Positions 1 to 64,000 of a DNA stretch of 64,000 nucleotides are shown here, piece after piece. The notes beneath the pieces are model-generated. The model was not told the origin of the DNA. It searched no databases and saw nothing but the letters and a program-made list of their open reading frames with translations. Position 1 is the first letter of the stretch. Every line of letters starts with the position of its first letter. A program made the position numbers and the translations under genes. The DNA lies in NCBI GenBank assembly GCA_943704425.1, contig CALSCP010000368.1:1-64000 (forward strand), read 5' to 3'. The stretch is from Ministeria vibrans ATCC 50519. Its lineage: Eukaryota; Protista; Filasterea.

Positions 1-638
1 GGGGGGGGAGCGCATTGGAGGCATGGGTCAATGCGCACACAGCGAAGGGTCGTGAGTGGACGCGCAAGCGAGGAGGACGAGAGAGAGACACAAAAAAAAA
101 AGACGCAGAAAGAAAGAAAGAAAGAAAGAGAGGAAAACAATAACACAAAAGAGAAACATACCGAATGTGAATCAGACGCTCCACCCATAGACGTCACGCT
201 CTGCTTGCTCTGCCGCCGTTCCATGACCGTGCGCTTCCACTACAGGTTCGTGAGAGAGGAATGAGTGAGCAAACAAACCGCGACAGAAAAAAAGAGATAA
301 AAAAAAAGAGGCAAAGAGGATAAGCATTGATAAGGCTGGCGACGAAGGCAATGGATGGAAGAGCGACAGGGGAGGGTGTGATCGGTTGAAGTTGACGAAT
401 GCGTCGCTTGGTCTTACCGCTGGGATTGTCGACAGTTTGTCCATCTCCTCTTGCTCGCGCCGTTTCGCCTCTTGCTCCTCTGCGAGCTTCTTATCAAGCA
501 TAGCTACAGTCGGTGCACGCGGGTGAGTCTTTATGCACCATGTAGCAGCGCCAGAGAGACGCAGAGAGAGCGCAAAATGCGAAAAATGCGAAAAATGCCG
601 GGCTTTCGCTCACCTTGCTTCCAAGCCGGAATCGACAT
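1..638 (-). CDS. Phostensin/taperin N-terminal-like protein (5' part; 3' end unresolved, may run off window)
   Basis: GT-AG exons 638-614, 503-418, 239-162 give MSIPAWKQAMLDKKLAEEQEAKRREQEEMDKLSTIPAWKRTVMERRQSK. The doubled IPAWK motif flanking a charged helix matches the phostensin (PPP1R18) N-terminus pattern. Confidence 0.6.
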
Positions 639-920
639 GGTTGATGTATATAATGTGAAAGGGTGGTTGTTTCAAGTAACAGAGGGGCGGTGGGGAAGAA
701 TCAAGAAGCAAGGAAAATTGAAATTTCTTATTAGTTATGAATGATTATAAACAGTTTACTCGACTTATACTTTCACTTTTCATGAAGATCAAAGACGCAT
801 TTCAAAATATTATCATACATTGGAAAGGTCTCCTTCTTCTTCTTCTTCAAAATATTATCATGGGTTGGATTCTTCGTTTTCATTTTATTATCAATCACAA
901 ACAAAAAAGCAACAACAACA

Positions 921-1746
921 TTATTCATTGATGTTCTCGAGCGACGTGAGAATTTGTTTGAAGGTGGGACGCTGGTTCTCGTCAACGTGCCAGCACTCCT
1001 GGATAAGACTCGCAAACTGTACAGGCGTCTCCTGCGGAATGGGCGGACGGAGACCCTGGACAATGTTTTCGGCGACACGAAACGCCTCGGACGAACCATA
1101 TTCGGAAAAGGGAATTTCGCGTGAGGCAATCTCCCAAAGAGTCACGCCGTAGCTGAAGACGTCGGCGGCAAGACCGTACGGTGCCAGGCGACACACTTCG
1201 GGGGCCTGCCAGCCAAGGGTACCCCGATGACTCGTCATGCCAGCCTCGCCGTTGACACGGGTGCTTTCATGACCCAGCAGGGGCTCACGCACCGCAGAAA
1301 CAGCAGCTCCGCTGTTGTCAGACGGGTCAGTTGCTGGATTCGTCTCACCACGCAGCATCGAGTAAAGACGGCTCTCGCCAAGATCGCCCACTTTGGCAAC
1401 CCACCGCTCGCTACAGAACACATTGGAAGCCTTGAGATCACGATGCAGAATGGGCGGCGACTGCTCGTGTAGGTAGCGCATGCCTCGCCCCACATCCGTC
1501 GACACGCTCAAACGCACATCCCACGTTAGAACAGTGTCGTTGTCGTCAAGAATTGCACGTAATGATCCGCGCTCCATATACTCAAGTACAAGGAAGGGTG
1601 CCTAAACACACGAGAGGTAGAGAGAAAGGTCAATCGACGAGTGAGCTAAAGCAAACGTCTTTTACACACATACACACACGCACCACACAAACAAAAACAC
1701 ACAAAACACACGCCACATACACACACGGACACACACACACACACAC

Positions 1747-1806
<60 letters not shown>

Positions 1807-4800
1807 GACCTTGTCGCGAGGATCGACCCCTGCGCCGTAGAAGGAGCAGAGATTGCGGTGACGCAGGTGCTGTTTGTAGAAGGAAATCTCCTTCTCAAAG
1901 TCAGTGTAGGCAGAGGGGTCGCCCTCAACCACCGCCTGGCGCAGCTTCTTGACGGCGACACTACGGCCCGCCCAGTCAGCCTTCCACACTTCGCCAAATG
2001 CCCCGCGTGCAATCTTCTTCTCAAAGACCAAATCCGAATGAGGCACGAGCCAGTAGCGTTCGACATTGTCATGCAGCTCAACGTACTTGCGCTGCGCAGC
2101 ACGCGCGCGCATTCGCGAGCGACGATAGAAGAAGGTGCCGACAAGCAGCAGAAGGAGCAGCACGGCCGCACCAGTCACACCGCCTGCAATAGACTCGACA
2201 AGTTGCGGGTTGAGGCAGTCGTCACTGGATGGGCCACTACAGCCATGCTGGCACTTGCTGTTGCAGTCGACACAGGTTCCGTCCGTCTTAAACATGGCCT
2301 TGTCGCACTATACATACCTCTATACATTCACAACGATTCTCTTCTTTCTCACTCGTTTGATTCGTACCGCGTGAAGACACAGAGGAGTGTTGCCAATGGC
2401 AAGTGTCTCGGGCGACGTTGGGCGATAGGAGAGCATGCCGGCGGGACAATTGCATGTGACGGCAAACGGGTCCGATTCTGTGGGCTCATTGCATGTGCCG
2501 GGAGCACACACATTGCGCACACAGCGAAAGAAGTACTGACAGGTGGTGCCCGAGAGGCCGTACGGGCAGCAGTCGCGCGGCGAAGGGCCCGAGCAAGACG
2601 AAAAGAGAACAATGCCGTCGGTGGTTTGGAGCTCTTCAAGGCAGAAGGGGTCGCAAAAGCCATTGCAAGCGGGCGCGTCACCGTATGTGCCGGGAGTGCA
2701 TGTAAACGCCGGAAGTTGGTTCCCTTAACAAAAAACAAAAACAAAACGAGAGCGTGTGGTTGGTTGTGTTTGCACATCTGTATCGCTATGGATTGTATAT
2801 ACCATTAAGAATAGTCGTGCCAAGTAGTTGGGGATTGACGCCGGGACTAGCGGCGGACGCGTACGTGATTTGGTTGTTTGCAAGGTTGAGCGACGTGTAG
2901 GTGGGCAGGAGGAACTGGCCGGTGAGGAGGTTGTTGGCCAGGTTGATCTCCAAAATGGAGTTGAAGGCAAGGACGATGGGCTGGGCGGCGGCCGTCGTGA
3001 TGTGGTTAAAGGAAAGGTCAAGTTTGAGGAGGAGTGGGAGGAGACGCAGGGTGTTTGTGTTGATGGTGCGCAAGTAGTTGTTGTTGAGTGAGAGGTACTT
3101 GACGCTTGCGGGGATGATGAGGGGGAAAAAGTCGAGGTGATTGGAAGCAAGAGAGAGCGACTCCAGGTTCGTCAGACCCGCCAGAGCACTGCCGACGTCG
3201 GTGAGATTATTGCCGGCTAACGACAACTGCGTGACTTGCGTGAGAGCATTGAGCCAACAGGCGCTCACATTGCGCAGACTGTTCACTTCCAAGTTGATGG
3301 TGGTGAGTGCGGGAGTGTGGTCAAACAACCCACAAGGGATATACTAAAAAAAAAAGAAGAAAAATCGTGCGTCAGTGCACGCGACAGGTCGAGTGTGACG
3401 GACTGACTTCAATGGTGTTGTTGGAGAAGTCAATCTCTTGGGCAAGCGGAGTGTGGTCAAAGAGACCGGGCGGGAGAGTGGTGAAGGGGCCGGCGGTGTC
3501 AAAGATGATGAGGGAGAGGCGCGGGTTGTGGTCAAAGAGGCCCGCTGGAATGGCGGCAATGTTGTTGACCTGGAGCGAAATGCCGATGAGGCTGGGTAGG
3601 CCGGCGAAGAGGCGGGGTGGCAGATAAGTGAGCTGACACTGGCCCATCATGATCTGCAGACAGTGCGTCAGATTGCCAAATGTGTCGTCTGTGAGTGTGT
3701 ATCCCAGTGGGTTCCCGTCCAACTGAAGCTCTTCAACGGCGAGCGGGAAGGCATCGGCGCCAATGCGACTGATCTGGTTGTACGAAAGAAGAACCTCGTA
3801 CAGTATTTCGTTGTCTACATTCAAAATGTATCAGTCTCGAACTCGCGTTCGATCTCTTGGGCATGTTGCGCCTTACACTTGAAAAGACCGTCGGGCAGCT
3901 CGGTGAGCAGATTACCCTCAAGATTAATGTAGAACATAATCGGAAAGTGGAGCATATCAAAGGGGGTGAGAGAGGTGATACTGTTGCCTTCGAGAGTGAG
4001 AAAGCGTAGGTAGTCGTTGGCGTAGAGAGCGGGGGGGAAGGGCCCTGCAAGGTTGTTGCCGGCGAGGTAGAGAAAGGACGTGGAGCGAGGCAGAAAGGGA
4101 AGTGTGGTAAGGCCGTTGTTGGAGAGGTTGATGTGGCTGATTTGAGTGGCGTTGCGGAGAAGATTGTAAGGGAGGGGAAGGTTGCCATTGCCGTTGATGA
4201 GAAGCGTGTTGAGTTGGGTGAAGCAGTCAAAGAAGCCGTCGGGGATAGTGTGAAAGGCGGCATTCTGGGCCTGGAACGTGCTGAGATTGCATAGACGAGC
4301 AATGCTCGAGGGGAAGGTGGACATGAGGCTGTTGCTGCCGACCTCGAGGGCGCGTAGCGAGTGCGCCAAGGGCAGGAAGATGTTGTCGGGGAGTGACAGG
4401 ACGTTGGTCAGGCCCGAGAGGGTGAGTGCTCCCACGTTGGGTGTGTGTGCAAAAAAGTTGACGTCGATCGAGTCGATGTTGCAGTCGGTGAGCTCGAAGA
4501 GGTACAGTTTGGGATTCTTTTCGAATAGGGAAGGGGGCAGAACGGAGAGGTCGGAGCCGCGGATGGTGACAATGGAGAGGTTGGCCATGGAGGCAAAAAT
4601 GTCGGGGGCAAGCGAGGTGAGCGCATTACCGGAGATGTTGAGGACGGTGAGCGAGCTGAGTGCGCTGACCGACGACGGCAGCTGGTCGATCTTGTTGAAG
4701 CCAAGGTCGAGGAAGAGAAGGGAGGAGAGCGCCGCAAAGGTCTCATCGGCAAATGCCCCGAGGTTGTTGGTGCCCAGGTTGAGGATTAGCAGATTGGAGA

Positions 4801-5826
4801 GGGAGGCAAAGAGACGCGGGTCGATCACCGAGATGAGGTTTTGTTCGAGGAAGAGCAGGGCGAGCGAGGTGAGATTGTAGAAGGCGTTGTAGTCGATGGT
4901 GGTGATCTGGTCGTTGTTGAGCGTAAGACTCCGGACGCCCGAGCTGCTTGAGAAGAGTGGTGGTATCTCCGGCAAGTAGTTGCTACTGAGATCTACATAG
5001 GCGATATCGGAGCAATTGAGGAACAAGGCCGAATCAACGCCGCGCAGGCCAATGCCGCATGCTGAGAAGTTCTGGAGGCGGGGCAGCGCGCCACAGAGGT
5101 TGGAAGGGATTGCGCCGAGGTTGGGTAGGTAGGAGACGTCGAGTCCCTCAAGGCCCGCGGGCAAGAGACCCGGCGGCGGCCAGGTGGTGATGGCAGCATT
5201 CTGTGCGATGTGGAGGACCCGCAGCGATTGCGGCAGCTGGTCAGGCCACGCCGTTAACTTGTTGTTGCTCACGCCGAGCACTTGGAGTCGCGAGAGACTT
5301 GCCACCGTCGCGTTGGGCAACGACGTCAGCTCGTTGTTACTCATGTTGAGAAAGAGGAGCGTGTCTTCAAGGGGAGCGAGCGCACCCGTTTGCAGTAAGG
5401 CGAGCTACAACGCGAAGAAGAGGAAACGACGGAATGGGTGTCAACTCCCAGAGAGGGGATGGGATAGATGCGCTTGCAGCCTACCTCGTTGTTGGCAAGG
5501 TCGACGTGCGACAGGTTGCGCGGCCCTTTGAAGGCGTTGGCGAGGATGGCGACAATGTTGTTTTCAGCGAAGGAGATGCTCTCGAGGTCGGTGTAGCGTG
5601 CGAGCGCCAGGTCGCGCACGTACACGATTGAGTTCCCCTGCAAGTCAAGCGACGTGATGTTTGCCGGCAAGTCGGAGGGCACCTCGTCGAGCTTGAGACT
5701 CGCACACGACGCATGTGCGTCTTGGCAGATGCACCCGGCGCTGCCGCACGCAATCGACGCCGATTGCGTGCCTGCGATGACAATGATCAGTGACACCCAA
5801 AACAGAAGGGAAACGAGCCGAGGCAT
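921..5826 (-). CDS. Leucine-rich repeat receptor protein kinase (TKL-like)
   Basis: Signal peptide (MPRLVSLLFW...), LRRNT, many LxxLxLxxNxL repeats, Cys-rich EGF/furin-like region, TM helix (GVTGAAVLLLLLLVGTFFY-RRSR), then kinase motifs GAFGEV, VAVK, HRDLKASN, DLG, WQAPE, DVFSYG. Joined by about 6 GT-AG introns. Confidence 0.92.
1660..1805. repeat. (AC)n microsatellite in kinase intron
   Basis: Direct dinucleotide run. Confidence 0.95.
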
Positions 5827-6033
5827 TGAATGAAAGTTATTGAAGAAGAAGACATTTCCAATTTAGTATCCATCACAAACGAAAAGTACGTCGTTATATT
5901 ATTGAATATTGAACTTTGATATTATTATACTAATAATAATTATAATTATAATTTGATTGATTAATTGATTTGAAACCATTATCATAATAAGATTATTACT
6001 GAATTGAGACACATTTAATTCGTACAGCGTAAT

Positions 6034-7986
6034 TTACGTCTTGGAATGATACTTGGCGGCAACGGGTCGGAGCAGTGCCATAGAGACAAAGGCTGTGCCA
6101 CAAATACCGGCCATTATGATCATAAGGTCGTCATAGACAAAAGGAGTCGGGTTGGGCGTGCCGGGCGGGACAAGTTCCATCAGACGACTCACGGTGACTG
6201 TTTTCTGCTCGATAAGCAGCGGAAGTTGGTCCTTGGGCAGACTAAAGGCGGCGTGAAAGGTCGCGTCGTCGAGTTTGTCCGTGAGCGACACACACGCATT
6301 CTTGAGAGACGATTCGCGCACACCGGCCGCCAAGGACGGACCCAAAATGGCGGCGGGGAGGACAGCAACAAGGGTACGCGCCGTGATGGTGCCGACGTGA
6401 CGCAGACCGTACGTGTCGCCAATGAGGGCAGGCCAGAGGGCCGCCGAGCCACCAAAGCAGCCAACAATGGCCGTGACCGAGCCAAAGAAGACGGCCAAGG
6501 GCAGCATGGGTGGGTAGGCGGTGGCGCCCTCAGCAGCCGCGACACTGGCGTGAATGGATGCGAGTGCGGTCAGGTAGAGTACAGGCGAGGCACCCCACAT
6601 GGCCATGTAGGTGAGACGGCGCGCGCGAAACGGATCACCAATGCGCTTGGCAAGTGCATCGCTGGCGTTGCTCCACAGCAGCCGACCGCCCAGGTTGCCT
6701 GCAGACATGGTGGAGACAAAGGCGGCGGCGACGGCAGCATTGACCACGGTGGGCATGGTCGTGCCAAAGGCGTCCACCAGCATGGTGTGGCCCGTCGACA
6801 CGATGCCGTACGCACCGGCGTTGAACAGCGCCAGTCCACCCAGCATGCCCCAGAACTGCGGTATTCGCATTGCCTGTGCGGCGTCCACGTTGAATGCAGT
6901 GAGGGATGCGGACGGGGAGGCGACGCTTCCCTTTGACGAGACCGCTGCGTCGTCGGTCGGCGTCTGAGCAGGTAAGCTGTTGGGAACAAAGCCGGCAGGC
7001 GGGAGACGAAAGGCATAGGCGGATGCAACCATGGCGGAGGCGTAGAGACCCGCAAGCACGGCAAATGAACCAACAATGCCGGTGTCACCGGAGCCCACAA
7101 GGTAGATGCCCTCGCTGAGTTGGTCCCAAGAACGCAAGTCTGCCGCTGTGGCAACGACCACTTCGCGAAGCGAACCACCCACTTCGGCAAAGAGACGTCC
7201 GTCAACGGCCGACGTAGCCACACTATCAGCGCTGCCAAGCCAGGTGGGCGCGACGCGAAAGTGCTCGATAAGACGAGTGAAGAGGGGCGCCGCGATCATG
7301 GCACCGCCCCCAAAGCCAACGATGCACGACGACGAGGCGAATCCTTTACGGTCGGGAAACCAGCGGAGAAGAGCGGCAACTGGCGGTACGTAGGCCCAAC
7401 CGTTGGCGAGACCCCACACGAGACCGCCGGCATACAGGATGGGCAACGAGCCAGTGGCGGCCGCCACCGACGCGAGGGTGAAGCCGCTGCCCAAACTGAG
7501 GGCGCCAGCAAGAACCGACGCGCGTGGCCCTACACGATCCTGTGTTGACGAAAGTAGTGCACCAAAAGCAAAGCCGCCCTATATAAAAACAAACGAAGTT
7601 ACTTTCGTTTCGTTTGAATAAAACGTTACCATCACGAGTGTAAACACGACGGACGTGTCGCTGAGAGCCCAGTCGCCAGCGGCAGGCGCCACCACACCCG
7701 TTAAGCGTGTGAGGGGTTGATTGAACATGGACCAGGCATAGATGCTGCCGAGCGCCAAGTGCGTGATGACGGATGGGACAATGAAGCGGAAGCGATTCAA
7801 ACGGGGCGCCGTCTCCTCGGACACGGTGATGTGATGCGGAAGGAGACGCGCGCGTCGTAGTGAGCGCATCATGAACCCTTCGCGGTCGGAGTTCGAGGGA
7901 AGCGCAGAGGAGGCCAAGCGCACCGGAGCGCGGCAGTTGAAGTAGCAACGAACTGGCGTGGTGAGTAGTCTTGAAAGTCGTAACAT
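6034..7986 (-). CDS. MFS transporter, oxalate:formate antiporter (OFA/YhjX-like) family
   Basis: HLALGSIYAWSMFNQPL, RWFPDRKGFAS, GRLLWSNASD and DTYGLRH motifs; multiple TM helices; one short intron about 7629-7581; Arg/Ser-rich N-terminal extension. Confidence 0.88.
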
Positions 7987-8137
7987 CAGATATTACATAC
8001 AGTGTGTGTGTGTGTGTGTGTGAATTTAAGTATGTATGTATGTGTCTATGTGTGCGAGCAAGACAATCAGAAGAAAATAAGTATTAAGTCGAAATTTGTG
8101 TAGGTGCATAAAAAGTAGTCTAGAGCAGCGACAGTAG

Positions 8138-9511
<1,374 letters not shown>

Positions 9512-9778
9512 TGTGCACTGATTAGTGTGTTGACTGTTGAGCTGTTAGTTGATCAGGATTCAAAGAATCAAAAAGAATACTGAAATTTAATAATTTATTA
9601 CTATTTTAGTACTAAATAGAGCTCATTCATGTTTATTCATCAATCATTCATTGGTTCAATTATAAATACTAAATACTTCCGTCTTCCACCGTAGACTTGT
9701 AATGGTGATGATGATACAAAATTAATTGCAATAATAGTATTACAATCATTATTAATTTAACATACAATTTCCATACAA

Positions 9779-12700
9779 TTAGTACGAGATCACGTCTGAC
9801 TCAGTTGTGAAGAAGACTTTGGGAGCGTCACGAGCATATTCAATGAGACGCTGCTTCCTCTGCGCAGCACTGTCAAAGGCATAGTGAATCGGTTCTTGTC
9901 GCTGGCTGGTGTCAATTGGCTCCCGTTTGTCTTGGCTCACGATGCTATTGCCAAGTTTGATAGCAATGGAGCTAAAGGGCGGTAGCTGCTGACCAGGGGC
10001 CGGGAATGGATCTCGCTGGAGTCGAAAAGACTGTTCGGCAGTGATGTTCTGCTTCTTTTCTAAGCTTTTCTTGGCAGCGGCCAATTTCTGGAGTCGTTCA
10101 TACTCCCGCGTAATTTGCACCTGCTCGCGGGCCTTGCCTGCAGCTTCTTCCGTTTCACCAGCTTCGAAAATCAACTTGGCCACGGCGGACTGCAGTAGAT
10201 CACATGTGGCATCGCTGACGACCGAGTGCACGGTGGTGAGCAATGAGGACTTGAAAGAGCGGAATCGCAGGCACATGAGCATTATGGACACCAAGATGGA
10301 CTCGATCAAAGCCCGTTTTGCTGACCCACGGGCCATGGCGTAGAGCTGAGTGGAGGGTGTGAACAAGGCTTGGCAAAACTGGCGCAGGAGCACAAGGCCT
10401 CGTTGTTTCAGCAACTCGACAGTCCACTGACGGACAGTGACTACGTGCGTCTCATCCACGTGGCGGTAGCATGCCTGCTCATCGGCAAGATCGCTGACCA
10501 CAGTCGCTGCAATAATGAGAGCCACATTTTGGCGGGCATCACCATACGGCGAGGTCGCTCCAAGGTCATCTGGCAGGTGTCGCAACATGAAAAGCTTCTT
10601 GGAAAAGTGCCAGCACTTGAAGAAGCTGAACATGTTGCCCCGACTCTCCACAAAGGCAGGATCGTGTATCTGTGCGCTGGAAGCCTGACGAAACACAACA
10701 GTGGCGTAGTGGTGGCGCGTGGGAGGGAGAACGTTGATTTGGCGTTGCTTGCTGATGAGCTGAATGCAAAAGCGCAAGCATGGATACTGCTCACGAAGAA
10801 AGACAGACAGCTCCCTGGCGGTTTTGCTTTCAAACTCCGTTTGTTGTTTGGCGTACATGTTTTTGTTCACAAGTTCAATGTCGCCACATGCAATGGTCTC
10901 ACCATTACCTGCCCACCCCTGGCAAGCATCGTGAAGACCGTCCAAAGACATGCGTTGCAGCGTCGACGTAGCGCGAGGGTCGGCAAAGGAATTCAGCTCT
11001 TGTACACGTAGTGCGCCTTGCGGTAGCACTGACTCCTTGGGCACGGATTCAATACCGGGCAACGGGGCATGATCACATTCGTCACCCCGAGCGCGACGAG
11101 GTGGACCACAAACCACAAGCAGCTCGAGTTGCTCACGCCACATGTCGATTGGGTTGTATCCGGGCATCCTGAGAGGCTCGGGCATGTCGGCCAAGTAGTA
11201 CGTGCGCGTTGGTGTTTCGATCTGGAGCTCTCCTGGCACGCCTTGTACCAAGCAGAATGTGCGAAGCGCGATAACACCGTTGGCCTTCAGGCTTTTGTGA
11301 CTGCTGTAATAGCTCAGGGTCTTGTTGGCGGGACGAAGAACAAACCAACGCTTGCGCCAGCCGCCACCCAGTTGCCCCACTCCCCGTTTCTGCAGCATGC
11401 CGGCAAAGTCGCCTGAGGCGACGAAATCGGCCGGCCACCACAACACGCTGGATGAATCAAACGGAACATGACAACCGATCCATTGGTGCATGACAGGAGG
11501 CACTTCACCCCTCATGCCGGGTGCGCGCAGACACACGTGCCGCATTATGGAGCCATCCAACGACAGGGTGTCGGAGCAGGGAGGCGCAGCAGGGTTGCCG
11601 CGCCCTGGTCGGCTCACCCGCACATTTATGGCGTGAGTATCATCATTCACAATGCTACCACTGCCGGCATCCGCGCCACTTCGAGAAGGCCGAAGGTCGA
11701 CAGCGCTGCAGTCGTCATCGCTTTCACTTTCACTGATTTCACTGATTTCACTGATCCGATCATCCAAATCCAAGCCATGATCACCACAGGCGCCACCAAC
11801 GCGATCAATAGCAGCAGCCGTAGACGAGGTGGCGATGGAACTTTCAGAATCAAGGCTGATGACGCTGGGACCACAGCCCACATTCTTGTCCTCCCCCATG
11901 TCGCAGCTGCTGGAGAACGAAGAGGCAGCGATGACGTGCTTGATGGCATCCATCCATTGTGTTTGCGAATTAAGAAAGAATGGTGCGTTGGGATTGAGCC
12001 GAGTGAGAACATTGCTGCGCTCATGGCAAGTAGCGTCGACTCTGAGAAAAAAGACGCGACCGCCCCGTTGAGCGCCAGTGATCAGTTTGAAATTTTCGCT
12101 GTTCTCGCTGTCGAGCTCAATTGCTGCACCATGCAGTGGTATTTCGCCTAAGCACACTTTGCTAACAGTGTCTTCAAAATACGACAGTGTGCCTGCCACC
12201 GCATCCAGGATCCAAAAGCGCCGCTTGAACGCCTTGGTACCATCAAAGCCGCCGCGTTTCTTCATAAACCCCTTTTGCAATGGTGGCACTGATCCGAATG
12301 CTGTAGCAGCCACGGGCGAGGCATCGCCGGCGTCCGCCATGACGGACACTGCCCGATGTTCGCTGCGCCTCTCCTGTTTGATCGTGGCTGCTGAACGCGC
12401 CACAGAGTCTGCATCGACGCGGTACCGTTGGCGGAACTGAAATTCGCTGGAATAGACACTCTTCTGGATCCCGGGGATACCATCGTCAGAAGGAGGCATC
12501 CAGTGATCCATCAGTAAGGGGTGCACGCCATCAGGTAAGCCGCATACATACACGTGCATGGCAGACTCGACAATGCATTGCATTATGTCGGCGCGGTTGA
12601 ACAGGTCTCCGTCGCCGGGCTGTTGGGTTTTGCCATCAAGTGGCACCTGTCGGCCACTAACAAGTGGTACGTGGCCAGTGGTATTGTCAAAGACACGCTC

Positions 12701-14719
12701 GTTGTTGAGAATCACCACCATTTTCCCAGCGAAGAGCTGTCGCAAGGTACACCCATTCGACAACGGTGCGTTGAATCGCACACCATTGTAAAGGTCAATG
12801 TTCCACGTACAGCACTTCTGGCCAACGGTAGCGCAAAGCTTGTGCCAGGACCTTACTTCACCAGCTGTTGTGCGCTGGTTGGTAATAAGCAACACTTGAC
12901 ATGCCTGCGCCTGCTCCAGTGGAAAAGGTTCGGAGACCTGCAACTCCACATCTCGCCGTTGAATTGCCTCCAAGAGCGCATGGTCCTCCAATTTCCCTAA
13001 CTGCATCACGACAGCCATGGAGATTTGCGTGTAGTAGGGCACGATCGGGTCGATGGCAAGGCAGGCCAGCAGGGGTAGCGTGCTGCCAGGCTCTGCCAGA
13101 AGAATCTCATACTCTGTAGTCAAGCTCGTCACGCTGTTGGTGTCACCTCCACCACCTCCAACGCAGTGACCGTCACCGCCACCGCTGAGTGGAAGACTGT
13201 GCGGCTGAATGCGGTCGCTATTCACAGTGTAGAGTGCGAAGGCTGTCTCGGGCACTGGGAGCAGTGTGGGCGGATCAGACAGGTTGGTGGAGCATGCGGA
13301 CACGATGGTACCGCTCAGTACTACTGTCAAAGCACGTCGCCCCTGAGACGCGGATCCCAACGAAAACTTGCTGTGATTGTCGACAAAGCACACAATAGGG
13401 GTCTCCGAGCCGCGCATTGGAGCAATGTGGCTCAAAATGGTGCTCAAATACACGGGAAAGTGCACAACAATAGTTGACTCCTGATTTTGTTGGATATGTT
13501 GAAGTGGTAAGTTGACACGGGGCACCAGAGCGTTGTAGCGCATGGGTACGTGGACCTTAAGCGGATTACCAACGAGTGGGAGCGCCGGAAAGTCTAAACT
13601 CTCCCCTCGGTTTCCGCTGCCACTGCTGCTGCTCAGCGCCCTCACATGCCATGAAATGGGTTGGGCAAAGTGGCGCAGCTCACCAGCCTTGAGTTGGGAG
13701 TCAATTTCCACGTGATTCTCTGGGAGGCACTCAAACCATGCGCTACATGGATGTGAAAAGAGAATTTTCTGGCGAAGTGGCGTCGGCATGGTGCCCACAT
13801 TTTCCACGACAAGCCATGTGTTGCAAAGGCACCCCGGCTCAATCACATCATCACACCAGACCGACGAAAAGGTGGTCTTCTCCAGATCGACGCGCAAATC
13901 GTAAGGCGGCACAGACGTGAAGAGATACTCGCGCGTGCTGCTTCCCACCACCTGTATGACGGGGCTGCCATCTTTCCCATCATTTCCTTTCTTTCCAGCT
14001 CTGCCATTCCCACCTGCAACGCCAGAACGTCCAGCTAGTCCAGCGTAATGCGTAGTCTCAATGCGTGTGTGCCCTTCCCAAGTGTACGTCGAGCCAGCCG
14101 CGCCGGCAGCCCCTCCCTGACCGGCCCTTCCACCACTTCCACCAGGCCCAGGGTCGCCGCCTGCGCCTCCGCTGGCGGTCGGTACCGTCTTGAAGAGCAT
14201 GAGCATGTCAGTGTCGGCTTCATCGACTGATACGATCACTCGGCCCCCGTTGCCTCCATCACCTCCATTTCCGCCAGGGCCACCTCGGGTGCCATTTGTT
14301 CCACTCCTGCCGCTTTCCCCGATTTTGCCATCTCTGCCGTCATTGCCACTTAGGCCGGGCGATCCGACCTCGCCTTTGCCACCTTTTCCGCCATCCGCGC
14401 GCAGGCGTATGTCCTCTGGCAGACGGTCGAGGGAATAAACGACCGTATTTGGCTTTTTTGGTGATTTCTTGCCAGGTTTGACTGGAAAAAAGGAGAAAGA
14501 GAGTGAGGGAAAAGCTAAGTAGACGTTACGGGTGTGCAATGAACACAACGTCCTACCAAGAGTTGAAGTCACAATAACAGCATCCTCTTGCGTGCTAAAC
14601 TCGAGGAGGATCTCGCCACCATCCTTCCCGTGCTGGCCGTTGCGGCCACCGAGGCTGAAGAAGCCTCCGCCCTTGTCGCCCTGTCGTCCTGACATGTCAA
14701 GGGATAAACTTTTGCTCAT
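9779..14719 (-). CDS. Large protein with N-terminal Gly-rich collagen-like region and two PH domains
   Basis: 1646-aa ORF with G-x-x repeats (GRDGKIGESGRSGTNGTRGGPGGNGGDGG) and two PH signatures (KGFMKKRGG..FKRRFWIL..LSYF; GMLQKRG..WRKRWFVL..LSYY). Short in-frame introns are possible. Confidence 0.8.
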   Translation of the reverse strand: MSKSLSLDMSGRQGDKGGGFFSLGGRNGQHGKDGGEILLEFSTQEDAVIVTSTLGRTLCSLHTRNVYLAFPSLSFSFFPVKPGKKSPKKPNTVVYSLDRLPEDIRLRADGGKGGKGEVGSPGLSGNDGRDGKIGESGRSGTNGTRGGPGGNGGDGGNGGRVIVSVDEADTDMLMLFKTVPTASGGAGGDPGPGGSGGRAGQGGAAGAAGSTYTWEGHTRIETTHYAGLAGRSGVAGGNGRAGKKGNDGKDGSPVIQVVGSSTREYLFTSVPPYDLRVDLEKTTFSSVWCDDVIEPGCLCNTWLVVENVGTMPTPLRQKILFSHPCSAWFECLPENHVEIDSQLKAGELRHFAQPISWHVRALSSSSGSGNRGESLDFPALPLVGNPLKVHVPMRYNALVPRVNLPLQHIQQNQESTIVVHFPVYLSTILSHIAPMRGSETPIVCFVDNHSKFSLGSASQGRRALTVVLSGTIVSACSTNLSDPPTLLPVPETAFALYTVNSDRIQPHSLPLSGGGDGHCVGGGGGDTNSVTSLTTEYEILLAEPGSTLPLLACLAIDPIVPYYTQISMAVVMQLGKLEDHALLEAIQRRDVELQVSEPFPLEQAQACQVLLITNQRTTAGEVRSWHKLCATVGQKCCTWNIDLYNGVRFNAPLSNGCTLRQLFAGKMVVILNNERVFDNTTGHVPLVSGRQVPLDGKTQQPGDGDLFNRADIMQCIVESAMHVYVCGLPDGVHPLLMDHWMPPSDDGIPGIQKSVYSSEFQFRQRYRVDADSVARSAATIKQERRSEHRAVSVMADAGDASPVAATAFGSVPPLQKGFMKKRGGFDGTKAFKRRFWILDAVAGTLSYFEDTVSKVCLGEIPLHGAAIELDSENSENFKLITGAQRGGRVFFLRVDATCHERSNVLTRLNPNAPFFLNSQTQWMDAIKHVIAASSFSSSCDMGEDKNVGCGPSVISLDSESSIATSSTAAAIDRVGGACGDHGLDLDDRISEISEISESESDDDCSAVDLRPSRSGADAGSGSIVNDDTHAINVRVSRPGRGNPAAPPCSDTLSLDGSIMRHVCLRAPGMRGEVPPVMHQWIGCHVPFDSSSVLWWPADFVASGDFAGMLQKRGVGQLGGGWRKRWFVLRPANKTLSYYSSHKSLKANGVIALRTFCLVQGVPGELQIETPTRTYYLADMPEPLRMPGYNPIDMWREQLELLVVCGPPRRARGDECDHAPLPGIESVPKESVLPQGALRVQELNSFADPRATSTLQRMSLDGLHDACQGWAGNGETIACGDIELVNKNMYAKQQTEFESKTARELSVFLREQYPCLRFCIQLISKQRQINVLPPTRHHYATVVFRQASSAQIHDPAFVESRGNMFSFFKCWHFSKKLFMLRHLPDDLGATSPYGDARQNVALIIAATVVSDLADEQACYRHVDETHVVTVRQWTVELLKQRGLVLLRQFCQALFTPSTQLYAMARGSAKRALIESILVSIMLMCLRFRSFKSSLLTTVHSVVSDATCDLLQSAVAKLIFEAGETEEAAGKAREQVQITREYERLQKLAAAKKSLEKKQNITAEQSFRLQRDPFPAPGQQLPPFSSIAIKLGNSIVSQDKREPIDTSQRQEPIHYAFDSAAQRKQRLIEYARDAPKVFFTTESDVISY

Positions 14720-14908
14720 TCTTGCAGCCTGTACCAGAGAAGAGAAAAAGCATGTTAGGCAACGAAAGCAAAAGGTAATGCAGGGTGACGCAGTGGCGTA
14801 ACTCTCGCGTTGAAGACAGAGTTAGGGGGGTCGACAACAAACAAGCAAGAGACTTTACAAGCGAACGATATGAACAAAAAAAAAAGGTCACAAGACCAAT
14901 CACCTTCA

Positions 14909-15105
14909 CCAATCCCGCACACGCCCGCCACCGCCGACCGCCGCAAAAAACCACCCACACACACCCTTGGCAAATATGTGACTGACTGCAAGCGCTAAAG
15001 AGCCCGCAATATCACAGAAGGACGAATATTGCATTGCGCGGTGAGGCCGAGAAGTAGGCTGGAGTCCGGCTGGAGAGCCCAATCCCGCACACGCCCGCCA
15101 CCGCC
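14909..15105. repeat. 27-bp perfect direct repeat CCAATCCCGCACACGCCCGCCACCGCC (14909-14935, 15079-15105)
   Basis: Two identical copies 170 bp apart upstream of the PH-domain gene. Confidence 0.85.
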
Positions 15106-15644
15106 CACTTCCGCAAGATGACACACGCACACTGGACACACACACAATCCTCTGATACGTATGTGGCTTACTTTGATAGTTGAGAAGCGTACGAATTTGT
15201 GAACTGTAAAAAAAAATTGAAGACAGGTTTGGTTATCTCACGGTTAGAAATCAGACTGCGCTCTTGTGCCCGATTGCGGCAAATCCTTTGCAGTAATGCA
15301 TAACTGAAACTGCAATTTGACATGACAGAAGTCCGAAACTCGTGCTACGCATTCCCTTCGTTGCGAAGAAGCACCGTCCTTGAGGTAGCAGTGTGACGGG
15401 CCAGTACCGAGTGTGCTGCCGAGGTGGTGTTGGCATCGGCACGTCCATGCTATTTGCTAAGTGAACTAACCCTAACCTCGTGCCCGTCGAGAGGGCGGGG
15501 GTGCGGTGGATGATTTTGAGCGGAAGAAATCTGTGAATCCGACTTGCACTTGAGTGATTAATGAGTGTCGTCTTTTCACTATTTACTATTACCCTTTTGG
15601 CTTTTAGTATTTTACATTTCTTGTCTATTTTCTTTCTGTGAAGT

Positions 15645-16050
15645 ATGACGGATAGAGGCGAAGCCGCAATTGATTCGTTGCAACGTGAAGTCGAAGAGGT
15701 GACGACTTTTGTGTTTTCTTTTGTGTGTCCCATCCGAGAACTGTGCGTCTTATGGCGCTCTCTTCTTCTATCCCCAACGACATGCGTGGTTCGACTTTCT
15801 TATCGTGTGCGGCGTTGCCACTTTTTGTGTCGATTGAGTCGTTGTGAAAACGATTTGTGTGTTGACACTTTTGTGCTTCCGTTGATCACAGGCTGCAACG
15901 CACCTGTCGGAGATTTACGAGAGCGTGGCATCGCAAGCAGTTGTCATGGCAGCGTTGGTGGCTGAGGCGAACACACAGCTTGAGTTTCTGAGTGCCTGGC
16001 GTGAGTTTGTGCGTCCAGTGCCTCCAACGACGAGTGAGCGAGAGCAGTGA
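15645..16050 (+). CDS. Small helical hypothetical protein (70 aa)
   Basis: ATG after an AT-rich leader; exon 15645-15698, GT-AG intron, exon 15892-16050 in phase 0: MTDRGEAAIDSLQREVEE|AATHLSEIY...LSAWREFVRP...EQ*. Confidence 0.5.
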
Positions 16051-16245
16051 TGCAATATTAATAGTGTGGTGTATCTGTACAGTAGTAAGACTCTTGAATA
16101 ACACGACTCTTGGTGAGTGTCAGTGACTGAAAAGTATGCGACCGATGGATTATACGAAAAGATGGCTTGTTTTTATACGTTTGTTCTGGTCACCCTTCAC
16201 CCGAGAACAATAATATCATTAACAGTAATATCATCCTTCGCATTT

Positions 16246-17064
16246 CTACTTCAGTTCAAAGTCACGCTTGAAGGAAAACACGAGCTGCACACACATACAC
16301 ACAGAGAGAGAGACACACAGACATGAGGAGAACAAAGGGATAAGAGAACGACGACACACAAACGTTAATTTGGCTTACAGTGTGGTGCGCCTTAGCGGCA
16401 ATTTCCTTGGACATGCTCTGGAACGCAAAGGGTGTGTCCATCTCAAAAACCTCGGTGACTCCCTCGCTCGTGACAGTGTACCTGTGAGAAGAAGGGCAAG
16501 GAGAAATGAACGAAATCGCAAAGGAGAGTCGTCACCGTTTCGTACGTTGAGATCGCGTCGTATGAGCCCCAAGGAACTTCAATTTCGCCATAGTACTTGA
16601 CGATACATGTGCCATCGTTGCGAACAATGGGTTGGAGACGCTATGGTCGAAGCGGATGTCAATACAATGCACAATGCAAATCAATCGGATTTTGTCTCCA
16701 CTTTGCTTTACCTTGGCCTTCACGCTCAAGATGTGATCGTAGAAGCCAAGGATGTCAATCTTCTCATTGTGCACATAGGTGACAGTTCCGTCCGAATGGT
16801 TCTTGATGCTGTCCTGCGTGACGCCCAGCGGATGGCGTTGGAACACCTCCTTGACGTTGCTGACAGCCAAACAGACATCGCGAGTGATGCACTTGAACTT
16901 GGCTTCTGTCGTCACCTACACGAGCACGCCGTGCAGGTGTCAGGTGTCGCTGTACCGCTGCACGTCGGTGGATGGCAGAAAGGGTGTACCGACACTTGGA
17001 CGGAGCGAAAAGCAAATCCGCACGCGATCATGAAAAGGAATCCAAGGATTGCTTTGGCAGCCAT
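16246..17064 (-). CDS. Hypothetical secreted protein (signal peptide)
   Basis: MAAKAILGFLFMIACGFAF signal-like start; spliced exons VTTEAKFKC...KAK, YYGEIEVPWGSY, YTVTSEGVTEVFEMDTPF...AHHT, LVFSFKRDFELK*. Confidence 0.55.
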
Positions 17065-17236
17065 AGTGGTATGAAAGATAGAGAAGAGAGACAGAAAAAG
17101 GGGGACTAGTAGAGAAAGAGAGATTCGTCAAGCAAAGTAGTGAAAGTTTGAGAGTTGTCAGTTGTGATTCTTGATTGAAAATTTGAAACTAAATCACATT
17201 TATTTTCATTTCTATTCTGACTTGCAGTCTTTCACA

Positions 17237-18820
17237 ATGCAAACAAACTCTCAACGCCAACAAGCACTTCTCCAGCGTCGCGCTCTACAGCGCCTTGCCG
17301 ACATTCGTGGTGATGGTACTAGTCTCATTACCCTTCTTGTTCCTGGAAAGGAGCCTGTTCATCGTGTCGTCCAGGTAATTAAGACTTACGCTCAACCTCT
17401 CTTCAAAGTACTATCTCCCTGCCTACTGACCTTCGACCTCTCAAACATGTGACTGAGCTAAAAGAATTACTCGTTCCATGTACTTATGTTGATCCTGTTA
17501 CCCACTATCTTTCTTGCACAACTACAATCTATTCCATTTATTGCGCAACTTTTTCTTTTCAGCTTCTTCACGATGAAATGGCCATGTCGTCGCACATTAA
17601 GAGCCGCGTCAACCGCCAGTCGGTGCAAGAAGCCATTCAAGGATGTTTGTCAATTGTGCGTCAGTATGCGGTGCTCCCGCCTAATGGCTTGGCCATTTTC
17701 TCGTCGGGTCGAGCACTGAAAATCCGCGAAAGTCTGGAGCCTCTCGTGGCCATTCCGTCTCGCAAGTACATCTGCGGCTCGACCTTTCACATCCCCGAGC
17801 GCATTCTCGAGGCCGCACACGGAGGCGACACGCGGGTGTTCGCCTTTGTCGTTGTGGACGGCCACGGGGCGCTCGTGGCGTCGCTGCAAGGACCGACTCG
17901 TCGCACGCTGGCACGCGTCACTTGCAACCTGCCTAAGAAGCAGAGCAACGGAGGCCAGTCCGCGCCTCGTTACGGCCGACAGCGTCTTTAACGCGCGCCA
18001 CGAGTTTCTCGTGCGCGTCTCCGAGGTGATGTCGCTGCAGCTGCGCCCTTTACTCAGCACCGTCACGGCCGGCACGTCGACGGCGGGCGCGCCGCTGCAC
18101 CTGGAGGGCATCATCATTGGGGGTCTCGCAGACCTCAAGAGCGAACTCCAAGAGGTCCTTGAACCGCGTCTGCGCCAGCGCGTTCTCATGCTCGTCGACG
18201 TGTCGCACAGCGGCGAGAATGGTCTGAGCGAGGCCATCTCACGCTCGGCGTCCCACCTCGAAGGCATCCGCTACCTCGCCGAACGCGATTCGATCCAACG
18301 CTTTTTCGACGTCATTGCCCGCGATCCCGACATGGCCGTCTACGGCCGTGCCGCCACACTGGCTGCATTGCGCGCCGGAATGCTCACCCAATTGTTTCTC
18401 TGCGAAAAGAGCGTGAGTGTGAACACAACGCGTACGACGACTGCAACGACGACGACGACGACCACCACCACCACCGCCGTGGTCGTGCCCAGCAGTAGTA
18501 GTAGTAGTACCACTTGTGAGGATCGTGATGGTATGCACATTTGTGGTCTTGTTGAAGACTTGCAAGCGACAACCCTCGAGGGTGAGACGGGCGACGAAAT
18601 GCTTGAGTCGCTGTTCCAACTGGCGCGAGAGACTAACGCGGACGTCAGTGTCGTCTCCATGGCAACGCCCGAGGCACAACAGCTGTACACAGGCTTTGAT
18701 GGTTTTGGGGGTCTACTGCGCTTCCGGGGAGCAATGGATGCACTAGGTGGCACGGTCGAGAGCGACGATGATGACAACGACGATTTGGACATGAGTGCGT
18801 ACGAAGAGGAGTATTGCTAA
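17237..18820 (+). CDS. ETF1: Divergent eukaryotic peptide chain release factor 1 (eRF1) homologue requiring a +1 frameshift at CTT-TAA (17986-17991)
   Basis: Exon 17237-17374, intron 17375-17562, then GDGTSLI, DEMAMSSHIKSRVNRQSV, PPNGLAIF, YICGSTF, LPKKQSNGGQSAPRY. The +1 frame continues NARHEFLVRVSE, GIIIGGLADLKSEL, DVSHSGENGLSEAI, GFDGFGGLLRF and an acidic tail. 188 aa without shift, 464 aa with shift. Confidence 0.9.
17986..18018 (+). promoter_or_regulatory. Putative programmed +1 frameshift site CUU-UAA-C with 3' stem-loop
   Basis: CTT (17986-88), TAA (17989-91), C. Hairpin 17993-18018: GCGCG-c-CACGAG / TTT / CTCGTG-CGCGT, 11 bp with one bulge. Confidence 0.65.
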
Positions 18821-18889
18821 ACAATGAAACAAGAGTGTGTTTTGTGTCTATGTGTGTGTGTGTGTGTGTGTGTGAGTGTGAGTGAAGGT

Positions 18890-20867
18890 CTACAAGTCTT
18901 GGTGTGGCGTGACGTGCTGTGCCACCGCATAGACAGTGACGAGCAGCGCATCGATAATGTCGCGCTCTTCCAGTCGCACCCGGGTTGCCATTTGAACACG
19001 AACCTCGTTGATGTTACTACGACTGTCCATTGTGTGGATTGCGTCAATTGTGCTTGTGAGCTGCTCTTGAATGCGCTGGAGAAGTCCCATAATCAGCTCA
19101 ATCGAGGCAATTTCGTGTGCTTTGTCCATCGATTGATTCTACATCGACCGTTGAATTCAGCTTGTCTGTGTTTTTTTTGTCATACCTGGGAGAGTGTTTG
19201 AAGGAGCGAGTCGTAGTCAGAGTCGCGCGAGTGCTCCGACAAAGTGAGAATGCGCGCATAGGCCAACATGTGCAGTGGAATCATCTCTGTCTGCGTTCCA
19301 CTCACTGCAATACGCTCACCACTAAGGGACAAAAATAAAGAGAAAAATTGACCCGGAGATAGAAAAAAAAAGTTGAGTACGAGGGAGAAAGAAACAAGAA
19401 ATAATGAACAAATTGATAAGAGTTCAATTATTACTCGTCAGAAGCACAGTTCTTCCACACACACACACACACACAACCACCCCCCCTTTTTCACTTGTTT
19501 TCTCTCCTAATGTAGTACAACATACCTCTGCAGCTCCAGTGCCTTGAGCAGTCTGCGTGGGAGTGCATCAACAGACTCGGACGGCGCAATGGGCGGCATG
19601 GGCACCCACACCGCCCCATTGGGATTGACCAGCGGCACAAACCCATAGTCGCACAGGAGCCGACTCGACGGCGTCCGCGAGGCCGAGCTGTATGCCGCAA
19701 AATACTATTACGACAAAATACGCGCGTTATCATCACAATCATCATAAATTAATACGAATTGCGGTTCTGCTTACTTGACTGTTTCGAGAGACATTTCGAA
19801 TGGAGTGGCATTCAAAGTGCGTCGAGCGCTCGTTTGTGTAGCAGTCCGTGTTGACTGTATCCTCACCACGCACGTCCGTATTGAGCATGCCCGCCATAGG
19901 AACAAGACCTAAGCAGCGGACAGATCAACACTCGCACACGGCAGAAAGTCACATGCACAATCTCTTTACAATTTGCACTCTGCCATTGGCCCGATCCGTC
20001 TTTGACGCGAATGCGAAAGTTGCGCGACCATACAATGCTGGCGGCCCAAGCAAACTGTTCATAGGTAAAGGCAGACTCGTCTGGGAACACAACGGAAAAC
20101 AAACCGGGCACTTTCTCCACAAGGGTCTCTACAGGTCAACAGGAGCAAATGAGAATGATTTGGATCGCGCACTCCAATACGTAATAGCCCCGTACCATAA
20201 GCCTCTTTGAGATCACGCTCACGTTGAAGAGTCACCTCTTCCGCATTGGTGCCTTTCAGGTGCGCTCGTTCCGACACACTCCAAAAGAGCGGTGTGTTGA
20301 TCGCCGTAGGCAGTGCATTCACATAGGGGTGCAATGGCGAGTCGCGCCCGCGCGCTCGCTCGTAGCACAGATACAAGGCCATGCCATGCACGTCCTGCGG
20401 CAGCCAGTCTTCAATGATTCCGCCCACATCGCTCACAATGGCGTGCTCAATGCTCAGCACCAGTGACAGCGGTGTCCGCAGCACAATCGTCCCGTTCTAC
20501 ACGACGCACCGCACCCCATGCATCGTTCAAGGCCCACCCGCATCTCCAATTCCCACATTGTACCTTTAATGATCGTGTCGCAACCAGACCGCGTCCGTAT
20601 CCTTCAATCTCGGCAAGTTCAGCATTGCGAAGTTTCCCTTTACGAAAATCAAAAATACAAAAGAATAAAAAATCAAAAAATTAATAAAAATCGCAATCAC
20701 ACAATATATTCCCTCTTCTTCGCACCGCCCCCTTTGGTGAACCACTGGCGAAACTCTTTGACGGCGCTGTCAGCGGAAGAATCGCCAGCAACCTCCACCG
20801 CACATCCCACACAGACGAAAAGCAGCGCCAGGAGCCACGCGCGCCGCTCGCTTGCTCCTCCCATCAT
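18890..20867 (-). CDS. SET-domain (SETD3/Rubisco LSMT-like) protein with signal peptide and C-terminal HQDL
   Basis: GYGRGLVATRSLK, LHPYVNALP..TPLFW, FAWAASIVWSRNF, LVPMAGMLNT, LLCDYGFV..NP, RVRLEERDII; multi-exon. Confidence 0.85.
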
Positions 20868-20879
20868 CCAACACGTGCA

Positions 20880-23534
20880 ATGGAGGCGTCTCTCGAACAG
20901 GCAATGGTGGTAGGAATGTCCAACAAGTGTACAAAAGAATAGAAAAAAAAACAAAAATCTCAAAAAAGGTATCTTTTGTCGTTCATCAGGGCGTGCGCGA
21001 GGCACTCGTCGCAGCCGAAGAGTCTCAGCGTGATCTAGAAGAACGCATACTTGCGGCACGATCGGCCGCGAAGACTGCCGAAGCGGAAGCGACGGAGGCA
21101 AGACGACGCGCCGACCAAGTCCAACGACGACACGTCGACGTGGCCGCACGGCTCGCTAGCGGACTCGCCCAGGTTCCCAGTCCTCAAGTGGTCGATATTA
21201 TGGATCTGCAAAGCCAGGCACGGTCGCTCGAGCGCTCGTTGCGCTACACAGCCGTTCTCCAATCCGTCCAAACCACCTCAACCACTGTCCAAGCGGCCCT
21301 CAATGCCATTGCCACTCTCGACGCAACGTTCACAAGTAGCCCCGCGGCGAAACAGCCACAACAACCACCATTGGACGCCGCCGCCTTTGATGCTTTGGAG
21401 CAACTCTGGAACATCCACCGTGCGCTTGACCACTCGGCCTGCACGCACTTGCAAACAGTGACGGCCCATCTCGCAACGTCGCTGGCCGCCTCGGTTCAGA
21501 CACGACTTGAATCATCCATGCGTGTCACCCTTGCCTCCATGGGCTGGCCTCTTTGTCTCACCACCACCACTACCACTACGGCGGTGTCCGCCATCTCCAC
21601 AGTTCCCACCCTGTCCAAAAACGATCCCCCCTCCACCACCGCCACCACCACCACCACCACCACCACCACGACTGCAGCTGATAAGCTTCGCGCCGACTTT
21701 CATCGCGACCTCAATTCTCTTCAGCGTCTCCAACGCCTCACACGCACACCAACACTTGCAGTCGTCCAACTGCTACTCTCACCTGTGCGCAAACGTTTCA
21801 ACTACCACTTTTCGGGCGATCGCAAGACGAACCGTGCAGACAAGCCCGAGTGGTTCTTCACGCACGCACTCTCACTGATCCGTGACAGTCGTCGCTGGCT
21901 GCACGACAATGCCACAACGCTCATGTGCAGTGACGAAGAGCTTCACGACGCCCTCAGCGAGGGCATTGTCTCCCTAGTCAGCGCCAAGGTCAAGACGCTC
22001 GTGACGACGCCGACTTTTGTCAATGACCCCGTCCTCTTCTACCATCTTATGAGCGAGTGTCTTGCCTTTGAGCGCGAGCTGCGTGGACCCCAATATGCAT
22101 TTCCGTCACTTCTTCCCGGTCCCATTAGCGCCGTTACATGCGACGCAGACGTCTTCTCGGCCTGGCTCGCCCTCGAGCGCCGACTCGCCTTTGCGCGTCT
22201 TGACCAGCTGCTTGCGGCGCCTCTTGCGTGGGAGCGCAAGTACGCAGGTGACGCAGACGCCTTTTTGGCCCCCTCCGTTGCCTATGCCGTCGTGACTCTG
22301 GTGCACAGCATTGCCGATCGGTGTGCGCCCATTGTTCGTCCCTCGACGCGTCTTGCCTTTCTCAACTCTATTCAAAAGGCACTCCTCAAGGCCTTCATCA
22401 ACACAGTCTCGCTCAAGATGCGCGTCGAGTTCGCTCAAGTGCCCACTGTCGATGTGGCCGAGCGCTTCGCCACCGTCGCCAATGCCGTCCACTACGTCTC
22501 AACTGTGCTTACTGACATGGCTGACGAGCCCGAGTACCTTGCACTGCTGGCCAGTGACGCCCGTGAGAACAGCGGTGGGCCTGGCGAGCAGCAGCCACAG
22601 TCTGGGACGAGTGGTGGCAGAGAAGACGATGACACCTTGGCGGGGGCTGCAGGGGAGACGGCTGCCATTCTTGTTGAGGCTCTCGACGGCCTTCAAGACA
22701 AGCTTGTGTCGAGTGCCTTCTCGTGGATTGCCTCACAGCGACGACGCCCCACACGCGACGTACCCGCGAGCTCTCATAGTAGTGCATCGCACGGGATCGC
22801 TGCAGCCACTCCTCCATCTCCTGTGTCAGTCAATGTTTTTCAAGAGGAGCTGACGGATCTGGCTAAAATGCAGCGGGACATGGTTGAAGCCATTGCAGTG
22901 GGCACAGTTGCAACGGTACGCACGGCCGCAAAGGAGTACCTACACAGTCGATTCATGCGCGATGGCACAGCGAGTGCTGCCGCGCACAGTCTTGTCACGC
23001 CCGCACTCTGCGAGCCCTTAGCACTGCTCACCCACTGGCTTGCAACTGTCCGCGAGAGCATGGCCGCACCTGTATATGCATCTGTATGGCGTCGTGTTGC
23101 GTCCCTTCTCGACGATTTCCTCTTTGCCGATCTCGCCACACAGTCGCGCTTTGACCGCACCGGCGCACTCCAGTTCCGCACTGATCTTGCTGCTCTGCTG
23201 TTAGTCTTTTGCGACGAAACACGCAAGCCCGAAGCCTACATGCCAAAGTAACAGAAAGGAGAGAGAGAGGGGGGGGTGTTTGGTGGAGATAATTGTTTGT
23301 TGTTTTTTTTTCTTTTTTTTCGAATGTTTGTTTTGTAGGAGCGTTGAGGCGGGTTTGGTGCTAGCCATGGCGCCCAATGAGGCCAGTCAGCTGTTGAAAG
23401 CCATTCAGTCCGATCGTGGTGGCGATGACGCACTTAATGATGTTGGTGTGTATACACTGAGAGCGTCGCAGGTCTTGGTCGTCATGAAGCGATGTACTCA
23501 TTTTGAGTCGTTTGTGTACAGCGAGAAAAAATAA
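20880..23534 (+). CDS. RINT1: RINT1/TIP20 ER-Golgi tethering complex subunit
   Basis: PVRKRFNYHFSGDRKTNRADKPEWFF and RFDRTGALQFRTDL signatures. Inferred exon 1 20880-20909, intron 20910-20989, final intron about 23248-23339. Confidence 0.9.
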
Positions 23535-23606
23535 AAATAAATAATAATAATAAATTATTATTATTAATAATAATATAATTATAATTGATTGTATTTTTTT
23601 TTTGTC

Positions 23607-26600
23607 ATGATCGACTTGGATTTCTTTGAGAACTTTCCTTTGCTACCTGCCTCGGTTGCTGTGGTCGGCTCAAAACAGAGTGGCTGCAGCACGTTGGCAG
23701 CGCGTTTGGCAAAATCGCTAAATAGAGTGTATCTCAGTCGCGCGTCTGTCATTGTCGACGCACTCCGACCGACAGTGTGTGGCAATCAGAGTGTATTCTC
23801 GACGCTGTCTGTCGAGGTATGTCTCAGCCTTTTTCTATTGTCAACTTGGCAACGGTTGCTAAGGTGCTTTTTTCCCCCTCCTAGGCAAAATCACTCCTTT
23901 ACAGTGGCCAGGCTCTGTCCCCTTTGTTTACACTTGAGCTAATCAAAGCACGCATGGATGAACCGGATGTGGTCGATCGTGGTAATTTGTGATATTCAAA
24001 CTTTTTTTTGTTGTCTTTCATGCTTTCATCTTCACAGGATATGTGCTGGCGGCCAGCGGCGACGATTTCACGCCAGACTGGCTTCGAACATGCCCCGGTT
24101 CTCTGGAATATCTGGTGCGTGTGGAGATTGCCGCCGAGGATCTGTATCGACGAGTGCACGGAGCGCGAATTGATGCGAGCACGGGCCAGTTGATGTTGCC
24201 CCATCACTTTGATGGGAGGGCTCGCGTCGCGTGGCGAGCGCACCTACGACGCGACCATGACGCATGCGTTGTAGATACGTGTATGGGGGAGATTCTGAAA
24301 GAAAGAACGGTTGACAGCGGCAAGGAGGAGGAGGAGGAGGAGGCGCAAGCTCTCGACGACGATTTGTCTGGTGCGCCGAGTGCTCACAGCTGGGACTCTG
24401 TTGAAGACGGCGACGACGATGACGACGACGAAGAAGAAGAAGAAGAAGAAGAAGAAGAAGAAGAAGGNNNNNNNCGGAGAAACGCTACGAGGCAAGCGCG
24501 ACCGCGAGGCAACCGTACGGAAAATACGGCGCATCCGTGATCGAGCACTGCGCCGACTGGCACAACATCCACCTCCTATCTATGTGGCTGCGCCCCCCCC
24601 GGATGCAATCGTGCGTGGCCACCATGCACGCGAGCGTCTCCTGACAAGCAAAGCCATTTCTGTACACGATGCGTATGAGCTCAATGCCTATGTCGCTGCT
24701 GGCTTCCTTGCTCATCGTATTGTCACTGTCGATGGCACTGCCGCCTGTCAAGCATCATTTCTCACTGCAATCACCATTCTTGAACAGCAGCACAGCGTGC
24801 GCCCCTCTCTTGCGGCCGAGCCACTTTCCTCCACCACCGACGACGATCAACTCGCTAGTGTGTTTGAGACGCTTGATTTTCTTGTGCACGAGCCGAGTCG
24901 CTTTTCGCAACACGACTTGGTATTTGAAGAGCACTTGCGTCGCGCGCATGGTCCTCCATCGCGTGCCACTGACGACGAGCGGCGCGTTGTAAGCCAGCTG
25001 CGACAGAGTCGCGTCACAGAGTCTGATGGGGAGAGCACCGACGACGACGACGACGGCGACGACGACAGCGAATTCATCGACGATGCACAACTCGGCGAAA
25101 GTACGTCTGACCGTGCAGCGCGACTAGAGCTGTCGCCAGACGAATTATGGCCCGTGTCGCCACTCAAACGGTCACCTTGGTCCGTCTACTGTCCCGTAAC
25201 GCTAGCTCGCGATCACCGCCTTGTTCCTGGTCATGCCGCGTTGGCGGTCGTCTACCGTGGTTACGTCTTCTTTACGAGTGGTCCCGACGAGCAACGTATT
25301 TTGCTTGTCGCACCTCGATTGTACCTCTCGAAGATGCCTGTTGTTTATCGTCGAGTGTGCTGCATTGCCACGTCGGATGCGTTCATGGTGGCGACCACGC
25401 GTGCAGCCGAGCGACTGGCACAAGTACACAATGCACCGCTGGTGCACATGTCCGAATGGTCACCAAGCGCAGTGCAACAGAAGCTTGTCTCGGTTGTCGT
25501 TGACGAGAGGCGCAGTTGGGTTGTGATGGGAGTGGGTATTGAAGCGGCTCTTGACGCTCTTCTCTCGCAACAAGAAGACTCTCGCGTACGGCCTGACACG
25601 ATTGTGTTTGTGGCTGACACACCTCCAGACGCGTCGACTATGCAGCGTCTTGAAGATCCGTCACTCTTCACGCACTGGTGCCATGTGTCGAGTGAGCAAC
25701 TTTATGGTGACGATGGTGCGCGGTTGCTTCGCGAGAGAGACCCGTTGCGCGCGGAAGCGGTTGTCGACGACAATCTTGACGCACCCCCGCCGCATGTATC
25801 GCCTGACTTGCAACGGTCTCTGTTGCGTTTTTGTCCGGTAGAACTTACTCAACGCAATTGTTTTGTACCAGGTACCTTTGGGGTACGCTATCTTGGCCAA
25901 GCGTACCTGTGCTCCTCCGAAGAAACGCGCGACACGTTTCTTGGCGACCCGGCGCGCTTCACGCAAAGCAAACCAATACCGCCTCTGCGCATCTTTGTTG
26001 CTGGATCAGAGGGCAGCAGCCATGCATCGGTGGTGGCAAATCAGCTTGCTGATCAATGGAATCTTGCCGTTGTCGACGTAGACCAGGCAGTGCGCGATGA
26101 AGAGGCTCGCCAGCGAGCCTTGCTCACGACCGCACGGCTTCTCTTTCTGCAACAACAACAACAACAACAACAACAACATACAACAGCAGGCGGTGCAGAG
26201 ACTGTTGCCGAGCCCAATCCTGACGATTACCTTGCTCAAGTGGACATTACCGCGCTTCTGACACCGTTCTGGACGCCACCAGCGTCGTCACAGGAACGCG
26301 GTGTCGTGGTCGTAGGCTTTCCTCGGCACGCCGAGGATGTCGAGGTGGTGCGTGCTGCCCACCTGTGGCCCGACGTGTGCGTGCGTGTGAGTGTCGAGTG
26401 CGACACGCTTGTACGTCGTCGTATTGCTCAAGATTCTACGCGCGCGTTAGAGGAGCGACGACGGGTGTGTGTGACACGCGCAGAGCGGCGTGCGCAGACG
26501 CACCTCCGACGACGTGCGCTCAAGTGTTGTGGGAAGGCACTCTTTGACGCGGTCTACGAAATGCTGGACAACGAAGAAGAGGTGAAAGGGAAGAAGAAGA

Positions 26601-28984
26601 AGAATAATAATAATAATAATAATAATAATAAGGAGGAGGAGGAGGAGGAGGAGGAGGAGGAGGATGGGGCGTATGTGAAGGCGGAAGAACACCGTGAGAT
26701 TGCAGAAGGGGTTGTTTGCGACGTTCTTGGTACTGCTTGTCTCGCTTTCTTGCTTGAAGATTGTGACGACGAAGGTGATGGAGAAGCACGGAGGGCATTT
26801 GATGGACTGGTTGCGAGTGCAGCGCGCGAAGCCGGCGATGTTGGCTGGACGGAAGGAGTGGAAGAAGACGAACGGGCGTTGTTTGTCGATGAGAAGGAGG
26901 CAAGCAAACTAGTACGTGATGAGGTGGAGGCTGGTCTGCGACAGGAGTGGGAGGAGAGCGAGAGTCTTCTTGACAGTGCTGTCGAGGCACTGCACGAGGC
27001 CCTTGTGGCTGTGGTGGACGTTGATGGCAATGCAGTGCCTCGTGTGCTTACACACGCTGTAATGACGCAACTGAGACCTTTGACGGCCCATCGCCTCTCT
27101 ATGCTTGAATCAGTGCACTGTCTCGGTGTGCCCAGCGACAGTGCTCGCGAGACGCTTCACGACCGACTGTTGAGCGCGTACCACGCCGAGGCGCTGCTCC
27201 GCAGCGGTCGTGCACTACTGTCCGATTTTGGTCGACGATGTGCAATGACAGGGGTGACCACTGCAACCCCTTGGGCTGCTCTGCACCGCGGGCGGGTGTA
27301 CTTTTTTGCCACTCGACAGGCTCGCCGTGACTTTGCTTGTCATCCACTGGTGGTGCGCGCCGCGCCCGTTCCGTGGCCGGTCGCGCCCGTCACGGTTGCG
27401 GTGGTAGGCACTTTAGGAAGTGGGAGTGTGGCAACGCTCGCAGAGCGACTGGCCCATCACTTTGACATGCCGTGTCTCTCTGTGGCGGACGCGCTGCGCT
27501 GGTACATGGCGCACGTTGGCACGCGCACCGTGACTGGACGCGCTCTTGAGAGTACCTTGCACCGTGGTGAGTGTGCCGACAGTGCGACCGTGGCAACGGT
27601 GCTTCGTTGGCGACTGCAGCAGCCAGACTGTGTTGGTCATGGTTGTGTTTTGGTTGGCCTTGCATCCGAGGAGGTGCTGGCGGGTGCGGGATGTGTGCCG
27701 GCGCGGATCTTTGAAGTGGTAGAGGCGGAGCCTAACGTCATTCGCGGCCACGAGGGAGAACGTTCTGTTGTGGATGTTGCTGCTATGGCCAAGCGTGGTG
27801 ACGCTCTTGTGCGCCAGGCACGTTGCGATGAAGGGACGTTCGCAAAAGCATCGGAGTTCGTGGCCCTTGTTGCCGCGCATGTGGATGATCTACGACACCA
27901 TCTGAGTGCACACGAGCGACATGCACAGTGGTGTTGCGCACGCAACGCAGTGCGGGACCAGTGGCAGGAGCGCTACGCCAACTGGGTGTGTGTGGACGCA
28001 ACGGAGCAGAGTCGCTGGGCACAGTTTGAACAGGCACGGGTGTGTTTGGAGCAATCGCGCGAGGCGGCGGCGCTCTACCGTGCCTACGAAGTGATGCAGC
28101 AAACGCCACGGCGCGCCATTGCCGTTGAACACCTCACAAGTCTCGTGTCGACTGCACGATTTGAGGCGCATCAGTCACCCTTGGGAGACTTGTGTCCCGT
28201 TGCACTGGCTCGGTCGCGTCAGCTTGTTCACTGTCGCACGCTCCGTAGCGCGACGACTTTTCGCGATTGTTGTGCCCTCTATCGCGGTAAGTTTTACTGG
28301 CTTAGCAGCGCAGAGGCACTTTGTACGTTCACGACCACACCAGACCCCGAGCAGTACGCGAGTGTGCCTGTGCCTGCGGCGCTGCCCAAGCGACGAGGGT
28401 CGCTCGACGTCCGCTCGCTCTTTCCCAAGCAACTCGAGTTGCGAGGCTACTGTCCCGTGGCGCTGACGCTTGGCGACTGCACCTACGAGAGTGTGGTGGC
28501 CGGCGATCGTGACTGTATTGTCGAGTACAACGAGCGACTGTGGTGTCTGGCTGACTTGGACGCGTGCGAGCGGTTCATGCTCGAGCCCCATCGCTATGTG
28601 ACGGCTACGCTGCCTGCACGCCTCCCGCCTCCCAAGCAGCCGCCCGTTCCCCTCAGCGAGCTCCCCATTCTTGATTACGTTGAAAAGACCTGCGCAACGG
28701 CGGTCTCTGCGGCACTCAGTGCCCTGGCGCATCTGCGCGCCAAACTTCCCTTCCTCAGTGCGCGCGACTCGGCGCTGCGCTTTGTCGCGCTCCATCTGAA
28801 GGCGAACAATGGCGCGACGAGTGCCGCTTCACGCGAGCGCTACCAACGACAACTGGACAAGCTGTGTGAGGCGGCGCAGCTCTCATCGTACCTTGCTGCG
28901 AACGCCACCGACGACTACGCTGACCATCGCCGCCCGCTCGACTTTGACGTCAAATTGGCGCAATTTTTGTCTTTTCAAATGTAA
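23607..28984 (+). CDS. AK9: Adenylate kinase 9-like protein (multi-AK/YHS-like repeats)
   Basis: Repeated CPV.L...G..YxG.(Y/F)....F..P modules, AK-like P-loop regions, and the AK9 C-terminus (PLSELPILDYVE...LPFLSARDSALRFVALHLKANN). Short 5' introns; N gap at about 24468-24474. Confidence 0.85.
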
Positions 28985-29159
28985 TTATTCCAGTCCAATA
29001 TTATGTCGAAAAAGAAAAAGGAATGAACGATGAAGTGGAAAAAAACTGTACAAACTCTGTACTTGTCGACAAGTAGGCAGAAACCCCTTCGAATTGCGTG
29101 TTGGCGCGAGTCAAAATTATTTTCAAAGATCAAATTTGTATATTATTCTTTTTTCCGAG

Positions 29160-29934
29160 ATGAATTTCATTCGACGCGTTGGGTCGCGATTACTGGGACG
29201 AGGGCCGTCCGCTGCGGGCGCAGAGAGCGCGTCGAAAAGCAGTGCGGGGAAGGGGCTGAGTTACATTGGGTGCACGGTGCTTCGCGAGACGGCAGCGGCG
29301 GTACACGCACTTGAGAGAGAGAGAGAGAGGGAGCGACGCGCTTGAACGCGACGGTGTGTAGGTGCCGGTGAACGAGATCAGAACGAAGCCCATCCAGGAG
29401 CTGGTCAAGACGATGGTTAGGCTAATGAAAGAGAACGAAGGGTGCGGCATATCGGCGCCTCAGGTTGGAGTGGGCAAACGCGTCTTTGTGTGCATGTGGA
29501 AGTCGGAGTGGAGCAAGTCAATGTCGCCGCGGACACTGGCGGAAACGGGCACGGTGGCCTTTCCGCTCAAGGTGTGCATCAACCCCGAGCTGGTGGCGAT
29601 TGGGGGACGCACAACGCGTCTGCAAGAAGGCTGTCTATCGGTGCCCTCTTACACGGCTGTCGTGGAACGCTTCCACAAGGTGAAGCTGACGGCGTACGAC
29701 GAGAATGCTCGCAAGTTTGAGTGGATTGTCAGTGGCTATCCAGCACGCATATTGCAACACGAGTACGACCACATGAATGGCGTCGTGTGTGTCGATCGGA
29801 TGCTACCGCGTTCCATGATTCACATTGAGTCGGACATGGAGATACCAAGCGATTACAAGAGAGTCAGCCCGCCTCGTCTGTCTGTCATACCCGACGAGCC
29901 CGCAATGATTGCGCGAGGGCGCAAATCATCATGA
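29160..29934 (+). CDS. PDF: Mitochondrial peptide deformylase
   Basis: Transit-peptide-like MNFIRRVGSRLL; motifs GCGISAPQ, EGCLS, QHEYDH; one intron about 29301-29361. Confidence 0.93.
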
Positions 29935-30136
29935 TGTATGATGCATGTATGTTCTTCTTTCAACGAGCGACCCCACTTCTTTTATTTTTGTTTATCAATC
30001 ATGTTCAGTAATGCAAGTGCACAAACAATCACAATAATAATTAGAAGAATACAACCCATTTATTCATAATACAGTCACCAGATCTACAACAAAAGCACAA
30101 GTGCAATCGCTATCTAATTATTATTTCATCAGCAGA

Positions 30137-31675
30137 TTACAGGGAGAAAAGACGATCGAGAGCGGGGTCGGCGGAAACATGTGGATAGTCGTGACGAAAG
30201 GCATGCCATGAAAGCGAGGCCTGGTCACGGAGCCCCCTAGCGTCAAGAAGGAGAACGTAGGAGCGCGTAGCGTGAGGGCAGTCGGGGTTGATATGAAGGG
30301 CGCTGCGTAGAATGGACAAGGCGTCGGCGGGTCGGTTGAGGTCGCTGGCGAGGAGAGTCGCACGACACGTGAGGAGGATTGATGAGGATTCCGAGGCGAC
30401 CTCGAGGGTTTGCAGAGCTTCGAGGGGACGTGCCAGGTGGCGAAGAGCGTGTGCCTTGTGCCATAGGAAGAGCGGGTCGTTGAGCGCCGAGGGGATGTTG
30501 CGACATGCTTGGGCGACCGTATCGAGAACGCCCTGGTGGTCGTCCAAGTGCGACTGGGCGTCCGCCAGGGTCAACATGAGGTTGCGGGCGACGTCGAGGC
30601 CGCTGGAGAAAAATTGTGCGGACCTGAGACGTGGCTGGACGACATCGGAAACGGTGTGCCACTGTTCGGCAACACACAGGGTCTGTACATAGCGCAAGAG
30701 TGAGTCTGGGGAAGAGTCTGCGATGGGCGCGAGGAGTTCAACGGCGACTGACGCCTCACTAAGCGCCGCTGCGTTGGCCAGGAGTCTGGGGGCGTCTTCG
30801 GGACGCTCGCAGACGGAAATGGCTTCGCGAGTGTACATCAAGGCAGTGCGCGGGTCAAACGGAGCAGTGGCACATGCAAGAAGATTATAGCGCCAAGAGC
30901 GCGGAATAAGGCAGGTGGAATTGACGTCGTTGTGGACGAGAGACAGGAGCATCGAAGAGGATTCGGCGTGGCAACCCTGTGCGTACGCACGGTAACCTTT
31001 GAGGTAGAGGGCAGCGGAAAAGACGGGCCAGGACGGCTCGGCGATGCTGAGTGCCTCGTTGAGGAGGGTGTCGGCATGCTGAGTCGTGCTGTCGATGCCG
31101 ATCGCAAGACGGGCAGCATACACGAGCGCAATGGGCAACAGGTGCTGAGGCTCAACGCCAAGTAGACAAGCAAGTTCGGGCTGGACAATGAGACGGGTGG
31201 TGGGCAGAGTGGCAGAGGAGCGCGACGTGTCGATGGCGCGCAAAAGAAAGTCGAGAGCTTGCTGTGGCGCTGGAGCGCGTGCATTGACTGCGTACACTGT
31301 GGCGAGGTCCAGAAGAGAGCCTGTCGACAAGGAGAGAGGCGGCGGTCCCGCGGTGGTGACGACGGAGAGGCTGGAAGGCCCCTCTAAAAGTTGGTTGAAC
31401 GCAAACGTTGTGTGTGCAAGGCCCACACGCGAAACAGTTCGGAGAATTCGAGGGACACTTGCATCGCGAGCGTTGACCAGCGCCGCGATGCGTTGCATGG
31501 AGAGACTGTGTGTGGAGACGCAGGCAAGGCAGAGTGCGGGGTCATGATTGGCGGACTGGAGCGCGTCAAGCCAGCGACGCGTTTCACGACACATTTCAAC
31601 GTTTACATCCTCGTCAGACTTTCCCAAAGCAACGCGGTACAGTGTCTGCGACCCAGTCGCATCATAACGATACAT
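30137..31675 (-). CDS. TPR/helical repeat protein
   Basis: 512-aa ORF with TPR-like repeats (LWHKAHALRHLARPLEALQTL; ALSILRSALHINPDC). Confidence 0.7.
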   Translation of the reverse strand: MYRYDATGSQTLYRVALGKSDEDVNVEMCRETRRWLDALQSANHDPALCLACVSTHSLSMQRIAALVNARDASVPRILRTVSRVGLAHTTFAFNQLLEGPSSLSVVTTAGPPPLSLSTGSLLDLATVYAVNARAPAPQQALDFLLRAIDTSRSSATLPTTRLIVQPELACLLGVEPQHLLPIALVYAARLAIGIDSTTQHADTLLNEALSIAEPSWPVFSAALYLKGYRAYAQGCHAESSSMLLSLVHNDVNSTCLIPRSWRYNLLACATAPFDPRTALMYTREAISVCERPEDAPRLLANAAALSEASVAVELLAPIADSSPDSLLRYVQTLCVAEQWHTVSDVVQPRLRSAQFFSSGLDVARNLMLTLADAQSHLDDHQGVLDTVAQACRNIPSALNDPLFLWHKAHALRHLARPLEALQTLEVASESSSILLTCRATLLASDLNRPADALSILRSALHINPDCPHATRSYVLLLDARGLRDQASLSWHAFRHDYPHVSADPALDRLFSL

Positions 31676-31869
31676 CCATCAAAGCAAAAATGTGTGTGGA
31701 CTGTGGACTGTGGAGCGTGGATGAAACGAAAAAAGAACTCATGACTGCAGTTTGGATTTTTAAATTTGGCAATTAAATAGCTTTTAGCAAACCTCTTTGA
31801 CTTCTCTTTGTCTACGTGTCTTGTGGACACGTCTTTGTGTGTCTCTGTGTGTAACCGTAGAACTGTAGA

Positions 31870-34446
<2,577 letters not shown>

Positions 34447-34708
34447 TGGCAGAGAGAAAGATTGAGATGGAAAGAGACAGAGAGAAGTATGGAGTGGTAA
34501 TATGATTATCATACACATAACGAAACAAAACAATTATTTGAGAGTCAATTTGAGTTCGTCGGCGGAAGTATTTAGTATTGTGCTGCTCTTTGTTTTGTAT
34601 ATTGTCTTGTTTTGACATTGAGTTCAGCTCTCGATTCTCTATTTATTTTCCTAGACCTTAGTTCATAGTTGACTTAGTTCAGAGTTGTTTGTGTTTCCTT
34701 ACCAATAT

Positions 34709-35561
34709 ATGCCTCGCAAAGGCTCTCGCGACGCCAGGCTGACGCTTCAGCTGGAGAATGCACGCGAATCCTTGGAAGAGCTGAGAAGACAGGAGCTCGT
34801 GGCAGAGCAAGAACTTGCGGTAAGCCCTCTTTTTGTTTTGTCTCGCTCTCACGCTGCGTCGCGGTGCTGTAGAGACTCAATTCTACCATTGATACGTACA
34901 AAGACGACGGTACTAAGGCGGCACGGACCAATCAGCTCACCACAGTGACGACCGCGGTGGAAGAGAAGAAGAAGGAAATTCGCGAAATATTAACGGAGCT
35001 TCGCAAACTCAAGGCAGAAATCAGCGACCTCCAGATCGCATCGAAACACAAATCCAGTCACGTTCAGGTACAGTGAATGCTGCGGGGGTTTGTAACTGAG
35101 AAGCGTACAAGTTTTTTTGTTTATTGATGTGTTGACTGTTGACTCCCCCTTACGTTCTGTAGCATCTCCGTAATGAGTTGCAACAAATCCAGACTGAATC
35201 ATCAACGCCAAGTGCGAGCACGGATAGCCTAGGGGCGTTGCCGTCAAACGAGTTGGATCCGCTGGAGATGGAGAAGCGCGCACTGGAGTGTGACCTGGTT
35301 GCGGAGCAACGTCGCGTCTCCGAGCTGAAGCAGCACATTGAGCGACTGAGCGGCGAAAGGGAGACGCTTCTTGGGGGGTCGGGCAAGGTGAGAGGCGGAA
35401 GCAGTGGAGGCGGAGGGGGAATGCGCAGGTTGCTGAAGCGAGTGGGAGCCGGGAAGGGAGGCCAAGGGGCCGAGGTCGCAAAGCTGCGCGAGGAGAATCT
35501 CGCTTTGCAAGGCCTTGTGGCCAAGCTGAGTGATATGATTGCTGACGATGCAGAGCAGTAG
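34709..35561 (+). CDS. Coiled-coil hypothetical protein
   Basis: Three GT-AG-joined exons giving heptad-rich sequence (LEELRRQELVAEQELA|RLN..., LREENLALQGLVAKLS). Confidence 0.7.
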
Positions 35562-35910
35562 GAACTAGGAGGGGGATTGTACATACGTATTATACTATTT
35601 GTTAAGTAATATTAAAATTTGTTCCTTATTAATTTTTATCATTAATAAATGGGTTGTATTCTTCTTCTAATTTTTATCTTCCCATACTCTTACTCTCCAC
35701 CCAATCAGCCAGGCGAACCACTCTAATTTATTTGTCTCTAAACTGAGTCTAAAGTCTTTGTCAATTGTCCCTCTCACTGTTATTGGCAATAATCTTATTG
35801 GCAATTTTCTTATAATATGCGTTCTGATTTATCTGAAATCTGAATTTCTGATTCGATTAATAATTATTTCTGCAATCATTTTGCGTGCATCACCCTTTCA
35901 ATAGTATAAG

Positions 35911-36724
35911 ATGGAGCCTTCAAAGTCACAACTTATGGACGAGTTTCGCGGCCAGATCGCACTCGCGAATGCACAGATGCTTGTGCAAGTAAGACATTGG
36001 CACGTTGCGCGTCTCTCGCCGCCTCAGAGATGCATTCAGAACACTTTGCGCGCACCATCCCGCTTTACAAACACATTGCTACGCCTCCGTCTGCGAAATT
36101 GCTCATTTGCTTGCTGTGGGGAGGAGAAAAAAAAAAGTCGAACATGACAAAATCTCGCGAGAACGACTCAAGCAGGATTTTGACGCTGCACGCAACTATC
36201 CTTGTTGGCGGCACATGTCACACATGTGCCCACGTGTCTGTGGTGGATGCAACGGGCTCGATTCTTGGCTGTAGGGCGGAAATGAATTGTTCTGGTGATC
36301 GTTCCCGTTCGCTCTGGCACGTGAAAGACCCTGCGCCACGCACGCCGCTGTGGAATGTGTGTAGCACACTGGTGGGTGTGTGGGGGGACAGGATCTGCGC
36401 CCTGGAGTGGCCCGCTCTTGCGCGTCCGTGTCGATTTCTGTGTCTTTGTCAAGACGAGCGATTTGCTGACGCGCGCTCCTGTAGAAAATGACAGACAAGT
36501 GCTTCAACAAGTGCGTAACAAAGCCGGGTACAGCGCTGGACGCCAACGAGCGAGTACGTGTTTCCCTTTTGAGAATGCCTTTTGGAGTGCACTAATTTCT
36601 TACACTACTCACTCTCGTTTAGGCGTGTGTTGCAAAATGCATGGACCGCTACATGGATTCGTGGAACCACGTGATGCGCACCTATGCCGCACGCATTCAA
36701 CGAGATTCCCAAAACATGAATTGA
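35911..36724 (+). CDS. TIMM13: Mitochondrial import inner membrane translocase subunit Tim13
   Basis: QIALANAQMLVQ|KMTDKCFNKCVTKPG...CVAKCMDRYMDSWNHV, a twin CX3C motif. Confidence 0.93.
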
Positions 36725-36983
36725 CAGAGTGAGTACAGTAAATTTTTCAATGTGACATTTTCAGTTTTCGTCGCAAGTGAGTTTGAACTGAGTAGCCGAT
36801 AGCAGCGGCCGGTCAGGGAAGCACTTAGCACACGGTTTGTCACAGGGCAGATTTTGGATTGCTTAGTTTACTGAATAAATGGTCAATTGACAATTCGGTC
36901 CGAGTAGGAATAAATAAATTTCAGACTGAGTATTCAAGCGTTAAAATTCCAATGATAATCATTTGAATTTCATTTCTTATTCC

Positions 36984-38214
36984 ATGTCGCACAGTTGTGA
37001 AGTTTGCTCTCTCGCACGCGTACGACCCATATTGTAGTGTTAGTTCTTGTTCTCGGCATGACAACCTTTTGGTGCTTCTCTTGCGGCAGTTTCCGGTCCA
37101 CAGCGCAGCGAGATCTGGACACTTGAACTGCTTGCAGTCTCTCCTCAGCGACGCCTCTCCCGTCGCTGCCCACGCCGAAATCCCCGATGAGTGTGTTGGA
37201 TTTACCCCAATCCACTGGGCAGCGTACATGGGGCATTTGGGTATGTTTCAGGAAGGAACATGAGAGTTCGTGAAACCGCATTGACTATTGTAGAAATCGT
37301 CGCTTATCTACACTCGATTGGCGTCAATTGCAATGCGGAGTGCAGGTACGGCGTTGCTATGAATGTGCCGGAGGTGCTGATGCAGTGTCTTGTCATTCTC
37401 TCTATCACTTTGTTTCTATCACTTTGTTTCTATTACTTTGTTTCTATCACTTTGTTTCTAATACTTTGTTTCTATCACTTTGTTTCCATCACTTTGTTTC
37501 TATCGCTTTTTTCTATCACTTTGTTTCTATTACTTTGTTTCTCTCTCTATTACTTTGTTTCTCTCTATCACTTTTTTTTCTCTATCACTTCATAACTCTC
37601 TGTCTCTCTGTCTCTCTCTCTCTCCAGTGTCAACAAGCAAACTCCTCTTCATGTGTCTGCCTATGGTGGGCGAGCGGAGGTTCTTTCTTTTCTGGTGCAG
37701 CACGCAGGGCTCTATGTCAACGCAGTCGATGCACAAGGAGACACACCCGCACACAAGGCGGCCATCAGTGGAGAGGTACAAGAACTACGTGTCGCACTTA
37801 ATAACGTTCTACCCCCCTCTTTAGTATCAATGCCTCCAAGTACTTGTACGACACGGGGCCATGCTGACACTGCGTAATCACTCACGTGAGTCTGCGCGCG
37901 ACAAGGCGCTGTTTCATCGACGACAGCGATGCGTCGCACTGCTCGACTCAATTCTCACCACACAATCCACACAGCACATCAATGGCGAGCCCGACAAGAA
38001 CACCAACAGTCACACACTTCCACATACCCACGAGGAACTTGCGCTTCTCATCCATGGTGGTTGCGTTTCGGCCAATCGAACGAACAAGCGCAAGAGAGTA
38101 CGCGACGACCATGTCCCACCCGATGGTCCGTACGATCAGCCTCTCACCAAACGGCACCACTTTACCTCCGATCAACCCACAGAGCCATTGCACTCGGATG
38201 AAATGGAAATCTAG
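36984..38214 (+). CDS. Ankyrin repeat protein (ANKRD10-like)
   Basis: FPVHSAARSG, GFTPIHWAAYMGHL, TPLHVSAYGG, GDTPAHKAA; basic KRKR NLS-like tail. Confidence 0.8.
37395..37625. repeat. TATCACTTTGTTTC-type minisatellite in ankyrin gene intron
   Basis: About 10 tandem ~14-bp units. Confidence 0.9.
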
Positions 38215-38374
38215 TTGGCGCGAGCCGAACTCAGCCGATTGTGACATGTCAATGTACTTTAATAATTGTACTTTAGAATTTAATATTAATTTTTAGTCAA
38301 TTATTCACAATTAAATTTTTATTTTTTAACACTTTTTTTTTTCTTCTTTTTCTTCTTGCAACAATACATTTGTA

Positions 38375-39348
38375 ATGGAGCCTGTTCGCGTCGCCATTGT
38401 TACTGGTGCCAATCGAGGCATTGGCTACCACATTGTTGCAAAGCTCGCTTCAGCACTGTCGAGCAATTTCCAAATTTACCTCACAGGTGAGCAACTGCCC
38501 TCACCCGCTCTCTCTCTCTCTCTCTCTTGATCTGATCCGTCCGTTCCAATAGCTCGTAATGCCTCCACTGGCGCGGCTGCCGTCAAAGAACTTGCCCAAT
38601 CCAACGTCGCGTTCCATGAATTGGACATTAGCAAGACGGAAAGTGTCGCGAAATTCGCCGCATTCTTGCGCGCCACGCACGGCGACAAATGCATCGACAT
38701 CCTGGTGAACAACGCCGCTGCCAAGATGACACCTTCCGCTGGGTACAGTGCGGTGGACGCGGCGCGCGATACCTTTCAGCTCAACTACACAGCGACGCGC
38801 GATCTGTTTGACGCGTACCGTCCGCTTCTGCGACCGCACGCGCGCGTTGTGAACGTCTCTTCCACCATGGGCCTGCGTAGTCATCTCGCCAGCGCTACAC
38901 TTCGAGAGCGCTTTAGCGACCCTCTCATCACCGTCAGCCAGCTCGACACGCTCGCGAGTGAGTATCTCGCCGCAGTGGAAGCGAACAAGATTGACTCCGA
39001 CGGTTGGCGAGTGTCCCCCTATGGCTTCTCAAAGGTGCTGCTGAACGCACTCACAGTGATCCAGGCACGTGAAATGAACGACCCAACGATTCTCGTCAAT
39101 TCGTGCCATCCAGGTTGGGTAAGTAGCTTGAGTGAGAGAATGACCAGTTGCCAGCTGCAATTGTGATGATTGACCGACTTTAAACGTTTGTGCTGTGTGT
39201 TGTACAGTGCCAAACCAGCATGGGCGGACCCAGTGCGCCGATGACCGCGGCCTCGGGCGCCGAGACACCCGTATTTCTTGCGCTTTTGCCAAACGGTGCG
39301 CAGACAAGTGGAAAGTACTTTGACAATAAGATCGAGCAGCGAATGTAA
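38375..39348 (+). CDS. Carbonyl reductase-like short-chain dehydrogenase/reductase
   Basis: VTGANRGIG, DILVNNAA, VVNVSS, YGFSK, CHPGW|CQTSMGG, GAETPVFLAL. Confidence 0.92.
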
Positions 39349-39374
39349 AGTTGATTGATTGTTGTACAATGTAT

Positions 39375-43243
<3,869 letters not shown>

Positions 43244-43305
43244 GAATAAAATTGTTATTATTTTGATTGGACTCATTGGTCGATTTGATTGATTCTTATT
43301 CTTGT

Positions 43306-45127
43306 TTATTCGCGCTCAATCACAGCCGCCGCGCCCATTCCGGTGCCTAATGAGACGCAAAAGTAACGTCAACTCGACTAATTTTTTCATGTAAAACTTG
43401 CGAGTTCCTCACCAATGCACATGGAGACAACGCCACGACGGAGCGAGCGACGATCAAGTTCGTTCATGAGCGTTGCAATCTGACGTGCGCCCGTACACCC
43501 CAACGGATGGCTGAAAGAAACAAAATAAGTTGAATAGGTCAGACAAAGAACACACCAAATGGACAATGGTTGTTAATTGTAGTTAATACCCCATCGCAAT
43601 GGCACCTCCGTTAGGATTCAACTTCTCACGCGGAATGTTCAACTAACACCATAGAGTCAATACAATATTGTACGCAAATAAGAACACGGAAGGGGCTCAC
43701 CTCGCGAACGCAGTAGGTGGCCTGCGAGGCAAAGGCTTCGTTGATTTCAAAGACATCAATGTCGGTGACGGCGAGACGAGCGCTGCGGAGGGCAGCGGGG
43801 ATGGCCACGGCGGGTCCGATGCCCATAACGTCAGGCTTGACACCCACGCACGCGTACGCGCGGATGCACCCCAAGATGGGCAGACCCAGCCGCTGGGCCG
43901 TTGATCGCCGTGCCAGCAACACTGCAGCCGCTCCGTCGCTCATCTGCGATGAGTTGCCTGAGCACACACACACATATATACATAAAATGAATATAATTAT
44001 TATTGTTGTTTGGCGCTTCGTACCGGCCGTAGTTGAACCACCCTCTTGAAAGGCTGGCTTGAGCTTAGCCAGCGATGCAATGGTTGTCTTGGCGCGCACC
44101 CCATCGTCTCTAACGCGCAACACGAGACGCATTCAACACACACTTACACTCACACACTTCGACTCTTGTCTTGTCTCACTTGTCGACAACCGTTCCGTCC
44201 TCCAGTGTCACCGGTACAATCTCGCGCGCAAGCCATCCTTTCGCCTGCGCCTCGCTCAGCTTCGCGTGCGACTCGGCCGCCATTCGATCTTGATCTTCGC
44301 GTGTCACTCCGTAGCGCTACAAGCACAAACGCGATATTTTGAATATTCGTGGTTCTTGTTTCGCCGCTGTTCCTTATTGATACCTCTGCAACATTCTCTG
44401 AAGTGATTCCCATTGGAGTGAGACAGTCGCGCGCCAGAGGCACGTCAAACACCGCCGAGTTGAGCGGGTCGGGTGCACCGCCACTCATACTAAAGGACAT
44501 GCAGTAAGTGCATAGATATATATTATGTATATGTGTCATTGAGACACCTTGCACGTACCTGTTCATCGACATGGACTCGACACCGCCACCAATTCCAATG
44601 TCGTAGTGACCGGCTTTGATGGACGCAGCCACGTCCATCACCGCCTGAAGGCCACTGCTGCACTGTCGGTTCACCGTGTGCAACGGAATCGTCTCAGGCA
44701 GTCCCGCGAGGAACTGGGCCAATCGTGCCATCACAGCACCCCCGCCCGGCTGCAACACGTTCCCTACCAACGGTGTACGTACGTGTGTTCAGATCTTCAT
44801 TACATTTGTTTGATTTTACCGATGACAATGTCTCCAATGTCCTCTGGTCGCACTTTGGTACGCTCAATGGTGGCCTTGAGCACCGTGGCAAGCAGCGCGT
44901 CCGGCGGCGTGTCCTTGAACCCGCCGCGTTTAGCTTTGCAGACGGGCGTTCTGTCAAGGTGGATGAGCTCAGCACACTCCTCTCCCTCTCCGCCAGTTCA
45001 AAGGCAAGACGTACCGCAAAGCCGACACAATGACCACATCGTTACTGTCTTGCGCAGAGACAGTCGAGGCAGCAGTTGCCTGAGCACTCAAGTGCGCTTG
45101 GATGGTTTGGATTCGAGCGGAAGACAT
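43306..45127 (-). CDS. ACAA1: Peroxisomal 3-ketoacyl-CoA thiolase
   Basis: PTS2 (RIQTIQAHL), NRQCSSGLQA, NSSQMSDGAAA, EINEAFA, GAIAMG|HPLG, SMCI|GTGMGAAAVIERE*. Confidence 0.93.
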
Positions 45128-45267
45128 AAGGCGAAGAAAAGTGGTCACTGGTCACTGTTGAGTGTTCAGTGTTGACTGATATTTGATTGATTGAGTTGTT
45201 TGAGTTGATACGCTGATCAGTCATCAGTGGTCACTCTTGTTGCCCCGTATCGACTCTCTGAACAATC

Positions 45268-47386
45268 ATGGGGGGAGGAGGAGACCGTCATGACAAAGGC
45301 GACTATTCGCTCGAAGAAGTCGCAACGCACAACACAAGCAAAGATGGATGGCTCGTTGTTGACGGAGAGGTGAGAGCCACACGAACCGCGCGCCGTCTGC
45401 TCTCCTTGCTCCCCGCCGAGGGCCATTCTTCTGAATACGCTACCCGTTGCTCGACAACCACTTGTTCCTTTTCAAATGCGATTTTGTGTCCGATTTTGGA
45501 GGAAACGAGGAAAAAAAAAAAAAAAAACTTCGCAAGTGGGGATTTGCACGTGAAACGACCCAATGCAACGAACGTGGGCTCAGGTACCAGTCGCAGACCT
45601 TTGAACATGGCCGGCACACGCCGACTCGCCTGCTGGAGGGTCCCAAGCGTCCGTTCCCGTTCGCTCTTGGGGGTTTGGTTGATTTTTTTTTTTTTTTTTT
45701 TTTTTTCAATTGTACTGTCTCGAACCGTTTGACAGCTGAACGCTACCGCGTAGCCCTTTTTCTTGGTTGAATAGCGCGAGCCACCATTGCGGTGAAGCTG
45801 ATTGGGTGTTCCGGCGCGAAGAGAGAGAGAGAGAACAAGCAGTTTTTTGGGTTGTTGGGGGAAACACATCTGCTCACTGTCACACTCGTCGCTCCTATGG
45901 GCAGTCGCCACTGCTCATGCCAGCCGCTGCGTTGCTGACACGCGTCTCTTCTCTGCGTGTTTTAGGTGTACGATGTGACCAAGTGGATCCACAAACATCC
46001 CGGCGGCCGAGTCATCTTCTCGTACCTCGGCCAAGACGCCACGGACGCCGTCGTGGCCTTCCATCCGGACGCCGACCGTTTCCGGCGTCTTCTTAAGGCC
46101 TTTCACATTGGCTCGGTGAGCGTTGCCGATCGTACCGCCTACGTTAAGAGCCACCCGATTCTCACTGACTTCCATGCCATTCGCGAGAAGGCCGAAAAGG
46201 TATATAGAGCCGGTATATACGCTTTCATGTATCTGACGCCGTCGCCGCCCCGCCGTTTATTCTATGACGCAGGACAACATGTTCAAGGCATCGCCGCTTT
46301 TCTACGGAGGCATGTTCTTGCACATTATTGTGATGGAACTTGTCGCGCGCTACCTTCTGCTTGACGGAGGCAGTGAGTCGTGGGTGTGGTGGCTAAGCGC
46401 AGTGCTGTTGTGCGCCACGGCGCAAGCCCAAGCTGGCTGGCTTCAGCACGACTTTGGCCATCTGAGCGTCTTCCAAAAGTCGCAGTGGAACCACCTGTGG
46501 CACAACATCACCATTGGTCACCTCAAGGGCGCATCCACCGCTTGGTGGAACAGCCGGTAAGGCAAAATTAGTTTGAGAGTTTTATTCCCTGTAAACCTCC
46601 TCATCCATATTTTTCAGACACTTCCGTCACCATGCCAAGCCCAATGTGGTCGCTGTCGACCCGGACATCAGTATGCCACACGTCTTCATCCTTGGCAAGA
46701 AGCCCGCCGCCGAGTGGGGTCGCAAGAAGCGCCGCTCCATGCCCTACCAGTGGCAGCATCACTACTGGCACCTCCTTGCCCCGCCGCTTATTGTTCCCAT
46801 CTTTTTTGTCATCGACAATCTCAAGACGGTCATTCGCAAACGTATCCAATGCCATGTGTGATTATGTGCATTGCAAAGGTGAACTGAACGTGTTACGTTT
46901 TTTTTATTTTTTATAGGTAATTGGACCGACCTGTCGTTTATGTTGAGTATGATTGGGCGGTATGCGTTGTTGTTTGGTCCTACGCTGGGCCTTGCGGGCA
47001 CTCTGAAGCTGTACTTTGCAATGCGGGTTATTGAGTCGCACTGGTTTGTGTGGGTGACACAGATGAACCACATTGCGATGACGATTGACTGGGACGAGAA
47101 GCTGGACTGGCCGACTGTTCAAGTGCTGGGCACGTGCAATGTGGAGGGGGGTCTCTTCAACGACTGGTTCTCGGGACACCTCAACTACCAGGTGGAACAC
47201 CATCTGTTCCCGACCATGCCGCGTCACAACCTGGCTAAGGTGGCTCCGCAGGTGCGCGAAATGTACCGCAAGCACGGCCTCGACTACCAGGTCAAGACAC
47301 TCGGCGGCGCCGTCAAGGACGTCGTCACCTCCCTCGAGGAGTACGGCAAGATCTGGCACGAGGCCTACTATGCCAAGGACCACTAA
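45268..47386 (+). CDS. FADS2: Front-end (delta-5/delta-6) fatty acid desaturase with cytochrome b5 domain
   Basis: HPGG heme motif; His boxes QHDFGH, HFRHH, QVEHHLFP; WFVWVTQMNH. Confidence 0.93.
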
Positions 47387-47457
47387 TATACTAAATTTTA
47401 GTATTATACACAACCTTTTTTTTCTTCTTCTTTCTTCTCGCCAAAAAAAAAGCACTA

Positions 47458-49427
47458 TTATTGAACAGAGACAAGGCAAACGGCACCACTGTCAAGGCCA
47501 CAAACGACCTTGTTGTCGTCGGACACGTCGATGCTGTTCACGGGCAGTGTCTTCTCACTGGGAGCTGAAAAGAGAGAGAGATGATGAGAGGAATAGATTA
47601 AGCGTGAGATACATTACCTGTAAGGAGACTGCGAATGGACGGGTTGTCGTCAGAGGCGACGGTGTAACAGCCGCCTGGATGCGATCCCGTTGAGTTAAAG
47701 TCCCACACGAGCGCCGAGCCTTGAAAGCACAGAAAGAAAGAAAAAGAAAAAAAACGAGAGCGAGAAGGAGCAATGTGAGCAAGTCCAACGTACTCTGTTT
47801 GATTGCTTTGTTGTATGTGTACCGTCTTCGGATGCGGACACGACAAAACGGGGATTCGCTTGATTAAACGAGATATCCCAAATGTCGTTTGTGTGGGCAG
47901 CAATCTCGGAGACGGGCCAGCGGGGCGCACGCAGGTCCCACACGGCTAAGACGCCTGATGAGAGGCCGAGCGCAACCACGTGCGGTTGGGCTGAGCGAGA
48001 CAACATATTTGTGAGTGACAGGCATGCGGTCGTTTCCACATACACACACACACATGTATACAATGATGAATAATCTCTCTCTATCACTTTGTTTCTCTCT
48101 TTCTATCACTTTGTTTATCACTTTGTTTCTCTATCATTTTGTTTCTCTCTCTATCATTTTGTTTCTCTCTCACTCTCACTTTGATACTCTCTCTCATCTA
48201 TCTATTCATCTATCTCTATCGCTTTGTTTCTTTCTCTCTCATTTCCCTCTCTCACACCCTCCCCTCTCTCTCACACACCCCCCCTCTCTATCTCACCCTC
48301 CCCTCTATCTCTCAATCACTTTGTTTCTTTCTCCCTCCGTCCACTCTTCTTTCTCCCTTCGTCCTCTCTTCTTTCTCCCTCCGTCCTCTCTGAGATGGAT
48401 CGATTCTATTTCTCTCTGGTTTTTGGTTCGTTTAATAGTGCAGTGTGTACCTGGATGGACTGCAGCGCAGTTGACAGTTTCGGAGCGTGCGTCGCTGTCG
48501 TCGCTGATGCTTAGCGCGGGAGTGGAGCGCACTGACGCGTCCTCTGTGCCCTTGCCGCTGTTCGTTCGTACGTCCCATACTTTGATGCGCGCACTCGTGC
48601 TTGCTGTAAGTACTTGGTCGGATCGCAGAAATGCAACGGCACTCAACGAACTGCGTGTCAAAATGTCAAAACAACGCGCAACCATCGAACCACGCGACAC
48701 GCGACTCACCTGCTGTCTGCGTTGGCAACGGAAAAGACAGGCCGTTGCACTGAAGGTCTCAGCACTGTCAGACGACCATCTTCACCAACGGTGGCCACGT
48801 CGTGTCGATTGTAGACGGAGAGGGCCGTACAGGGGCTGGAGAGACCGCCGACGCTGTGCAAGTCTGTCCACTGCTGCGCAACCGAGACGTGTGCGCTGCC
48901 TGGCACGTAAAACGCATCTTGCTCGTCGTTTTCATCCGCATGAGACCATAAGTGAACGCTTCCCGTCGAGGACGCCGTCACAAATGTTTCACAATCGACG
49001 TACTACGTTGGACAGTGTGAAACAGACAGTCGACAAACCGCTGTCGTACCTGTAATGCCATGACATCTCCATCATAATGCGATTTCCACACACACCTAGG
49101 CTCCGTCGTCGAGTGTAGTCCAGCAGAGGACGTTTCTGATACCGCAGCTGCGGCGCTGTTCCACAGGGACACGGTAGAAGGCTACAACGCAAAAGGTTCG
49201 AAAAAAAAAAAAAAAACTAACTCCGACCTGACATCTCTCAGGTCGGTACAGGAGCACGTACCATTGCTTCGCAGGTGCCCATAGCAAAGCACACGGGTGA
49301 TTCGGCAGACCCGTCGGGCGTGGGGCGCCATCTTACGGCGGTAACCTACGAGGGAGCTTGATCAGTGGGGAGGACGCCTCGCGAGCGAACGTGCCTTCTC
49401 TCCGACGAATTTAGTCACGGACGGCAT
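47458..49427 (-). CDS. NUP43: Nucleoporin Nup43 (WD40)
   Basis: KFVGEK|VTAVRWRP N-terminus, DGDVMALQ, ATVGEDGRL, IKVWDVR, AHTNDIWDISF, SASEDG, LPVNSIDV. First intron is GC-AG. Confidence 0.82.
48065..48395. repeat. CT-rich / ATCACTTTGTTT minisatellite in Nup43 intron
   Basis: Repeated units interspersed with (CT)n. Confidence 0.85.
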
Positions 49428-49744
49428 GGACGGGCAGCGGGCAGACAGAAGAAATGCCAAAAGAACTGGTTACAAGTGACTAATGATAAATGAGCAATCG
49501 GCAATGAGCCCGAACTCAAAGGAAATCCCCAAGTGAAAATACGATCAGTGATTAAAAACACGATTAAAAATAATTGAATAGAATGTACGTGCACTGTACG
49601 TGATTCTTCAGTCTGGTCACATGACCTTTGACAGTATTGCTGCATTTATTTGCTGGAGCATGTGCCAAAGTAAAAGTAGAATAGTCCTCCAAGCGCCCAC
49701 ATCAAACTGTCATCTGATCAAAGTTCAAACTTTTTTTCCCAAAC

Positions 49745-52700
49745 ATGCTCTCTTTCTGGCTCGACTTACTAGTGACGAGTGCCGTGGGCGTGGCTGTGGT
49801 CCTGGCGCTCTTGGCGCTCCAGAACATATTCAGCTTGGGTGCCTGGTGGGCGTCGGCATCGCCTTCGGCATTTCCGCGGCGTCGTCCGCTGCTGCGCTGG
49901 CTCGACTTGACCATCTCATTCCTCTTCTGTGCCCTGTTTGTTGCTCGTACCGTTATGGACCACTTTCCTGTGTGGATGCGGGCCTTGGTGGGCCTGCTTG
50001 TGCTGTCCACGGTCGTACTTGCAGTTGCACGTCGCGCTGCTCTGTCGCTCGTCGAAGTGTTCTACCTCAGTACCTCCGTGTACTGCATCGCCTCGGGGTT
50101 CTGGTGCTCTTTTGCGTTTCTGGCGTCGCTGTCGGTGCGACGAGCTTTGCTCGGATTGACTCGGCACTATGTGCATCCACGGCCGGTGCTTCTAAAGCTC
50201 ATCACTCTGGCGCTCGACTTGATCATCTTGGTGTGGATATCTTCGTGCGTTCTGGTGGTGTGCGAGGTTGCTGGAGACCCGTGGGCGAATCCACCACTCG
50301 ACTCAAGTTCCTGGAATCTTTTTGAAGCTGCCTATGTGGTGACCGTGTCGATTACCACAGTTGGCTATGGCGACCTCACGCCCACGACGGTGCTGGGGAA
50401 GATTGTCATTCTCGTCGTGATCGTGGCGGGTATTCTCGCCATCGCCAATGCGACCAATGCTGTCCTGGAACTCGTCAAGTTGCAGTCGCAACACCTTGAC
50501 AGCTACGAGGCTCACGGCGATTTCAAGCATCTCGTGCTGTTGGGCCAGCCCAGCACTGCCGCGGTCCTGGACATTATTCGCGAGGTGCGCACCGAGCGAA
50601 TCACAGTGGTGTTGGTGACGGATGACGAGCGCAAGTTGGCATCGACTCGCCTCGCGGCAATCGCTGCCAATCCGTCGCTGCTCAAAATCCTACGCGGCGG
50701 TGCACTGAGTCGCAGTGCGTACGGTCGTGCGCGCGTCAACACGGCGGTGGCGTGTCTGTGTGTGGCGCGCGAAGGCTGTGACCAAGAGTGTGTCTATGTG
50801 GGTCTTACCGTCAAACACCAGTGCCCACGCACGCCGCTCTTTCTCCTGCTGAGTCGTTCGGCGTCGCGTCGCCTCATCCCGCCGCAGCTTGGTCGCGCCG
50901 TTTACCTCGACCGCTTCCGTCTGTCCTTGTTGGGTCTGACCACGGCCATGCCAGGCGCCTCGACGCTGCTCTGCGGTCTACTGCGCACCGCAACCGACAA
51001 ACACAGTCGAGGCATACGCGCCGACTTGATAGACGACTACGACGACGAGGAGCTTGTCTCGGACGAGGACATTGACGCGGATGCAGACCACTCTAGTAGC
51101 GAGAGTAGTAGCGACAACGACAATGACAACACCACCGCCACCATTGCCGAGGATACCATCTCGTCACTGAACATGTATTCGGCGTCGTCTTCGTCTGCAG
51201 CAGTAGCAGCAGCGCACCGCACTCGCGCCGAAGCCCTGTCGCACCGTCGTCGTCTGCTTGTGTTTCGCCGTCGTCGCCGTTCGCGTCAACATTATCGCAT
51301 TCAACAAGGCACGACAACAACCGCTTTGCCCTCGTCTGCCTGGCTTGACGAATACCTCACGGGCACGTCGGTGGAGATCTACGAGGTCGCTGTGCGTGGG
51401 CATGAGATGCTGCTTAACGTGTCGTTTGGTGAGGGTGCAGCGCGTCTGTTTGCGTGCCACCGGGCCATTTTGGTGGGCATTGTCAAGGCGGACGGGTCGG
51501 GCGTGCTCATCAACCCGACGCTGACGCTGCAGCACAACCATCTTGCCGTGGTACTGTGCTCGTGGCAGACGGCCAAGCACATCAATGCCATGCCTGACTC
51601 GAGCCTGGGGGGGAGGAGGAGCAGCAGCAGCAGTCCAACTGTGACCCTCAAGGAGTGGTTAAAAAATGACAATGATCAGGTCGACCACACCAGTGCGCGT
51701 GCCAACTCGTCGTCGACTGCACTCAGCGCAACAATTTTCCCGCACTTTTGTGACTACGACGAATCGAGCGACGCAGCGTGTCAGGTCCCACTGGTGCTTG
51801 CAGAGCCACCGCTGGACCTGTGTGGACACATTGTGATTGTGTGCGGTCCACGCTGCACCGGGGTTGCGTATCTTGTGCACGAGATCCACCAGCAGGAGCA
51901 GCGCATGGGCACCAAATCCTCCGTCGTGGTCATTATGTCTCTTGCCAATGGCTTCCCATCCCACCTCGAGCATCTTGAGAGCGTCGAGGACGTGTACTTT
52001 GTGCATGGTTCGCCCTTCTCGCCCGAGGCCCTCGACCGCACACGCGTCGCCCATGCGCGCGTGTGTCTGCTCTTGGCTGAGCCTCATGCCGCGCGGGTGG
52101 ACTACCTGACCAAGGGTGACGTCGGTGACAGTGGGAATGGCAGTGGTGGTGGGGGTGCGACTGCATCGGACCCAGACGGCACACTTGTCTTGGGGTCGCT
52201 GCAGTTGCGTGCCTATCTCGCACTCCACCACACCACCGCGACTGCGGCACAGGTGCGTGTGGTGGTGTCTGTCTCAGATGACTCCAGTTTGAGGTTTCTC
52301 ATGCAAAAGGTAATCGAAAAAGGAATAACCCAACGCCATAGTACGATTCTTTTTGATTGTCGTGAATAGGAGGATCGACGACGTCTGCGACGATGTGGCG
52401 AGGTGTGGGACACGAGTGAGTTTGCGGCGGGAGGACTGCTGTCGGGGCGCATTGGGCATCTCTTGCTGACTCAGTGCGCATTGAAGCCACTCTATCTGGA
52501 TGTGCTGCACGGCATTCTGGCCGAGGCGTGCCTATCGATGGTGCGTGTGGACGCCGCTCTCAGTGGCTTGACCTTCCACACTGCGTTTCTGCGTCTGATG
52601 CGCGACGGGCAGCGCATTGCCATTGCACTGTACCGACCGACGGGCACCCTGGGCGCGCCTGCTCCCTATGTGTACACGGTGCCACTGGCGGATACGGTTC

Positions 52701-52747
52701 TGGTGCAGGATGATTTACTGTATTTTATTATGGGGGCTCAGAGATGA
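49745..52747 (+). CDS. Slo/BK-family potassium channel with RCK domains
   Basis: TM helices, pore TTVGYGD, RCK1 (KHLVLLG), RCK2 (GHIVIVC, FVHGSPF), FAAGGLL, IALYR, YVYTVP; one intron about 52310-52370. Confidence 0.88.
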
Positions 52748-52759
52748 AAATTTTGAAGA

Positions 52760-53115
<356 letters not shown>

Positions 53116-53274
53116 TGAAAAATAATTAAAAATGAAAAGGAGAGGCTCGCCGACTTTTCGTTATTGAATGTGACGGATCATCTTCGTAGGCAATGATATA
53201 TCATATGCTATTCTGTTCAATACACACAGTAATCGAGTATCCTTTGTGATTTTTCTACTTGGTTTGTGTATTTT

Positions 53275-54257
53275 TCACAAGGGCTTCGCATAGAACAGTC
53301 CCAGACGTTCTATTTCTGCCGAATTTCCTCCAAACGTTTCCTCGATAGTCAGACGCACTGCTTCCACCAAAAGATCCTCCTCGAAGCGATCCAATTTCTT
53401 ATAGCCAATGGTTGTGCCATGTGTGACACGCATGCGCCACTCACCGGCCACACGTACATCCACTGCGTAGCGCGACACAAACTGTCCGTCGGGAATGTGC
53501 TCCTGCATCATCACTGTGTTCACGGTCAATGCCTGCGCCAATTCCACTTCAACGGTTGCCACAGTCACTCCATTCTCTGCTACCCAATACGTTTCTTGGC
53601 GGCCGTCAACCACATAGCTTGCCTAAGAACCCACGTATAAAAGAACAATATATAAGAGTTTCGCGACCCAGCGGTAATTGCAGTACCTGCGAGCCACACA
53701 GTGTGCTCGTTGCACTCGCAGTACCATTCTTCGCTGCATCAGCTGCAAACGTCGTCTCGATGTACTCACCAAACTCACGCACACGTTCTACGTCACCCTC
53801 GCACAACAGCCCTATCATACACAATGAAGAGGTATTGAGAGAGACTGGACAACAATTTTTTATACCTTTTTTGTTTGGGGGAACGTTGAGTTGCAGGACA
53901 CAACTTTGGCCGACGGACGAGAAGTAAATGTCGACGAGTTCTTTCAGTGTCTTGAGCTTCGTGTCCTCTGACGGATGGTAGAACCAGCCGGGACGAATAG
54001 AAACGTCGCAAAATGGACCAGCCCAGCTGGTATTGCCCATCTAAGCACAGAGAATAAAAGAGAGCAATGAGTGCATCAGAAAGAGTACGATAAAAGTTAC
54101 CTCGGGAAACTCGACGGAAGGTGCGTGCCACAGCCACTGGGTGGGGTTGCCCTTGCCACCTTCGTTAAACACCCATGACGAGTCTGGCCCACAGTCAAAC
54201 GTCCCACCCGTCCCTCCACATCCTCCTCCGACCGCGTCCGGCTGATACTTTCGCAGA

Positions 54258-54293
<36 letters not shown>

Positions 54294-55140
54294 CACAAAT
54301 TCACTTGCTGATTTCATCGGTGCGTCTCTTACATCTCCAACCACCTGTGCCAGTCGTAGTGTCCTGTCATGTTGGGCTTCGCATTCGCCCCGTCCCACCA
54401 CAATTGTACCACATTTCCGTACTTTTCCTTCTGTCGCAAAAGGTACACAAACGTCTCCTCGTAAAACTTATTGTAACTCGGCTTCCAAGTCATGTTGTAT
54501 TGATTGCGGTCCCTACCCAAAAAATATAAAATAGAACATAGTGAGTCTAATACACACATATAATTATGACAACTCGTACCAAGGAGAGACGTAATAAGAG
54601 ATTTGAATGTCAAGCAGGTTCGCCGAGCGCGCAAAGTCCGCCACAACGTCGCCCGTGTGGTTGTGCCACGACGACGACTGCACCGTGTGGTTCGTGTAGT
54701 CTGGCTGAGGCATCAGCCTACGCATTGGAGTCAGAAATGATACACGCTATCTCCTTGGGATCAGGTGAACTCACCAAAATCCGTCGTGGTGTTTGACAAC
54801 CAGGATGCCCGTCGCAAAGCCCGCCGCCTTGGCCGTTGCCAGCCACTGCGTCGTGTTCAAGTCGACTGGCTGAAAGATGTTGGGATCTTCGTCACCCAGT
54901 CCCCATTCGCGGTTCGTATACGTGTTGACTCCTGGCGCGCAACGGCGTTATGTTGTGGTGTGTGTTTGTTTGTTTCATTGTTGTACCGAAGTGAAAAAAC
55001 ATCTGCATCTCGTCCCGATGCCAGTTCAACTGACGAAGAGATGGAATTGGGGTGGGCGTCTGGCCTTCACGCGAGCGTGGCGGACAGTTGTGTGCGACGA
55101 CAAGCGACACAAGAGTCGCAATCAAAAGTACACTTCGCAT
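53275..55140 (-). CDS. Alpha-L-fucosidase (GH29), secreted
   Basis: Signal peptide; MFFHFG|VNTYT, VKHHDGF, WWDGA nucleophile, DVSIRPGWFYH, SVG..LQLNVPP, C-terminal discoidin-like domain (GTTIGYKKL). Confidence 0.93.
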
Positions 55141-55470
55141 CCAACAATTCGCAGAGGAGTACTCAGTGACCAAATGATTGAAAGCTTCAAAAGCTCGTGC
55201 AGTTGCAACGGGACAAAAGTGCTGGAAACAAACAAAGAAAGGTGTGCTGTGTAGTAGTTAAGTGAATGAGTAACTCAGATTCTGTTGTTGAGTGTAAGGC
55301 GTTGCAACTCGGTTCATTTTAGCGATTAAGATCTTTTGTTTGATTGCTCTCCTCTGATCTTCACTTATTAACGAAATATTTTCACATCCGCAAAGATCAG
55401 CGATCAACAGAGCTTGAATTTTTAATTTTAATTTTTCACTCTTTCAATTTTCAATTTCACCTTTTTTTTC

Positions 55471-55920
55471 ATGTCCTTCCGCTTGTCAGTGGGCGGCCTG
55501 GTCGACCCACCAGAGTACTCGGTGGCGGCGGCACAGCTGCGTAAGGATGCAGCGCGCGACAATGCCGATGGAGGCGGTGCGGCATCGGACGATCTCGCTT
55601 GGCCCGACACCCCACTCCCTTCTCGCTCCAGCTCTCCTGCGCCCCGTCTGCACCCGTCCGAGCTGCAACAGATGAACGAACGCGAGCGACCCGCTCCCAC
55701 CAACAACAACGTCAACAAAGCTTCTCAGCAGAACAGCTTTGCCACCGACGATGACGGCAACAGGCACGATGAATCGACATTGATTGTTTCTCTCTCTATC
55801 ACTTTGCTTCTTTCTCCCTCCTCTCTCTCTCTCTCTATATCACTTTGTTTCTCTCTCTCTCTCTCTATCACTTTGTTTCTCTCTCTCTCTCTCACTTTGT
55901 TTCTCTCTCTCTCTCTCACT

Positions 55921-56018
<98 letters not shown>

Positions 56019-59000
56019 TGATTCGTCTTCTCCACTCGCCTTCATTCCTTCTGACTTCGCTTCAAATGAATCCCTCTCTTTCCTTCAGACTCGGCGGTCT
56101 TATGCTGGGCAACGATGGCGTTTCCCTGGCCGAACTCATGAACCAAGATCCTCCCTTTGACTATGAGTACTCGGACACGGATACGTTTGAGGTCGAACTC
56201 AACGAACTCTTCTCCTACTCCGAGGTACAGCGACACACAACGATTCTTCGTCTTTGCTGACACGCTGCATTCTCTCTACAGTGCTCTCACTTTGCAACTG
56301 CCCAACGTGCTTTTTTGCGAACGTATGGCTCGTCGAAACCCTGGTCGTCAACCAGCGAGCGAAACCGCGCCTCCTTTGTGCGCCTCTGTCTCAACAGAGT
56401 CGAATTGAGCGACGCAGCGCGTCGAAGCGACGCCATTCTCTCTCTCATGTACATTAGTGTGGGCGTCTTCCACGAGTGCACCACCACCACCACCACCACC
56501 ACTCCCACCCCCACTTTACCTTCCTCCTCCTCTCCTTCTTTGCCTTCGTCATCGGCACAACCAAACGATGAATCTTCACAATCCCTTGACGAGGAACGTC
56601 GCAAGGAGGAGCTTCTTGAAAGAATACGATCCAACTGCCGCCTCCTCTTTGCCCATGGCGTACTCCCCGTTCTCTTGGGCTTTATCATATCGACTGCACG
56701 CGTCTCCTTTACTCGCATGTCACCCTCCTCTTCCTCCGCAAGCCCATCACCCACTCCTGCCAGCCCTGCCGCACCATCCGCGAGCGCTCGAACCCCCCTC
56801 GACAAGATACCCAACGAGGGCTTTGTCGAGACCCTTGCCGCTACCAATGCAGTCTACAGCATTATTGAAACGCTGCGACGCGACACAGAGCCAGACGCGT
56901 CGTCAAGTGGTGCAGGTGTATCAGCTGCAGCGCTGCGGGAAGTACTTAAACAACCGTTGCCCAACGGTCACGACCTTCTGGCATCGCTCCTCGCGCTCGT
57001 CGCTGCCTACACCAACGGTCAATTACCATGCCTGCCCGTCCAAAAAATGCTGTTGCTTGCGTGGAAGACGGTCCTGGTGCTTTGCGGTGGCCAGGATGTG
57101 CTTCTGGAGAACAAGACGACGGCGTGCGCACGCTTTGGCGCCACGTTGCCTCAGACCACACCGCGCAACAAGGCACGCCCCACCGACATTGACTCGTTTG
57201 CCATGGAAGCCAAGTCGAAGTACTACGGTGCCTATATGACGGAAGAGAAGAAATCAGTCTATCAGGAGCAGCGCCGTCAGCAACAACAGCAACAACAACA
57301 GCAGCAGGAATCGTCGGAGACGACAAGCGACACTCGGTCGGTGGCGTTGTCAACGATGTCGTCGCTGTGGAGCAACACAAGCACGCTGACTGTGAGCGGG
57401 CAGCGACGGATGCCCGCCGTCACTCTTGATCCCACCGACATTCCGGTGCCCATTGCCGAGAGTCTCACCGTGCTCGAACGAAATCGCTTTGTGTCACTCT
57501 CTGAGCGACAACTCGTGGCAGAACGGGACTCAATGGAGCAGCACAGCCAGTGCAGTGCGGAGCGCGCGCAAGAGTACCGACATCAGCACGGCTTGGTCTC
57601 TGAGGAGTCTTTTGTGGGCCTTGACGGCGCACCGTACCACCGTGGGGACTGGGTGGCACCGCCCATTGCCGAGCATGTCTACCAGACACTTCTCCCCAAC
57701 CTGCCGACCTTTGTCATTGTGCTCTTGAAGCTGCTCCTGGCCGCCGCGCCATCCACGCAGCGCGGTCACTATGGCTCCATTGATCTTGTCGACCAGCTTT
57801 ACTACGAGGCATACAAGGCGCCCGATGCGGCCGTTGTACCAGCCGAGACGACGACGACCGACACGGGCGACGCAGATGCGCCTCCGCCGCAGCTCATTGA
57901 CGCCATGGTTCACACCATTGACGGGGCTCGTCGCAAGGAGATTGTCGTAAAGGCAGTCAGTGCCATTGTGCTGCTTCTTTTTAAGCACTTCCGCACCAAT
58001 CACGTTCTTCAGAGCGAATACCTCGGTCAGCAGCTTGTCGACGGAAACTGCATCCTGCTCCTCCTCAAGATCCTCAACAACAACATTGGGGCATATGTCA
58101 AGACAGACCACTCACTCTCCCAGCGCGAATTTGTCTCCTTTGTCTTTCATCCCTTTGACAAGGGCCCGCCCCGCTCGCCACCCGTACGCATTTTAAACTA
58201 TATGTCTCTCTCTTCTCTCACTCACACATTTTCTTGCGTTAGGCCAACGCGAGTCGCCCCGACTCTCATTGCTCGTCACGCAACTTTTTTGCGATCATCA
58301 ATCTTCTCAAGCTTCTCCAGAAACTCACTAAGCACAAGATTGCACGTCGACAGGTCATGGTTCACTACAAAGCACCCGTAAGACACACACACATCCACAA
58401 ATAACTGAGCATACAAAATCAAATGCATCACACTTGGACTGGGCACTGACATGTAGTCTTTCTGGCTCGTTTGTGTAGGGCATTTTAAAGCGACTACTGA
58501 AGATCAACGAGCGCAATGTGCAACTGTACGCACTGAAGCTGCTCAAGACACAAATGCGACACGTCAAGAAGAGCTGGCACAAATGTATGTGAATTTGTTC
58601 TCCTCACAACAAACTAACACACTGTGTTCTTACTGAAGCGAACATGCGCGTACTGAGCGGCGTGTATTTGCACGTGCGGCACGATCTGCACGATCCGTGG
58701 GCCTTCACCTTTGACGCCAATCCTCCTCCAAACGAACTTGACGTATACCGATCATGCTCAAGTTGGTCTATACTAAAACATATTTCTATTTTGTGTATAG
58801 ATGGAAGAGCAGCTGTGGCGCTCCATCATCTACCAGTTCAACTTGCGCCACTATGGATTGGGCGGTCGTGCCTCCCAAAACGACTCACACACGTATGCAG
58901 CACTGCACACAAGTTTTACAGAGTGTGTGTTTTCTTACCCTTTTACGTTACAGCAGTGACCTGTCTGAGCACGACCTGCAGCAGCGCCTACATGACTCAA

Positions 59001-59137
59001 TTGGGATTCTGCTCGACTCGGCGATTGCGCTGGAGGACCCGCTTGGCGAGGCGCAGCTCGTTGCTGAGCGCGACATGGATCCCGCCTACTACTCGTGTGC
59101 CGAGCAGTGGCTCCAAGCACACGTGTATCCCAAGTAA
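55471..59137 (+). CDS. STRIP1: Striatin-interacting protein (STRIP1/2, Far11)
   Basis: FDYEYSDTDTFEVELNELFSYSE, PVQKMLLLAWK, IVLLKLLLA, RRKEIVVKAVSAIVLLLFKHFRTNHVLQSEYL, INLLKLLQKLTK, ANMRVLSGVYLHVRHDL. Confidence 0.93.
55790..56016. repeat. (CT)n with TCACTTTGTTTC units in STRIP1 intron 1
   Basis: Direct repeats. Confidence 0.9.
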
Positions 59138-59222
59138 CAGTGAAGTATCTTTTCGTATTGTTTTGTTTTCTATCAATGTTTTCTTCCCCAGCCTGATAGT
59201 CAATCAAGAATCGAATAAAATG

Positions 59223-59260
<38 letters not shown>

Positions 59261-59319
59261 ATATTTTATTATAATAATATTATTATCAATATTCATTAGT
59301 CACTTTTTTTATTCGAACA

Positions 59320-59924
59320 ATGGGAAAGAAGCTCAAGTTGAAGGCGAAGCGTAAAGCGTTGGATCGCGGTGTCTTGTCGTTCTTTGACGAGGGCGAGACT
59401 GCTGATCCGCACAAGGGCGCCACGGAGGAGGGGGAGGACGACGACGCCGACGCGTACGACGCAAACGGAGAGCAAGTGGTTGCCGGTGAAGGCGCCGATG
59501 GAACTTCGCTGCCGTGGCGCATTGTGAGCAATGGCGACGAGCTTGGCGACGAGCCCATGTCGGATGCTGGCTCGGGCGGCTTCATGCTGCTGGAGGAGCT
59601 GTCAGGCTGCACTGTCGAGTGGCAAGGAGGCGGCCGCGTGGCTCGCATTGTCGTAAGGGAAAACGCGCGTTTTCGCTGCCTCTCTCTCTCTCACTCACTC
59701 ACTCACTCACACACACACACACTCACAACCACAAACTAACGCATCGTAGAAAGCGCCTGAGGAAGAGGTGCCAGTGGTGGATGCGATCAAGACGGTGTCG
59801 GAGAAGAAGAAGCAGAAGAAGAAGAAGGCAAAGACGGACGAGGAAACGCCGGCAAAAGCCGAGAAGCAGAAACCGGAGGCAGAGGAGCCAGCGGGCTCCG
59901 ACTCTGAGCCACAACTTACAACGA

Positions 59925-59964
<40 letters not shown>

Positions 59965-61208
59965 TAAGAAAGAGAAGAAGAAGTCGCGTGCGGAAATACT
60001 TGAGAGACAGCGCGAGACAAAGCGACAGAAGCAACGCGAGCGCAATCTTCGCAAGCGTCTCAAGCGAAAGGAAGAAGCCATCGCGGCGGCAGCAGGAGAA
60101 GGAGGAGGTGACGAGGCGACGAAAAAACCAAAGGTAGTGCGACAGGCAAAAGCAGCGGATGTTGAGGTGCAGGAGGCGTATGACTTTAAAGCAATGCAAA
60201 TGGGCGACGCTGAGGATGAGAGTGACCACGACAACGGCGATGATGATGATGATGATGATAAGGAGGAGGAGGACGACGACGATGACGATGACGAGAACGA
60301 TGAGGGACTCATGGGTGAAGATGTGGACATGGAGGGCGACTACAGCGCGTGGCAGTCGCTCAAGGTGCATCCCGACCTGATTATGGGACTACGTCGACTG
60401 CGCTTCACGGAACCCACTGAAATTCAGCGAAAAACGCTACCGGCAACGCTGCAAGGACGCCGCGACATGGTAGGGGCGGCGGAGACAGGCTCAGGCAAGA
60501 CACTGGCGTTTGCCATGCCTATTTTGCAGCACATTGTGTACAAGAAGATTGCGCGTAAGCTCACGGCACTGATTGTGACGCCCACGCGCGAGCTCGCGAT
60601 GCAGGTGCGTGACCACATCCGTGGGGTATCGCAGCATCTGGCGGTGCGCACAGTGGCGATTGTGGGTGGAATTGCGGTGCCCAAGCAGGAGCGGCTGCTG
60701 CGCGCTCAACCTGAGATCATCGTGGCAACGCCCGGTCGGCTGTGGGAGCTCATCCAGCAGGGCAATGCACATCTCAAGACCATCTCCAGCGATCTGCGCT
60801 TCTTTGTTGCCGACGAAGCGGACCGAATGATTGAGCGGGGTCACTACGAAGAGCTGGACCGCATTGTGAGTGTGCTCCCGCAGCAGAGCAACGTGCGCAA
60901 GTACATCTTCAGTGCCACTCTGCTGCCGCCCGAGAACATTCTGCTTAATCGCAAGTCGCAGCATGCCAAACCCCAGAGCAAGTCCAAGAAGAAGGCAACA
61001 GCCGCACCCGTTTCGTCGCTTGAACAGCTCGTTGCGCGCTTGGCTCTGGCACCCTCGCCCGTCGTCATCGACCTTACCCGCCGCAATCTGCTGGCCGGCT
61101 CACTCACCGAGGCCCATGTTATGTGCACCGTCGAGGAGAAGGATCTATATCTCTACTACTTTATCAAGAGGTATTAATATTTGCTTGTCACTTAGACATA
61201 CTGATTGT

Positions 61209-61254
<46 letters not shown>

Positions 61255-61446
61255 TAGGTATCCGGGAAAAACATTGGTGTTTGTAAACAGCATTGATTGC
61301 ATCCGGCGGCTTGTGTCGATCCTCACGCTGCTGGACATTGAGCCCCTGGCTCTCCACGCTAACATGCAGCAACGCCAGCGCCTCAAAAACCTCGATCGGT
61401 ACGAAGAGTGCAACGAGTGACAGCTGACCATCTCATCTCTCCCTAT

Positions 61447-61526
<80 letters not shown>

Positions 61527-62407
61527 ANNNNNNNNCTGCAGGGCTCGTTGCGCGGAGGCAATTGCAGCTGTGACTGTTTGTGCGGTTGCGACTGTGGTTT
61601 TTTTGTAGATTCCGTGAGCGCAGCGAGTGTGTGATTGTGGCGACTGATGTGGCAGCGCGTGGACTTGACATTCCCGGAGTGCAACATGTGGTGCACTATC
61701 AGCTGCCGCGCACAGTGGAGGTGTATGTGCACCGCAGTGGACGCACAGCAAGGGCACACACGCAAGGCATCAGCGTCGCCATTGTGTCCCCGCCCGACCT
61801 GCCTGCCTTCCGGAACATTCTCAGCGCCCTTCACACGAGCGTAGCATCGGACGATGTGGTGGTGGCGGAGAAGGACGAGGACGCTGTGACGTCGCGCATT
61901 CCCGCATTCCCCGTCGACTCTGCCTACCTGGCGCCACTGCGTCGCCATCTGGTGCTTGCGCGCAAGGTTGACAAGGCAATGCATTCAGCACGCAAAACCA
62001 AGAGTGCCAATGACTGGTTTGTGAACGCGGCGCGCGACCTCGACCTTGAGCTTGACGACGATCTGCTCGAGGACATTGGTTCCGAGGACGAGGTGCGCGG
62101 AGGTGAAGACGACGGACTGTCGCGTGCGCAGCAGAAGAAACAGGCGGCGCGACAGGCGCTTCAGCGAGCCGAGGCGATGCGTCGCGATCTCCTTCAAATG
62201 ATTCGTGAGCAACCCATTATTCCGCGTGGCCTGTCGCAGCGGTACGTCGCCGATGGAAGCGCCACCCAGTGGCTCTCGGTGCGTGACGGCGAGATGGTCT
62301 CGGCGGCTGCCGAGTGTAGCAAGACGGCTGCCGTCGACGCGGTCAAGGGCAAGGGCAAGAAGCGCAAGCGTGCCGTCGACGACGAGGCTGGCGACGACGA
62401 AGAGTGA
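59320..62407 (+). CDS. DDX24: DEAD-box RNA helicase DDX24/Mak5
   Basis: GFMLLEEL N-terminal motif, [66 protein letters not shown]. Confidence 0.95.
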
Positions 62408-62512
62408 AGTGTCGAGCAGTGTACAAAAAACCCGTTTTCGTATTGAGATCAAGATGAATTCAAGTGCTTTACAAACAGACCATGTACAGGGGAGGGAGGG
62501 AGGTGTGGACGT

Positions 62513-62816
62513 CTATGCGCTGCGAGATGCATGCTGGAGGATGGCAAGAATGTCCTTTGGCGAGACATTGAGACGCAGCATTTCGGCCAACTGCAAAAGA
62601 AAGGGTCAGATTGACTGAATGCGGGCTTGCCAGTGCGGTACACGTACAATACGAACAATCTCTGGGTTGATGTTGAGTCCGCTGAGGTTGCACAGCTGAA
62701 CCAGGGCAGCTAGGGGAGAGAGTGGTTGACAAATTTGAAAAAGTGGCGCGAAGACAGAAAATCGTACTGTCCACTTCCGCAGTCGGTCCCATGCTGCTTT
62801 GAAGTGACGACTCCAT
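62513..62816 (-). CDS. MZT2: MOZART2 (gamma-TuRC microprotein MZT2)-like
   Basis: Exons 62816-62768, 62709-62648, 62590-62513 (phases consistent) give 62 aa: ...ALVQLCNLSGLNINPEIVRILAEMLRLNVSPKDILAILQHASRSA. Confidence 0.7.
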
Positions 62817-63156
62817 ACTGTGTTAGAATATGGCTGTGAGCAGTGAAACAGGAACTACGATTCAATATGATTGAAAATTTGAATGTTCTGAATAGTATTG
62901 TTGATTGTTCATTGTTGTCTGTCGAATTGTTGCATGAGTGTTGACAGTTGACAGACGGACCAGCCAGAGTTGTGCATTTGTTGAAGATTGATCATTGACA
63001 GCACTACGTAGTACGTAGCTATTAACTAGCCTGATGGCGGGCTAACGCGTGACGGCCGGTGACGGCCTGACGGGAAGGAGGTGCGTTTTCGGTGCGTTGT
63101 ATTTTGCGATCGCAGTAGTGAAACTGATCATTGATTGATTTCAAAAAAATTGACCG

Positions 63157-64000
63157 ATGCCCTCCGTCGACCCTTGGAGTATGCTGGATACTATTGGCGA
63201 GGTCAGGACTCAGGACTCAGGAATACAGATGAGCCATCCATTATTCTTTCCACTCACACTCCCTCTCCTCTCCTCTCCTCTTTGTTTCGTACAGGGCGCC
63301 GTTCAATTGGTGTCGTTCCTCCTCTCGGCGACCTATGGTCTCGAGCCTGAGTACTGGATTCTGGTTCCGATTGCGCTGGCAGCCGTGGTCTTTGCGTGTG
63401 TTCTCGTCGTGCAGTATCTCTTCGTCGCAATGGACTACCGCAAAGCAGCGCCCCCAGTGCCCTCCGGAGGTCCTCCCCGCCACCTTGCCTCGCGCATGCC
63501 ACCTCCCTACCCCAATGGCTGGTTTTCCTTGTGTCTCTCGAGCGATCTCAAGTGTGGGGCAGTGCGAGACGTGAGCTGTCTCGGCCTGGACCTTGTCGCC
63601 TTTCGCGGCAAGACCGGCACAGTACGTTCTGGCTGATCGCGCCTCACTCGCTTCGCACACCTTCTCACAGACAGACTATTTTTCCATAGATCAATGTAAT
63701 GGACAAGTACTGTCCTCATCTGGGCGCCGATTTGGCAGTCGGTGGCAAAGTGGTCGGCAAGAATTGCCTGCGCTGTCCCTTTCACGGATGGGTTTTTGAC
63801 GGCGTGTCTGGTGCGTGTATTCACGCCGAGTACGCACCGGAGCGCACACCACCGACGACAGCCTCCTTCAAGACACGTGTTTACACCTGCCGTGAGGCGT
63901 ACGGCATGGTATTTCTGTGGCACCACTGCGACGCCAGTGTCGCACCACAGTGGGACATTGAGACGCCGGAAGGCGTGTTCGAGGCACCCTCTGAAGCGAC
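63157..64000 (+). CDS. nvd: Rieske cholesterol 7-desaturase (Neverland/DAF-36-like), 5' partial
   Basis: N-terminal TM helix, PPPYPNGWF, Rieske motif YCPHLGA...CPFHGW, VFLWHH...PQW. Confidence 0.85.

Follow-up and report, generated by a model that had tools for sequence, protein, structure and literature searches.

A third, divergent eRF1 paralogue interrupted by a conserved NUU-stop site and continued in the +1 frame: probable programmed frameshifting in a eukaryotic release-factor family

The window (the whole 64,000-nucleotide stretch of DNA analysed) carried an eRF1-family gene whose reading frame ran into an in-frame UAA shortly after the GGQ codons and whose remainder lay in the +1 frame. 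The full-length product is very likely made by programmed +1 frameshifting at a shifty stop of the kind known from bacterial prfB. The window gene is one of a widely distributed group of cellular eRF1 paralogues, all of which rely on a +1 shifty stop that is conserved. On balance, we lean towards a broader reading in which these genes form an old, possibly pan-eukaryotic eRF1 paralogue family, expressed only via a conserved shifty stop ten codons after GGQ and present in the source organism, a filasterean, an amoebozoan, a rhizarian and many uncultured protists. Such a family would give prfB autoregulation its first counterpart in cellular eukaryotes, would have arisen independently of or before the version in Mimiviridae, and would supply a termination-capacity sensor or a back-up release factor.

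The features of the gene are listed in Table 1. Exon 1 was aligned with canonical eRF1 NGTSMISLIIPPKDQIARV.. and joined seamlessly to exon 2, which ended in ...GGQSAPRYGRQRL (also given as ...LPKKQSNGGQSAPRYGRQRL). The +1 frame from position 17990 started with NARHEFLVRVSE... and supplied the remainder of eRF1 domain 2 together with domain 3 and the acidic tail. The full product comprised 188 + 276 = 464 aa, and a product ending at the internal UAA 188 aa. No other in-frame stop was present in exons 1 and 2.

Table 1. Features of the interrupted eRF1-family gene, with positions in the window
Feature	Position	Strand	Description
Exon 1	17237..17374	+	46 codons, ATG at 17237; includes the GTS-loop region (..RGDGTSLITLLVPGKEPVHRVVQ)
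Intron	17375..17562	+	188 nt, GT..AG, phase 0
Exon 2, frame 0	17563..17988	+	142 codons; eRF1_2, E 1e-09
HIKS (canonical NIKS)	17593-17604	+	In exon 2
YICGSTF	17767-17787	+	In exon 2, in place of YxCxxxF
GGQ	17950-17958	+	In exon 2, ten codons before the break
Shift cassette CGU CUU UAA C	17983..17992	+	E-site Arg, P-site Leu, in-frame stop, C at +4
+1-frame continuation	17990..18820	+	276 codons, then UAA stop at 18818-18820
Local 11-bp hairpin	17993..18018	+	Begins 2 nt after the stop
Thr/Ser-rich low-complexity insert	18432..18515	+	ACG/ACC/AGT repeats, at the eRF1 mini-domain position
GFDGFGGLLRF	18692-18724	+	Followed by the D/E-rich acidic tail

All searches were run with exon 1, exon 2 and the +1 part submitted as separate pieces. 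The Pfam domain eRF1_2 was split by the break, with profile positions 2-50 before and 76-131 after it, and scored 39.3 and 33 bits on the two sides (cut-off 27.1; E 8.4e-08 downstream). The domain eRF1_3 was found downstream with 65.8 bits (cut-off 25.8; E 5.5e-18). The occurrence of eRF1_2 on both sides and of eRF1_3 downstream indicated a single gene with an offset of one base in it. The preliminary description had reported a CTT-TAA-C break with a +1 continuation in an eRF1-like gene, no other lesion and no intron behind the break. The sequence and the Pfam split agreed with it: the CUU-stop-C motif was present at 17986-17992 (CTT at 17986-17988, TAA at 17989-17991, C at 17992), the ORF was uninterrupted after the internal stop up to 18818-18820, and an offset of one base cannot be due to an intron. 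In domain N, GTS was present, NIKS was changed to HIKS and YxCxxxF to YICGSTF; eRF1_1 was unreported at E<=0.01 in this search of separate exon pieces. In Pfam only eRF1 domains were matched, with no homology to bacterial RF2.

Two repeats were observed in and beside the gene. At the poly-Thr ACG/ACC repeat (18432-18487), contigs from elsewhere in the genome stacked up to a summed depth of about 2000 versus 234; this tract is a common low-complexity coding repeat in the source organism. A (TG)n microsatellite occupied 18838-18880, immediately 3' of the gene's stop codon, and similar (CA)n/(TG)n tracts were seen within introns at L004 and L005, the loci of canonical eRF1 and Pelota.

The source assembly was made in 2011 and is broken into 2860 contigs, which would favour an assembly or sequencing indel as the cause of the break. 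However, Logan contigs from three studies (runs X3, X7 and X13) spanned 17986-17992 with zero differences and zero gaps. Run X3, from a separate 2022 study, reached a depth of 233 and had the whole stretch in one contig, and contigs filed under two other organism labels agreed with it at the site. A metagenome scaffold (L010) that differed from the window by one synonymous SNP had the same CTTTAAC. The read evidence consisted of assembled contigs; those of a further run (X19) were without coverage of the site. As proposed in the preliminary description, the letters at 17987-17989 were TTT and not TT in all of these contigs and in L010. The same break was also found in unrelated genomes (see below), and we give an indel almost no chance. 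The contigs of X7 included the intron and were thus DNA-like. Those of X13 covered the exons and left 17400-17561 uncovered, which is suggestive only, and our guess is that X13 was an RNA run with the intron removed. Two SNPs are known in the +1 part of the gene, and both were synonymous in the +1 frame.

The source genome (29.7 Mb) also contained a canonical multi-intron eRF1 on contig C2037, which aligned without a gap across the break of the window gene, and Pelota on contig C1747. Because the genome has both of these, the window gene is a third, strongly divergent eRF1-family paralogue. Together with the spliceosomal intron, this bore out the view of a nuclear, intron-containing eRF1 paralogue, and the separate canonical eRF1 that the preliminary description had suggested looking for was thereby found. 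The break codon of the window gene aligned with a canonical Met.

A HMMER search with the +1 part recovered 823 eRF1 relatives at E<=1e-3, of which the best, self aside, showed about 30-40% identity. A word-indexed protein search returned only the gene itself for the +1 part and three proteins for exon 2. One relative, the GenBank model P0009 from GCA_000151315.2, the assembly of Capsaspora owczarzaki (PMC8855578), lacked GGQ. In the DNA of this locus (L011), frame 0 ended in ...KGGQSSNRFARLRL at CGT CTT TGA C and the +1 frame read DARLHYVRRIAA (DARLHYVRR); the break fell at the same codon as in the window, and its heptamer was identical to that of prfB. In Balamuthia mandrillaris (L017/L018), CGT TTT TAA C was followed by NARHTYLCKVAE in the +1 frame, in two copies, and the model KAL6045447.1 (P0029) skipped GGQ. 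The gene models of Capsaspora (L011:3001-4714) and Balamuthia (L017/L018:1501-3067) bridged the frameshift with invented introns, so that the catalytic GGQ loop was missing; these paralogue models are annotation errors. The site read CGT TTT TAA C in L012/L013, TGG GTT TAA C in L016 and TGG GTT TAG C in L019/L020. Seven further N-terminal ORFs in the protein database stopped exactly at the shift codon.

Four transcript- or contig-called proteins started with the +1 read-in (..GF or ..VF, then the conserved continuation), among them a Trinity transcript of the rhizarian Lapot gusevi (P0066) and the TSA entry GILJ01006795 (P0024). We infer that Lapot gusevi carries the break too. Since these transcript-derived ORFs showed the +1 read-in, the mature mRNA keeps the offset. 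This bears on a correction at the RNA level, by editing or by polymerase slippage on the T run, after which translation would be ordinary. Such a correction would draw on the short T run at the site (T3 here, T5 in relatives of the UUU type), but a run of T3 is much shorter than transcriptional slippage is known to need, the ORFs of the Lapot gusevi and TSA transcripts retained the offset, and the contigs of X13, possibly from RNA, carried the genomic sequence. In addition, the cDNA of Mimivirus R726 equalled its genome sequence (PMC3521657). RNA-level correction is therefore scarcely probable, and frameshifting during translation remains the preferred reading.

The census of the shift site was a scan of the JGI metagenomes for LPxK-x3-GGQSxxR[FY]xR-x3-T[AG][AG], with the codon before the stop left free. 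It yielded 39 matches, including 16 true split genes with long ORFs on either side, and the P-site codon was NUU in 16/16 of these. The remaining 23/39 matches were discarded as intron borders of AT-rich canonical eRF1 or as ciliate-code genes continuing in frame 0. Four loci with an AT-rich eRF1 (L058, L036, L051 and L059) had an in-frame TAA/TAG at or beside the shift codon, and their frame 0 went on for 160-236 codons; they probably come from ciliates or other organisms in which UAA/UAG are reassigned. In one shift-bearing homologue (L038:2227-2289, minus strand), the +1 ORF extended over 706 codons, far beyond the eRF1 C-terminal part, and this long ORF may be a fusion or may read on into a neighbouring gene.

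Site composition was compared across 22 loci with DNA, comprising the window, Capsaspora, Balamuthia, metagenome and transcript loci. The P-site codon was UUU in 10 loci, GUU in 6, CUU in 4 and AUU in 2, and the stop codon was UAA in 15, UGA in 4 and UAG in 3. The +4 base was C in 18 loci, G in 3 (always after UGA) and U in 1. At its third, synonymous position the P-site codon had U in 22/22, and the stop varied in identity and was always present. In the sister loci L050/L056, UGA-G (next residue Glu) stood against UAA-C (next residue Asn), and the shift was retained. The Arg codon in the E site was CGU in 17/19 loci, compared with 23% CGU among the 547 Arg codons elsewhere in these genes, which suggests an effect of the E-site codon or its tRNA on the shift; CGU was kept at this site whatever the GC content (0.26-0.62). 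The relatives thus kept NUU-stop(-C) at the same codon, in line with the conservation that the preliminary description had proposed checking. The site was present here as described; beyond that description, it was not peculiar to the source organism and proved to mark a widespread family.

These data also bear on the possibility that the gene is split into a 188-aa product and a separately initiated C-terminal product, or that the short product alone matters. The +1 part of the window gene has its ATG for such initiation 13 codons in (the start of P0001). However, no start codon was conserved after the site in the homologues, Capsaspora being without one nearby, and the break cut through domain M. 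Moreover, what was conserved was a slippery NUU-U with a weak stop context and not an initiation signal. We regard a split gene as very unlikely.

A pseudogene would be a redundant eRF1 copy that was broken by a one-base insertion and is now decaying. It would agree with the canonical eRF1 elsewhere in the genome, with the strong divergence of the window gene (its best relative outside its own cluster showed about 31-39% identity) and with the altered NIKS and YxCxxxF motifs. However, the offset was the sole lesion in 464 codons and stood at the same place as in at least 21 homologues, always at NUU-stop, and domain 3 was kept downstream at E 5.5e-18. In shift-bearing sister pairs, the dN/dS of the +1-frame halves was 0.07-0.25 with synonymous sites near saturation (L021/L023: pS 0.72, dN/dS 0.07), whereas the preliminary description had named a value near 1 after the stop as evidence against its reading. 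Judged on these coding sequences, the +1-frame half is under purifying selection across the family pairs; purifying selection was shown for both gene halves. Stops were swapped for stops and never lost, as in L050/L056. A decaying copy is accordingly quite improbable. The same site at the same codon in distant eukaryotes indicates a working device and not a broken gene, which supports a programmed frameshift.

Trees of the +1 parts (FastTree and a quick IQ-TREE run) were star-like with long branches. Shift-bearing rows fell into 7-8 patches, of which well-supported branches forced only 2-3 changes. When the 20 shift-bearing rows were constrained to one clade, the AU test, the sole informative one of these analyses, gave no rejection (p 0.60), and the constrained tree surpassed the short free search by 13.9 log-likelihood units. 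The trees were resolved too poorly to separate one origin from several, and a single old origin followed by losses may be possible. Loss of the shift would be simple, a one-U deletion sufficing to give the common ..RLR[LF]E... The nearest neighbours of the window gene, P0003 and P0006 (about 37-39% identity), had a continuous ORF, and support for this placement was weak. A divergent eRF1 paralogue, P0004 (L015:400-700, also L014), was continuous at the shift codon and had a TGA in frame some 20 codons before GGQ (..GGHT*LAHKLTVSLPRKHGRGGQ); this TGA reflects either readthrough as in Mimiviridae or UGA read as sense.

The conserved elements comprised UU-U over the P-site codon and the first stop base, any stop, a weak +4 position and CGU in the E site, and they are the signature of shifty-stop +1 frameshifting. 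We infer the slip itself and its efficiency from this pattern. In the proposed mechanism, exons 1 and 2 would be translated until Leu codon 188 (CUU) occupies the P site and UAA-C, a weak context for termination, the A site. Release at the UAA would give the 188-aa fragment; without domain C and with only half of domain M, this fragment is presumably inactive. Alternatively, the peptidyl-tRNA would slip from CUU to the overlapping UUU, AAC (Asn) would be read next, and 276 codons in the +1 frame would complete the 464-aa protein, which has GGQ as well as domain 3 and the acidic tail. tRNA-Phe can re-pair perfectly on UUU and tRNA-Leu well; for tRNA-Val and tRNA-Ile the fit is imperfect. Because GUU and AUU P sites give a first-position mismatch, simple slippage may not be the whole mechanism.

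Slow termination would leave time for re-pairing on UUU or for reading of the +1 codon. Since slipping would compete with termination, the yield of full-length protein would rise at low and fall at high termination activity, resulting in a prfB-like circuit for feedback or back-up. The activity sensed could be that of the protein itself, of canonical eRF1 or of both. By analogy with prfB, the most likely function would be homeostatic, with full-length output inverse to termination activity; for a role of the frameshift as a termination sensor, we consider the chances about even. With HIKS in place of NIKS, the protein may no longer recognise stop codons, as true autoregulation would require.

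Stimulators of the shift were also sought. A 3' stem-loop had been noted separately, but the local hairpin was rejected as a stimulator: it was no better than shuffled sequence (z -1.44 and 0.24, not significant), and no comparable fold was found in three homologues (z -0.02, -1.04 and 0.72). The sequence upstream of the site (..GGCCGACAG CGU) was without an AGGGGG-like element that could act as a Shine-Dalgarno-like stimulator. The homologues checked shared no 3' structure, and no other stimulator came to light; the proposed shift would require no such structure.

Release-factor autoregulation by frameshifting has so far been viewed as a bacterial trait with giant viruses as the one exception. 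No account of a cellular eukaryote with an eRF1 that depends on frameshifting was found in the full texts searched, outside which most subscription journals lie. If the reading given here is true, the family would be a phylogenetically deep new case of eukaryotic programmed +1 frameshifting that uses a simple, portable signal, CGU-NUU-stop-C. It would also bring to light a third, so far unstudied eRF1-family protein whose level depends on termination capacity. The origin of the recoding in Mimiviridae (convergence versus capture from a host paralogue) would become testable, and the public annotations of Capsaspora and Balamuthia would be corrected.

The closest parallel in design is bacterial prfB, which encodes RF2 and is autoregulated by a +1 frameshift at CUU UGA C. 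Both are release-factor genes with an in-frame stop, a slippery NUU, a stop followed by C and the remainder in the +1 frame, and they would share the logic of termination versus slippage if autoregulation is true here. However, the protein encoded here has the eRF1/aRF1 fold, which is unrelated to bacterial RF2. In prfB, a Shine-Dalgarno-like stimulator 3 nt upstream assists the shift, whereas such an element is absent here and would be unworkable on a eukaryotic ribosome; the upstream feature conserved in the present family is the E-site CGU. The eRF1 paralogue family also differs in using all three stops, and the window gene in being a paralogue beside an uninterrupted main eRF1.

Among eukaryotic systems, the shifty stops of Euplotes are genome-wide, mostly AAA-UAR and non-regulatory, and antizyme shifts at UCC UGA U as a polyamine sensor with RNA stimulators. 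Both resemble the present site in that a +1 shift occurs in a eukaryote with a stop in the A site, and antizyme resembles it further as a sensor. Antizyme differs in its P-site codon, in sensing polyamines and in its RNA stimulators. Divergent eRF1 paralogues have been described in Tetrahymena (eRF1-2; Atkinson et al., PMC2613156) and in Acanthamoeba castellanii (PMC3521657). These are likewise long-branch extra copies of eRF1 beside a canonical copy in protists, but they were reported without internal stops and with no mention of a frameshift (PMC2613156, PMC3521657). Plant eRF1-1 is autoregulated by readthrough of its normal stop combined with NMD via a 3'UTR intron (PMC5397192). It offers the likeness of a eukaryotic eRF1 gene that senses termination efficiency at its own stop; however, the plant gene has no frameshift and no internal stop.

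The nearest system by protein type is that of Mimiviridae, in which viral eRF1 requires a +1 shift at CUU UAG C (Mimivirus R726) or CUU UAA C (Megavirus mg280) together with upstream UGA readthrough (Jeudy et al., PMC3521657). Recoded eRF1 was extended to other Mimiviridae by Zinoviev et al. (PMC6582330), and the viral case has been called unique (PMC3521657, PMC5313130). The viral and the present genes share an eRF1-type protein with a +1 site, and the Megavirus heptamer is identical to that of the window. Pattern scans of a viral contig collection, in which coverage of Mimiviridae is doubtful, matched no split gene of the present type and no R726-like pattern either. The published full sequence of R726 (Fig. 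S7) was continuous after GGQ, across GGQSAQRFERIRDGS, and its Leu-Ser junctions fitting CUU-U-AGC lay only between NIKS and YxCxxxF, in domain N. From this published sequence and the motif, the Mimivirus shift appears to sit at another position in the protein than that of the window gene. The viral genes need readthrough of an upstream UGA-C, which the window gene does without. The viral proteins are without the mini-domain and the acidic tail. The window gene has a spliceosomal intron and cellular neighbours.
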